The position numbers and the translations under genes were made by a program. Below the pieces are notes generated by a model that was not told the origin of the DNA, ran no database searches, and was given only the letters and a program-made list of their open reading frames with translations. A stretch of DNA of 64,000 nucleotides from Rebecca billardiae RCC1528 (lineage: Eukaryota > Protista > Haptophyta): positions 2,170,001-2,234,000 of the forward strand of contig OZ251224.1 of the NCBI GenBank assembly GCA_965240325.2. Reading direction: 5' to 3'. Of the stretch, positions 1 to 64,000 are shown piece after piece (within the stretch, counting starts at the first letter, position 1; the number at the start of each line of letters is the position of its first letter).

Positions 1-290
1 CGTTTTTGAACGAGCCGGTCGTGGAGCCCACGACGGTGATCTACGAGGATAACCAGGGCACGATCGATTTGACGAACAACCCGGTGCACCACAAGCGCAC
101 CAAGCACATTGACGTGAAGTACCATTTCACGCGGCGCGCGCAAGCCGACGGCGCCGTGCTGATCCAGAAGGTGCCGACCGACGACAACCGGTCCGACATC
201 ATGACCAAGGCTACCGCGACGAGTACTTTTCTCAAGCACGTCGTGGCGATACTGCATGCTGTTCCACCACCTCCGCCGCCTTCGGCATGA
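1..290 (+). CDS. Ty1/Copia pol polyprotein, C-terminal RNase H (partial, runs in from window edge)
   Basis: Copia RNase H motifs IYEDNQG, HKRTKHIDVKYHF and SDIMTK; TGA stop at 288-290. Confidence 0.95.
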   Translation, partial: FLNEPVVEPTTVIYEDNQGTIDLTNNPVHHKRTKHIDVKYHFTRRAQADGAVLIQKVPTDDNRSDIMTKATATSTFLKHVVAILHAVPPPPPPSA

Positions 291-730
291 TGTCGAGGGG
301 GGGTGTTGTATTAATCCCGAATTTCCTCCGTGCACGATTTCTTTTCCTTTCCAGGCGCTTGGATCCAACCGCCAGGAGAGGTCGAGTCCCAGGTACTACT
401 CGCTGTCGTACCTGCCCTCCCTGAACCGGCACGAGCGCGCTCGGCCCCTAATCCTATTGCTTTCGCCGCTGTCCGCAGGCGAACGCAAGCCGCCGGGTAC
501 GTATGTCCGTTTTCCCCCGGCGCTATTGGTCTAACGACCTATCACTGGACCTGGTGCCGTTTGCTTTTTGCACCCGTGTGGGACGACTCCCGCACCGCCC
601 GCTCGTCCGCACGGACGACGCTGCTGACGACGTCCGCAGGGACACTGTGATAAGCCCCTGCGTGACCGGGCCTTATCGTCCCCTGACGAGAAGGTTACAT
701 CCGCACACCTACTAGACGCTGATAGTAACA
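1..730 (+). mobile_element. 3' end of a Copia LTR retrotransposon: polypurine tract 295-303 and 3' LTR 304-730
   Basis: GAGGGGGGG follows the pol stop and is immediately followed by TGTTG; TAACA at 726-730 gives TGTT..AACA termini (427 bp). The right LTR end cannot be confirmed without the 5' LTR. Confidence 0.85.
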
Positions 731-900
731 CCTAGTACGACGCGGAGGATAATCAGATTCGTCACTGGAGACAACGAAACATCCGAAACCACACACACAC
801 AAATATACAATTTAATGTCAAAATATATAGAACACGAACTTAAAAACCAAAATAAAATTCACCATTTACGCATGCCAACGGCATCATGATCATTTTTATT

Positions 901-2130
901 GGCTCCGGCTTCGGTTGACCCCTGCCAGTCCGGTCATAGAAACCGGGCGTACCGAAAATGAAAACGACCTTCGCGAGGTCGCACGGAGGCGGTCGAAGGC
1001 TTGCTGGACTCGGGTTGGCGAGCTGAGCGCGAATCCGCACCGTTTGCCGCGATCGCTTGTTTTTACACGGCGCCAGAGCCCGATTTTCACCATTTCTACT
1101 GGGAGTCCGGGTACTTTGGGCCTTTTGCCCACTATGGTGGTGCGGGCGCGGGTCGCGTGGGTGTGCGCATCGTGTTCGACACCGACGTCTCGTACGAACA
1201 GCTGGGAGGTAATCTTGGCGACCGCGATGCCGAGCACCTCTTTGCGGTCGCGCGTGACCTGGAGATCGTGCACACGGTGTCTGGCACGACCTCGTCAGTG
1301 CACTCCACGGTCGGTGCAAGCCTCTCTGCACGTTGCGCCGTCTCCGGACCTCTGCAATCAGATCAAGGTGAACATGTCGAGGACGCACAACACGATGGAG
1401 CGGATGCTTTTCCATCTCGTCGTCGATAAGCTCAGGCCTCTCTGTCTGGACGAGTACTTTGTGATCCTTACGCGCTCGACACTGCAAGTCGCGACGAGGG
1501 CGACTCAGAGCCCGAGACAAGCAGCAAGCGGCAGAAGGAGGCGGACGGGCAGTGGTGGACGATGGGGGGGCGAGTCTGATTTCAAGCGATACGCGCGCAT
1601 GGATCTTGACCGGCGCTCGCGCGAGCTGGGCACCGGCGAGATCGAGAGCGACACGATCGTCCGCGGCGTTGTCGTGCTCACGCCCGTGCAACCGATCACG
1701 CCCGACTTTCAGCGGCGCCCCAGCACGCGGCACGAGGCGGAGGCACGCGGCAGCGGCGGCGGAGCGGCCGCGTCCGGCGGTGTACCAGCTGAGAGAAGAG
1801 CGCGGCACAAGAGTGCGGGGCCGGGTGAGCTGCCGTGAGGCGTGACATACATGGTCATGGCGTGCGTGATGCATGAAATGGAATACAAGTTCCGTCAGAA
1901 ATACCCGCGCCAATATGCATTTACCCATTTTCGGATTTCGGTCAGATTTCTGTATGTGTTACTTATGAAAATTGAGCCTGAAACATATTGGGAGGTGGGT
2001 GTATGCTCAATGTCGCTTTGAAGTCATCAATCGGGGGTCGGGAGGGACCCGGCTATATGGTCCGCTCGAGTGACTTCGACTCGGTTCTCAGAATGCCCGC
2101 CACTGGCAGGGGTCAACCGAATCCGGAGCC
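901..2130. mobile_element. Non-autonomous DNA transposon with 29-bp TIRs and 4-bp TSD (TATT)
   Basis: GGCTCCGGCTTCGGTTGACCCCTGCCAGT at 901-929 matches the reverse complement of 2102-2130 with 1 mismatch; TATT at 897-900 and 2131-2134. Confidence 0.9.
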
Positions 2131-2491
2131 TATTACTAACTAAATTTTATTTTGATAGTAACATTGGTATTACTAACTAGTCGTAATAACGTTGTTACTG
2201 CTATAGTTAGTATGACATTGGTAGCTACTTCTCGGTAGTAACACTGTCACTAAGCTACTAAGCTAGATCTAGAATGTGTACAACATTCAAGTTTGCTATA
2301 ATACTATGATACTTCAATCCCGGTCAGTCATCTCAGACATTGATAGATAGATATCCGACTCGAGTCGTCTCGGCGTCTGTCATTCTCTTGAAAGTTATTC
2401 TGGCGTCCGCCGGAACAGTCATCAGCAGCATACAGTCTAGCTGCTCTTCAAGGCTCTCTCGTCTCTAGCTAAGCTGCTACTAGAATCATTG

Positions 2492-2533
2492 TCATCATCA
2501 TCATCAATGATCATCATCATCATCATCATCATC
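2492..2533. repeat. (ATC)n microsatellite, interrupted
   Basis: Directly visible. Confidence 0.9.
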
Positions 2534-2654
2534 GTCGTCTGAATAGTAAAGCTTGTTACAAAGTACGACTACTGAATATACTAACTTTAGCGTGTATCTA
2601 CTATCTAGTATCTGTGCAGTCCTGTCTAACTACCCGTTCGACCGCCTATGCCCT

Positions 2655-3116
2655 ATCCGGACGGGGCATCGAGCTCGAGCCAGGCCCGCATCCAGACCTG
2701 CGTGTAAAGTTGTAAAGTGTAAAGTAGGTCCGGGAGCCCAGCCGGACATGTCCGGCCAGTCCGACCGGACGCGTGCGGCCGGGCCGTGCCAGCTGCCACC
2801 GGGCCCGGCACTCACCGGCGCCTCCGCCCGGCGCCGGCCGGTCGCCGGGGCGCCGCGGCCGAGAGGCAGTGCAAAGTTGTAAAGTGTAAAGTACATCCGG
2901 GAGCCAGGCCGGACCTATCCGGACAGCCGTCCGGCCACGCACGCGTGCGGGCTGTGCCGACGCGCCGCGCCGGCCGGCTGCCGGGCGCACGAGGGCGTGT
3001 ATGACAGTGTGAAAAAGTAAATCCGGGCGCCTCCGGACGGGGCATCGCGCGCCCCGCGCAAGCTGCTTGGCCCAGCAACCCCCCGTAAAAGTTGTAAAGT
3101 GTAAAGTAAGTCCGGG
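2655..3116 (-). repeat. Inverted, partly diverged copies of the 200-bp satellite monomer
   Basis: TGTAAAGTTGTAAAGTGTAAAGTA cores near 2704, 2870 and 3085; GCCGGACATGTCCGGC at 2741-2756; reverse complement of the array at 5255-9060. Confidence 0.92.
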
Positions 3117-3508
3117 GCTTTCGCGGGTCCAATCCGGGATCCCGCAGCCCGAGCGGCGGCGCGATGTTCGCCGCCATGGTCGATGGTGTTCGCAAGCACG
3201 TTCAGAAGCCGCCCGCCCTCGACGACGCGATCTGCACGTGCGCGCGTTGGTCAGAGCACACGCGTGACGTGGGTGAGTCGGGGGACTACCCACTACGAAG
3301 CAAAGTAGAGCGTGAAGCAAGGTAGAGTGTGTTTCCGCGTGCGCGCTCGGGCAGCTCTGCTGTGACCCCTCGGCCACGTCGTGATGTGTGCGTCCGCGCG
3401 CACGGCCACGCCAGCGTGGCCAGTGCGCTTCCTCTTCAACGACAGCAACGAGCTCGCCCTGGCGCACAACGTTGGCAGCAGCGCCGTGACTACACGACTG
3501 CTGGTGGT

Positions 3509-4055
3509 GCGCGCGTCCGGTTGGCCACACCCTCGTGACTCTGCGGCTGCGCGCAGAAGCAGCGCCACCGGCGTGCTGCTGCCTGCCGGCATGCTGGTGG
3601 CGCCCGCGCCCGCGCCGCCGCCGCCATTTTGTGACCGTCCCACAGTGCGCCCCGCTGCATGCGCCATGTGGCGCGCGTCCGGTTGGCCACAGCCTCGTGA
3701 CTCTGCGGCTCTGCGGCTGCGCGCACAAGCAGCGCCACCGGCGTGCTGCCGCTGCCGGCATGCTGATGGCGCCCGCGCCCGCGCCGCCGCCGCCATTTTG
3801 TGACCTTCCCGCGCCGTGCGCCCCGCTGCATGCGCCGTCTGGGGCGCGTCCGGTTGACCGCAGCCTCGTGACTCTGCGGCTGCGCGCGCAAGCATCGCCA
3901 CTGGCGTGCTGCCGCTGTTCGCATGCTGATGGCGCCCGCGCCCGCGCCGCCGCCGCCGTTTTGTGACCTTCCCGCGCGGTGCGCCCCGCTGCATGCGCCG
4001 TCTGGGGCGCGTCCAGTTAGCCACAGCCTCGTGACTCTGCGTCTCTGCGGCTGCA
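3509..4055 (+). repeat. Tandem repeat of ~162-175 bp, about 3.3 copies
   Basis: Unit GCGCGTCCGGTTGGCCACA..CCTCGTGACTCTGCGG..GCCGCCATTTTGTGACC restarts near 3510, 3672, 3845 and 4008; a diverged partial copy lies near 4800-4920. Confidence 0.88.
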
Positions 4056-5254
4056 CGCGCATCTACCGCGGCGGGCTGCGCCTGCTGTTCACGGCCAAGG
4101 CGGACGGCGACCCCCGTACATCCCCGCCGCGGTCGTTGCCACCGCCGGCGACGGCGTCGTGCGCTGCGAGTGGCTTGCGCGCCTGCCCGCGTGGCACGCC
4201 CTCCGCACCCGCACTGTGCCCGCGGCTTGGCCCACACGCGTGCACAACGAGGCGGTCGAATGGGCAGCGCGTGCGTAGACGGCACCTGCGCCGTCGGGTC
4301 AGCGCCGCCCGTGCGCCGGGCGTGCGCACCTTCCCGCCTCGCCAGCTGGCGCGCGAACCACCCTCGCCGCGTGGCTAAACGAGCAGCTCGGCTCGCGCGG
4401 CGCGGGCGAGCCGATCAGTGCGCGCCCGGCGGCGCCGGGCGCTGGCCGCCGATTACGCGCGTGTACGCGGGGCGCTCGCCGGGTCTACTCGCGACGTGTT
4501 CAACGGCGAGTCGATGGTGTGACTACAAGCGCAGTGAGCACTGGCGGCGGATTGTCTTCTACTTCGCCAAGCTAGACGGCATCGACCTCTGCTGCGTGGA
4601 CGACGCGTGTGTCCACGCGCACGGCCGCGCAGGCGCAGCTGCCGTGCGCCTTCGTGGCTTCCTTTTGACGGTGCCGACGGGCTCGCCCCCTCACCACGCG
4701 TGGCCTGCGCGGCCGTGCAGCGCGGGCACGGTGGCTCGCGCGGCAAGGCGCCGGTTGCGCGCTCGCAGCAGTTTGCAGCCCTCCGGCGCGCGGCGTTTGC
4801 TGCAGCGCCGTGACCACACGGCTGTGGGCCGCGCCACTAGTGCTGCTGGCCGCCGCGGCCATGCCGCCGCCGCCATGATACGACCTTTTCGCGCTGTGCG
4901 CCCCGCTACACACAGCATGCGTGGACGACCGCGCTGCGCCTCGCGCCAAATGGCGCCCAGCAATACGGATGCGCACTGCACACTGCGTGCAGCGGGTTGA
5001 ACGGCCCTGGCTGTGGCGTGCAACGTGCGCCGTAGAGGCGTGACTCGCCAGCCCGCGGCGGGCGTAGCGCGCGCACGCACGGGCGAGCAGCGCTACTGCG
5101 TGTTGCTCAGCCGCGCCCGCGCCGCGCCATCGGTAGGTGGTGGCGCCCTCGACCGGCATCGAATCGCCCTCCCTCACCTACCTCCCTCGCCCGGGCGGGT
5201 CGATCGCGGGCGCCGGCATCGCGATCCAAATCGCGTCCGGCCGCGTCGTCCCGC

Positions 5255-8200
5255 CCGGACTTACTTTACACTTTACAACTTTACAGGCCCTCTCTCGCCC
5301 GCGGCCGGCGGCGCGGCGGCCAGCACGCGTCCGGTCGGACTGGCCGGACATGTCCGGCTGGGCTCCCGGACCTACTTTACACTTTACAACTTTACAGGCC
5401 GGGCTGGGTGCTGGCCTGGCTCGTGCTTGATGCCCCGTCCGGACAGGTGCTCCCGGACTTACTTTACACTTTACAACTTTACAGGCCCTCTCGGCCTCGC
5501 GTCCGCGGCCGGCGGCGCGTCGCGGCCAGCACGCGTCCCCGGGTCGGACTGGCCGGACATGTCCGGCTGGGCTCCCGGACCTACTTTGCACTTTACAACT
5601 TTACAGGCCGAGCTGTGTACTGGCCTGGCTCGTGCTCGATGCCCCGTCCGGACAGGCGCTCCCGGACTTACTTTACACTTTACAACTTTACAGGCCCTCT
5701 CGCGCCCGCCGGGCCGGCGGCGCGTCGCGGCCAGCACGCGTCCGGTCGGACTGGCCGGACATGTCCGGCTGGGCTCCCGGACCTACTTTGCACTTTACAA
5801 CTTTACACGCCGGGCTGGGTGCTGGCCTGGCTCGTGCTCGATGCCCCGTCCGGACGTGCGCTCCCGGACTTACTTTACACTTTACAACTTTACAGGCCCT
5901 CTCGCGCCCGCGGCCGGCGGCGCGGCGGCCAGCATGCGTCCGGTCGGACTGGCCGGACGTGTCCGGCTGGGCTCCCGGACCTACTTTACACTTTACAACT
6001 TTACACGCCGGGCTGGGTGCTGGCCTGGCTCGTGCTCGATGCCCCGTCCGGACGTGCGCTCCCGGACTTACTTTACACTTTACAACTTTACAGGCCCTCT
6101 CGCGCCCGCGGCCGGCGGCGCGGCGGCCACGGCATGCGTCCGGTCGGACTGGCCGGACATGTCCGGCTGGGCTCCCGGACCTACTTTGCACTTTACAACT
6201 TTACAGGCCGGGCTGGGTGCTGGCCTGGCTCGTGCTTGATGCCCCGTCCGGACAGGTGCTCCCGGACTTACTTTACACTTTACAACTTTACAGGCCCTCT
6301 CGGCCTCGCGTCCGCGGCCGGCGGCGCGTCGCGGCCAGCACGCGTCCGGTCGGACTGGCCGGACATGTCCGGCTGGGCTCCCGGACCTACTTTGCACTTT
6401 ACAACTTTACAGGCCGAGCTGGGTACTGGCCTGGCTCGTGCTTGATGCCCCGTCCGGACGTGCGCTCCCGGACTTACTTTACACTTTACAACTTTACAGG
6501 CCCTCTCGCGCCCGCGGCCGGCGGCGCGGCGGCCACGGCATGCGTCCGGTCGGACTGGCCGGACATGTCCGGCTGGGCTCCCGGACCTACTTTACACTTT
6601 ACAACTTTACACGCCGGGCTGGGTGCTGGCCTGGCTCGTGCTTGATGCCCCGTCCGGACAGGTGCTCCCGGACTTACATTACACTTTACAACTTTACAGG
6701 CCCTCTCGCGCCCGCCGGGCCGGCGGCGCGTCGCGGCCAGCACGCGTCCGGTCGGACTGGCCGGACATGTCCGGCTGGGCTCCCGGACCTACTTTGCACT
6801 TTACAACTTTATACGCTGGGCTGGGTGCTGGCCTGGCTCGTGCTCGATGCCCCGTCCGGACGTGCGCTCCCGGACTTACTTTACACTTTACAACTTTACA
6901 GGCCCTCTCGCGCCCGCGGCCGCGGCGGCGCGACATCCAGCATGCGTCCGGTCGGACTGGCCGGACATGTCCGGCTGGGCTCCCGGACCTACTTTACACT
7001 TTACAACTTTACACGCCGGGCTGGGTGCTGGCCTGGCTCGTGTTCGATGCCCCGTCCGGACGTGCGCTCCCGGACCTACTTTACACTTTACAACTTTACA
7101 GGCCCTCTCGCGCCCGCGGCCGGCGGCGCGGCGGCCAGCACGCGTCCGGTCGGACTGGCCGGACGTGTCCGGCTGGGCTCCCGGACCTACTTTGCACTTT
7201 ACAACTTTACACGCCGGGCTGGGTGCTGGCCTGGCTCGTGCTCGATGCCCCGTCCGGACGTGCGCTCCCGGACTTACTTTACACTTTACAACTTTACAGG
7301 CCCTCTCGCGCCCGCGGCCGGCGGCGCGGCGGCCACGGCATGCGTCCGGTCGGACTGGCCGGACATGTCCGGCTGGGCTCCCGGACCTACTTTACACTTT
7401 ACAACTTTACAGGCCGGGCTGGGTGCTGGCCTGGCTCGTGCTTGATGCCCCGTCCGGACAGGTGCTCCCGGACTTACTTTACACTTTACAACTTTACAGG
7501 CCCTCTCGGCCTCGCGTCCGCGGCCGGCGGCGCGTCGCGGCCAGCACGCGTCCGGTCGGACTGGCCGGACATGTCCGGCTGGGCTCCCGGACCTACTTTG
7601 CACTTTACAACTTTACAGGCCGGGCTGGGTGCTGGCCTGGCTCGTGCTCGATGCCCCGTCCGGACAGGCGCTCCCGGACTTACTTTACACTTTACAACTT
7701 TACAGGCCCTCTCGCGCCCGCCGGGCCGGCAGCGCGTCGCGGCCAGCACGCGTCCGGTCGGACTGGCCGGACATGTCCGGCTGAGCTCCCGGACCTACTT
7801 TGCACTTTACAACTTTACACGCCGGGCTGGGTGCTGGCCTGGCTCGTGCTCGATGCCCCGTCCGGACGTGCGCTCCCGGACTTACTTTACACTTTACAAC
7901 TTTACAGGCCCTCTCGCGCCCGCGGCCGCGGCGGCGCGACGTCCAGCATGCATCCGGTCGGACTGACCGGACATGTCCGGCTGGGCTCCCGGACCTACTT
8001 TACACTTTACAACTTTACACGCCGGGCTGGGTGCTGGCCTGGCTCGTGTTCGATGCCCCGTCCGGACAGGCGCTCCCGGACCTACTTTACACTTTACAAC
8101 TTTACAGGCCCTCTCGCGCCCGCGGCCGGCGGCGCGGCGGCCAGCACGCGTCCGGTCGGACTGGCCGGACGTGTCCGGCTGGGCTCCCGGACCTACTTTA

Positions 8201-9060
8201 CACTTTACAACTTTACACGCCGGGCTGGGTGCTGGCCTGGCTCGTGCCCGATGCCCCGTCCGGACGTGCGCTCCCGGACTTACTTTACACTTTACAACTT
8301 TACAGGCCCTCTCGCGCCCGCGGCCGGCGGCGCGGCGGCCACGGCATGCGTCCGGTCGGACTGGCCGGACATGTCCGGCTGGGCTCCCGGACCTACTTTA
8401 CACTTTACAACTTTACACGCCGGGCTGGGTGCTGGCCTGGCTCGTGCTCGATGCCCCGTCCGGACGTGCGCTCCCGGACCTACTTTACACTTTACAACTT
8501 TACAGGCCCTCTCGCGCTGACGCGGCCGGCGGCGCGGCGGCCAGCATGCGTCCGGTCGGACTGGCCGGACTTGTCCGGCTGGGCTCCCGGATCTACTTTG
8601 CACTTTACAACTTTACAGGCCAGGCTGGGTACTGGCCTGGCTCGTGCTCGATGCCCCGTCCGGACGTGCGCTCCCGGACCTACTTTACACTTTACAACTT
8701 TACAGGCCCTCTCGCGCCCGCGGCCGGCGGCGCGGCGGCCAGCATGGCATGCGTCCGGTCGGACTGGCCGGACGTGTCCGGCTGGGCTCCCGGACCTACT
8801 TTACACTTTACAACTTTACACGCCGGGCTGGGTGCTGGCCTGGCTCATGGTCGATGCCCCGTCCGGACGTGCGCTCCCGGACTTACTTTACACTTTACAA
8901 CTTTACAGGCCCTCTCGCGCCCGCGGCCGGCGGCGCGGCGGCCAGCATGCGTCCGGTCGGACTGGCCGGACATGTCCGGCTTGGCTCCCGGACCTACTTT
9001 ACACTTTACAACTTTACACTTTACAACTTTACACGCCGAACTGGGTGGTGGCCTGGCTCA
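5255..9060 (+). repeat. Satellite array of 19 ~200-bp monomers, each with two CCGGACYTACTTTRCACTTTACAACTTTACA cores
   Basis: Monomer starts near 5257, 5455, 5664, 5866, 6064, 6264, 6470, 6670, 6872, 7072, 7270, 7470, 7676, 7878, 8078, 8276, 8476, 8676 and 8879. Confidence 0.97.
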
Positions 9061-9337
9061 TGGTCGCGCCGGCCAGATCAGTCGCGCGCGCGCGGCGGCA
9101 CTGCGCGCGCGCGGGGCGCGCGTGCCTTTCCTAGAAACTTCCGCAGAGCCGCGAGAAGGTTACACTTTACATAGTGACAGGGCTGGACCGGGCTTACTAG
9201 TTACACATAGGAGACCACGACGTTACATATAGGAGGCATAGGCTACATTTCTACTATACGGCTTTTCTGGGGGGTGTAACCTTCTCGTGACAGGACCACC
9301 ACCTGACCGGGGAACTGGTAAGGCGGAATAAACATCA

Positions 9338-9393
<56 letters not shown>
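9338..9393. repeat. (CTAT)n microsatellite
   Basis: Directly visible. Confidence 0.95.
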
Positions 9394-9889
9394 GTAACAA
9401 CAGCATGTAGTCGTTCCATGATTGACTCTTGCAGACAATCCTACCAGTCGGTCGTCATGTGACCGATGTCCATCACTAGTCAGCCTCACTGCCTAGTTTA
9501 GTAGTTACTGAAGCCAATCAGCACTCTCAGCAGGCAGCAGCAGCACGCGCCGGGCCGCCGTCAGCCCGCGTCGCTGAAGGCCAAACAGGGCTGCCTGCGC
9601 TGAGTAACATCGTCTCGGTCCGTGACTCCGCGAGTGAGTCCAAGGTGCTGCTGGCGCATGCTGAGTGAGCATGCAGCCATTCACGGCTGACTGCTCACGT
9701 GTTCACGTTGTTTGAGTTGCTTCCGGTGTGAACCGCCACTGCGCTTGGGCGTGCCTCAAGTGTCAAGCGAGACTTCCGGAACCCTCGCCTTCCGGCACAG
9801 CCTGCAGTGTGAAGAACCTTGAGCAACGGGGGGTGCAGCGGACCAAACCGTGGGCCGTGGCCGCGATTCCTCTCCCGGCCACCGCAGTC

Positions 9890-12800
9890 ATGAAGGGCAA
9901 GGACAAGGACGCCACGAAGGGCAAGCTGCAGGCGGGCGAGGGTGGCGACGAGGATGCATCCTCGCGCGCCGCTTCGCTCGGCGAGTTCTTCCGATTCGCC
10001 ACTCGGCTCGACGTCGCGCTCATGCTCTGTGGCAGCTCGGCGGCGCTTGGGCTCGGCGCGATGCAGCCCCTCTCCATGATGGCGTTTGGTGATCTGATCG
10101 ACACGCTGGGCACGGCGGGGCTGGCGGGCTCATCGGACACGGCGGTCGAGCAGATCATGCCGATTCTCCTGTTCTTCATGCAGCTCGGCGCCGCCGCCTT
10201 CGGCGCGGGCTTCATCGGCACGTACTGCTTCAAGGTTTCTGGCGAGCGGCAGGCGGCCGCGTATCGGAAGGCGTACCTCCGCGCGATCGTGCGGCAGGAC
10301 GTGGCGTGGCACGACACGCGCTCGACGACAGGCCTCGCGTCGGACTTCGCCGACCTGACCTCCCGCGTCGAGGCCGGCATCGGCACCAAGATCTCCGAGG
10401 GCCTCCGCTTCTTTGGACAGGCGGTGGGCGGCGTGGTCGTTGGCTTTTATTTCCTGTGGTACGCCCGCACGCCGCGCCGCCCGGCGTGAAGGCCGTGCGC
10501 ACGGGGCGTGTGCGCTGCTGCGCCGCGCCCCGCCGCCCGCGCCGCGCCGCCCGGCGTGAAGGCCGTGCGCACGGGGCGTGTGCGCTGCTGCGCCGCGCCC
10601 CGCCGCCCGCGCCGCGCCGCCCGGCGTGAAGGCCGTGCGCACGGGGCGTGCGCGCTGATGCGCGGCGCCCCGCCGCCCGCGCCGCGCCTCTCCACCCGCG
10701 TGCACCGCGTGGGCAGGGACGTCGCGCTGATCGCCACGGCGATGGCGCCGGTCATGGCGCTCTCCGCGTATGCGCTCGTGAAGGTGAACTCGCGCTCGGC
10801 GCGGCGCGTCGCGCAGGCCTTCTCCACCGCGGGCAACGCGTGCTCCGAGGCGCTCGGCGCCATCCGCACCGTCGCGTCGTTCAGCGGCGAGGCGCGCGCC
10901 GTCGAGCGCTTCGACGCGCACCTCGAGCCCGCGATGCGCGAGGGCATCCGCGCGGGCGTGCTCAAGGGGTTCTCGTTTGGCATGCTCGACGCGTCGGGCA
11001 ACGCGACGCTGTCCTTCGCCGTGCTGTACGCGAGCGCGGTCTTCGTCGCGGAGCGCGCCGCGTCGGCCGCGCGCGGCGAGGACTGCGCGCTCGCGCGCAC
11101 GTGTGTCTACAGCTCGGGGCGCATCCTGCTGTCGACGTTTGCGATTGTGATGGCGGCGCAGGGGGTGGGGCTGATCTCACAGTCGGTGAGCTCGTTCACC
11201 AAAGCGCGCGTCGCCGCGGGGCTGATGCGCCAGGTGATGGAGCGCAAGCCGGCGATCGACGCGCTCGAGTCGGGCGGTCAGAAGCCGCCGTCGGCGCTCG
11301 GCCGCATCGAGTTCAGAGACGTGCACTTCTCTTACCCGGCGCGCGAGCACGCGCCCGTGTACACGGGTCTGTCGCTGCTCGTCGAGGCTGGGCAGACGGT
11401 CGCGCTCGTCGGCGGCTCGGGCTCGGGCAAGTCGACGGCGATCCAGCTGCTCGAGCGCTTCTACGACGTGGGCGCGGGCTCAATCAGCCTCGACGGCGTC
11501 GACATCCGCGAGCTCAGCCTGCCGTGGCTGCGCTCCAAGCTCGGGCTGGTGGGGCAGGAGCCCGCGCTCTTCGAGGGCTCGATCGAGCACAACATCGCGT
11601 ACGGGCGGCGCGGCGCGAGCACGGCGGAGGTGGAGGCGGCGGCGCGCATGGCGAACGCGCACGAGTTCATCGCCGCGCTGCCCAAGGGGTACGGCACGCG
11701 CGTGCGCTCCGGCCTGCTCTCAGGTGGGCAGAAGCAGCGCGTCGCGATCGCGCGCGCGCTGCTCAAGCGGCCGGCTGTGCTGCTGCTCGACGAGGCGACG
11801 TCCGCGCTCGACAACGAGTCGGAGCGCATCGTGCAGGCGGCGCTGGACAAGCTGATGGCGGAGCACGCGCGCACGACGATCGTGATCGCGCACCGGCTCT
11901 CGACCATCCGCCACGCCGACAAGATTGCGGTGGTGGGCGAGGGGCGCGTGCTGGAGGAGGGCACGCACGAGCAGCTGCTCGCGGACGCGCACTCGCGCTA
12001 CTCCGTGCTGGCGGCCAGGGCGGGCGGCGACGCGAGCCACGGCGGCGCGGCGGGGGGCGGGCCGCGCGGCGGCGGCGCGCGCGGCGGGCTGATCGTGCCT
12101 TTCCCCGAGCCCGACGCGCCGGCGAGTGCGGCGGGCCCGGCGGCGCCGGCGGGCGTGAGTGGGGCGCAGCACGTGACCGTGGACATCCCCGCCGCTGCCG
12201 AGTCCGGCGAGGCTGAGACAAAGGCGGAGGCGCGCGCGCGCAAGCAGCGCGAGCAGGCGGAGGCCAAGGCGAAGAAGGCGGCGAAGCGGAAGCGCGCCGC
12301 GGAGCACCGCGCGCGCGTGTGGGAGCTGCAGCGCCCCGAGCGGCCGCACCTCGCCCTCGCCATCGCCTCGGCCACGCTGCTCGGCGCCACGCTGCCGGTG
12401 ATCGGCGTGGTGTTCATCAACATCTTCTTCGCCTTCTTCGAGCCCGACCCAGCGCGCGTGCTCGCGCAGACGCGCGCGTGGGCGCTGGCGATGCTCGGTC
12501 TGGCGTGCGCGACGCTCACGCTGCACACGGCGCGGACGTACGCGCTCGGCGTCGTCTCGGAGAAGCTCACCCGCCGGCTGCGCTCGAGCACCTTCGCCTC
12601 GATGCTCCGGCAGGAGATGGCGTGGTTTGACGAGCCGTCCAACTCGGCGTCCAACCTGTCCGCCAACCTCTCGCGCGACATCACGATGGTCGCTGCGATC
12701 ACCGCCGAGTCGACGGGCACGCTGATCGCCAACCTCGCCACCATCGTAGTCGGGATCACGCTCATGTTCGTGCTGGGCACGTGGCAGCTGGCGCTCGTCG

Positions 12801-14357
12801 CGGTGCTCGCCGTCCCCGTCGTCGGCGCCGCGCTCGCGCTCGAGATCATGCTGATCGCCGGCGACGGCAACTCGCTCGACGAGAAGTCGCCCGACGTGGC
12901 GGGCGCCGAGGCGGAGGAGGGCGAGGACGAGGCGGCCGCGCAGAAGCGCAAGGCGGCGGAGGCGGCGGCGAGCGCGAAGAAGAGCAAGGTGCAGTCGGAG
13001 AGCCACAAGGAGCACGCCGCGGCGATCGTGGGCCAGCTCGCGCAGTCGGTGCGCACCGTCGCCTCGTTTGGGCTCGAGGAGACGATGGTGGACGAGTACG
13101 GCGCGGCCACGGACGCGGCGACGCACTCGCGCGTCGTGCTGGGCTGGGTGAACGCGTTTGCAAACGGGCTGTCGCAGGCGACACTCTTCTTCACGCTGAC
13201 GGCGCTCTACTTCTACGGCTCCGTGCTCATCTCGCAGGGCGAGGCGACGCCCAGCTCCATGTTCATCGTGATCTTCGTCATGTGCGTGCGCGCCCCCGTG
13301 CGCCCGGCGCGCGAGCGCCTGCGCGCGACAGCGCAACAGCGCGTGGCTGCGCGGCCTCCGAACCGCCGCAGAGCCGCGGAGCCGCCACGCGCAAGCTGCG
13401 GACTGACTTGAGGACCCCGCAACCCCACGCGCGCGCGCGCGGCGTGCGCCGCGCAGGTTCATGATGGCGAACGGGCTGGGCGCGCTCACCCACGGCGCGA
13501 CTGACCAGGGCAAGGCGGCCAAGGCGACCGCGCGCATCCTCGGCGTGCTCGACCGCCCGTCCAAGCTCGACCCAAGCGCGGCCGGCGGCACGCGGCCGGC
13601 GCGCGCGCGCGGCGCCATCGCGTTCGAAGCAGTCCACTTCGCCTACCCGGCGCGTCCGACGGCGCCCGTGTACACGGGTCTGTCGCTGCGCATCGAGGCG
13701 GGGCAGACGGTCGCGCTCGTCGGCGGCTCGGGCTCGGGCAAGTCGACGGCGATCCAGCTGCTCGAGCGCTTCTACGACGTGGGCGCGGGCTCGATCAGCC
13801 TCGACGGCGTCGACATCCGCGAGCTCAGCCTGCCGTGGCTGCGCTCGCAGCTTGGGCTTGTGGGGCAGGAGCCGGTGCTCTTCGAGGGCACGGTCGCGGA
13901 CAACATCGCGTACAGCCGGCCGGACGCGAGCCGTGACGACGTGCAGCAGGTGGCGCGCTCGGCGAACGCGCACGAGTTCATCGCCGCGTTCCCGCACGGG
14001 TACGACACCGGGGTCGGCCAGGCGGGTGGCCAGCTCTCGGGCGGGCAGAAGCAGCGCGTCGCGATCGCGCGCGCGCTGCTCAAGCGGCCGGCTGTGCTGC
14101 TGCTCGACGAGGCGACGTCCGCGCTCGACAACGAGTCGGAGCGCATCGTGCAGGCGGCGCTGGACAAGCTGATGGCGGAGCACGCGCGCACGACGATCGT
14201 GATCGCGCACCGGCTCTCGACCATCCGCCACGCCGACAAGATCGCGGTGGTGGGCGAGGGGCGCGTGCTGGAGGAGGGCACGCACGAGCAGCTGCTGCGC
14301 ATCGGCGACGACGTCGACGGGCACTACGCCGCGCTCGTCCGAGCGAGCGCTCGCTGA
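9890..14357 (+). CDS. ABCB: Full-size ABCB (MDR/P-glycoprotein-type) transporter; exons 9890-10458, 10717-13281, 13457-14357
   Basis: TMD-NBD-TMD-NBD architecture. Walker A GGSGSGKST, LSGGQKQR, LLLDEATSALD and IAHRLST each occur twice. GT-AG introns 10459-10716 and 13282-13456 restore the frame (FLW-DVAL; FVM-FMMA). Confidence 0.95.
10470..10688 (+). repeat. 70-bp tandem repeat (x3) inside ABCB intron 1
   Basis: GCCGCGCCGCCCGGCGTGAAGGCCGTGCGCACGGGGCGTG at 10471, 10541 and 10611. Confidence 0.92.
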
Positions 14358-15668
14358 TGTTTCGTCGTAGTGCGGGTGCGCGAGGATGATGTGCGCAGGA
14401 ATGACGAGGATCAGGATTGCGACGAGACACTCCAGATGCTGACGGAGACGTACGGGATAGGCGCTGCTGCGCGCTTATTTAACGACATCAGAGCCAGCGC
14501 ATCATCGATCATCACGGACGGCACGACATGCAGTCGTAATGAGCTTATGGCCCGCGGTGCAGGGCGGAGCGCGCAGCGTGGAGCCCGCACCAGCGGGCCC
14601 GAACAACGTTTCAAAAAGATCTTTGATCAAGAAAAAAGGGACGGGGGACGATTTTCATGGCTGGAGGAGACCGAGTTTCGAATTTTGAGACCCTCTCTAA
14701 CATGCATCACGGCCGAAAAAGGTCGCGCCCACGGCAAGTTCATAGTAAAGCGTGGAGTGACGCCCGTCCAAAAAACTTCACGCCCTTTAGGATCCCTAAC
14801 GTAACGAACCGTTACAAGCGATTTTTCCGGCCAATGAGATTGCAGCAAGGTCCAAGGAGCGATGACGTATCTAGATAGAGATTGCCGCGAACCGATGTGA
14901 CCATGTACGTCCCTTGAATCAGTTGAATCAACTATTCAATCGCGCCGTGTCTGTATCAGGAGCCGACGAGGCAAGGGTCAGTAGCCGATGGGCCAACCTC
15001 GGCGAATCTCAATACTATCTGACACCGGAGCGGGAGCCGGGGCGCCGGCGGGCCCGCGTTTTCTACGCCACGGCTGCGGCGAGACCGCGAGAGGATGAGG
15101 CGAGCTGACGAGCGACCGACGGGTGAGGACGGCGATGGGCAGGTGCGCGCGGCGAGTTGCGCCTGGAGCGCGCGGCTGCGGCGGGTCCCGACTGCCGTCG
15201 ACATCGGCATCGCGTTCGTGCCCCCGCTCACTCCGCGCGCCCCCGCCGCCCCGTGTCGATGCCTGCGCGCGGCCGCGCGCCGGTCGGCGCCGCGGCGCCC
15301 CGGCCGCGCCGCGGCAGCCGCCCTGTATTCGGGCTCTCGCAAGCTCGGGGGCAGCGGCGCCTGATGCCGGACTGATCGATCTCTGAGTCTTCGACTTCAC
15401 CACGCGCCGCCCTTGCCATGCCTTTCCGGGGAGCGCCGACGATCCGAGTCCATCGTCGACCGGTCGACTCTGAGCGAGGGCTACGCCTCGGAACTGAACG
15501 GTACTCTACGAGGAGGACGAGCTGCGCGGGCGACGGTGGTGCGTGACGTCCCCAGAGCTGGCTGTGCCTCTGCAACGCGTGCCGAGCCTGATCGAGGTGT
15601 GTCAGCCCGTGCACGCGCGGCGTGCGCGAACGATCTGTGACTGGTGCCCAGTCGCACCTCCGACCTCG

Positions 15669-15979
15669 GCACCGTGCTCCCTCGGGCTGTCAGCTCCGCG
15701 TGGCCTGGCGTGCACGTCGAGTTGCGCTCATGCGTCGATCACGCCTCGCGCCCGCCTGTCGGCCGTCGCGCAGGCGCTGGTCGAACCCTACTCGGACCAG
15801 TGCAAATCACCTAACTATCCTGGCGCTGCCGCGGTGCGCGGTGACCCGCGGCGGGACAGCGGTCAGTCAGCAGCAGCGGCCCGAACGAATCCGCGGCCCC
15901 GCACCGTGCTCCCTGGCTGTCAGCTTCGCGTGGCCTGGCGTGCACGTGGAGTCGCGCTCATGCGTCGATCACGCCTCGT
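15669..15979 (+). repeat. ~80-bp direct repeat (about 15669-15749 and 15901-15979)
   Basis: GCACCGTGCTCCCT..GGCTGTCAGCTYCGCGTGGCCTGGCGTGCACGT..GCGCTCATGCGTCGATCACGCCTCG occurs twice. Confidence 0.85.
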
Positions 15980-16123
15980 CGCATCCGCCTGTACACAATC
16001 GGCGCCGCGCCGGCGGCTGCGAAGTGCGCCGATGGGCCCGCGCCCCGGGCGCGGCGGGCGGCGGCGCGCCGCTGGAGTCTAGTTGTACGGGCATGCAACT
16101 CCGGGTCTGTCAGTAGACGACTG

Positions 16124-16202
16124 CGATGGAGGGTGCACCGCCACCGCGGGCCCTGAACTACGTTCGTTCTACGGAAAAGGACCGCGGAACGCGGTCATAT
16201 AT
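16124..16202 (+). repeat. Dispersed ~75-bp repeat ending in a hairpin next to TA repeats, copy 1
   Basis: Matches the reverse complement of 58430-58500; hairpin GACCGCG-GAA-CGCGGTC at 16180-16196. Confidence 0.88.
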
Positions 16203-16329
16203 AGTATATACCGCCGCCGTCTACTGAGACGGCTACGACTCGTCATCCGCCGCGTGTCGCACATATCAATTTTCATTATTATTATAATAAGTGATGCCGC
16301 CGCGCCGGCAGCTTAGGCCTTAGCTGAGT

Positions 16330-17366
16330 TATTAGCTGACAGTGACAGTACACTACGCCCACGGCGACACGCGCTGCTCATGCTGCCGCTGCAGCATTGC
16401 GTTGAAGCGTGCACGCCCTTCGGGAGGCAGTCAGCCTGGAACGATGACGTCGTCCACGTGCGCGCCGGTCCGAAGAGTGTATGGTTGACGATGCAGCGGT
16501 CAGCCGTCAGTACCGGCAGCGGCAGCGGCGCACCACGCCCGCCACCCGGAGCTCCGCTCGCATCAGCGCGGCCCGCGAGCGCCGTCCTCCGGCCGTGGCC
16601 GCTGTTGACCGCTCGCGCCTCGGCGGCACGCACAATCTTGGCGCAAAGGCCGAGCGCAATGCGGCAGGCGCGCCGACGGCTCGAAGCACGCGCGCTTGAC
16701 GCGCACGCGCACGCCCGCTGCGACGTCGGCGGCGAGCGTCACCGGGAACATGTCGCGCACGAGCGCCGCCGCAGCACACGCCGACACAAGGTACGGCCAC
16801 AGCGCCCCAAGGCTGCGGGCTGAGGTCGCACGCCACCTCGCGCTCTGCCGCCGGTGCGGTGCTCGCCCCCAAAGGGGTGCGGCGCGCGGTGGGCGGCGCA
16901 CCGGCTACGGTCACGTTCCTCAGGAGTGCCCGCTTCTCGAGCAGCGGCGGCAAGCCGCGAGCGCGCCACAGCTTGATGAGGCCTGTCCACCACCGATCCT
17001 TGGGGGAGCGGCTTTCCTCCGGGATCCTTGGGGGAGCGGAAAGAGAAAAGACGCGAGCTGGACGAGCGACCATCCTTCCGCCGGCGGCGAGTGCGCGCAG
17101 AGCTGCTGCGCCGTCGCGCAGGCGTGCGCGCGGGTGCAGCTACATGAACCTGCAGCGCGCGGTCGCGGCGTCCGAGTTGATCCAGTACGTGCTCAAATCG
17201 ATGAAGCGGTACCCCGTGCCGCGCAGCGCAGAGGGTGCGCAGATCACGTCGTCCACGGCAATGCGCAGCGCGTGACCTTCTCGTCGCGCCCTGCGGCTGA
17301 CATCGTCGTCGCGAGCGTGGCGGTCGTCGCGAGCATGGCGGCGAACATTGGCATGCCCTTGGGCAT
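16330..17366 (-). pseudogene. Possible disrupted gene for a secreted or membrane protein
   Basis: Signal-like start MPMFAAMLATTATLA, then protein-like segments in shifting frames (GYRFIDLSTYWINSD, KDRWWTGLIKLW, ALWPYLVSACA) with an in-frame TAG; no family recognised. Confidence 0.3.
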
Positions 17367-17463
17367 GCCGGAGTGCTCCGCCGCTCTGCTCCAAAGACGG
17401 GGAGCAGCGACCACCCTCCGGTAGCAGCGTGCTCGCGCGGGGAGCAGCGTGCTCCGGCGAGCG

Positions 17464-18939
17464 ATGGTGAACGCGCGCCGGCAGCCCGAGCGCGCGATGC
17501 TGCCGACGAGCGGTGCCTTTCGAGCGCTGGTGCTGCTCGCGGTGCTCGCGCGCACGCCCAACGGGTGTGCTGCCGGCGACGCCGAGGAGTGCGAACGTCT
17601 TCGTGCAGTGCTCGTGCGAGGGCAGGTGCTGATGAGCACGCACCGCGGTGGTGCGTGCCGGGACCCCGGGGCGAAGGCAGTGCGTCTCTCGAAGTGGTTA
17701 TCTCGACTAACAACCACCACGACCGCGGCGCTCATGGCGCAGTGCGCGCCCGAATCGTCGGCAGTGCCCCCAGAGAGCCAGCGCGATGGCTCGCCGTGCA
17801 TGCAGGCGCGCGTGCCGACGTGTGATCTAAAGCGAAATGCTATCACATGCCGATCGCTCGAGTCCCTGCTGCGCCCGCACCGAGCGTCGCGGCGCGCGTG
17901 CGAGCCAGGTGACCTAAATGCATGCTCTGGCCCGAAGCACGGGGTGTGCACGTCGCAGGGTCGCTGTGAGTGCGCGCTCCAACGAGAGCAGCACCCCCCG
18001 ACGCGCTACGGTGGTGCGGACTGCAGCGTGGACAATGAGCTCGCAATGCGCGCCGCGCGTGCTACTCGCAACACAACGGCAGACGCTCTGTATGCTGAGC
18101 AGAAGTACGCCACGTACTACAGCGATCTCGTGACGCACGCTGGGAGCAGCCGACTGTCTGCGAGCCAGGCGTACGGCGGGAGCAACACATTCTGGACGGG
18201 TAGCGGCCCGGGCACCACACTGCTCGCGACCTTTGGCATCCGCACTGCGCTGCCCGCCATCGTCGAGGGCCTAGGCATCCGCTCCATCGTCGACGTGCCG
18301 TGCGGCGACTTCTCCTACATGCGCAGCCTGGTGCACAGCTCGAGTGGCACGCCCGGCGCGGCGCGGATGCGCCGGATGGGCGTGCGGTACACGGGGTTGG
18401 ACCTCGTGCCCGAGCTCGTGCACGCGCTCGACAGCGTCTTTGGCGAGCCTGGCCGCGTCTCCTTCATGCCGTTTGACGTGGCGAAGCAGCGGCTCTGGCC
18501 GGCCGACCTGGTGATCGTGCGGGACCTGCTCTTCCACTTCTCGCCCGAGCGCGTCGGTGAGGTGCTGCGCGCGGTGAACGCGTCGGGCGCCAAGTACTTG
18601 CTGTCCACATTCTTCCCGTACGGCACGAACAAGAAATCCGCCAAGAGCTTCTTTCCAGGGTGGGGCTTTGGGTCATTTTGGCCAGTGAACCTTCTCGACA
18701 AGCCGTACTCCTTGCGCCCGCCAATCCTCGCGATTGGCTACGACGGCGCTATCCACAACCAGACGTTGCCGCCCGAGATGGAGCTCGACGTGCAGAAGCC
18801 GGGGCCCGCCCCGGAGGACCCAGATCCGGACGCAAATCGCTGGCGGTGGCGGCTCGACCACAGCGCGCAGGCCTCGGCTCGATTTCCCGAGCACGAGCAC
18901 TTTATGAGGGTGCTCGGCTTGTGGAAGCTGCCGCTGTGA
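17464..18939 (+). CDS. Secreted or membrane protein with a Cys-rich/EGF-like module and a class I SAM-dependent methyltransferase domain
   Basis: Hydrophobic N-terminus (ALVLLAVLA); EGF-like CSGPKHGVCTSQGRCEC..YGGADCS; MTase-like motifs GSGPGT, SIVDVPCGD, YTGLDLV and DLVIVRDLLFH. Confidence 0.8.
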   Translation: MVNARRQPERAMLPTSGAFRALVLLAVLARTPNGCAAGDAEECERLRAVLVRGQVLMSTHRGGACRDPGAKAVRLSKWLSRLTTTTTAALMAQCAPESSAVPPESQRDGSPCMQARVPTCDLKRNAITCRSLESLLRPHRASRRACEPGDLNACSGPKHGVCTSQGRCECALQREQHPPTRYGGADCSVDNELAMRAARATRNTTADALYAEQKYATYYSDLVTHAGSSRLSASQAYGGSNTFWTGSGPGTTLLATFGIRTALPAIVEGLGIRSIVDVPCGDFSYMRSLVHSSSGTPGAARMRRMGVRYTGLDLVPELVHALDSVFGEPGRVSFMPFDVAKQRLWPADLVIVRDLLFHFSPERVGEVLRAVNASGAKYLLSTFFPYGTNKKSAKSFFPGWGFGSFWPVNLLDKPYSLRPPILAIGYDGAIHNQTLPPEMELDVQKPGPAPEDPDPDANRWRWRLDHSAQASARFPEHEHFMRVLGLWKLPL

Positions 18940-19309
18940 CGACGAGCACGGCGGACGTCGCACGTGATGCTGTTTGTAGACGCTAACTAGTGAGAGTGAC
19001 TCAGTGAGGCGGGGTTGAACGGGCCGTGTATGCGGCGCCTATGGCGGCCTATGCCGCCGATCGGGCCGTGATGTCATCACAGCAACGTCGCATCATATAT
19101 CGTCCGCGCCATTATTTAATATATTAATTATTATCAGCATATCAGCGCATGAGTTTATAATTCTCAAGCGCTGTAATAATAACCGAATACTGCTCGCAGC
19201 TAGTCCGCGCGCTAGTAGCTAGTTAGCTACAGAGTCGTACTCGCAGCTATACTGATGACTACTGATAGTACGAATCAATCGGCGGATGTCGGCTCGGACG
19301 GCCTCAGGC

Positions 19310-20170
19310 TCAGTAGGCCTCCGCGTCCCGCGAGGCGGCGGTGAGACCGCTCGCGCACAGCGCCTCCTCGTGGGCCTTCACCGCGGCGGCCTCCTCCGCC
19401 GCCGTGCGCCACGGCGATGGCTCCGGGTGGCGCCACCGCCAGCGCATCGAGAACTCGCGCTTCCCCATGTTGATGGCCGACGCGCTCGTCAGCTCGATCT
19501 CCGCCCACGCGCAGTTGGTGAACTGGAAGTCCGGGTCAACGAAGGAGTCCATGGGGAGACCCACGATGTTTGCAAGCATCGCGCGGTTCAGCGCGCCGTG
19601 GGCCACCACCAGCGTCGTGTGCGGCCGGCCGGCGGGGCCGTCGGTCGCGTCCCCCGCTCGCCACAGCGTCTCCCAGTTCCGGTCTCCGCGCTTCCACAGC
19701 TCGCGCAGCGGGAAGACGCCGTCGGAGAAGGCGAAGTTGGAGGGCTCGGACTTCCACGCGCCCCAGCGCTCCGCGTACTGCTCGGCAAGCTCGGACTTGA
19801 GCATCCCCTCCCACTCGTACAGCTCGATCTCTCGGAACTCGCGAGAGACGGTTGCCGACGGCAGCGGCGTGTTCGTCTCGGCAAACGCAGCCTGAATGTG
19901 CTCGAGCGTCTGGCGCGCGCGGGTCATGGATGAGCAGATCACGTTGTCAATAGCGCCGCCCTCCTCGTCGCGCAGCCGCCGGCCGAGCTCGAGCGCCTGC
20001 TGCACACCAGCCTCCGTGAGCCGTGACTCGTCGATGGTCCCCTGGATGCGCGCGACCGCATTCCACGTGGTCTCGCCGTGACGCGCGAGGAAAATGCGCC
20101 GCGTCGTCGTGCTCGCGCTCGCACTCGCTGCTACCATGCACATCACGGCCCAGAGCGGGGACGCGAGCAT
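19310..20170 (-). CDS. Histidine phosphatase / phosphoglycerate mutase family protein with an N-terminal signal-like peptide
   Basis: IFLARHGETTWN, SSMTRARQT, REIELYEWEG and LVVAHGALNR; start codon uncertain. Confidence 0.9.
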   Translation of the reverse strand: MLASPLWAVMCMVAASASASTTTRRIFLARHGETTWNAVARIQGTIDESRLTEAGVQQALELGRRLRDEEGGAIDNVICSSMTRARQTLEHIQAAFAETNTPLPSATVSREFREIELYEWEGMLKSELAEQYAERWGAWKSEPSNFAFSDGVFPLRELWKRGDRNWETLWRAGDATDGPAGRPHTTLVVAHGALNRAMLANIVGLPMDSFVDPDFQFTNCAWAEIELTSASAINMGKREFSMRWRWRHPEPSPWRTAAEEAAAVKAHEEALCASGLTAASRDAEAY

Positions 20171-20992
20171 ACAGATGCAAGGCGCCGACTGGCTGGCCTG
20201 CACAGCTAGCTCCGACCACACGGCGTCCACGCTGCTCGTTCCGCAGATTCATCGGCCGAGATTCTTCTCGCAACGACGCAACCTTCGGGGCGATGGCCGA
20301 CGCGACGGGTGTGGCGGGTTTGGCAGTCCGCGGCGATTATCGCATTATGACTGCCGTCGCCGAGCTGGCATCGTCCCGAACTTGACCCCGGACCACCCGT
20401 CCCCCCTCCCCGGCGCGCACGCCCCTCCCGGCTCGGTCTCGGCGCATGCAGCGGCATCCCCGGACTCAGTGTGTGTGCGGCAAGCAGCCGCTCGACTTTG
20501 CGGCGCAACGCAGAAAAGCGAGCGGTCAGCCGCGGCGGGAAGGTTTGAGTGACCAACATCGGGGGTGGTGACTCAAAAGCGGCGAACGCTGGAATCATCA
20601 CACGTCCGCCGTCCAGCCCGCGCCCGCCCTCAGCGGCACACCCTGCCCGGCCGTCGCCGCAACCGCCGCCGCCCGCCCGCCGCCGACCACCTCCGGCGGC
20701 CAGCCAACTCGGCGCCTGCTACCCGCTCGGCCAGCCAGCTGCGCTCCACCGCCTCCCGCCCGCCCTCCCTCGGCGTTGGAGCGCCGCGCCGGGGGCAGGG
20801 TGCGGCTCGAGTCAGCGTCCGGAGGGGGCGGGGCGGGCGCTGTCTCGCCGCCCGGCCCCCCCTGACGTCTGGCGGCCCCAGGCAACCCCTGTACCCGCCC
20901 ATCGTATCTACCGGACGGTGATAGGGAGCGCGTCGAAAGCAGTTATACGCTGTGAATAAAACGAAAAGGACGAATAAACTGGCGAAACCACG

Positions 20993-22576
20993 ATGGCGGC
21001 TGAGGACGTGAGCAAGGGTGTGTTTTTGCTCGCTCTGGGCACGGCAGCTGTGTTTTTAGCGCGAGCACCGAGGCCATCCGCCGACCCATCGCCGCCTCCT
21101 TCGCCACACGTTGCGCCGCTGGTCACGGCCAGGGCCGATGACGTGCCCATGTCGTCACCGTCGACCGCGGCGCGCGCCGACGAGCCGCCGCCGCCCGTGC
21201 CTGAGCGCGTGTACCACCAGCTCGTGCAGTCGGTGCACGTGACAGACAGGTTGCCGCCCGGTGACTCCTCGCGGTACTTCTCGGTCGTGGAGGTCCCCGA
21301 GCACTTTGAGCCCGCGCTCCCGGGCGAGCTCTGGGTGTTTGCGCGCCGCTCGAGCCGGCCGCACGGCGCGATTGCGTCGACCTCCGCTGTGTGGGCGCGC
21401 GCGACTGCCGGCTCGCTTCTGGGCGGCGCGCCGCCTCACACGTTCGTGCGCGACCACTCGATGGCGCACAACTTCGCGCCGCTCTTCCACGGCCGCTCCT
21501 TCATCGGTGCCGGCGGCGAGTTCTGGGCGACCCCGCCGCCCAAGTACAATGTGAGTGAGCTGGGCAGGCCGACGGGCGTGCGCGTGCGTCGCGCGGAGAG
21601 ACGAGCCCAGGTGGTCGGGGCAGACGCCTCCTTCGGCGGCCTCCCGCTCGTCTCGCACGTGCGCGGCGACGCGCCCGGCTGCTTCGAGGCCCGCCGCCTC
21701 CCGCGGCTGTACAACATGCGCCGCGACCGGCTGGCGTGCGAGTTTGATGGCCTGCTGTCGCTCGCTCCGCACCGCGGCGGTCTGCTGCTGTTCGCGCGCG
21801 CCAACACCTCGCCCGTGGTGGACATGGGGCGGCACGTGCAGGTGGCCCGCGCGCCGAGCGCGCCGCTCGCGCCCGGCGCGCCGGGCCGCGTCGCGTGGTC
21901 GCGCTTCGTCCTGCTCGACTTCGAGGGCCACGCCCCTGAGCAGCACAACGTGTACTACGGCAGTGTCGCGCCCAACCCGGCCGACCGCGGCCGCACGCTG
22001 CTCGCGCTCGTCCCCGCGTCGATCGGCGGCGGGCGCGTGAGGCCGGCGTGCATGATCGGGCTGGCCGTGTCGTGCGACGGCGTGGCCTTCTCCCGGCTCG
22101 AGCCGCTCGTCACCACGCCGTGCGCCAACGGCGGCCGCACAGTGGATCAGCCCGTCAGCGGTTGGGTGGTGCGCGGAGCGAGTGCGCACGCGTGGGTGCA
22201 CGCCGACGTGCCCGGGCTGAGCACACCGTGGCACAACTCGTCGGCCGCGACGGACTCGCGGCTCGTGCGCCTGAGCATACCGCTGGCGGCGCTCGCCGAG
22301 CACACGAGGCGCACCCTCGCAACCTCCGCAGCGCTCCGCCGCACGTGCGACGCGGAGAGGCCCGCAGAGGCGCCATGGGCACAGCCGACTGCGGCCGACA
22401 CCCCGGCAGAGGGCGTGAAGATGACCAAGCTGCCGGCGCACCTGCAGCGCATCTCACCGAAGGACGCCAAGTGGCTGCAGGCGATGAGCATGCGCAGCGC
22501 GAAGCGCCCGCGCACGCGCTCGAAAGCGTACCGCCGCCCGCTCTCGTCCGTCTTTGGTGGCATGCTGAGCGGCTGA
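20993..22576 (+). CDS. Hypothetical type II membrane or secretory protein, possibly beta-propeller glycosidase-like
   Basis: 527-aa ATG ORF with coding-like codon use; N-terminal anchor VFLLALGTAAVFLA; segments CEFDGLLSL, LLFARAN, GRHVQVA and SCDGVAFS (Asp-box-like). Confidence 0.75.
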   Translation: MAAEDVSKGVFLLALGTAAVFLARAPRPSADPSPPPSPHVAPLVTARADDVPMSSPSTAARADEPPPPVPERVYHQLVQSVHVTDRLPPGDSSRYFSVVEVPEHFEPALPGELWVFARRSSRPHGAIASTSAVWARATAGSLLGGAPPHTFVRDHSMAHNFAPLFHGRSFIGAGGEFWATPPPKYNVSELGRPTGVRVRRAERRAQVVGADASFGGLPLVSHVRGDAPGCFEARRLPRLYNMRRDRLACEFDGLLSLAPHRGGLLLFARANTSPVVDMGRHVQVARAPSAPLAPGAPGRVAWSRFVLLDFEGHAPEQHNVYYGSVAPNPADRGRTLLALVPASIGGGRVRPACMIGLAVSCDGVAFSRLEPLVTTPCANGGRTVDQPVSGWVVRGASAHAWVHADVPGLSTPWHNSSAATDSRLVRLSIPLAALAEHTRRTLATSAALRRTCDAERPAEAPWAQPTAADTPAEGVKMTKLPAHLQRISPKDAKWLQAMSMRSAKRPRTRSKAYRRPLSSVFGGMLSG

Positions 22577-22971
22577 GCCGGTAGCCGTCGTACTCACGTA
22601 ACTATAGGTCGCGCGTAGCTACTAGTATACAGCTATAGGCTGCGCAGCCTGCCAGTACCGATGTTTCAATAAAGTGTAGTGCGACGACTCGCCGCCGCAT
22701 CCAGCAGCCGCCAGATGTCATGCGCTGCTGATGACGCGATCATTTTTTTGGCTGAGACGTCGCGGGCGCTGCTAGTTACTGCTACTACAGCAGTGATGAA
22801 TACGTACGACTGTATACGACATATCGTCGTGATCGTCGTCACGCGAAAATCATACGCATCATGTCGTCAGCAAGATGTAGTGCGCCTGCTGATGACGCGA
22901 CGATAGGCGGCGATACGCGACGGTGACGGTCAAATTAGACTTGAGCCCGAGTCTGACGGCTCTGCGCAGAT

Positions 22972-24804
22972 TCAGAACGGCGACTGGCAGAGCGGGCACG
23001 TGCTCTTCTGCGACGAGTTGAACCACTTGTACAGGCACGGCGAGTGGAACTTGTTGTTGCACGTCTTGCACGACAGGCTCGGCAGCTGGCGCGTGACGCC
23101 GTGCACGATCACGTAGCAGATCGGGCACTCCTCGACCCCCTTGAAGAGCCCGTCCACGTGCTCGCGCCACAGCAGCAGCGCGTCGAGCAGCGAGCCGTTC
23201 TGCGAGTGGAGCAGCGTGGAGATGGCGCGCTGCCACCGCCGCCACCGCCCCTCGCTCACGCCCACCCGCCGAGTGCACTCGAGCTCAGGCACGCGGATCG
23301 GGTGGCTGGGAGAGAGCCGCAGCCGCACCGCCGTCTCCGTGTCCTCGCACGCATACGACGCGCTCACTTCGCGCGCGGCGCGCGAGGTGCGAATGGTGAA
23401 GTCGTCGGTTGTCTCGTCTGCGCGGCAGCGGCGGCGCGGGCGCGGGGGGCGCGAGGGAGGGCGCGCGGCCGCGTCAGCGGTGCCGCCGCGCGCGCCGCCA
23501 ACGCCGCGACGCCGACGGTGCGTGCGCGAGCGCGCGCGGCGCGGGCACACGCGCCGAGCAGCCTGCGAGCGAGCGAGCGCGCATGCACGCGGCCGCGGAG
23601 CAACGCGCACACCGGCCCTGTCGATGGCGTCGAGCTCCGCGGCGATGAGCACGGCGCTCGCGCGGGTCGAGAGCCACCGCTCGACAGCTGCCGCCTCGGC
23701 GCGACTCGCCGCGTCCGCCCACCACTGGCGCAGCAGCGCGGGCAGCGCGGCGCTCGCCTGGAGCAGCGCAGCCTCGCACACAGCCGTGTGCGCGTCAGCG
23801 TCCGCGTCCGCGTCCGCGCCTGCGCCGCACGCGCCGCCGGCGGAGGGCGGCGGGTGCGCGAGGGCGTCGAGCACGGTGCGCTGTAGGGGCGGCAGCGCGG
23901 AGGCGGCTGTCGCGCCAAGCCGCTCACTCGGCGGAAGCGCGCGCGCGAGCGCGGAGGCGAACTCGAAGAAGGGCTGACGCCGTGGGCCTCCGCTGCCGCC
24001 GCTGCCGCCGCCGCCACCGCCGCCGCCGGCGCCGCCGCCGCTGCCGCTCCCGAGTCGGCCGTGCACCAGCCAGAGCACGAGCCGCGCGCGCGTCGGGCTG
24101 TCCACACGTGAGGCGATCAGGATCACAAGCGCCCACGTGCAGATCGTGCCCACAGCTGGGTGTTGGCGCGCGGGCGGCGCGCGGGCGGCGTCGGCGGCGG
24201 GCGGCAGGCAGGCTGCCTCGAGCGCGCAGACAAGGGCGGGCGGCACGAACGCGGGCGGCCCCACGTCCGCGTCGGCGGCGTCGGCGTCGGCCGCCGCCTC
24301 GGCATCTGCAGCCGCCCCGCCTGCGGCGCGGCCGCGGCGCATCAGCTCGGTCGCGGGCGGCGCGCTCAGTGCGCGGCTCACGAGTGCGAGCACCGCGCGG
24401 AGCAGGGGCGTGCGCGCGCCGCGCGCGGCAGCGTCGCCGCCCGCGGCTCGCGCGCCCTGCCCGCCGCCGCGCTCGCCGCCGCCGCCGTCGTCGTCGTCGG
24501 TGGCGGCGTCGTCGCCCTCGTCGTGGGCAGCTCCGGCGCGCGGCTCTCCCACGCGCGCGCCCTCCGCGCCCTCCGCGCCGCCCGCGAGCAGAGCGCACAG
24601 CTCACACACACCCTCCCACCGCTCCGCAAGCAGCCGCTCGGGCGCGCTGGCCGCGAGGGCGGAGAGATGCCACGGGCTGAGGGCCGGGTGAGTGGCGCTG
24701 CTGGCGGCCGCGGCGCGCGTGCGCAGCGCGCGCGCGGAGAGAACGGCGCTGTCGAGCAGCGCGCGCCAGCACTCGAGCCGCGCAGCAGCGAGCGCCTCCG
24801 CAGG

Positions 24805-24841
<37 letters not shown>

Positions 24842-27800
24842 TCGCCGCCGCCGCCGTCAGCGGTGGCCGCGGACGGCAGGGCTGTGCACGCGGCCACCGC
24901 CGCGCGCGCCGCCGCGCGCCAGAGCGGCGCGCGCTGCGGCTGGCCGGCACTCAGCCGCAGCCAGCGCGCGCACGCCTCCGCGATGGCGTGCAGCGCCCGG
25001 CCATCGACAGCGCAACCGCCACCCTCGGCCGCCGCGTGCCCCCGCAGGGCGGCGCAGGCGAGCTCGCACGCCGCGATCGCGCTCGCGTCCTCGTCAGCGG
25101 TCGGCGCGGGGGCCGCGCCCTCCTCCGCGCCCGCGCCGCGCGCCTCGGCGGGGCCCTCGGCCGCGGCGCGTGTGTGCGGCAGCAGAGGCGCGCGCCCTGC
25201 GCACAGCAGGTGCACGAGCATACCGCCCTCGGCGCGCGACGGCGGCGCGTGCGCGCCGCGCGAGGCCGGTTCATAAAGGCACGAGAGCGCTCGCGCGGCC
25301 GCCGCACGCTCGGGCGCGCCGAGCCCCGGCGCGGAGAGCGCACGCGCGCACGCCATCGCGAGCTGCGCGCACGCGCCGCCGCGCTCCGCCATGCGCCACT
25401 GCGCCGCCACCGCGCGCTCCGCCGCCTCCGCCTCCAGAGCGACTCCGGGCCCACCGCCGTCGCCGCCGCCTCCGCCGCTGCCGCTGGCCTCCGCCGCTGC
25501 CTCCGCGCGCGCCTCCGCCTCGCCAGCCGCGCCGCCCGCGCCGGCGGCGGCGCGCGCCCGCGCCACGGCCTCCAGGGCAGTCCACGTGTCCCGGGCTGCC
25601 GCGCGCCCGCCGCCCGCAGCGGCGGCCGCGCCGTCCGCCGCCGCGAGCCACGCTGCCGGCGTGGTCGGGAGCGCGGCACACGCCGCGTCGGCAAGCGCTC
25701 GGCTCACGCGCACGCCGCCGCCGCGCCGCGCCGCGCGCAGCAGGGCGGCGAGGGCGAGGGCCGAGAGTGCTGAGCCCGCGTCGGCCGCGGCGACCGCCTC
25801 GGCCGTGGCGACGGCGGCGGCTTCCAGTAGCGCGCGCGCCGCCTCCGCCGAAGCGGCCTCCGCGCCGTCCGCCGCGGCGTCGCGCACGGCCGCCCCACGC
25901 GCGACGCGAGCCACCGCGCGCAGGCAGTGGCGCGCATCCGCCGCGGCGGCCGCGGCCGTGGCGGCGGCGCCAGCCTCAGCGGGACTCGCCGCGGTCGCGC
26001 GCGGCGCCTCTGAGTCCGGGCCGCCCGCCGACGCCGCGGGCGGCAGCGCCGCGTGAGGCCTGTGCGCGGCCATGCGCGCGAGGGCGCGCGCGAGCGCAAC
26101 GCCCGCGCGCTGCCCCTCTGCGCGGCCGCTCTCGGCTCGCGGGCTCAGCACCTGGAGCACGATCCCTCGGCGCCAGCCCAGTGACGGGTGTTCGCCCGCC
26201 GCGCGCAGGCAGGAGCACAGCGACGCCGCGCGCGCGTCCGCGCCGCCCGGCGCGTCCCACGCAGCGGCGGCGGCGTCAGCGGCGGCGTCGGCGTGCGCGG
26301 CGCCGAGGAGTGCGCACCGCGCGACCGAGTTGAGTGCCTCGTCGGCGCCGCCATCGCCGCCGCCGAGTGTCGCGCTCTCGACGGCGAGCTCCGCGGCGGC
26401 GTCAGCCCACGCGCTCGCGCGGCCGTGCGGCGCCCGCGTGCCACTGTCGTCTCCGCCGCCGACCGTGGCATACGCGCCGCCGGACGCGAGGGCATGCAGC
26501 GCGGCCGCCATCGTGCCGGCGAGGGCGCGCGCCGCGGCCGCGCCGGCGGCGGCCGCGTGCGCGCGCAGCGCCGCGCCACATGCGCCGCCCGCCGAGCCGC
26601 CCGCCTCCGCGCCGAGCGCGGCCGCCAGCTGGTCAAGCGACGGCGGCGGCGCGGCGCCGGCGGCGCCAACCGCCGCGGCGAGCACGGCCGCGGCCGCGGC
26701 GGAGGAGGGCGGTGCGGCGCCTGCGCAGAACGGCGAGCGTGGCAGGCAGCGCGCACGCAGCGCCCACACCGCGAGCGCGGCGTGGGCGCCTGGCGCTGCG
26801 GAGCACAGCTGCTCGGAGCCGAGGGCAGCGGCGCACAGTCGGCCGAGAGACGGCGCGTGCGCCGCGCTCGCGCCGCAGAGCACCGCCTCCACGCCCGCGC
26901 ACAGCCGGCGCGTCACGCCGCCCACGCTCGCGGCGGGCAGGCACGGAGGCCCGCTACTGAGGCCGCCGCCGCCTCCGAGACTCAGCAAGCAGCTTAGCAC
27001 GGCTGCGGCCTCCTGCGCGGCGCGCGCGCTCGCGCGCGGCAGAGGCACGCACACCGGCGGCGGCGCGGCGCCGCGCGCGGCCGGCGGCGAAGGCGGCAGC
27101 GGCTGCGCCGGGCACGCGGCCTCGGCCGCGCCTGCGCCCAGCGCCACCAGTCCGGAGAGCGCCACACCCTCCGGGCTCGGCCGCTGGGTGGCGGCGGCGA
27201 CAGCGGCGGCGGCCGTCGCGCCGCCCTGCGCTGCGTCGGCGCTGGGGTGGGGCGCGCAGGCGGCATCCGCGCTGGCGCCGGCGTCGGCCGCGCTGGCGCC
27301 ACGGCCGGCGCGCGGCCGCGCGCTTCCGCCGCGCAGTAGCCCTGCCGCCGCGCACGTCTCGAGCAGCGCGCGAGCGGCGGCGAGCAGAGCGGCGCTGGGC
27401 TGCGGGGGCGCGGTCGGATCGGCCGGCGGCGCGGAGACGCGCACGAGGATCAGCACGCGCGGCACGGCCGCCCCGCCGGGCCCGGCGGCGTGCGAGCACT
27501 CCGCGTCGCAGCGCAGCCGCACACAGCGCGCCGCCGCGCCCCCCGCCGCGCCGCCGCCGCCGCCGCCCAGCTCACCCAGGGCGGCATATGTGAGCTGCGC
27601 GAGCGCGTGCGCGTGCGCGCCGGCCACGCCGGCAGCGGTGGCGGCGTCCGCGCCAGCGCAGAGCGCGCGCGCGAGCAGCGCCCACAGCGCGCGCTCCGAG
27701 GCGTCCGGCGGCGCGCCGGCCGCGCGCGCCTCGCGCCGCGCCGCCGCGGCGGGCAGCCACTGGCGCCGCGCGCGCGCGGCGAGGGCCAAGGCTGCGGCGC

Positions 27801-28624
27801 CCGCCGCGCCGCCGGCGCCCGCCGCGCCGCCGGCCCTCATCGGCAGGAGTCGGGCGCGCACGCGCGTCGCGGCCGTGGGCTGCAGCCTGAGCAGCAGCGC
27901 CGGCGCCGGACGCCCGCAGTCCAGGCCCAGGCCGTCGGCGCCGAGCGCCGCGAGCAGCGTGCACGCGGTGCGCGCGCCGAGCGCGCGCGCGCGCTCGAGC
28001 TCGGCCGCGCCGCCTGAGGCAGCAGCTGCTGCCGAGTGCGCGCTGAGCGTGGCCAGGGCCGCGGCGGTGTCGAAGCAGCGGCGCGCGACGGCGGCGGCGG
28101 CGTCCGCGTGCCGCGTCGCGCGCGCGCGGCCCGCGTCGTCGAGCCGCGAGCCGGAGGCCGACGCCCGCGCCGCCCGAGCCAGCGTCACAAGCACGGCGCA
28201 CGCGCGCGCCGCCCGCGCCTCCGCGTCCGCACTTGACTCCAGCGAAGCGGAGGGTGCGCGGCGCGCGGCGTCGGCGGCGCTAAACGTCGGCGCGGTCGGG
28301 CGCAGGGCGTGCTCGCTCACGTCCGCCACGCGGGCCCACCACGCGCCCAGCGCCGCCTCCACGCCCTCGGAGCAGCACAGCGCCGCGATGGTCGACTCGA
28401 GCACCGCGAGCGCCGGCGCGCCAACCGCGGCCGGAGCGACCGGCGCGCGCGCCGCTCGGTGCGTGCCGCGCGCGGGGGCACGCTGCCACAACCCGTCGCA
28501 CGGTGGCGGGAGGCAGTCGGCGGGAGCCGCGCCCGGCGCGTCGGCGCGGCCCCCAGGCGCCACGCCGCCACCTTCGGCCGCGCTCGACGAGGCGCTCGGT
28601 GCGCGGCGGACAGCAGGCAAAGCC

Positions 28625-28664
<40 letters not shown>

Positions 28665-30039
28665 TGCCGCCGCCGCCGGCTCCCGCCCCGGTTGGGCGAA
28701 GGCCGCTGCCACCGACCCATCGGCTCAGCACGGCGTCGAGCAGGACCTGCTCGAGCAGCGCGGCCTGGAAGGCCTCGCGCGCGCCGCTCGGCTCGCTCGG
28801 CGCGCGACGGAGCAGAGCGTACCGCACGCACTCGGCGAGGGCGCTCACCACAGAGCTGCCGCCTCCGCCACCGCCGCCGCCGCCGCCGCCGCCACCCGTG
28901 CCACCGCCGCCGCCGCCGCCGCTGCCGGCACCGTTCTCCCACAGTGTCGTCAGGAGCTCGACCTCGAGCCTGGCGAGTGGCGCCGCGCCATCGCTTGTGG
29001 GCAGAAGGCTCAGCAGCGGCAGCAGCGCCGCGTACGTCGCGGGCGCCACCGCGCCGACCACTGCGCCCGCGCCGGCGCCCGCGCGGCGCGGGGCCGCGCC
29101 GAGTTGCGCCAACACTGCGTGCTCCACCGCGGTCGCTGTGAGGCCGCCGCCGCCGTCGGAGGCGGGGCGCCACATGGCGGGGCGCGAGAGCGACGCGAGC
29201 GTCATGTCCCACAGCGCCGGCAGCACGAACGCGTCGCGCTCGCGCCCGAGCGCGCGCACGATCGCCGCGCCGAGCTCTCTCGCACGCGCGTCGGCGAGCG
29301 ACGGTGCGCGCGCAGCGCACGCGGCGGCGAGCTGGCAGGCGGCTCGGCGCACGTGCGGCGCGCGCGCGCGCTCGGCGAGCGCCCACACGGCGCCGTGGTC
29401 GAGGATGGGCGCGGCGTCCTCCTCGAGCGCGCGCGCCGCCGCGTCCGAGCCCTCGCTGCCACGCACGCGCGCGATCTCCGCGGTGGCGGTCGCGAGCGCG
29501 CCCAGCCCCGACGCTAGCGTGCGCACAGCCGCCTCCTCCGCCTCCGCGTCCTTCGCCGCGGCCTTGAGGTAGGGCGGCGCGGCGGCGAGCACGGACGCGG
29601 TGATCTTGGCGAAGAGCTCGCGCTGGCAGAACACCAGCGCGTCCGCGCGCTTCGCGGCGTTCGGAATCGCCGCCTCCCACGCGCTGAGCGCCGCGGCGGC
29701 AACGTCAGCCGCGGGGTCGTGCAGTGCGCACTGCCACGGCGCGGCGAGCGCGCGCAGGTGCGGCGCGAGCCGGCGGCCCAGCGCGGCGGCGAGCACGCCG
29801 AGCAGCACGCTCGCCTGCTCGCGCACCTGCCGCGACGTGTCCGCCGAGAGCTTGGCGTACGCCGTCACATAGTGCGGCGCGAGCTGATCGATCTCGTCCG
29901 CTCCGGCGGCACGCGCGTGCGCGAGCAGCTCGGCGAGGCCCTTGAGCCGCGTGGTCGCGTCCTTCTTGGAGAGCTTGCGCAGCATCACGGCCGTCTCCGC
30001 GCCGAGCGACTGCTCCGCCTGCAGCGCCGACTGCAGCAT
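22972..30039 (-). CDS. LTN1: E3 ubiquitin ligase Listerin (ribosome quality control); probable in-frame intron at 23418-23612
   Basis: N-terminal LRKLSKKDATTRLKGL; C-terminal RWD region plus RING GVEECPICY..CKTCNNKFHSPCLYKWF..STCPLCQSPF. Confidence 0.93.
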
Positions 30040-30189
30040 GGTTGCGGGCTGGGAGCGCGCGGGACGTGGCGGCGACGGGTCGCTCTGCAGATGACTCTGG
30101 TGAGCAGCAGCGAGCTCGCGCGTCGATCGCTGACTCTCCAGCCGGAGCGGGCGCTGGGCTGGCCGGTGCGCTGCGCGGACGCGTCATCA

Positions 30190-31446
30190 ATGGCGTCGGC
30201 GTGCGTGCGCCGCGTCATCACGAGGCGGCCTGCTCAGCCGCTGAGCAGGGCGAGAGCCGGACGACCGAGCTTGAGCGGCGGCGCGTGGACCCTCTTCTCG
30301 TCCTTCCGCCACGCCGCGCCGTCGACTCCGCCGACTGGCCGCGCGGGCACGCCGCTTCCCGGCTTTGGCGCGGCGGGCGGTCCTTGCATCCAGAACAAGA
30401 GCACCATCCTGCAAGATGTCGACCGCGCGATCTGCCCGTCGGACCCGCGGCCGCCGGATATCGAGGTTCTCCTGACCAACCACCTCGCGTACGTGGGCAA
30501 CCCGCTCTCCAAGGCCGTCCACCGCCACCTCATCGCGCTCGGCCACGTGCTCGTTCGGTACACGACCTCGGATGGCGAGCAGCGCGTGATGAACATCCTG
30601 GGCGGGCATGCGCTCGACGAGCCGGGGGAGCAGATGGTGAACTTCGCGCCGCCGAGCGAGTACCTCTACGGCACCGCGGGCTTCGGCCGCTGGAGCCAGC
30701 AGGGCGGCGCGTATAACCGCGACATCGTCGGCGTGCGCATCGAGCGCGCCCCCGACGGCGTGGTGGACGCCCTGCACGCGTACTACGTCGCGCTGCAGCA
30801 GCGCTCGCGGATCAGCACCGAGCCGGCGTCGCTCGCGTCGAAGGCGGCGGCGCGCTTCCAGCTCTTCGGCGGGCGGCTCACCAACTTCGCCGCCAACCAC
30901 CTGCCGCAGGAGGTGTCGCACTTCCTCACGCGCGAGACTCGGCTGTACGCGGCGGCGGGCAACTGCGCGCAGTGGACCTCTGCGGGGCTGCAGTGGGTCG
31001 GGCTGGTGCGGCGGCCGAGGCTGGTGCCCAAGGCGATCCTGATCGAGCTGCTCGAGCGCGAGCACCGCATCGCGCCCGACAACGTGCACGTCGTCGTGTA
31101 CAAGCACGTGCGCCACGCGGAGACGTTCTACAAAGGGTACGAGCCGACCCTTTGTACGTTTGTGCACCCACTGTACGCGCTGCGCAACCGCGTGTACGCG
31201 GACATGGACGCGTTCGCCGACGTGCTCGTGCGCGTGCCGGAGGGGACGGACGAGGCCGTCGTCGAGCGCCAGCCGCCGGAGGCACGCCTTCGGCCGCCCA
31301 CCTACCTGCCCTGGCTGAACGGCGTGTGGTTTGGCGTCTCGGCGGCCGCCCTGCTCGGCTTCTTTGACGGGCCCGAGCCCGTGCAGCACCTGTCGGCCGG
31401 CGGCATCGCGATGGCGTGGCTCGTGCTCAACTACCTCTTCTACTAG
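30190..31446 (+). CDS. Hypothetical protein with a possible permuted papain-like (His-before-Cys) domain and two C-terminal TM segments
   Basis: Coding-like ORF; LGHVLVRY followed later by GNCAQWTSAGL; hydrophobic C-terminal segments. Confidence 0.7.
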   Translation: MASACVRRVITRRPAQPLSRARAGRPSLSGGAWTLFSSFRHAAPSTPPTGRAGTPLPGFGAAGGPCIQNKSTILQDVDRAICPSDPRPPDIEVLLTNHLAYVGNPLSKAVHRHLIALGHVLVRYTTSDGEQRVMNILGGHALDEPGEQMVNFAPPSEYLYGTAGFGRWSQQGGAYNRDIVGVRIERAPDGVVDALHAYYVALQQRSRISTEPASLASKAAARFQLFGGRLTNFAANHLPQEVSHFLTRETRLYAAAGNCAQWTSAGLQWVGLVRRPRLVPKAILIELLEREHRIAPDNVHVVVYKHVRHAETFYKGYEPTLCTFVHPLYALRNRVYADMDAFADVLVRVPEGTDEAVVERQPPEARLRPPTYLPWLNGVWFGVSAAALLGFFDGPEPVQHLSAGGIAMAWLVLNYLFY

Positions 31447-32316
31447 TCTTCGTAGCCGGCATGTCGACTTCGCGTAGTCGTGCTCAGCAGCGCGGCTCGG
31501 CTGGTCTCATTTAGTATATATGTATATATATAGTACACAGCTCGGCCATCATCGGCCGCCGCACCGACGCAGCCTTCGTCATGACAGTTCATTAGAGTAC
31601 ATAGTTAATCGTCGTAGTTCAAACTCAACTACTACCAGTTGAGTAGGCTGCGACGATGACGAATCTCGAGTGTCGAGTCTGAGGCGAGAGTCACAGTCTG
31701 AATGAGCCGAGCGACGACGGAGACTCGGCCGAGAGTCAGAGTGGCAGCGCCGACGGGTGTCGCCGGTGTCGGTACTCGGGTCGCGCCTATCCGCGATCGG
31801 CATAGGCCTCGCGGCATCATCGGATCAGGGGCCAGGCATCATCAGCCGCATCATCGATCGCTGATATAATGGTGACGATAGATGTAAGATGACGATGTCC
31901 GTGACGCCAGCAGAGTTACAGCAGACAATGCTTGTCAGCTTGTCCGGGCCAGCCGCCAGGTTGACGCCCGCAAGGCGCAACTCTTGACGACGCTGCTGAG
32001 TAGTGAGTGGCACTGTCTGACTCAGTAGTCAGTGCTGCGGGCTTACACCTAGGTAGACGGCAGCACGAGTCGGCCGAGTCGCAGCACGCATAGCCGTGGC
32101 AAGGGCCGTGCCGTGGCCCGTTCTAAGGCCGTTGTCTTCTTAGTGGGCAGGCGGGGCGCCTATTTTTTCTCGCGAATAACACCCAGAGCGGAACGTGCTC
32201 GAAGCTTCATCACGCCCCAGCGCCCCGCCGCCGGGCCGAGGAGCGAGCACGCCAGCGAGATTTCTTTTGCCATCATCGCTGGGCGCCGAAGCCGACGCAC
32301 GACACACACCACGACG

Positions 32317-32883
32317 ATGATGCGGCTCACCTTCATCGCGTTCGTCACGCTCGCGGTCGCAGGGCTCGAGGCAGCTTCAGCGATGCGTGTGCACGTGGCT
32401 CGTGCCACGCCGACAGTCGCGTGCCGAAGAGTGTCCACCGCGTCGGCGATGATGGCCGCTCCGGCGCGCTGGCCTGAGATCATCCGTGGCTACGTCGCCG
32501 CCAAGTTTGCGACGGTCGACGCGGACAACAGCGGTGAGGTGGACCGCTCGGAGCTGGCGGAGATGTACCGCATGCTGATGCCCGATGCCACCGACGCCGA
32601 GCGCACGAGCGCGCTCGACGACTTCTTCAAGGAGTTCGACGCGGACAAGAGCGGCGACATTGATCAGGAAGAGTTCCTCGTGGCGGTCATGTCGAACAAG
32701 CTGCTCAACTCGAACATGCGCCTGAAGGAGCAGGTGTACGAAGACGTGCTGAAGACATTCGACGCCTCGGGCAAGAAGCTCATCTCCGACTCCGCCTTCG
32801 ACGCGCTCGAGGCGCAGCTCGACTGGGAGGGCTCGAACCTGCCCCAGCAGCTCGGCAAGCTGGCCAAGGCGTTTGCTGGCTGA
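32317..32883 (+). CDS. Two-EF-hand protein with a bipartite plastid-type presequence and a PGRL1-like C-terminal motif
   Basis: EF loops DADNSGEVDRSE and DADKSGDIDQEE; signal MMRLTFIAFVTLAVAG followed by an R/A/T/S-rich transit-like region; GKKLISDSAFDALEAQLDWEGS. Confidence 0.88.
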   Translation: MMRLTFIAFVTLAVAGLEAASAMRVHVARATPTVACRRVSTASAMMAAPARWPEIIRGYVAAKFATVDADNSGEVDRSELAEMYRMLMPDATDAERTSALDDFFKEFDADKSGDIDQEEFLVAVMSNKLLNSNMRLKEQVYEDVLKTFDASGKKLISDSAFDALEAQLDWEGSNLPQQLGKLAKAFAG

Positions 32884-33212
32884 GCCGGAGAGCGCCAGGC
32901 AAAGTTGCAGGCCGGGCGGTCGCTCGCGCGCGCGGAGCCAGCGACGCGGCTGCTCACGTTCGGCCGCTGTTCAATCCTGCCTCTGCGCGCGGTGATGCGC
33001 GAGCGATGTGGTCCACGGGCAGGCCTCCGCCGCCCGACACGAAGTATTACGTACAGAACTTGGCTCTAATACTATGATAATCACGACTGTCGACTCAATT
33101 ACTCACTAGTCATCACTACTCAGACTCAGTGACCTGACCCTGATTGATCGATGTATAGATCTATATTCGACGATACATCTTCGCCATCGGACATCGACTG
33201 GATAATCCTCAC

Positions 33213-36200
33213 TCAGACCTCACGGCTGACGCTGCTGCTGGCGGCAGCCGCGTCGCCGTGAGAAGTCGTGCCGCCGCGGCGGTTGCCCTCCGACGCTGCA
33301 CTGCCGGCTGGCTGAGTCTGCCCGCCCGACGGCGGGGCACCAGTCGGCAAAGCCTGCTCCCAGCGGCTCTTGGCGCGCGGCACCATGGGTGACGTGCCGC
33401 GCGCCATTCTGCCCTTGGAATTCGTGCGCTGCGCGATCTGCAGCGGCGCCTCGAAGACGAGCGTGAGGGCCTTGGGCGCAGGGCTTCCGTGAGAGCGCGT
33501 CGCGCGCAGCCGTGGAGGTGGCGACTGCACGGTCGGCCGGGCGCGGGGCGACGCGTGCCCGTTGCCCCGCGCACCCTCGTCGCTGCGGCCGCTCTCGCGA
33601 GCACGGCCGCCGGTGCCGCCGCTCTCGCGCTTGGCGCGCGGGGAGCCGGCTGCGCCGGCACGCTCGCCGAAGGCGTTGCTCGTCCGCCACGCGGCCGGCG
33701 GGACCACAGGCCAGAGCGGCATGTACCGCCTGTACCCGCCGTCGTCGCCCACCTCCGGCAACGAGCTCGCCCGCACGCCCAGCGACGGCGGGCGCATGAC
33801 CGCGCCGCCGCCCGCGGGCATCGGCGTCGGCCGGAGCATCGGCGCGGCTTCGCCCCGCTCCGCGTCGCCTTGCTCGGCGGCGGATGCGGACGCGCCCGCG
33901 CCCGCGCGCGCGCCCAAGGCGGAGAGCGACTGCACGGCGTCGACGGACGAGCGCAGCCTGTCGCCCAGCCCACCGAGCTGCAGATCCGCCCACTCCCACT
34001 CCCACTCGAGCCATGGCAGCCGCGCGAGCAGGCCGGAGCCGACGCGCGCGAGCCGCGACTGCGGCGCCCTGCGCTCGGGCGGGAAGACGTACCCGCCGTG
34101 CGCGCGGCGTGCGCGCGCGAGCATGATGCAGAACATGGTGAACGAGCAGTACCCCTCGCACTTGAGCGCATCGGCCGCGAGCGCCTCCGTCCCCGCCGCG
34201 CCCAGGTCGAGCGGCGACGGCACCGCCGTCGCCGTCTTGCGCACGAGGGCTGCGAGCGTCTCGATCGCGGCGGTGCCAACGAGGTGGCGGCTCCGGTCGC
34301 GCGAGCGGCTGCGGCGGAGCGCGGCGTCGAAGACGGCGCGCGCGCCCGCGGCGAGGTCGAGCGCGTCGAGCACCGCCGCCGCGCGCGCGTGGCTCGTGTT
34401 CGCGTGCTCGGCCACCTCCGCCTCATGCGCTTCGAGCGTGGGCGCGCCGCCGCCGAGCCGACGGCGCGCCTCGATGGAAAGCGAGGCGTCAAAGATGTAC
34501 GCGCGCTGGCGCAGGTGGCCGTGCTCCGGGTCTCGCCACGCGATCCACGCGTTGAACGAGCCGGTGGCCACGCGGTCGATCAGCACGGCCACCGCGTGGA
34601 TCGGCCGGTACAGCAGCACGCTCGGCACCGCCAGCACGAGCCCGGCGACGCAGCCGAGCGCGCCGCCCCAGCGCGCCCAGTCGTCCGGCACGCGGAAGAC
34701 GTCGAGGATCGCGAGGACGAGCTCGAAGAGGAAGCCGACGACGCCGGCGAGCAGGCCGGCGAGCACGCCGCTCAGCCGCGCGATGCCCCAGCCGCGCGTG
34801 CGGTGCGGCTTGATCGTCCGGCGCCACGAGCTGAAGGCGCCCCACGCCGTCTGCTGCCGAGTGCTCACAGAGCGTCGCAGCGGCGCGTTGCGCATGATAG
34901 CGACGACCTCGGCGCTCACCTTGAGCTGCACGCCGCGCACGCTGTCGGACATGCGGAAGCGCGAGAGGCGCAGCTCAGGCTGGTCCAGCAGCAGGCTCAC
35001 GTCGCACAGCATCTTCTGCCGCGGGAGGCAGCGCTCAAAGTGGCGCACCGCCGTGCCCACGCCGTCCTCCGCGGCCATCCGCTCGGCGAGCTCGCGCGCG
35101 CGCGCCTGCACGCCGCGCTCGCGCAGCACGCCGAACTTGTGCGCGAGCGCGGGCGCGGTGAGCTGGCCGATGGGGCACGGCTCCGGCCCGACGCCCGCCC
35201 GGCGCACCATCTCGCCCCAGAAGAACTGGTCGCCGAAGAACGGGCAGATCATCGTCGGCTTGCCGTACCGCAGGCCGGCGGCGGTCGTGCCCGCGCCGCC
35301 GTGGTGCACGACCGCCGCGACCCTTGGCAGGAGCCAGTCGTGCGCGCACGGGCCGAGGTCGAAGCACAGCCCGCCGCTGGCCTCGGCCGTGCGCAGCTTG
35401 GACCACGGCGCCTGCACGAGCACGCGCGTCTTGCTCCGCCTCGCCGCCTCGACGATCGTACCGGCGAGCGCCGTCGGGTCATCGATCACCATCGAGCCAA
35501 AGCCGACAAAGATCGGCGGCTTGCCCGCGCCCAGGAAGGCGTCGAGTCGGCGCTGCTCGGCGGGGTCGAGGTTGCTGCCGGGCGCGCCGCCGTCGGCTCG
35601 CGCGGGCGACGCGAACGCGCCGACCACCTCGACGTGCTCGCCCGCCCAGTCCTCGGGCTTGGGGACGAACGACGGCGACCACATGAAGCTGAAAGGCACG
35701 CGGAAGCGGTGCAGCAGCAGCCCGACAAACGTGCCGAGCTGGAGCGCGGGGAGGCGGAGCACCTTGGTGCGCCACGCGTTGATCATCGCGCGGTTCGACA
35801 CCCACATCGCCTCCTCGACGATCGCGTAGCTGTGCAGGTTCACCTCGCCGCTCGTCGTGTCGTTGCGCAGGCCAGACATCGGGTGCGGGAACGCCTTGGT
35901 CGGGAGCCACGGCTGCGGGAACATCATGTGCAGCGGCACGCCGAGGGCCTCGGCGACGTGGACGTGGCCGAAGCACACGGGGTTGGCGATGATCGCGTCG
36001 GCGACGAACGGGCGCGCGTCGAAGTCGAACGGGTCCTTCTCCGTCACGGCCGGCCAGAGCGAGTGCACGATCTCGCGCAGCATCTCGACCTTGCTCAGCC
36101 GGAAGCGCAGGGCCTCGCCGATGAGCGTCCCGCCACTCTCGACCATCCAGCGCGAGAGCTTCCGAGGGTCCCCGGCGAGCGGGTAGTGCTCGACCCCGTG

Positions 36201-36440
36201 GCTCAGCACCAGGTGCCTATGCGCCGTGTGCGTGGCCACACGCACGCGGTGCCCGCGCTCGGCCAGCTTGAGCGCGAGCGAGATGAACGGCAGGATGTCG
36301 CCGTGCGTGCCGACGACGAGGATCGCGATGCAGAGCGGCGGCAGCTCGAAAGGCACGTGCTCGGACGCCGCCCAGTCCGCCGGCGGCCGCGACGCCGGCG
36401 CCGCCTCGTTTGAGGCGCGCGTCGCCGACTCCGCCAGCAT
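33213..36440 (-). CDS. Sterol 3-beta-glucosyltransferase (GT1, UGT80/ATG26-like) with a long C-terminal extension
   Basis: VGTHGDILPF, DAIIANP, PIFVGFGSM, HDWLLP, VVHHGGAGTTAAGL and PFFGDQFFWG. Confidence 0.93.
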   Translation of the reverse strand: MLAESATRASNEAAPASRPPADWAASEHVPFELPPLCIAILVVGTHGDILPFISLALKLAERGHRVRVATHTAHRHLVLSHGVEHYPLAGDPRKLSRWMVESGGTLIGEALRFRLSKVEMLREIVHSLWPAVTEKDPFDFDARPFVADAIIANPVCFGHVHVAEALGVPLHMMFPQPWLPTKAFPHPMSGLRNDTTSGEVNLHSYAIVEEAMWVSNRAMINAWRTKVLRLPALQLGTFVGLLLHRFRVPFSFMWSPSFVPKPEDWAGEHVEVVGAFASPARADGGAPGSNLDPAEQRRLDAFLGAGKPPIFVGFGSMVIDDPTALAGTIVEAARRSKTRVLVQAPWSKLRTAEASGGLCFDLGPCAHDWLLPRVAAVVHHGGAGTTAAGLRYGKPTMICPFFGDQFFWGEMVRRAGVGPEPCPIGQLTAPALAHKFGVLRERGVQARARELAERMAAEDGVGTAVRHFERCLPRQKMLCDVSLLLDQPELRLSRFRMSDSVRGVQLKVSAEVVAIMRNAPLRRSVSTRQQTAWGAFSSWRRTIKPHRTRGWGIARLSGVLAGLLAGVVGFLFELVLAILDVFRVPDDWARWGGALGCVAGLVLAVPSVLLYRPIHAVAVLIDRVATGSFNAWIAWRDPEHGHLRQRAYIFDASLSIEARRRLGGGAPTLEAHEAEVAEHANTSHARAAAVLDALDLAAGARAVFDAALRRSRSRDRSRHLVGTAAIETLAALVRKTATAVPSPLDLGAAGTEALAADALKCEGYCSFTMFCIMLARARRAHGGYVFPPERRAPQSRLARVGSGLLARLPWLEWEWEWADLQLGGLGDRLRSSVDAVQSLSALGARAGAGASASAAEQGDAERGEAAPMLRPTPMPAGGGAVMRPPSLGVRASSLPEVGDDGGYRRYMPLWPVVPPAAWRTSNAFGERAGAAGSPRAKRESGGTGGRARESGRSDEGARGNGHASPRARPTVQSPPPRLRATRSHGSPAPKALTLVFEAPLQIAQRTNSKGRMARGTSPMVPRAKSRWEQALPTGAPPSGGQTQPAGSAASEGNRRGGTTSHGDAAAASSSVSREV

Positions 36441-36888
36441 GGCGGGACTACCCGTTGGCTTGAACAGTGAGGTTCGAAAGCGAAGCACCGAGAATTCGGC
36501 GGTAATACCCTCATGGTCGCAACTCAATTGCGATTTACCGCTTGCAAGTTGCAACGGGTTGATTCAACACGATTCAGCTACTGACCACTATAGATTTTAC
36601 CTGCGCATCATCGACCAAACGATGCAAATCAGCTACCCACGAGCTCCAATATCGTCGCACGAATGATTGTGCGCACTCCTCTCCTCCGGAAAATGGCAGC
36701 AAATCGAAGCACACGCGCGACATCATAGCGAGTCGCGCGACACGGAGTTGCTCATGAAACGATGAATGCTGGTGCGACGAGTTGACAGTCACGGAATTGG
36801 CAGTGGGGTCACTCGGGTCGGGCGCAGTCGATCGCGCATCTCAGGCGGTCGGCGCCGCGGCGTGCGAGGACGCCCGGTTGATCGCCGC

Positions 36889-39195
36889 TCACACGCGGTC
36901 GCAGCCCTTGCCGTCGCAGGAGCCCGAGGACGCGGACGGCGTCGGCGTGGTGGGGCCTGCCCGCGAGGAGAAGAGCCCACCGCCGCCGCCGCCCTTGCCG
37001 CCCTTGCTGTCGGCCAGCGGCGGGTGCTGCTTGCCGGCCCGGTCCGCCGGGCGACGCAGCGGCTGCGCGCGCGGCATTGCACTCCGCGCGGCTCCCCACA
37101 CCGGCGCGCTCGCGCCGTCCGCGGATCTGCCACCGGCTTGCTTGGGCCCGCGCCCGGCGCGCGAGGCGGAGCGCTCCTTCTCGTCGTACTCGCGCCACAC
37201 GGCGGCCTCGAGCGCGCGCTTCGACCGGCTCGTCCGGGGCCGGACAAAGGTGTCGTCGCTCATCGTCGGGTGACGCGGGGCGCCGAAGCTGAGGCGGCGG
37301 GTGCGGGTCGCGGAGGAGAGGCGGCGCAGCCTGACCACGGGGCTCGCGTAGCTCGTGGGCTCCGGCTCGTCGGCGCCGCCGCTCAGTCCAAGCAGGTGGC
37401 CGAGCCGGCCCAAGAAGCCCTGCGACTGCTGCTGCTGCTGCTTGCTCTTGCGCACCTCCTCCTGGGCGGCCTTGCGCTCGGCGCGGATGCGCTCGAGGTC
37501 CTTGGCCATCGCCTTGATCGCGATGCGCATGTCGGCCACCTGCGTGCGGTACCGCCGGCGCACGTACTGCCCCATCAGCAGCGTGACCGTGAGCGCGACG
37601 AGCACGGGCACCGCGACAGACATGGTGAGGCGGAACCAGCCAATGTTGCGCGTGTACCGCTGGCAGCGCGGCACGCCGACCGACTGGTGGCAGCTCGGGT
37701 AGAGGAAGGCGAGGCCCTGCACGTCGTCCTCGGAGAGGCACGCATGCGGCGTGTGCTGCGTGAACTGCTTCATGATCGTCTCCGCCGGCGCGTCCGCGAG
37801 CTCGGGCAGCGACTCGTCCTGCATGCACGTGTTGGGCCCCATCGGCTCGGGCGAGCGGTAGTTGAGACCGTCGCGCGCGAGCTCATCCGGGTGGCCCAGG
37901 CCGAGCAGGTGGCCGGTCTCGTGGGCGAGGAGCGCGTTGAAGTCGAAGCACTCCCAGCAGGGCAGGAACACGCGCGTGTAGAAGATCGGCGGGAAGAGGA
38001 GGCAGACCCAGAGCAGGATCACGACGGACCAGTGCCGGTTGGCGACCGTCAGGAAGATGCTCGCGAGCTTGGTGCGCCGCCACGCCGACCACGCGTCCTC
38101 CGTCGACGGCTCGGGCAGGTTGAAGAGCGAGAGGCGGCGCTCGGGGCTCGAGTCGGCGGGCTGCGGGCCGCGGCCGCTCGTGCGCGGCCGGCGCGCCGAC
38201 TGCGGGCCGTCCGTCGCGGCGCGCTCCGAGAGCCGAGGCGCGCTGCTCTCGCCCTTGTCCTCGGCGTTCTCTGTCGGCTCGCGGCTGGCGAGCTGCTTCG
38301 AGCCGGCCGCGCGCCGGCGGTGGAGGTTGAAGACGTACGAGACGTGCTCGGCGGCCTCGAAGCGCGTGTTGGGCGGCGCGCCCGTGCGCGTGCGCGCGCG
38401 CGCCTGGCTGTACACCTCGTGCACCGCGTACCCCGTCACGCACAGCTGCACGAGCAGCGCGACGAGCGCGAGGCTCCACACGACCGCCAGGACCGCCTGG
38501 CCGATCCGCAGCGCGCGCTGCTCGCCCATCCTGTCCTTCCACGCATGGAAGGGGTGGCAGAAGGTGTTGTCCAGGTACCAGCACGAGCCGGCGTTGATGA
38601 AGATCGTGGCGTCCTCGATGCGCAGGTGGTCCTTCGTCGTGTTCCCGTTCGTCTTGCGGATGCCGAGGCGGCGCGCGCGGTGCTCAATGTACGCGGCGCG
38701 CGCGCCGTAGTGGTCGCCCGCGGTGGCGGTGATGCGGACCTGGGGCTCGATGCAGCCGTCGTCGAGCTCGTTCTCGTTCTTGCCACACGTCTCCACCCCG
38801 GCGTTGACGAAGTGGACGACGCGCGAGTTCGCCTCCCACGAGAGGAACGCGCGGTCGATCGCGTCGAGCAGGTTGTCGCACGTCACAAAGAGGCGCGCGT
38901 CCTCCATCATGTCGTCGCGGAAGACGGGGAGCATCGTGTCGCAGAAGCTGGAGTCCACGGTGTAGGTGATACCTCCGCCGAGGCCCTCGATCGACGACGC
39001 CGAGTCCTCCGGCGCGTGCCACCGGAAGCCCGTGTCGAGCCCGATGCCAATGCCATCGTCCTCGACGCCGATCGGACCCCACGCGTGCGCGGGCGCGAGG
39101 AGGGTGCACGCCAGGAGGAGGCCGGCCGGAGCGGTGGCGATGGCGGAGCGGATGCCGCGCGGGCGCCCGCGCCCGCGAGGGTGGTCTGAACGCAT
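36889..39195 (-). CDS. Membrane-anchored metzincin (matrixin/M10-like) metalloprotease
   Basis: Signal peptide; DAIDRAFLSWE; zinc motif HETGHLLGLGH; Met-turn TIM; LSEDDVQGLAFLYP; three TM segments. Confidence 0.88.
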   Translation of the reverse strand: MRSDHPRGRGRPRGIRSAIATAPAGLLLACTLLAPAHAWGPIGVEDDGIGIGLDTGFRWHAPEDSASSIEGLGGGITYTVDSSFCDTMLPVFRDDMMEDARLFVTCDNLLDAIDRAFLSWEANSRVVHFVNAGVETCGKNENELDDGCIEPQVRITATAGDHYGARAAYIEHRARRLGIRKTNGNTTKDHLRIEDATIFINAGSCWYLDNTFCHPFHAWKDRMGEQRALRIGQAVLAVVWSLALVALLVQLCVTGYAVHEVYSQARARTRTGAPPNTRFEAAEHVSYVFNLHRRRAAGSKQLASREPTENAEDKGESSAPRLSERAATDGPQSARRPRTSGRGPQPADSSPERRLSLFNLPEPSTEDAWSAWRRTKLASIFLTVANRHWSVVILLWVCLLFPPIFYTRVFLPCWECFDFNALLAHETGHLLGLGHPDELARDGLNYRSPEPMGPNTCMQDESLPELADAPAETIMKQFTQHTPHACLSEDDVQGLAFLYPSCHQSVGVPRCQRYTRNIGWFRLTMSVAVPVLVALTVTLLMGQYVRRRYRTQVADMRIAIKAMAKDLERIRAERKAAQEEVRKSKQQQQQSQGFLGRLGHLLGLSGGADEPEPTSYASPVVRLRRLSSATRTRRLSFGAPRHPTMSDDTFVRPRTSRSKRALEAAVWREYDEKERSASRAGRGPKQAGGRSADGASAPVWGAARSAMPRAQPLRRPADRAGKQHPPLADSKGGKGGGGGGLFSSRAGPTTPTPSASSGSCDGKGCDRV

Positions 39196-39907
39196 GTTAT
39201 CCGCGTTCGACGGCTCGTGCGTTGGTTCCCAGGGCTCACCGGGGGCACACCCGTCGCCTGACGCGCGGGCTGTGCGCTGGGCGGGCGTGGTTCCGCTCTG
39301 GCTCGCGAGCTAGAGGCGGGGTCGCGCGGGAGCATCAATCCCACACATCGAGCCGCGAGCGAAGTACGGAGGGCGATTTTAGCAGCATAGGTTTTAGTGA
39401 TTCATCATCACCCATCAAGTGTGTTGTAAGCGATAGCAATCTAGTAGAAAATAGACGTGCAATAACCCCCCATTTCATTCATCATCAAACCCTGTCTTTG
39501 GACAGCGGTTGCCATCAAACTTTGCCCGCCCTGGCGCGCCCTCGAAAGTCCGAGAGGCCTTAAACCAGCTCAAATCGCCACTATCTTGCCCAGAGGATGG
39601 AACCTATTTCTGATTCTCTTGATTAGGGAATGAATGATTATCCGCGTTTCGAACCCGCCATGCGACCTATCCTAAAGTATGCCAGTATGGGCTACCTACC
39701 AAGGGCGTTCCCGGGATCCTGCCACACGCTCCCGAAAAGCAAAGCCCCCCCTGGGGGGGCTTTGCCTTTTTCCGTATTCAATGTACCCGCTTCAAATGGA
39801 CGAAGCCCGTTCCAATAGGAAGACGGTTCAATTTGGCGTATGACCGATGCGGGGAACGCCCCTGAGTAGTAGTGCAAGCACAAGATTCCATCTCCGCTTA
39901 TTGGACG

Positions 39908-41431
39908 ATGGCGCATTCTCCCCCTCGCCTCCTCCAGCCCGACCCCACGCCACGACTGGCGTGCGGGACGTTCGCGGCACGCTCGCGCGTGCTGCGGCTC
40001 GTCGATCTCGCGCGCGCGTGTGAGGCGGATCCGTCGCGCGCGCCAGAGCTCGTCGCCGCCGCGCGCGCGCTCGCAGCCGAGGCGTACGGGCAGCTGCATA
40101 CCGGGCACTGGACGCAGGTCGACCCCGCCTGGCGCGAGGCGTACATGCTCGCCGCGCTCCATGCTGCGCAGGGCGAGCGCGCGCTGGCGGGCGATGCGAG
40201 CGCCGAAGACATCGTGCGCACGCTCGACCTCGGCCTGATGCTCGGCAACGGCGCGTACCGCCAGCAGCTGCTCGAGGCGGTCGAGGCGGTGGACGCGCCG
40301 CCGCGCGCGCCGCGCGCGCCGCGCCGCGGGGGCCCGTCTGCGCCGCCGCGGAGAGGAGCGGCGCCCGCCGTGGCGCCACGCTTGCCGCTGCGTCCGTCCG
40401 GATCGCCCATCCGCGTGCTCCACCTGCCCGCCCTCGAGCACTTCTACAACGAGTGCATGGCCGTGCGCCAGCCCGCAGTCATCAAAGGGATGCTCGACAG
40501 CTGGCCCGCGCGCACCACGCGCCCGTGGAGTGATTTGGACTACCTGCGCGCGGTGGCGGGCCACCGCACGGTGCCGGTCGAGCTGGGAGAGCATTACCTG
40601 CACGCGAAATGGCGCGAGGAGCTGATGACGTTCGGCCAGTTCATCGACGCGCACATCGACCCTGCACGGTCGGACGAGCGGAGCGGTGCGCCCGCGGCCG
40701 AGCCGCCCCTCCAGCCGCCGCGAGGCTACCTCGCCCAGCACCAGCTCCTCACGCAGATCCCCGCGCTCCGGCGCGACATCATCGTCCCGGACTACTGCGC
40801 GCTCTCCACGGACGAGGACGAGGACGACGGGAGCGAGGACGACGAGGAGGAGGCGAGAGGACAGCTGGCGGCGGTCGCGGCGCAGCCCCCGTCGGGCGCG
40901 GGCGAGGCCGACCTGATGGCGGCGGCGCGCGACGGCAGCGCACACGCGGGGCGGCGGCCGCAGTCGGACGGCTGCGATGGGAGCACGCCGCCGTTCGACT
41001 CGTGCCCACCCGCGAAGCGCGCGCGCGTGCACGATGATCGCGCGCTGGCACCACCTGGCGGCCGGCGGCGCGGTGCGGAGCCGGGCGGTGTGCAGGTGAA
41101 CGCGTGGTTTGGCCCTGCGGGCACGGTCTCGCCGCTGCACCACGATCGCTACCACAACCTGCTCGCGCAGGTGGTCGGCCGCAAGTACGTCCGGCTGTAT
41201 GCCGCCGAGTACACGAGCGCGCTCTACCCTCGCACGGACGCGCTGCACGCCGTGAGCTCGCAGATCGAGGACCTGCACGCCGTCGACGAAGCGCGCTTCC
41301 CGCTCTTCGCGGCCGCGCCCTATGCGGATGTGGTGCTCGCCGAGGGCGAGGCGCTGTACATCCCGCCGCACGTGTGGCACTACGTCGAGTCGCTCGAGAC
41401 GAGCTTCTCCGTCAGCTTCTGGTGGCGCTAG
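39908..41431 (+). CDS. JMJD5: JmjC-domain 2OG oxygenase, JMJD5/KDM8-like
   Basis: [56 protein letters not shown] and SFSVSFWW. Confidence 0.92.
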
Positions 41432-42065
41432 GGCATTACAAGAAGGGTGCCCTTTCGCTTGTCGTCTGCTCACCTCCCCGCCATCGTGTGATGCGATAAA
41501 CGACCGCAGGCTCGTGGCAGCTGACTAATCCGCAGGGCTCCGGACTGCCAGAGGCCGCAGACGTCCTCCATGCTTCGCACCAGCCGGATCGCTGGCCACA
41601 GGAAGCCAGGATCCAAGGTCAGGCCCAGGCGCGAGGACATGTACAGCACCTTCGCCTGTGCCGATCGATGAGGGATAGGGAAGTAAAGGCCCGGCGCAGA
41701 GCGTCTGACTGTAAGTCTGTTCAGACTGTTAGTTCCCCGGAAGTAAAAGTAGCCAACGACAGGGAGTGTCGTTTTAAAATCATAGAATGAGTAGATCGAT
41801 CGAACGTTGCACGATTCAGAACGTTACACTTTGCCCCTTCGCTTTGACGAACCGTCGCATCTGTCGTCGCCTCGTCGGGACTCGGGATCACGACCTTGTA
41901 CTCATCATACAATCTCGCCTGCCTGAGCTGTGTGCGTCTCTTATCTCCGCTCTTCCTGTTTCTCTCCACGATCCGGCTCGCCAAACTCGCCAAATTGCGT
42001 GCTTTGCGCACAAATTGCTTACTTTGCGCTACTTGGAAATTACTTGGTATTTCGTCACGGGTTCG

Positions 42066-42240
42066 GGCCGCATAAACCGCCAATCGGAGTAAGCAGGCGC
42101 CAATCGGAGTAAAAAACGTTCGTCACGCCGCATAAACCGCCAATCCAAGTAAACAGACGCCAATCCAAGTAAAAAAGCACGGACCAAGTAAAAAACGCCG
42201 GACCAAGTAAGTTAGTTATGCGGAAGCCGGACCAAGCAAG
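42066..42240 (+). repeat. Cluster of ~19-20-bp short repeats (CGCCAATCSRAGTAA x4, GGACCAAGYAA x3)
   Basis: Directly visible, with a 60-bp higher-order duplication (CCGCATAAACCGCCAATC at 42069 and 42128). Confidence 0.85.
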
Positions 42241-42371
42241 TCTGCAAGTGTTGCAGCCCCGCCGGACGTCCGTCCCACGAGAGCTCAGAGCTCCCGCCCG
42301 CCACGCGCGCTGAGCCCAGGCGCGCCGACGCCCGCGCGGACGAGCGCGTGGGTGCGGCCGCCGCGCGCGTG

Positions 42372-42736
42372 CCCGTGCTCGACGACGAGCAGGCCTGCAT
42401 CGTCCACGCCGTGCTCTCCGACGTCGACGCGCCGACCGCGCGGAGTGCTGCACTCGCGGCGAGTGCTGCACTCGCTCAGCGCCTCCGCTGGCGCGGAAAA
42501 GACGGTCATGCTGCGCGCCCTGCTGCGCGCGCGCGGCTGGGGACGTCGCGCTGCCGTGCGCGTGGTCCGGCATCACGGCGCTTGCCTTCGATGGCGGTGG
42601 CACCTTCCACTTGCAGCACCACATGCACGTTGACAAGCAGCACGAGAACAAGACCTTTCACGTGTCCCACAGCACGCAGCGCGGCGACCTGCTCGCCAGC
42701 GCGCGGCTTGTCATCTGGGACGAGGCGCCCGTGCTG
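42372..42736 (+). pseudogene. Frameshifted PIF1-family helicase fragment, Helitron RepHel type
   Basis: Motifs in order across three frames: LDDEQACIVHAV, degenerate Walker A SASAGAEKT, motif Ia CAWSGITALAFDGGGTFH, Walker B DLLASARLVIWDEAPV. Confidence 0.82.
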
Positions 42737-44303
42737 CCCCGACCTTCCGCCGCTCGCCAGGCGCCCCCGCCGCGGATGCCGCCGCCGCCACCGATGCCGC
42801 CGCATCCTCCGATGCCCCCGCCGCCGCCGGTGCCAGCGCCGAGGCCGATGCCCACTGCGCGCCGCGCACGCGCGTGCGCTCAGCGCAGTGCTCGATGCCC
42901 ACGGTCGCCGCGAGCTTGCCCGTGGGGCGCCACGTTCGTCCTCGACCTCGCCGTGCTCGGCGCGCTCGCGGCCACAAGCTTTACCCGGCGTCAACGCCGA
43001 CGCCGCCCAGCGCGCGCGCGCTCGACAGCCTGCGCCGCCGCCACCTATGCCACCGCATCAGCCGGGCGGCGCCATCCATCGCACCTGCCACCTTCCGCCG
43101 CTCGCCAGGCGCCCCCGCCGCGGATGCCGCCGCTGCCTTCGATGCCGCCGCATCCTCCGGTGCCCCCGCCGCCGCGACAGCCTGCGCCGCCGCCGCCGCC
43201 TATGCCACCGCATCAGCCGAGCCCGCCTATCGCCGACGCCGCCCAGCGCGCACTCGACAGCGTGCAAGCCATCAGCTCAGCCTTCACGCCGAGTGCTACT
43301 CCGACATGCGCGACGGACCTTTGCCAGGGGCCGCGCCGAGGGCAGGCGCCCAGAGTCACGAGGCCGGCGCAGACGCCACCGGCCTGACAGTGATGCATCA
43401 GACCGCCGCAGCCGCCGCTGGCGCCCAGCCTGCCGCAGCCGCCCAGACAGCTGCCAAGCCCGCCGCCGCTGCCACCGCCGCAGCGCGTCAACAACCAGCC
43501 CGACCCGCCCGCAGCCGCAGCCGCAACCCTGCCGGAGCAGCCGTCAGCCAATGCAGCCGCCGACGCCGACCCCAGCTGGAGCAGTCGGCCGCCCCAAGGG
43601 GGGGGGGGGGGGGCACTGACCGACAGCACGTGCCCGCCATCGACGACCTGCTCGACAGCTGCGGTGAGATGATAAACCGGCGCGGCGCCCGCCCAGCAGG
43701 TGGGCACGCCGACAACGCCTTATGACAATTGGTGATGCCATGCCGGTCACGGAACGGTGCTGCAATCCGAGCGCGTGCCGAGCCGCTCAGCCGACCGTGA
43801 GGCACGTGACACGCTCACTGTGACTCAGCAGCCGCTCAGCACGGCCGGACCGTGACAATTAGTGGCGTATGTTATATTATTCGGCCAATATGCTGCCGCC
43901 GCCGCCGATGGCCCCGCCGCCGCCTGTGCCAGCGCCGAGGCCAACGCCCACTGCGCGCCGCGCACGCGTGTGCGCTCAGCGCAGCGCTCGATGCCGACGG
44001 TCGCCACGAGCCGCGCACCTGGGCCGCCGCGTTCGACCTCGCCCTCGCCGCCGTGCTCAGTGCGCTCGCGGCCACGCGCTCGCCAACGAGGGCGTGCTGA
44101 GCAGTGAGCGCGCGCGGCTGCTACGCCCGGTGCGTCATCGCCGACGCAGCCCAGCGCGCGCTCGACAGCGTGCGAGCCACCAGCTCAGCCTTCACGCCAA
44201 GTGCTACTCTGACATGCGCGAGAGCTTTGTCAGGGGCCGCGCCCAGTTCCGCGGCTGGCTTGAAGGGCAATGTGTGCACCAGGCGTGCACGGCTGTGCTG
44301 CAG

Positions 44304-44346
<43 letters not shown>

Positions 44347-45190
44347 CTGTCCGACAGCACGTGCCCGATCTGGTGAGAGCCAGGCGCGCTGCGCGTGGCA
44401 GCGACAGTGAAGTCCTGCGCCCCCGCCCAGATGCGGCCGCTGCCGCCGATGCCGCCGCAACCGCCGATGCCCCCGCCGCCGCCGGTGCCAGCGCCGAGGC
44501 CGACGCCCACTGCGCGCCGCGCACGCGTGTGCGCTCAGCGCAGCGCTCGATGTCGCAGTCGCCGCGAGCCGCGCGCCTGGGGCGCCACGTTCGCCCTCGC
44601 CCTCGCCGTGCTCGTTGCGCTCGCCGCCATGCGCTTGGACGAGGGCGTGCTGAGTGCGTGCGGCTGCTACGCCCAGTGTGTCATCGCCGACGCCGCCCGG
44701 CGCGCGCTCGACAGCGTGCGAGCCACCAGCTCAGCCTTCACGCAGAGTGCTACACCGACATGCGCGAGAGCTTTGTCAGGGGCCGCGCCGAGTTCCGCGG
44801 CTGGCTTGAAGGGCCATGTGTGTACCAGGCGTGCACGGCTGCGCTGCAGCCTACGCACGCAGCAGGACGCCTGCTGTGCACGGCGGCGCTGCACGCTTGC
44901 CGACCAGCTGTCGGCCCGCGCCGTGCACGCGCTGCGCAGCCGCAGGCAGGCGCCCAGCGCGCCGAGGCCGGCGCCGACGCCGCATGCCTCAGTAGACCGC
45001 TGCAGCCGCCGCTGCCGCCCAGCCTGCAGCAGCCGCCCAGACAGCTGCCAAGCCCGCCGCCGCTGCCACCGTCGCAGCGCGTCGACAACCAGCCCGACCC
45101 GCCCGCAGCCGCAGCCGCAACCCTGCCGGAGCAGCCGTGCGCCAATGCAGCCGCCGACGTGTGCTGCCGCTGCCGCCGCCGCCATCCGGG
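42735..45190 (+). repeat. Three diverged, rearranged copies of a Pro/Ala-rich segment with embedded poly-G runs (43598-43613, 44306-44346)
   Basis: GTGCCAGCGCCGAGGCCRAYGCCCACTGCGCGCCGCGCACGCG near 42830, 43926 and 44485; shared CTCGACAGCGTGC..AGCTCAGCCTTCACGC and CAGACAGCTGCCAAGCCCGCCG blocks. Confidence 0.85.
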
Positions 45191-45579
45191 CGCGTGCCGA
45201 CCGCAGCCGACCGTGTCGCCGAGTATACTGTAGTGGCATGCTCATGAGCAGGAGCAGAGTCGTAGCGATGATCTACGTGATGCATCGTCCGTCAGCGAGT
45301 GCCCCTTCCGCGGCTCGCATGTCTCGGATGTTGACCAATTCACACCACCTCGCGCTGCCGTAGTGCCGCCATCGACATCGTCGATCATCATTCGTCCGCC
45401 GACCGCGCGTGGCTCTGTTCTCATGTTCTGACTTTTGCGTCCGGGGGGGGGCAAAATGCTGGTTCTTAGTAAACTGTACACAAAAAGGGCGAGGGTGGGG
45501 CAGCGCGAAGTCCACTTGCCCACCGCACGGCTTGATTCCACCCACGCGCTCAGTGGCCGGGCGGCGGTGGAGGTAGACT

Positions 45580-46704
45580 ATGCAGCGGATACCCCCCGCC
45601 GAGGAGAACGGGTCGTCCTCATCGACGGAGTCCACGCTCTCAGACTTCAGGCGGACCAGCCTGTGCATCCTTTCGTGCGGTGGCACGCGCGTGTACATCA
45701 ACGCCAGCCTGCCGCTTTACACGGCGGCGTGCACGGCCGTGTCGCTGGTGCACCGCTCACAGCGCCTGCTCATGCTCTCGGCGTTGGTGCATGGGCCCAT
45801 CGTCTGGACCACCGTGGCCCTGCACCAGGCCATGCAGTGCGCGTGCGCCTCCGCGCTCGGCATGCGGCCACGGAACGTGGTGCTGTGGCCGTTTGGCGGC
45901 CTCACCTACATCGGCCGCACGCCGCAGCTGCACACTGACCTGCTCATCGCGCTCTCGGGGCCTGCGCTGCACCTCGGGCTGGTGATCGCGTGCTACGCGC
46001 TCGCCGCCGGCTTCGGCCTCGGCCCGGAGCCGCGCGTCGTCACGGCGGCGGACGTTCAGGCCGAGCTCGAGCAGCCGGACGGCATCCGGCGCGCGCTCAT
46101 CTGGAGGGCGCTGCACCTCAACCAGGCGCTGTGCGCGTTCCACTGCACGATGCCGTGCTTCCCGCTGGACTCCGCGCGCGTCGCGGCCGACCTGATGCTC
46201 CTGCGCGGCTTCAACGCGTCCAATGCCGCGAACATGCTCGTCTTTGTGTCGATGCCAATCGTCGCCATTCTGGTCGTGTACGGCCTGGGCGTGGTTGGCA
46301 CGGAGCTGGCGGGCGGCGTGCTCACGTTCACGCTGGCGGTGTGGTCAGGGGCTCAGGCGCGGCAGCTGTACTCGTGCAAGCAGGTGGGGCTGGAGGACGC
46401 CCACCCACTCTTCATCGGCACCAGGCCGACGCTGCCGACCGCCGTGACCACCATTACCTCGGAGCGCGTCTCCACAAACTCGCCGCACCCACCACCGCCG
46501 CCGCCGCCGCTGCCGCCTCAGCTGCCGCAGCTACCGCAGCCGCATTCTCCGATGCTGGCATCAAGCGCCTCAGACGTGCAGCTGACCATTGTCCCTCGTG
46601 AGGATGCCGCCCCTGAGCAAGCGGCCGACGCGGATGGTGCCAGCGCCACTGCTGCTCATCGCGAGGACACTGATCGGATTGCATCGCACGCGCCGCAACT
46701 ATAA
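45580..46704 (+). CDS. Site-2 protease / peptidase M50 (SpoIVFB-like) homologue, probably catalytically inactive
   Basis: Multi-TM protein; LWPFGGL, LIALSGP and PCFPLDSARV; the HExxH position reads HQAMQ. Confidence 0.78.
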   Translation: MQRIPPAEENGSSSSTESTLSDFRRTSLCILSCGGTRVYINASLPLYTAACTAVSLVHRSQRLLMLSALVHGPIVWTTVALHQAMQCACASALGMRPRNVVLWPFGGLTYIGRTPQLHTDLLIALSGPALHLGLVIACYALAAGFGLGPEPRVVTAADVQAELEQPDGIRRALIWRALHLNQALCAFHCTMPCFPLDSARVAADLMLLRGFNASNAANMLVFVSMPIVAILVVYGLGVVGTELAGGVLTFTLAVWSGAQARQLYSCKQVGLEDAHPLFIGTRPTLPTAVTTITSERVSTNSPHPPPPPPPLPPQLPQLPQPHSPMLASSASDVQLTIVPREDAAPEQAADADGASATAAHREDTDRIASHAPQL

Positions 46705-47531
46705 CCGTTTCAACGCAGACCGGTCAGCTTGCAGGCACGATGAGACCACGACAGCGCCATGACCGGCGCGCCGATGTCGCGCATCAGCTAAGCTCTGGAG
46801 CTGTCCGGCCGGTCATAGCCAGTACGTCTCAGACCGGTCCGCGGGTAGCCGGAATTCCGGGCCACCTGTCGGTTGTAATCGCGTGACAGTAATCCAGACT
46901 GTCCGGCGGTATCGAGTGCGTGATAGAAAAGTAGTTCATCAGTATACGACTTCAGTATTCAGCGGACGAGCTCATCCGTCAGTATAGTCGAAAAACGACG
47001 ACGACGTAATAATTCAACGATTGACGATGATGCTTACTGTCGCCTGCCTGAGCTGTGTGCGTCTCTTATTCTTAGATAACTGTAGCACAATTTGCGGGGC
47101 GGCCCCGCTCCGAGTAACTAGTCACTGAGTCACTGTCTAGTCAGCAGCGTCACAGCGTTAGGCCGTTAGGACCGCCGCACGCGGCCGCGGGACAGATTGA
47201 CAGAATGAGCCGGATCGTCAATGTTATCACTTGAATCGACAGTGTCTCAGCCATATGCAGCAGTACTTATAACGCAGCAGCCTTAATTTTCATCAGTTCG
47301 TAGTCAGATAACAGACTCGCACCCGACATGTCGTAGCTAGCACGCTGCTTTTAAAATAATAATTTAATATAAATTAAATAATATATATTATTCTTCGTCA
47401 GGCAACCGCGGGGGCCCCGCAAGGTCACGCGGGCGCCAGGCGGCGTGCCGAGAGATTGCGCGGAAAATATACTACATGCTGACGACGATGATGATGAGTA
47501 TTGATTGGTCTCTGGTGCGCGTGATCCATCG

Positions 47532-50500
47532 TCAAACAGGAGTGTCGGCGTCGCCGCTGCTCGTGCCATTATTCTGCCGCGCACCAAGCGCCGAATCCTG
47601 CCCGGCGTCTGCCGCGCCAGGGTCGCCCCCGGCGCCCTCGTGCCCGTCGTCGGGCTGCTCGCCGGTGACGCCGCCCCGCGGCGGCGAGCATTGCCACCAC
47701 GTGGCCGAGCACGGCGCGTCCACGCCCACCGTGCACACCGACAGCTCGCCCTTGAAGTACGGGCACGAGCTCACGGGGAAGCTCCCTCTGTACACCGTCG
47801 CCGCCTCCCAGCCCGCGCAGCACGGCGCAGCCGAGCAGCCGAGTGGGCAGGGCGGCGAGGGCGGCGAGGGCGGCGGCGAAGGGGGCGCGAGCGGCGAGGG
47901 CGGCGGCGGCGGGGCGGGCGGCGCCGACGGCGGCGCCGACGGCGGCGGCGGAAGCGCCGGCGGCTGCGTCTCGAGCGCGCAGCCGAGCACCTCGAGCGCG
48001 CGCACCGTCAGGTGTCGGCGCCTCGGCAGCCGCAGCGCGCGCAGTCGCACGGCGTCGACGACGACGTGGCCGTTGGAGTCGATGGGCGGCGCGTCGGCGC
48101 TCCCGGCGGGCGCGCCCGGCGCGGGCGTCCCGAGCGCGCCGCCGCCGAGCGCGTGCGTCTCACGCCCCCAGCTCGAGTGCGACGCGTGCGAGACCAGGGG
48201 GACCCAGCGCGCGCGCGAACCGCCCAGCCGGCCGTCGATAGCGTACTGCGCGCCCGATGAGCCGCCGCCCCACTCGACCGCGACGGCGATGAGCAGGGAG
48301 GTCTGCCCGAGCTCGACGGTGAGCGCGGCGTGCCAGTCGTCCTGCGCCGAGACCCACTCCGTGCGCGCGTCACCATCCACCGCGTGCGCCGCGCTGCGCG
48401 CGCTCTCGCCCGCGGCCGAGCTCGGCACGGCCGCCGCCGCCGCGTCGCGAGCGCTGCCAGAGCTCACGGTGCGGCCTCTCGCGAGGTCGAGCTCGGGCGA
48501 GCACAGCGGCGGCGGCGGCGGCGGCGCGGGCGGCGCGGGCGGCGCGGGCGGGCGGGCGGGCGCGGGCGGCGGCGACGGGCGCAGCTGCGCCGCAATCCGC
48601 GCCGACGCCGATGCGCGCCCCGCCGCCTCCACGCGCGTGCGGTGCCACGGCGCGCACAGCCCGGCCCAGGGGTCGTACTCCGTCGCGACGCACGCGCCGT
48701 CCGCGCGGCGGAGCGCGCCGCCCGCGCTGAGGCCGCCGGCAGCGGAGGCGCAGCGCGCGTCGCACGTCGAGTGCGTGGCGATGAACGCGTCGGGCCGGTA
48801 GTACGCGTAGTACGCCGCCGTCCCCGCCCCGCCGCCCGAGCCCGAGGCCGTCGCGGCTCGATCGCGCGCGCCGGCAAGCCGCCACGCTCGCTCGGGCGGC
48901 GGCACCTCCGACTCTCGGCTCAGGGAGTAACAGTCGTAACCGTTGACGCGCGCGACGGCCTGCGGCGGGACGCGCCACAGCTCGCACGCGCCGCCCGCGC
49001 TCACCTCGATCCCCGCGCAGCCCGACGCGCCGAGGCAGCGCCGCGCGCACTCGTCCACGCCGCCGGTCGCGTGGTAGGACGCGAGCCGCAGCCTCTTGCC
49101 GTCGTCCGTCATGCCGGCGCCGCGGCAGGCGGATGCGCCGTGCACCGCGTCCGCCGTCGGCCGGCTGAAGACGTACGCGACGCGCGGCTCGCGCGCCGCG
49201 ATGGCCGACGAGGCGCGGTGCTCGGCCGACGCGCTCGACCCGTCCTCGGCGCCGCCGCCGTGCATCAGCGCGCGCACCAGCTGCAGGCACTCCGCCATGG
49301 TCGCGTCGTCCCGAGCGGAGAGCGCGGCCGCGCGCGCGGCGTCGACCGCGTCCGTGCCAGGCGTCTTGTGCCGCGCGTAGTGCTGGATGAGGCCGACGCC
49401 ACAGCGCAGCCCGAGCGCCGCCGTGTGCACGTACGGCCCGAGCGAGGGCAGCAGCGACAGCAGGTCCAGCCGGATCCGGGCGGAGCGTAGCAGCGCCTGC
49501 AGCGCGCAGCCGGGCGGCGGGCGCGTGCGCATGTCGCCAACGTCCGCCTCCGCGGCCGCATCCACCTCCGCGCCGCTCGCGCCGCGGACGAGCAGGTCAG
49601 CGCCGGCGTTGAGGCTGTCCGCGAAGGCGACGAGCCCGGCCGACGCTCCCGGCGTGCCGCCGCTCGTCGCGTCCTCGTGCGGCACGCTCTGGCCGCCGCC
49701 AGCCGCCGCCGCCGTGCGCCCGTCTGCCGAGCGCGCAGCCGAGCCTTCGGCGTGTGCAGACGAGTCGCCGCCGCCGCGCGACGGCAGCAGGCGCTCAAGT
49801 CCTAGCCCTTCGAGCGGCGCGAAGAGCGAGAAGGGGATGGAGGCCGTCGAGCCGGCCGGGCCGAAACTGAGCTCGAGGGGCTCGACGGACGCCGTGCCGA
49901 TGCAGCCACCGTCTCGATCCTCGTCGCCGTCATCGCCGCCGCCGGCGCGGCCGCCGCTTCCGCCGACGGGCGCGCCCGCGCGATCGGCGCCTGAGCCGCT
50001 CGAGGAGGGCAGGGCCGCCGTGTGCATCCCCACCGAGGCGATTGGGGCGGCGCCGGCGGCGGAGGACGCGTTGGACGCACCGGTGCTGCGCTGGGTGGTG
50101 TCCTTGAGGAACGCGGCCAGCCGCGCGTCCAGCGTCACCGTAGACGAGCCCTCGCCCTGTCCGGAGCCTGCCGCCGAGCCGGCGGCCGCGGCCGCGCCGT
50201 CGTCCGCGCCCGCGTCGGGCGCGCGGGTCGCGCAGAGCTGCAGCGCAAATGCGGGCAGCGAGGCGCGCAGCCGCAGGCGCGAGCGCGGCATCGCGACCTT
50301 CGCGACCGCCGAGAGCCGCGCCGCGTGCTTGCTCATCGCGAGGCCCTCCATCGAGAAGCTGGGCGCGGGCGGCGGCGGCAGCGCGGGCGGCGGCGGCGGG
50401 ACGGGCTGCGGCGTCTCGAGCCCTCCGGCGGCGCCGCCACCGTCGGCAGACGACGCGCCCGCGCCGCCGTGGGCTCGGCCGCGCGTGCGCTCGAAGGCGT

Positions 50501-52184
50501 CGAAGGCGGCGTCGATCGCCTCGTCCCCGGCGGGCGCCGCCGAGCGCTCGGCGCACAGCAGGCACCTCTTCAGCCGCGCGCGCCGCGCGCGCACGGCGCT
50601 GAGCGCGTCCGGCTGCAACGGGATCGTCCGCTCGACGTCAAACTCTGTCGGCCGGCCCAGGAGTACGTGTGAGGCGGCGCGCAGCTCGAAGTGGACGGCG
50701 GTGCGCTCGAACATGGCGTGCAGGGCTGCGGGGAGCTCGGAGCTGCTCGCGAGGCTCGAGAGCACCGCCTCCAGCGCCTCCGTGCCCACGCGCCGCGAAG
50801 CCGCGCCGCCCAGCACGACGGCTCGCATCCGGACTTCATACAGCGCGCGCCCAGGACTCAGCCGCGCCGGGGCCGTTGTGAGCGCCCGCTGCGAGATCGG
50901 CCGGACCGGCACGCCCTCGGCAGCGGGCCAGAGCCGCCGGGCGCTGAGCATCTCGACGCGCACGATCGGCTCGCCCGCGCCGCTCGGCGCCACTGCGCCG
51001 CCGCCGCCGCCGCCGCGCGCGCCGTGCTCGGCGCCCCGACCCGCCTGGTCGGCCGCCGCTGGCGCGCGCGGCACGGGCGCTGTCGCGGACGCGCCGCCGT
51101 CGACGCTCAGCAGGCTGATGCTCAGCTGTGTGAGCTCGAGCGAGAACCACGCCGGGTTGGCGACGTCGAGCGTCAGGGTCATCTCGGGCGAGATGACCAC
51201 GTCCTCCTCCCCGTCGCGCGCCCGCGGCTGCCGCCGCGCGCGCTCGGCGCCCGCGCGCGCCGCGCGCGCCGGCAAGCACAGGCTGTGCACGTCGACTGCG
51301 ACCAGCCTGATGTCCGTGCAGCCGACGCGCGCGGCGCCGAGGCCCACGAGCGCGGCGCCGACGACGGCGAGGAGGAGGAGCACGCACATGAGCGCGAGCA
51401 CGCGCACGCACGTGCGTCGCCGCGCCGAGCCGCTCTGCGCGCCAAGCCGGTCGAGCTCGCGGTCGAGGCCGCCCGCCTCTGGGTCGAGGCCGGGCGCGCG
51501 CCGCGCCGGCCACCAGGTCGCGCCCGGAGCGCCGCCGTGTGCGACGTGCTCCGAACGGCTCTGCTTCTGTTCCGAGGATAGCAGCGAGGCCGTGCCGGCC
51601 ACCTCCTTGCGCTGCGCCGCTGGCTCGCCCTGCGAGACGCGCGATGCCGCGGCGGCTGCGCGCGGCGAATCCTCATCCGCGCTCGTGTCAAAGCGCACCG
51701 CGGGTGACCCCAGGATGGTGGGCGCGTCTCCCCTGAGCTCTGCGTGGTGCGGGACGGCGCCTGCGATGTCGTGGTCCCCCTTGAGCTCCGAGTACAGCGG
51801 CGGCACCGGCGGTACGTCCTCCTCGTCCGCCTCGGCCGATTCCTTGAGCTCGGCGTCCGGGATGACGCCGGCCCACGCGTCGGAGGGCATCCGCACGCGG
51901 CGCGGCGGGACGACGTGCACGGGCTGCGCCTGCTCCGCCTGCCCCGTGGCGTGCGTCGGCTCCATGCTCGCCGAGGAGAAGGCACTCACACTCCGGCGGA
52001 TGGCGCTCAGGCGTTGCTGCTCAGCGCCATCGTCTAGTCGGGGCTCCCGCGTCAGACCCGCGACCGAGACCGTGGCCGGTAGACTCAGTTTCGCGCGCGC
52101 CGGAGGCCCGCTCGGCGATGGAGCAAGCGAAGCGGTGTTGGGCGCGCTTGTTTTGCGAGCGGCGCCAGTGGCCACGCCACGCAT
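47532..52184 (-). CDS. Large type II membrane protein with LEA_2-like, PAN/apple-like and F5/8 type C (discoidin/CBM32-like) domains and Pro-rich linkers
   Basis: TM VLALMCVLLLLAVVGAALV; LTLDVANPAWFSLEL; ECARRCLGASGCAGIEV..CELW; DLARGRTVSS..AVDGDARTEWVS..LTVELG; PPSPPP linkers. Confidence 0.75.
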   Translation of the reverse strand: MRGVATGAARKTSAPNTASLAPSPSGPPARAKLSLPATVSVAGLTREPRLDDGAEQQRLSAIRRSVSAFSSASMEPTHATGQAEQAQPVHVVPPRRVRMPSDAWAGVIPDAELKESAEADEEDVPPVPPLYSELKGDHDIAGAVPHHAELRGDAPTILGSPAVRFDTSADEDSPRAAAAASRVSQGEPAAQRKEVAGTASLLSSEQKQSRSEHVAHGGAPGATWWPARRAPGLDPEAGGLDRELDRLGAQSGSARRRTCVRVLALMCVLLLLAVVGAALVGLGAARVGCTDIRLVAVDVHSLCLPARAARAGAERARRQPRARDGEEDVVISPEMTLTLDVANPAWFSLELTQLSISLLSVDGGASATAPVPRAPAAADQAGRGAEHGARGGGGGGAVAPSGAGEPIVRVEMLSARRLWPAAEGVPVRPISQRALTTAPARLSPGRALYEVRMRAVVLGGAASRRVGTEALEAVLSSLASSSELPAALHAMFERTAVHFELRAASHVLLGRPTEFDVERTIPLQPDALSAVRARRARLKRCLLCAERSAAPAGDEAIDAAFDAFERTRGRAHGGAGASSADGGGAAGGLETPQPVPPPPPALPPPPAPSFSMEGLAMSKHAARLSAVAKVAMPRSRLRLRASLPAFALQLCATRAPDAGADDGAAAAAGSAAGSGQGEGSSTVTLDARLAAFLKDTTQRSTGASNASSAAGAAPIASVGMHTAALPSSSGSGADRAGAPVGGSGGRAGGGDDGDEDRDGGCIGTASVEPLELSFGPAGSTASIPFSLFAPLEGLGLERLLPSRGGGDSSAHAEGSAARSADGRTAAAAGGGQSVPHEDATSGGTPGASAGLVAFADSLNAGADLLVRGASGAEVDAAAEADVGDMRTRPPPGCALQALLRSARIRLDLLSLLPSLGPYVHTAALGLRCGVGLIQHYARHKTPGTDAVDAARAAALSARDDATMAECLQLVRALMHGGGAEDGSSASAEHRASSAIAAREPRVAYVFSRPTADAVHGASACRGAGMTDDGKRLRLASYHATGGVDECARRCLGASGCAGIEVSAGGACELWRVPPQAVARVNGYDCYSLSRESEVPPPERAWRLAGARDRAATASGSGGGAGTAAYYAYYRPDAFIATHSTCDARCASAAGGLSAGGALRRADGACVATEYDPWAGLCAPWHRTRVEAAGRASASARIAAQLRPSPPPAPARPPAPPAPPAPPPPPPLCSPELDLARGRTVSSGSARDAAAAAVPSSAAGESARSAAHAVDGDARTEWVSAQDDWHAALTVELGQTSLLIAVAVEWGGGSSGAQYAIDGRLGGSRARWVPLVSHASHSSWGRETHALGGGALGTPAPGAPAGSADAPPIDSNGHVVVDAVRLRALRLPRRRHLTVRALEVLGCALETQPPALPPPPSAPPSAPPAPPPPPSPLAPPSPPPSPPSPPCPLGCSAAPCCAGWEAATVYRGSFPVSSCPYFKGELSVCTVGVDAPCSATWWQCSPPRGGVTGEQPDDGHEGAGGDPGAADAGQDSALGARQNNGTSSGDADTPV

Positions 52185-52310
52185 CCTGATTGGCTCGGCG
52201 CCAAGTCTGGGTTCGCTTTCATGGGCTTATTAATTTGGCGCGCCATTCCCTGATCCAGCTATGAAAAAAACGTACCCGCGCATCCGCGCATCTCTTTGCG
52301 CGCGCGGACG

Positions 52311-53552
52311 ATGCCGATGCGCGGCACGGCGCGCCTCACGAGCGCTGCTCTCGCGATGACGGTGGTGCTCGAGCTCGCAGTCCTCGTCGCGACGCACAAG
52401 GCGCCGTCGGTGCGTACACGCACTGCCGTGCGCACGCGCGCCACCCTGGCGCCCGCGCAGGCGGCGTACGCGCCACAGGCTCGGTCGCTGTCGCTCGGGT
52501 CGCAGGAGGTGGGCGCGCCACTGATGGCGGAGGAGGGGAGTCCCCCGCTGATGGCGGGGGCCGAATGGGAGCGCATCCGCGAGGAGGCGGTCCTGCGCCG
52601 GATCGACGCGCTGCGCGACTCGATCGAGCGCCATCGGCACGAGATCGAGGAGCTGCAGACCCGGCTCGGCACGCCCGCCCGGCGCCGCTCGCGCTTGCGA
52701 GATCTGCTCGCGCCGCTGCACACCTCGCTCGGCGTGTTCGCCCGGCGCGCGGCGCGCACGAAAGACACGGCGTCGTTCCTGCGCAATCAGACCGTCGCCA
52801 CCGCGCGAGTCCTCGCGGACCTGATGCTCGCGCGAGACGGCCGCGACCTGCTGAAGGTGCTGCCGCACTCGCACATGCTCGTGTCGCACACGCCCGCGAT
52901 CTACGCGCAAATAGACCACCTGGCGACGCACGTGCCGGGCATCGTGGGCATCCTCGACACGCACCTGCCGTCGATCGAGCCCCACCTCGACGCGATCCTG
53001 GAGCGCTTCGACGACATCGAGCCGCACCTGCCGTGGGTGCTCGAGCACATCGACGAGGTCGCGCCGTACTGCGGCACGCTGCTCGAGCACATCGACTCGC
53101 TGCTGCTGTACGCCGACCAACCCGACGACGCGGGCTGGGCGGACAAGCTGGTGCCGTACATCCCGTACATCGTGCCGTGCCTCGACGAGCTCGAGCCGCA
53201 CCTGCCCTACCTCCGGCCGCACCTGCCAAAGATCTACCCGTACCTGCCCAAGCTGGCGCCGTACATCCAGCGGTTCGCGCGCGCGGACGCCGTCTTCTGC
53301 TCGAAGAACGCGGACGTGCTGCTCTTCTACTTTGCGTGGGTGCTCAAAGTGCCCCTGCTGCACAACATCTTCCGCGTGCCCGGCGTGCCCCGCTTGTGCG
53401 CGTGGGCGGCGCGCCGGCTGCCGCGCCGCTGGGCTCGCGGCCCCAACTGCGTCGGTGTCGAGTGCTCGGTGGAGGGCCTGTACGAGTCCGGGTGGAATCG
53501 CTTGCTGCCGGATGACGGCTGGCAGCGCGACTGGGAAGGCGCGTGGTTCTGA
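52311..53552 (+). CDS. Hypothetical protein with a presequence, a coiled coil and helical IEPHL/LxPY repeats
   Basis: Coding-like ORF; repeats SIEPHL, DIEPHL, ELEPHL, LRPHL, IYPYL and LAPYI. Confidence 0.8.
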   Translation: MPMRGTARLTSAALAMTVVLELAVLVATHKAPSVRTRTAVRTRATLAPAQAAYAPQARSLSLGSQEVGAPLMAEEGSPPLMAGAEWERIREEAVLRRIDALRDSIERHRHEIEELQTRLGTPARRRSRLRDLLAPLHTSLGVFARRAARTKDTASFLRNQTVATARVLADLMLARDGRDLLKVLPHSHMLVSHTPAIYAQIDHLATHVPGIVGILDTHLPSIEPHLDAILERFDDIEPHLPWVLEHIDEVAPYCGTLLEHIDSLLLYADQPDDAGWADKLVPYIPYIVPCLDELEPHLPYLRPHLPKIYPYLPKLAPYIQRFARADAVFCSKNADVLLFYFAWVLKVPLLHNIFRVPGVPRLCAWAARRLPRRWARGPNCVGVECSVEGLYESGWNRLLPDDGWQRDWEGAWF

Positions 53553-53975
53553 GAGCTGGCACCACAGTACGTGCCCGAAGCGGTGCTCAGCGTCGCGCGG
53601 GCCAGCCGGGACAACGCGGTATGATTGGACCGCCCGGGCCTTGGGCTTGGCAGCGGCTCGACGAGTGAGCGACCGCATAATCCGTATCGACTCAAATTCG
53701 ATGAAGTCTTCGATGACTGACATTGAGATGCATCGTCATTGACAATGCTAATACATAGTCTCATTGGCGGCGCGGGACTGATATGGCGCCCGCGCCGGGC
53801 CGTAGGCCCGCCCCTTACAGTTTATTATATTATTTGTTTTACTTACGTGCAGCTTATGGTACTGCTACTCGGACAATTAATAGGCTTACACGGCCTGGCA
53901 GGTTGCCGCGCCATCCGCTGCTTCAATCGTCTTCATCGCACGCTCTCCGAAGAGAGACCTGGAAACTGGTTTGAA

Positions 53976-55692
53976 TAGGGGGGGCAAACCGCTCATTTAA
54001 AAAAGAAAATCAAAGTCGCGGCGCATTTTCGCTCCTCCCTCGGCCTTTTAGGGTGGCGCGGAGCCTTTTTCTCGGACCCCGCTCGAAAATCGAGCTCCGA
54101 CGCCTTCGGACGCTCAGAGCTCGGTTCCGCTCGAGCATGAGCGGCCGGAGGCAGTGGACCGCCGCGCGCTCGCGTCCCATGATACGCCGAGATGGTCTCG
54201 GGAGCGCGCGCGCGTGACGCTGGTGGGCGCTTCTGACCCTTGTCTTTGCGCCACCAGCGGCTCACCACCCGGTTCTTGGCCACCTCGCGCCGTGCGCGGC
54301 GCGCGTCGGCCGGCTTGAATTGCTGCGCTGCGTACGCCCGTCACGCTACCCCTCCTTGTGGCTCAAGATCAACTCGCCCCGGCGAGATCGATGCTCGCCC
54401 CAAGTGTGCATGTGTATCCGTGGATGCCCAGCTCGCCTAACCTGCCCTGCTGCGCCGGAATCGCCGTCAGCAGACCGGCGCGAGCTCGCGCGCAACACCT
54501 CCGCGCAGCCCGCAACTGTCATGTTCCGCTCGTAGGGCCCGTGTTTGCACCTGCCGTGGCACTTGCGATGGTCAGCACGTTGGGTATGGGTCACGCGTGC
54601 CCCCAGATGGCGTCGGGGCGCCTCCCATTCGCCTCTCAGGACGTCGCGGACGTGCTCGCAGGCAGCGGATGGCTCATTCGACAGGTCCGATGTGCACTCG
54701 ACCGTGCCTACAAGCGCGCCCCTGTGACGCGCATGCCTGCAGAAGCAGACGCAGATGGGCCTCAATGCACCCTGGTGCGCCCAAGACCGGCGGGAGCGTC
54801 AGAGACCGTCTCAATCTTGACACCTTGCACACGCCGGCGCTTGCCATTCGGCTCCGCGCAGCCAGACAGGAGCGCCGAACAGCGCCGGATCAGCCTCTGT
54901 AGGCCGAATATCCGCCCCAACGCCCAGAAATAGCGCGGAAAAGGGTAGGGCGTACATATATGGACCGATCCCATCCGGCCTGGTTTGGTGCAGAGACGCC
55001 AGCCACCACCTGGAGCAGGCGTTTGCTGCCGAATCGCATGCTCGGCACTGTGCCGCACTGCAACGACGACAGATTTGACCTGCCTCGTAGGTCTCGGCCA
55101 TGGAGCGGTGACGGTTGGCTCGAGTGACTTTAAACCTTGATTATGCCCGAGAGTACTCCCGGGCTGAGGACATGGGGCCGGTGCCTCGGGTCTACTATAT
55201 CTGCAATACGCCGTACGCATGGCCGTATACACAGTCTGAAAACGTATCTCGCGGCTCGAGATCAGACGAGACTGTATTCATCAGCATGGCGTCTATATAC
55301 ACGGTGGGTATGTAACGACCAGTGGCTTCCGGGAAACTACGTGTTTGACAGCCTGCCAGTACACAGCCTATATCGCATGTTGGGACCTGCTGCTGCTGGG
55401 GACTCAGAACGATCTCGCCGAGATGCTCTATCAAAGTGAAGTCGACATGGTCTATATGTCACATATACGACAGCCGTTACATGCCGTTTCCAATAAGTTC
55501 AGGCTCATTCTAATAAGTAAATATGCTAGCCGTTACGCCCTATATTCAGGGTATGTACACCTGATGTTTTTACTTGGCTGGCCCAGACCCCTCCAGAGGG
55601 CATATGATCCAGCCCCAATTCAGCGCTAAACACTCGCTAGGACCAGCGCTCGTAGCCGTCAGTCACGTCACAGTGCCACTTTGGCCCCCCTA
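53976..55692 (-). mobile_element. hAT-like DNA transposon (1.7 kb, degenerate) with 13-bp TIRs and 7-bp TSD GTTTGAA
   Basis: TAGGGGGGGCAAA at 53976 versus the reverse complement of 55680-55692 (12/13); GTTTGAA at 53969-53975 and 55693-55699; weak transposase-like remnants on the minus strand (PSAACEHV; FPEATGRYIPTV). Confidence 0.78.
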
Positions 55693-55732
55693 GTTTGAAC
55701 CCATGACCTCAGGCTGCCGGAGAAAAGCAGAC

Positions 55733-55733
<1 letters not shown>

Positions 55734-55808
<75 letters not shown>
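55734..55808. repeat. (CTAT)n(TA)n microsatellite
   Basis: Directly visible. Confidence 0.95.
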
Positions 55809-55811
<3 letters not shown>

Positions 55812-56864
55812 GTCTATATCGGCGGGAGTTAATCCTGAAAGGAAAAGAAATGAACTAAATAACCGCGAGCTTCTGATGAGAAAAGAAAATAAATAATAAT
55901 CGAGATTTTAAACAGTGAAACTAGTTAACGTACTACGTAGTCGGTTGCGACGACGGACTACAAGTACTGACTATAGCTTACTATGTGAAGTAATACGTTT
56001 ACGTCCGCGATGAGTCATCCACTGTTTAAGGATCGCAGTCCCGATTACATGGCTGTCTGACTGCCAGTCTTATTAAATAAATATTAAGTAGTCATGAAAC
56101 GGAGTCGGCGGCGGAGTGCCGTCCGCGGCGCCGTCCCGCGATCCGTCAGTTCATCCGACGCAAACGAGTTAATCCGAATACTAAAGTCTATAGTAATAAC
56201 TGAAATTATATATGATCGGCTACGCCGATCTTCGGGTAGTAAACAACGAAGTTGAGGGCGCACGGCCCTACTGGTATGCAATAGTCGTCGCGTTCTTCAC
56301 CGAATGACGATGCGCGCGCCCGGCGCGTCGCCGTGCAGGAGGCGCGGGCGCGAGTAATCGACGCGGTCGACGGCCCGGGCCTCGGGGGGCTGCGCCGCCT
56401 GTCGAACTCGACGCGCAGCAGCCGCAGCGCCTCCGCCCGGTGCGCATCGGGCAGCCCTGTTGTCTGTGGCCGCGCGCAGCGCGGAGATCGCGCTCGGCAG
56501 CTCGCCCGTCTCAGCCTCGCACAGCCTCGCGCGCTCGGCGGGATCGGCGCAGCGTCGGACGAGCTCGCTGCGGGGAAGAGCGTCGCGAGCAGCCGCGGCT
56601 CGAGCCTGTCTATCTACGACCTCCCGCAGCCGCAGTAGCCGCTCCTTGCACGCCTTTGTCTGTCAGGCTCGCCGCCGCGTCGATGCACTCGGTGCGAGGG
56701 CCGCTGCATGGCTGTGCGCGTCGGTGCCGCCGCGGGTGCTGTCGGCCGACGGCCCGGAGCGCGAGGACTACTGCGAGCACGGGCGAGAGGGGAGCACGGC
56801 GTCGCCCGTAGCATATGCCAACTCGCCATCATCGCGGGCTCGCCGCTCGCAGATCTAAGCCTGT

Positions 56865-57495
56865 GGCTCTCGTGTCAGGCACGGTCAGGCATCCGTCGAG
56901 TGAGCGCCAGAGCCCCTCCTCACGGTCAGCGCGCGGCTCGCGCGCCAAATGCTTGCCGCGCCGCCATGCGCAGCCGTCAGCACGCCGCACGCGGCTCAGC
57001 CATCACAGCTCGGCCATGGTCATGGACGGCGCGAGCGTGAGCGGTGAGGGTTGGGCGAGCGACTTCTGAACATGCCGAGAGCCTCAGCTGCGCGGCGTGC
57101 GGCGTGGCGCGCGCGGGCGCGCGAATGGTCAGCTACGAGCCGGTCGACAACGGCCGCGTTCGTGCGACCGAGTGACGACGGCTCTCGTGTCAGGCACGGT
57201 CAGGCATCCGTCGAGTGAGCGCCAGAGCCCCTCCTCACGGTCAGCGCGCGGCTCGCGCGCCAAATGCTTGCCGCGCCGCCATGCGCAGCCGTCAGCACGC
57301 CGCACGCGGCTCAGCCATCACAGCTCGGCCATGGTCATGGACGGCGCGAGCGTGAGCGGTGAGGGTTGGGCGAGCGACTTCTGAACATGCCGAGAGCGTC
57401 AGCTGCGCGGCGTGCGGCGTGGCGCGCGCGGGCGCGCGAATGGTCAGCTACGAGCCGGTCGACAACGGCCGCGTTCGTGCGACCGAGTGACGACG
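56865..57495 (+). repeat. Near-perfect 315-bp tandem duplication
   Basis: GGCTCTCGTGTCAGGCACGG..GACCGAGTGACGACG at 56865-57180 and again at 57180-57495. Confidence 0.93.
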
Positions 57496-58338
57496 TGCTC
57501 GGTTGGAAAACGCACTGGGCCGAAGAGGCATGGCAGGGCGGGGCGCGCGGGGTGAACGAGGCACGAATGCGATGCCGACGGCCGTTGGGACCCGCCGCAG
57601 ATCTGCGCGCACCGGCGCTGAGTCTTGTCGGATTGAACGATCGCGTGCAGTGCCCGCCTGTTCGCGAGCCCGCGTCGAGTTTGCCAGTGGCCAGTGGCCA
57701 AGGCAGTGGCAGCGCCTTTTGTAGCGATGAGCAGTATTAATCGACGGGAGATAATTATAGTAATCAGAAAAGGTACGGTTATGAATCGCGCGCGGGTACG
57801 GGAACGCCTTAAAGGGCTACCCGCGTCAATGATATATCTCGTCGCCCGCGAGGGTTCGTGCGAAACGATGCGGATCGCGTGCCCTAGATAGAACATCGCG
57901 CCATAACCTGATGATATCCGCCACTGAGAAGCGACGGTTCATGACTTCAGATGCCGGCAATACTTTACTTCAAGCGACATAAAAGCCGACCGAATCTCTC
58001 TTTTCTATGGTTGGCGAGCTGTTTCAGGCTCTTACAATTCAAGCATCTTACTATGACGGAATGTTCGAACACACGGCTGGTGTTATGTGCTATTCCACCC
58101 TGCATTCCCCTAAGTGTTACTATCGTTAAAATTAGCATCTACTACAAACGCAATCATTGGCAGCGAAATGCGTCCACTAGGGGTCCGGTCACATCTGCTA
58201 CAAAAATCCCCAAAATCCTGCGCGCATCCTCTTTTTGATTTTGCGGAGCACGTGCGCCGCCCCCCCCCCCCGGCTTTCGCTCACGCTCAGACCTTTCGGG
58301 GGGGGGCCGTGCGCCATCAACTCTGGCGAGAACGTTTA

Positions 58339-58342
<4 letters not shown>

Positions 58343-58435
<93 letters not shown>
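58343..58435. repeat. (TA)n microsatellite
   Basis: Directly visible. Confidence 0.97.
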
Positions 58436-58437
<2 letters not shown>

Positions 58438-58500
58438 CCGCGTTCCGCGGTCCTTCCGTAGAACCAACGCAGTTAGGGGCCCGCGGTGCACCCTCCGTCG
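58430..58500 (-). repeat. Dispersed ~70-bp hairpin-terminated repeat, copy 2
   Basis: Reverse complement of 16124-16202; hairpin at 58436-58452 abuts the (TA)n tract. Confidence 0.88.
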
Positions 58501-60011
58501 GCTGCTGAGTGCTGTCTAGCTCAGTCGGACAATCATGTGCGTAACAGTTCGTTCGCCTCGGAGCTGCCACCGCCACAACTCAGTTGCCGCCCACCGGGCC
58601 GGCGGGCCGAGGACTGTCGCCGGCGGGCCGCCGCGCGGGGAAGCGGCCGCCGCGGGGCGGCGCGCGCGCGCAGGCAGGGCGATAGGCGCCGCGCGGCGCG
58701 GGCCGGCGCGTGCGCGCGTGCGGGCGCACAGTCTGCTTGAGGTGCTCGCGCGGCGCCATGCGCTCGACGACGGGCCGCTGGTCGCTCACTCAGCCGGCGC
58801 ACCTCGTGCCGGCAGACGGAGCGAGAGCGCGCGCCACGCAGTGCTGCCCCGGCCTGCGCTACCGGCAGCCGCGCACCGAGACCGAGCGGAGCTCGGGGTG
58901 GAACGAGGCGAGCGGCGCGTCGCGCCTGCCGCCGCGCGTGCGCGCCTGCTCCACCGCCGGACCGCGCCGCCGTCAGCTCGCCCGCCGCCTCCTCCGCCGC
59001 GTCGGCCTCGAAGACGGCTGCGGCGGCCCGAGCCAGCGGCACGGGCTGAGCCCGTGCGCGCTGGCACCCGGCGCCGATCGCCTCGACGGCCGTCTACTCC
59101 ACAGCTGGCTGCTCGAGCTGCTGCACGGGGCGTCGCGACGAGGGCGCCACGCGCGCCCAGCGGCAGCGCGTCCGTCGCCGCGTCGCGCAGCGCGTCGAGC
59201 TCGGCGCCGCGCTTCGCCAGCTCGGCGCCCAGCGCCTCCGCACTCGCAGTTGGCGTGCGCGAGCGCCAGCGTGCGCATGCCGGAAACGGTGCTGCTGCTG
59301 GACTGCTCCGTCGCGGCGGATGTGGCGAGCGAGACGATGGAAGGGCACGCGAGCAGCGCCGCCAGCAGCGCGCCGTGATGCCGAGCGCGCCGCCGAGCAC
59401 GCCGAGCGTCTCGCCCGCCTCGGCGCACGCGGCCTAGCCCGGCGGCTCGCGCTGCGCCTCGCAGCCGCGTGCCGCGCGAGCGGGCAGGCGAGCGCATCCA
59501 GCGCGCCGGTGCCGCCGAGCGCGCCGCCGTCCGCGCCTCGTGCCCCAGCCCGAGCCGCACCGCGCGCGCGCCGGGCCGCGCGAGCTCGCTGGCCGCGGCC
59601 TCCACCTCGGCGTCACTCAGCGCACCGCAGCCTTCGCTCTTGCCGTGCGCGTCGGCGGGCGCCGCCGCGCCGCCCACCGGGCGCCGCCGCTTGCGCACGA
59701 GCGCGCCCGGGTCCTCGCAGCCGCCCGGCCCGCGCGCTGCCGCGGCGGCGGCCGCGCTCGCATCGAGCGCAGCGGCGGCGAGCGGCAGCGCGCGCCGCGT
59801 GCCAGCGGTCTCGGAAAAAAGGACGAAACATGACTCTGACTCACACGTGTGAGTACTCCCGATCTCCGGGAGATATGGCCATTTCCGCCCACTGGGGTCA
59901 TTATTAGGTGTATAAAGTTGAGTAATTTGGCAGCGCGCAAAGGTTCGTCGTTAGTAAAGTTGAGTACTTGACGAAGACTTTTTGCCAGGAGCCCTCAGCC
60001 CGCACCCACGC

Positions 60012-60059
60012 GCCAAATAGGACGAGGACCCAAGCGCTTGGGTCCTCGTCCTATTTGGC
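60012..60059. repeat. Perfect 48-bp spacerless palindrome
   Basis: GCCAAATAGGACGAGGACCCAAGC|GCTTGGGTCCTCGTCCTATTTGGC. Confidence 0.97.
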
Positions 60060-61230
60060 AATATGCTATGAAGATTTACAACAAATCGCAGATTCGTTCA
60101 CCCAGATATACTGACAAATGCACGTCCGTCCATCGACATATGCGGAATGGCCCGGGCGCGGCTATTTCGTCAATCGCGTCTTGCTAATGCAGAGCAATGG
60201 GCGAATGAACCCCTCGAAAAAGCGAAAACTCACCCTCCAACAGCCCTCAAAATCGTCCCCCGTCCCCTTTTCTTTGATCAAAAGATCTTTTTGACAACGT
60301 AGTGAGGGCCCCCGGCGGGGCTCCACGCTACGCGCTCCGCCCTGCACCGCGGGCCATGATACATACATACATACATATACACATGCAACCTGAGTTATGT
60401 GACGATATGCCCGACGAGCACATTCCGTGCCGCTCGGTCTGTGTCCGGTACTCGGGCCGTCCGCCATCGGCATGGCGATCCGCCTGGCAGCTTGATGAAG
60501 CCGGCCACGGTTAACGGTAGTTAGAAGTAACCTGGCTGGGTTTTTCATTGGAGTTCAAGAACTGCTGTAGTTGTTGCGGCAGTCGTCGTCGATCGATTAG
60601 TCGTCAGGTGCCTGAGCCGTCTGCTGCGAGTCAGGCCCGCTCAAGCCCGCGGCCCGCACGCCGCTGCGGCGGGCGCGGCCGACCCGCCCCCGGTCACCAG
60701 CCGCCGGCAGCCGCCACCTGGGGCGGCCGTGGGGCCCCGGCGCCTGCATCTCACGGCGTAGCGCCACTGGCAAGCGCAGAGCTGCAGCCAGCTCTGACTG
60801 CCTGCAATCGCCCCCTCCGCTGCAGAAGGACCTCGAGGGCTCGAGGCCGTGCACTGCTCTGTGCTCACTCTCAGTGACCGGCCAGGCACCAAGCCAAGCG
60901 GCGGCAGGGCACTATTTCTATTTTCTGGCGTGAACACGTTGGGAGGCGCTTTTGGTCCGATTGATGAGGACGACATTTTTAGCGCTGTCAGCCTGAATCG
61001 TGAGCAGTACCCGCCTCGCCTATCAGGCTCACGGCGATTATCACACGCGAGCCAATCAGAGCCTCGGTCGCGGGTCGAGATATGGCCGGCGGTTCACCGC
61101 GCCGGTGCCTTTATCTATGCCGTAGTCAGCACGTCACCTTTGCTCACGTCTTAGGCGGCAGCTCTCCAGCTCAACGCAGGAGGGGGTCGTGCAGCCTAAC
61201 GCCGATCGCCGAGCTCGGGGGGCGCCACCC

Positions 61231-62523
61231 ATGCTGCTGTACATCGCCGTCGCCGTCGCCGTCGCCTCGGCGCCGATCGCCCCGACTGATGCCGCCGATC
61301 ACGCCGCTCTGAACGGCCACGCTGAGGAACGCGCGGCGCGCGTTCACGGCCGACTCCTGCAGTGGCTGCAGCGCGGCGGTGGCCGGGGCCGCGGCGGCGG
61401 TGGTGGCCGTGGTCGCTCCTCCGGCAAGGGCTGGGGCTCGCTCGGCGGAAAGGGCCAAGGCGGCGGTCTTTTCGGCGGCCGTGGCCGCAGCGACGATGCG
61501 GAGGGCTTCATGAGTGGCCTCTTTGGCGGCTCTGGCGGGAGCATGTTCGATATGCTGCCGCCCGAGGTGCAGCAGATGATCCTCGCAGAGTCGGGTCCGG
61601 ACCCGTCAGGCCACCCGAACAAGACGGAGCCCGTGCTCTACTTCCAGCCCCTGTCCAAGGTGGCGAGCGGCGCCAAGTTCATCGAGGATGTCGTGCACCT
61701 CACGGGCTCGCGCGCGTGCGGCAAGGGCACGTTCTCGCAGCACCTGTGCATGGACGTCGTCGGCTTCATGCGCGGCAACTCTGTCAGCGACGAGATGCTC
61801 GAGACGCTCGTCGCGGCGAGCCGCGGCGGCTGTGGCTTCTCGTCGTGTGACATGAACATCAACCGCGCGATGGAGATCTCCGAGCTCGAGGCGGACCACC
61901 GGCTGCGGCTCCTCCTCCACTTCAGCGACCCGGAGGGGGCCGTGGTCGAGATGTACAAGTCGTGTAAGCAGGAGAACGCCCAGCAGCCGCCGAGCCTCTT
62001 CGGCCGCGGCCGCGGCAGGGGCACGGGCGCAACGGACTCCATCGAGGAGTGGCTCGAGGGTGTGCCCACGGACATGACCTCCAAGACCAGCGAGTCGGTG
62101 AAGCACTGCTTCAACTCACCTTTCAACACCATGACGAGGCACCTGTCGCCGTGGGATGGAGCGACGCAGACAGTCACGCTTGACATCGACGAGGCCAAGT
62201 CGCGCGTCGACAACGCATTCCACGTTGGCTTCGATGAGGAGTACGAGGCGTCGATTTGCCTGCTGCTCAAGCGGCTGGAGATCCACTCGCCCGCGTGCGA
62301 GTGCAACTCGGCTGCTCGGCTGGACCTGAAGAGCGTCAGCCCCAACGCGACGGCGTTCCAACCAGGCTACAATGATATGGAGCTCAACGACGCCGCCAAG
62401 TCGAAGATCGCCTCGAACACAATGCTGGACACGCAGCTCTTCACGCACGCGCAGCAGCGCTTCCTGGATGATCTTGAGGACCACGGCATCGCGTGCCTGC
62501 TCAGTCACAAGCCGAGGCCGTAG
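61231..62523 (+). CDS. Secreted protein with a Gly/Arg-rich region and a divergent sulfotransferase-like domain
   Basis: Signal MLLYIAVAVAVASA; NTMTRHLS, AFHVGFDEEYEASICLL and NTMLDTQLFTHAQQRF fit the C-terminal pattern of Golgi-type sulfotransferases. Confidence 0.75.
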   Translation: MLLYIAVAVAVASAPIAPTDAADHAALNGHAEERAARVHGRLLQWLQRGGGRGRGGGGGRGRSSGKGWGSLGGKGQGGGLFGGRGRSDDAEGFMSGLFGGSGGSMFDMLPPEVQQMILAESGPDPSGHPNKTEPVLYFQPLSKVASGAKFIEDVVHLTGSRACGKGTFSQHLCMDVVGFMRGNSVSDEMLETLVAASRGGCGFSSCDMNINRAMEISELEADHRLRLLLHFSDPEGAVVEMYKSCKQENAQQPPSLFGRGRGRGTGATDSIEEWLEGVPTDMTSKTSESVKHCFNSPFNTMTRHLSPWDGATQTVTLDIDEAKSRVDNAFHVGFDEEYEASICLLLKRLEIHSPACECNSAARLDLKSVSPNATAFQPGYNDMELNDAAKSKIASNTMLDTQLFTHAQQRFLDDLEDHGIACLLSHKPRP

Positions 62524-62972
62524 CTAGGTAGTAGGTCCGATGTTGAGTCCGCGCCATAGTTAATGATCATCACTCACGTGCCATCGTGAGACAGATCGAC
62601 GGCCGTGCCGCGGCGTGCCGGTGCCCGGCTTCCACTCATCAACTCACATCAAGTATATAGGGCTAGGCACTCCGCGTCAGGTCCTACTACAATCGGTCCG
62701 TGTCCACCGTCACTCGGTGTCCAGCCCTTAAGTTATTAGTAGAACTATGTATGCACGGTCCGCACGGTCCGGTCTGTGTGACCGGTTGGCACGGAATCCG
62801 GTCCGACTTAATTGGCTGACAGTGCGCTGTGCGGCTGGTCAGTGTCACTCGGCTCACTCGCCGCTCGCAGACGCAGTTGACCTGAGTCTATATCAGTTAC
62901 AGTACGGCAGTGAACCTCAGCATCGTCACCGTGTACGGTGGCGTGTCCCGGTAAAATCACTAACACGCGGAG

Positions 62973-63004
<32 letters not shown>

Positions 63005-63571
63005 CCGATTTAACGACGTGGCAGCATCGGACAAGCGTCAGGCCCAGAGTGCAACAGACACATAGAATGCGTCCGCGCCTTCCGTCCAGGTCAGACAGTG
63101 CGCCACCCGCAGCCCTGCCCCCCTACGGGAGCGGGGCCGGGATGGAGCACCGCCTCGGCCTGGGGCACGCGGCGACGACGGCAGATGCCGCCGCGGCCGA
63201 GCGCCTTCCGGAGCACTTGGATGAGGGTGAGGTCGTAGTCGATGTCGCTGCCCGCCGACCTGGCGGCGAGTAGCTCCGGCAAGCGGCAGCCGCGGCTGTC
63301 GCCCCCGTGCGCCCGCGTGGGCGCCTGGATGAGGATGAGGTCGTAGTACGCGTCGCCGCGCGCCGGCCAAGCGGCATATATTAAGTATAACTGTACGCTA
63401 CTAATTCATAAACTACAGTAGTACTAAGCTACTGAGTCATTTCGGAGAAAGTACTCAGGTGATTGTGTGCGCGTACGGCCGAACAGTCATGCGCGGACTG
63501 GCTGAGGCCGAGTCATCCGTGCGGGCCATGCAGTGGCCGCCGCGCGCACTCAGTTTCGACGTTGTCGAATG

Positions 63572-64000
<429 letters not shown>

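Follow-up and report, generated by a model that had tools for sequence, protein, structure and literature searches.

It has long been an open question how cyclic electron flow is switched on, and the role of PGRL1 (PGR5-like photosynthetic phenotype 1) itself is disputed. To our knowledge, almost nothing is known about this switching in lineages other than the green one. Terashima et al. reportedly described in 2012 that in Chlamydomonas Ca2+ regulates PGRL1-linked cyclic electron flow via CAS, ANR1, and PGRL1. The CAS/ANR1/PGRL1 complex is known as the case in which a separate Ca2+-binding protein mediates the action of Ca2+ on PGRL1-linked cyclic flow. CAS resides in the thylakoid membrane, lacks EF-hands, and, as far as we know, is unrelated in sequence to EF-hand proteins of the type analyzed here. 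PGRL1 has two transmembrane helices and six conserved cysteines, i.e. two N-terminal ones and four in a pair of C-terminal CxxC motifs at a distance of 28 residues (PMC13181399). The N-domain cysteines serve thioredoxin m regulation and dimerization, whereas PGR5 is stabilized and, according to modeling, bound via the C-terminal zinc domain and not via the N-terminal repeats (PMC13181399). Chlamydomonas calredoxin (CRX), a stromal sensor-responder, joins four EF-hands to a thioredoxin domain (PMC4911631). The death-specific proteins (DSP) of diatoms and haptophytes are about 200 aa long and possess two EF-hands and a signal peptide; TpDSP1 resides in the plastid, and cyclic electron flow rises when it is overexpressed (PMC10888605, PMC11663583). 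By definition, a DSP carries a signal peptide with or without a transmembrane segment and a C-terminal EF-hand pair (PMC10888605).

The window analyzed here is a 64,000-nucleotide (64-kb) stretch of DNA from Rebecca billardiae RCC1528. Its positions 32317-32883 on the plus strand form an intact intronless ORF of 188 aa plus stop, as evident from the ORF list and the translation; the encoded protein was named P0001. The in-frame ATG nearest the 5' end of the ORF is that at 32317. An in-frame extension reaches upstream to 32113, where the only start codon is GTG. Among the eight orthologues with which the coding sequence (32317..32883, +) is collinear over its full length are an MMETSP transcript and a Diacronema lutheri gene model. 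Two sibling-run contigs, L022 (32033-33053) and L023 (32072-33047), were 100% identical to and collinear with the window, and their ends nearly coincide. They are consistent with being transcripts of the P0001 gene (the library type is not given) and would define a probable intronless mRNA spanning 32033..33053 (+), with a 5' UTR of ~285 nt and a 3' UTR of ~170 nt. RNA sequencing runs were sought for expression of the gene, and none was listed. SIP1 and PIH1_CS, which neighbor the D. lutheri orthologue, are not adjacent to P0001 in the window, and synteny was uninformative. P0001 consists of an N-terminal hydrophobic signal, an acid-free stretch rich in R, A, S, T, and P, two EF-hand loops, and a 43-aa block at aa 134-176. 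The original prediction of an EF-hand protein with a PGRL1-like block at this locus was confirmed. P0001 proved to be a small soluble protein in which a bipartite-looking presequence is followed by a canonical EF-hand pair and a single PGRL1-type repeat.

The EF-hand pair occupies aa 55-125 (32479..32691, +), with Ca2+ loops at aa 68-79 (32518-32553) and aa 108-119 (32638-32673), as seen by Pfam, in the AF2 model, and in structure matches. An EF-hand pair was taken as paired helix-loop-helix elements with 12-residue loops that bear oxygen ligands at positions 1, 3, 5, 9, and 12 and Gly at position 6. Over aa 55-125, PF13499 scored 44.6 bits (cutoff 30) and PF00036 scored 43.6 bits in two stretches; PF13405 and PF13202 were likewise above their cutoffs. 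Both loops carry D1, D3, S5, G6, D9, and E12, and these residues are invariant in six orthologues. Thus, the two canonical EF-hands that had been predicted are present with every ligand position in both loops. P0001 belongs to the EF-hand family (PF13499/PF00036), and it is predicted to bind Ca2+. The AF2 model reached a pLDDT of 82-92 over the pair. VIA-align searches with this model matched CIB, CBL, calcineurin B, and troponin C over aa 50-129 with Z values of 10-12, and nothing was aligned outside the EF-hand pair. A PF23564 tag on P0001, considered as a PGRL1 domain, turned out to be EF-hand_FSTL1, a faint EF-hand match.

The comparison with PGRL1 relied on a reference set of proteins that were called PGRL1 from their architecture and cysteine spacing according to the published fingerprint and from their likeness to plant PGRL1; no named Arabidopsis or Chlamydomonas PGRL1 sequence is in the set. 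The reference proteins have two hydrophobic helices and an N-domain cysteine ~83 residues before the first CxxC, and in P0029 and P0030 the distance between the starts of the two CxxC motifs is exactly 28 residues. The published CxxC cysteines are C212/C215 and C240/C243 in Arabidopsis and C256/C259 and C284/C287 in Chlamydomonas (PMC13181399). Because helices, cysteine positions, and CxxC spacing fit the published fingerprint, the set was treated as PGRL1-type. A word-index search with the PGRL1 part of the fusion relative P0009 and cluster look-ups returned unnamed algal relatives and no PGRL1-named protein. In the atlas, the nearest neighbors of this part were unlabeled Streptophyta and Chlorophyta clusters with 211-216 shared features, consistent with PGRL1. 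PDB sequence searches with the P0001 C terminus, the PGRL1 part, and the N-domain profile gave no significant match, and there was no solved PGRL1 among the matches. Foldseek with the PGRL1 N-domain model gave nothing with E <1; LigA chains were the most frequent among the weak structural matches, with domain Ia appearing in local matches only. The corresponding Pfam family of NAD+-dependent DNA ligase domain Ia (PF22745, Nlig-Ia, cutoff 27) was matched by the PGRL1-type relatives P0010 (46.9 bits) and P0011 (38.2 bits), with P0012 below cutoff. It was not matched by the P0001 family: up to E 10, nothing was found in P0001, five orthologues, or the isolated C terminus.

C-terminal to the EF-hands, P0001 continues with a conserved linker, SNKLLNSN (aa 126-133; 32692..32715, +), which is nearly invariant in the family and has a counterpart in EF-hand::PGRL1 proteins. 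It is followed by the PGRL1-type N-terminal repeat 1, a helix-loop-helix ending in LDWEGS (aa 134-176; 32716..32844, +), which was delimited by HMM, hhalign, and predicted helices; the block LKEQVY...LDWEGS itself lies at aa 136-173 (nt 32722-32835). The helices predicted at aa 136-146 and aa 158-171 correspond to the first two helices in the model of the PGRL1 N-domain. The check proposed in the original prediction, here a search with an HMM of seven EF-less PGRL1-type N-domains, gave a significant match: positions 7-49 of the HMM aligned to aa 134-176 with 31.1 bits as compared with 14.8 bits for the best of 20,000 shuffles, and all eight family members scored between 19.5 and 31.1 bits. In hhalign, the block matched PGRL1-type N-domains with probabilities of 96.3% (E 2e-9) and 97.5% (E 5.8e-12), and as a negative control it was compared with the family's own EF-hand pair, yielding 0.16%. 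A search of 1.84e9 proteins with the C-terminal profile returned the family's own orthologues and PGRL1-type proteins only, among them an EF-hand::PGRL1 protein (E 3.5e-7) and a PGRL1-type protein of Heterosigma (E 4.9e-4). tblastn of the pelagophyte protein P0029 against the window gave E 5e-7. A word-index search with the C-terminal region alone yielded eight candidates and no new relatives. The pattern shared by repeat 1 sequences is K-E-x-[IV]-x-x-D-x-[LI]-x-x-[FY]-...-G-...-L-...-L-x-x-x-L-x-W-x-G-S. Its K-E, D, G, L, L, and W-x-G-S positions are kept in P0001 and are invariant across all PGRL1-type proteins compared. The similarity is far beyond chance and indicates that aa 134-176 are homologous to repeat 1 of the N-terminal stromal domain in PGRL1-type proteins, so that the PGRL1-like character noticed for the C-terminal block holds. 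Because the acidic residues S-D-x-E-F-D of the repeat are mostly replaced by T-P-S-A-F-S in the orthologues, a binding function shared with PGRL1 may have changed.

P0001 itself, as judged from its sequence, is not a PGRL1. Of the two N-domain repeats of PGRL1, a thylakoid protein of PGR5-dependent cyclic electron flow and PSI photoprotection, it has repeat 1, with a significant match; it lacks the second repeat, the transmembrane helices, the six cysteines, and the zinc-binding CxxC pair. What is left of repeat 2 might be a remnant of its first helix. The C-terminal helix of P0001 (aa 177-188 plus stop; 32845..32883, +) was placed by MAFFT on the F/Y-L-x-A-x-x-x-F/Y helix opening repeat 2; a helix is predicted at aa 177-187, but the segment is weakly conserved (39%) and lies outside the HMM alignment. 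A hydropathy scan showed no transmembrane helix beyond the signal peptide, whereas the reference proteins showed segments of transmembrane strength in the expected region. No CxxC is present in P0001; the sole cysteine, C36, is situated in the presequence, and none of the six conserved PGRL1 cysteines was found. Hydropathy and cysteine count thus agree with the predicted absence of PGRL1's transmembrane helices and CxxC motifs. The C-terminal zinc domain, the PGRL1 region modeled to bind PGR5, is absent as well. Because PGR5 has been modeled on this domain and not on the N-terminal repeats, PGR5 is unlikely to be a direct partner of P0001. Conversely, no EF-hand pair like that of P0001 has been described for plant and green algal PGRL1 (PMC13181399).

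Proteins combining both modules were found in other marine algae. EF-hand::PGRL1 fusions of 396 aa (L005:24-1214) and of 385 aa (P0028/P0033) occur in marine metatranscriptomes and Tara metagenome contigs, the latter pair representing a second fusion lineage with the same layout. An atlas look-up of the full fusion gave no usable match. In BLASTP, aa 55-175 of P0001 were collinear with aa 18-142 of P0009 (33% identity, E 2e-21). The fusions share with P0001 the order EF-hand pair, linker, repeat 1, and, unlike P0001, they go on into repeat 2, two transmembrane helices, and CxxC-x(25-26)-CxxC. Of the two EF loops, the second is degenerate in the fusions, whereas P0001 has two canonical loops. 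The presequence of the 396-aa fusion comprises a signal peptide ending CAG|F and then an S/R-rich transit region; the Phe after the signal peptide cut in the fusions is absent in P0001. At the level of sequence, the alignments showed mature P0001 to be collinear over its length with the N terminus of these fusions. Because of this collinearity over the whole mature length, P0001 is assigned to one lineage with them, as a paralogue that lost or never had repeat 2, the membrane helices, and the zinc-binding CxxC domain.

Two of the eight P0001 orthologues carry an organism name, and both are from Pavlovales: D. lutheri KAG8460987.1 and P0027, an MMETSP transcript of Diacronema sp. CCMP2436. The D. 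lutheri protein is labeled in public databases only as EF-hand or hypothetical protein, and the PGRL1 relationship of the family is invisible in current public annotation. Mean pairwise identity is 79% for linker and repeat, the highest of the protein, 69% for the EF-hands, and 38% for the presequence. These values point to purifying selection on the family. A literature search did not reveal a description of a soluble protein of EF-hands plus PGRL1 repeat or of the EF-hand::PGRL1 architecture, and a joint full-text search for PGRL1 and the WEGS motif was likewise negative. The collinearity of mature P0001 with full-length EF-hand::PGRL1 fusions, as apparent from the alignments, is new here.

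Two described architectures come close to that of P0001. Like calredoxin, P0001 joins EF-hands to a photosynthesis-related effector domain, but in calredoxin there are four EF-hands and the effector is a thioredoxin domain (PMC4911631), whereas in P0001 it is a PGRL1-type repeat without catalytic residues. With the DSP proteins it shares the small size, the signal peptide, and two EF-hands. As described, DSP proteins are set apart by C-terminal EF-hands and by a weak reported similarity to PGR5, not PGRL1 (PMC10888605, PMC11663583); in P0001 the EF-hands are central and are followed by a 63-aa non-EF C terminus with the PGRL1-type repeat.

The plastid-type presequence that had been predicted was only partly borne out. 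The hydrophobic N terminus resembles a signal peptide (aa 1-22, ending ASA; 32317..32382, +), with a Kyte-Doolittle 19-residue mean of 1.82 at aa 4-22, and an equivalent start is seen in the orthologues. The following stretch (aa 23-50; 32383..32466, +) resembles a transit peptide, with a conserved RRVS(A/T) motif, no D/E, four K/R, and 68% S/T/A/P/V/G, and this composition is kept in all orthologues. The sequence of aa 1-50 is poorly conserved, whereas the layout of a hydrophobic start followed by an acid-free stretch is common to all eight. The aromatic residue at +1 is missing. Phe follows the signal peptide cut in the EF-hand::PGRL1 fusions and in canonical PGRL1-type proteins; the residue after the predicted cut is Met in P0001 and A, G, or T in the orthologues, sometimes with W one position later. 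Because P0001 lacks the aromatic residue that is usual after the cut in red-lineage plastid proteins, it is probably, but not certainly, chloroplast-directed.

Several other explanations of P0001 were weighed. The C-terminal block might be a degenerate third EF-hand that resembles PGRL1 by chance or convergence. Its F-D-A-S-G-K-K-L-I-S segment is reminiscent of an EF loop that has decayed, the alignments with calmodulin produced by phmmer extend to ~aa 157, and the language-model features of aa 126-188 are nearest to EF-hand clusters, with a weak score of 0.90 and ~100 shared features. However, family members vary at loop position 1 and have Ala at position 12, the matches to structures of four-EF-hand proteins cover aa 50-129 only, and among 1.84e9 proteins the profile found no EF-hand protein besides the family's own orthologues and EF-hand::PGRL1. 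The hhalign probabilities, 0.16% against the family's own EF-hands versus 97.5% against PGRL1-type N-domains, ruled out this very improbable reading. Collinearity with the N terminus of the full-length fusions would also be expected if P0001 were a truncated gene model or pseudogene, i.e. exon 1 of a complete EF-hand::PGRL1 gene, with the transmembrane and CxxC exons missed or recently lost. This is extremely improbable: on its 3' side the gene is followed, from 33213, by a GT28-type glycosyltransferase gene on the opposite strand. The truncated gene was ruled out by the common end of all eight orthologues, by contigs that stop ~170 nt past the stop codon, and by tblastn across the 64 kb, in which no transmembrane or CxxC part was found.

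It is unlikely that P0001 is a secretory or endoplasmic reticulum-resident protein with an ordinary signal peptide and a basic propeptide cut at RR, the mature protein being endomembrane or extracellular. The missing aromatic residue at the predicted +1 and a conserved dibasic RR just upstream of the mature start would fit such a fate, as would a weak Pfam similarity to the secreted SPARC Ca-binding region (23.1 bits, cutoff 22), but the SPARC match is confined to the EF-hands. In addition, the post-signal stretch of every orthologue resembles a transit peptide in that it is free of acidic residues and hydroxylated and basic in character, and the only non-EF-hand relatives are PGRL1-type proteins with plastid presequences and thylakoid protein architecture. 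Possible, yet doubtful in our view, is that P0001 is a relic of an EF-hand::PGRL1 ancestor in which the repeat serves as an intramolecular cap or dimerization hairpin of a stromal Ca2+ buffer or sensor without any role in cyclic flow. The largely substituted acidic positions of the repeat in the orthologues are in line with this, and so is the lack of the cysteines used for thioredoxin m regulation and dimerization of the PGRL1 N-domain (PMC13181399). A mere cap, however, hardly explains why the invariant K-E, D, G, L, L, and W-x-G-S positions are kept, and repeat plus linker are the most conserved part of the protein.

The best explanation of P0001, which we consider about as likely as not, joins the domain content and the membership in the EF-hand::PGRL1 lineage established above with a putative stromal Ca2+ tuning of the PGR5/PGRL1 pathway. 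P0001 would be imported into the plastid stroma, both EF-hands would bind Ca2+, and in response the protein would present or withdraw its single unpaired PGRL1-type repeat. Because repeat 1 would pack on the second repeat in PGRL1, the lone copy would most plausibly dock on the PGRL1 N-domain; alternatively, it might dock on a contact partner of the PGRL1 N-domain at the thylakoid surface. In this way, the PGR5/PGRL1 pathway would be tuned by stromal Ca2+, in trans through P0001 and in cis through the EF-hand::PGRL1 fusions. Against this explanation stand the non-aromatic residue at +1 and the mostly replaced acidic residues of the repeat, and no full-length PGRL1 or PGR5 was found in the 64-kb window. 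A role as Ca2+-regulated adaptor or competitor on cyclic electron flow, as originally proposed and as we infer here, is strengthened by the attachment of the module of EF-hands, linker, and repeat to a complete PGRL1. More tentatively, and as a possibility rather than an expectation, the EF-hand pair plus PGRL1 repeat might form a conserved switch by which Ca2+ controls the PGR5/PGRL1 pathway in algae with red-lineage complex plastids, built into PGRL1 in the fusions or acting in trans as a soluble stromal subunit in Pavlovales, in place of green algal CAS and as a direct Ca2+ route to cyclic flow and PSI photoprotection.

In diatoms, stromal Ca2+ transients under high light have recently been shown, and their targets are largely unidentified (PMC11663583). 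The EF-hand::PGRL1 fusions and soluble P0001 are two clonable candidates for a direct action of Ca2+ on the PGR5/PGRL1 pathway, and P0001 offers a natural probe for binding partners of the PGRL1 N-terminal domain. These architectures point to a possible, hitherto undescribed Ca2+ input into photosynthetic electron flow. If true, stromal Ca2+ transients would be linked directly, at the molecular level, to cyclic electron flow and PSI photoprotection.

The 188-aa window protein, encoded at 32317-32883 on the plus strand (ORF list and translation, with the first in-frame ATG as start), is a member of the EF-hand superfamily. The pair of canonical EF-hands in the original prediction was found at aa 55-125, where four Pfam EF-hand models scored above their curated cutoffs. 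Each loop spans 12 residues (aa 68-79; aa 108-119) and is canonical, and the positions D1, D3, S5, G6, D9, and E12 were invariant among six orthologues. The N-terminus also had the plastid-type appearance ascribed to it. A hydrophobic stretch (aa 1-22) ending in ASA is followed by 28 residues with no Asp or Glu, four Arg, and 68% S/T/A/P/V/G, and this two-part layout was kept in eight of eight orthologues despite a mean pairwise identity of 38%. The predicted absence of transmembrane helices and CxxC motifs held as well: no hydrophobic helix follows the signal peptide, and the single cysteine lies in the presequence. The residue after the predicted signal-peptide cut is Met in the window protein and A, G, or T (in some cases followed by W) in the orthologues, unlike the Phe present there in EF-hand::PGRL1 fusions and canonical PGRL1-type proteins. 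This missing Phe is a weak point of the explanation proposed here. The motif RRV[ST] (RRVSAF in most orthologues; window 32425-32445, aa 37-43) is kept immediately ahead of the mature N-terminus, although the rest of the presequence is poorly conserved, and may serve for processing or phosphorylation.

Residues 126-188 had no Pfam assignment. The precomputed tag PF23564 was discarded as an explanation of the block, this being a faint EF-hand family. A profile (A2) built from the C-termini of six family members was searched against 1.84 billion representative proteins, and just eight were matched at E 0.001: three orthologues, P0009 (an EF-hand::PGRL1 fusion of 344 aa, E 3.5e-7), P0012 from Heterosigma akashiwo (4.9e-4), the larger proteins P0010 and P0011 (E about 2-4e-4), and a repetitive membrane protein, which was discounted. 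P0009, P0010, P0011, and P0012 all harbor tandem repeats of the form ...YY-x-x-G-x-x-x-L-x-D-x-x-F-D-x-L-K-x-x-L-x-W-E/A-G-S. In all but P0012, hydrophobic helices and a pair of CxxC motifs come after the repeats; the C-terminus of P0012 looks like the product of a frame shift. In P0010 (537 aa) and P0011 (554 aa, a EukProt transcript), the N-domain is duplicated, giving four repeats in two units, and the hydrophobic helices C-terminal to them precede CxxC-x-CxxC.

The PGRL1-like block that had been noticed is present at aa 136-173, which together with the features above confirms the original observation in full, and the proposed check with an HMM of PGRL1 N-domains gave a significant match. 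This HMM, for which seven PGRL1-type N-domains lacking EF-hands were the sole input, aligned its positions 7-49 (repeat 1) to aa 134-176 with 31.1 bits; the best of 20,000 composition-matched shuffles reached 14.8 bits, and the eight family members scored 19.5-31.1 bits each. Overhangs in phmmer matches and language-model features hinted that the block might instead be a degenerate third EF-hand. This reading was ruled out by hhalign: the family C-terminal profile matched three canonical N-domains with a probability of 96.3% (E 2e-9) and ten N-domains with 97.5% (E 5.8e-12; 43 gap-free columns), and the control against the family's own EF-hand pair gave 0.16% (E 0.37). Helices were predicted at aa 136-146, 158-171, and 177-187, and four helices form two hairpins in a model of the PGRL1 N-domain (pLDDT 81), so that the predicted secondary structure agrees with assignment to the PGRL1 repeat. 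The window protein thus comprises the first PGRL1 hairpin and may also retain the opening helix of the second, which the HMM alignment does not reach. In the orthologues, the acidic residues at S-D-x-E-F-D in the repeat have for the most part been substituted, which is likewise a weak point. Mean pairwise identity across the family reached 79% in linker plus repeat, 69% in the EF-hand region, and 38% in the presequence, and purifying selection, as shown by this sequence comparison, is strong, with identity highest on linker and repeat. We regard the domain composition and homology of the window protein, as stated here, as very probable.

The reference proteins were assigned to PGRL1 by a published fingerprint of architecture and cysteine spacing rather than through a named PGRL1, a further weak point. 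A word search started from P0009 supplied two further EF-less relatives, the pelagophyte protein P0029 and P0030, and a metagenome scan supplied others (contigs L009-L013 and L018). Two transmembrane domains and six conserved cysteines characterise PGRL1 (PMC13181399): two of the cysteines are N-terminal, and the other four form a C-terminal pair of CxxC motifs (C212/C215 and C240/C243 in Arabidopsis, C256/C259 and C284/C287 in Chlamydomonas). The second N-terminal cysteine stands 89 residues ahead of the first CxxC (PMC13181399). In P0029 (231 and 259) and P0030 (265 and 293), the CxxC motifs are spaced by exactly 28 residues, the same as in Arabidopsis and Chlamydomonas PGRL1. Both proteins have a cysteine 83 residues upstream of the first CxxC, just past repeat 2, with hydrophobic helices in between. 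The Arabidopsis PGRL1A sequence presumably fits the repeat consensus of the reference proteins. Language-model features of the PGRL1 part of P0009 were nearest to unnamed Streptophyta and Chlorophyta clusters (211-216 of 256 shared). Membership of the reference proteins in the PGRL1 family is held with high but not complete confidence.

The repeats of the relatives also match Pfam Nlig-Ia (PF22745), the NAD+-binding domain Ia of bacterial NAD-dependent DNA ligase (LigA). P0010 (46.9 bits) and P0011 pass the cutoff, and the repeats of P0010, P0011, and P0012 retain the signature YY...SD-x-E-[FY]-D-x-L. The window protein itself had no match to Nlig-Ia in the Pfam search, and the PGRL1 N-domain (model m6c844f22e573) gave weak matches to LigA by PDB profile and by Foldseek (E above 0.1). 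The idea was raised that the PGRL1 N-domain might bind a nicotinamide nucleotide.

That the ORF is merely the first exon of a longer PGRL1 gene was ruled out by the following observations. Eight orthologues with 55-66% identity share one C-terminal end point; one is an MMETSP transcript from Diacronema sp. CCMP2436, and another is the Diacronema lutheri gene model KAG8460987.1 (A0A8J6C3Q5), for which the annotation says no more than 'hypothetical protein' or 'EF-hand domain-containing protein'. Two short contigs from sibling runs are 100% identical to and collinear with window 32033-33053 and 32072-33047, and their near-coincident ends are consistent with the pattern expected from a transcript. 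Searches of the 64-kb window by tblastn with four PGRL1-type proteins found no PGRL1-type sequence besides the ORF, and the following gene, a GT28-type glycosyltransferase, lies on the opposite strand. This long ORF (33213-36554, minus strand; 1113 aa, called as a 1075-aa product) carries Pfam Glyco_transf_28 and EryCIII-like_C, is of the sterol/UDP-glycosyltransferase type, and converges on the EF-hand gene with stop codons ~330 nt apart. A divergently transcribed SIP1/gemin2-domain gene lies upstream of the orthologue in D. lutheri (JAGTXO010000029.1) and in a JGI contig; it is absent beside the window gene, and therefore local gene order differs among these Pavlovales. The D. lutheri orthologue helps to place this genome with the Pavlovales haptophytes. 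GC3 of the window ORF is 0.87, similar to that of its relatives. G+C is very high (0.77-0.84 in 2-kb windows) at 24001-30000 and 48001-52000 and 0.53-0.74 elsewhere in the window.

Residues 55-175 of the window protein are collinear with aa 18-142 of P0009 (33% identity, E 2e-21), a span that opens with the first EF-hand, takes in the linker, and closes with repeat 1; the EF part alone gave E 6e-12. The EF-hand pair of P0009 (PF13499, 26.8 bits, under the cutoff of 30) has a canonical first and a degenerate second loop. The 344-aa database entry begins at an internal Met and so has no presequence; the full ORF of 396 aa lies on a polyadenylated transcript contig (L005, 24-1214; also L006, L007, and L008) and starts with a signal peptide ending in CAG|F and an S/R/A-rich stretch, by sequence a classic presequence of red-lineage complex plastids. 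A second fusion lineage (P0028/P0033, 385 aa; contigs L002-L004), located on gene-dense Tara Oceans contigs of 71-73% GC, has the same architecture and presequence, and its PGRL1 part is 54% identical. Both fusions, which stem from marine metatranscriptomes and Tara metagenome contigs (GC3 0.95-0.96), combine presequence, EF-hand pair, two PGRL1 repeats, two TM helices, and two CxxC motifs. A third form of 266 aa (L016, 359-1156, MDTE01010625.1) begins with a hydrophobic anchor, continues with a degenerate EF-hand-like region that aligns collinearly with the window protein, and has two repeats of PGRL1 type, with a score of 80 bits against the canonical HMM; lacking the TM pair and the CxxC domain, it is a second kind of PGRL1-N-domain protein without membrane part. 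Because P0009, P0028/P0033, and L016 all carry the combination, an EF-hand(-like) pair plus PGRL1 N-repeat constitutes an evolutionary unit, which occurs both attached to the membrane part and on its own. Of its versions, the window protein is the shortest and the sole compared form with both Ca2+ loops canonical.

The window protein is not a PGRL1, though it carries a PGRL1-type N-terminal repeat, because three defining PGRL1 features that were tested are absent from it. The available portions of the literature joining PGRL1 and EF-hand describe no fusion or soluble PGRL1-repeat protein, an absence that is not proof, and we take the protein to represent a domain architecture new to both the PGRL1 and the EF-hand family. 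It would be imported into the plastid stroma, where its two EF-hands would bind Ca2+ and thereby alter exposure of the lone PGRL1-type hairpin. Since in PGRL1 the same hairpin pairs with a second one, absent here, the lone hairpin would be free to pair with the PGRL1 N-domain or that domain's partner at the thylakoid surface. The full mechanism, comprising plastid location, Ca2+ sensing, and action on the PGRL1 pathway, is tentative and falls somewhat short of an even chance in our estimate. The PGRL1 N-domain is subject to thioredoxin-m and dimerisation control through cysteines, whereas the window protein is devoid of those cysteines. PGR5 is unlikely to be a direct partner because modelling places it on the zinc domain at the C-terminus of PGRL1 (PMC13181399). 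The CAS/ANR1/PGRL1 complex of Chlamydomonas is the precedent for Ca2+ control of the PGRL1 pathway, and diatom KEA3 and DSP show that red-lineage plastids attach EF-hands to photosynthetic regulators.
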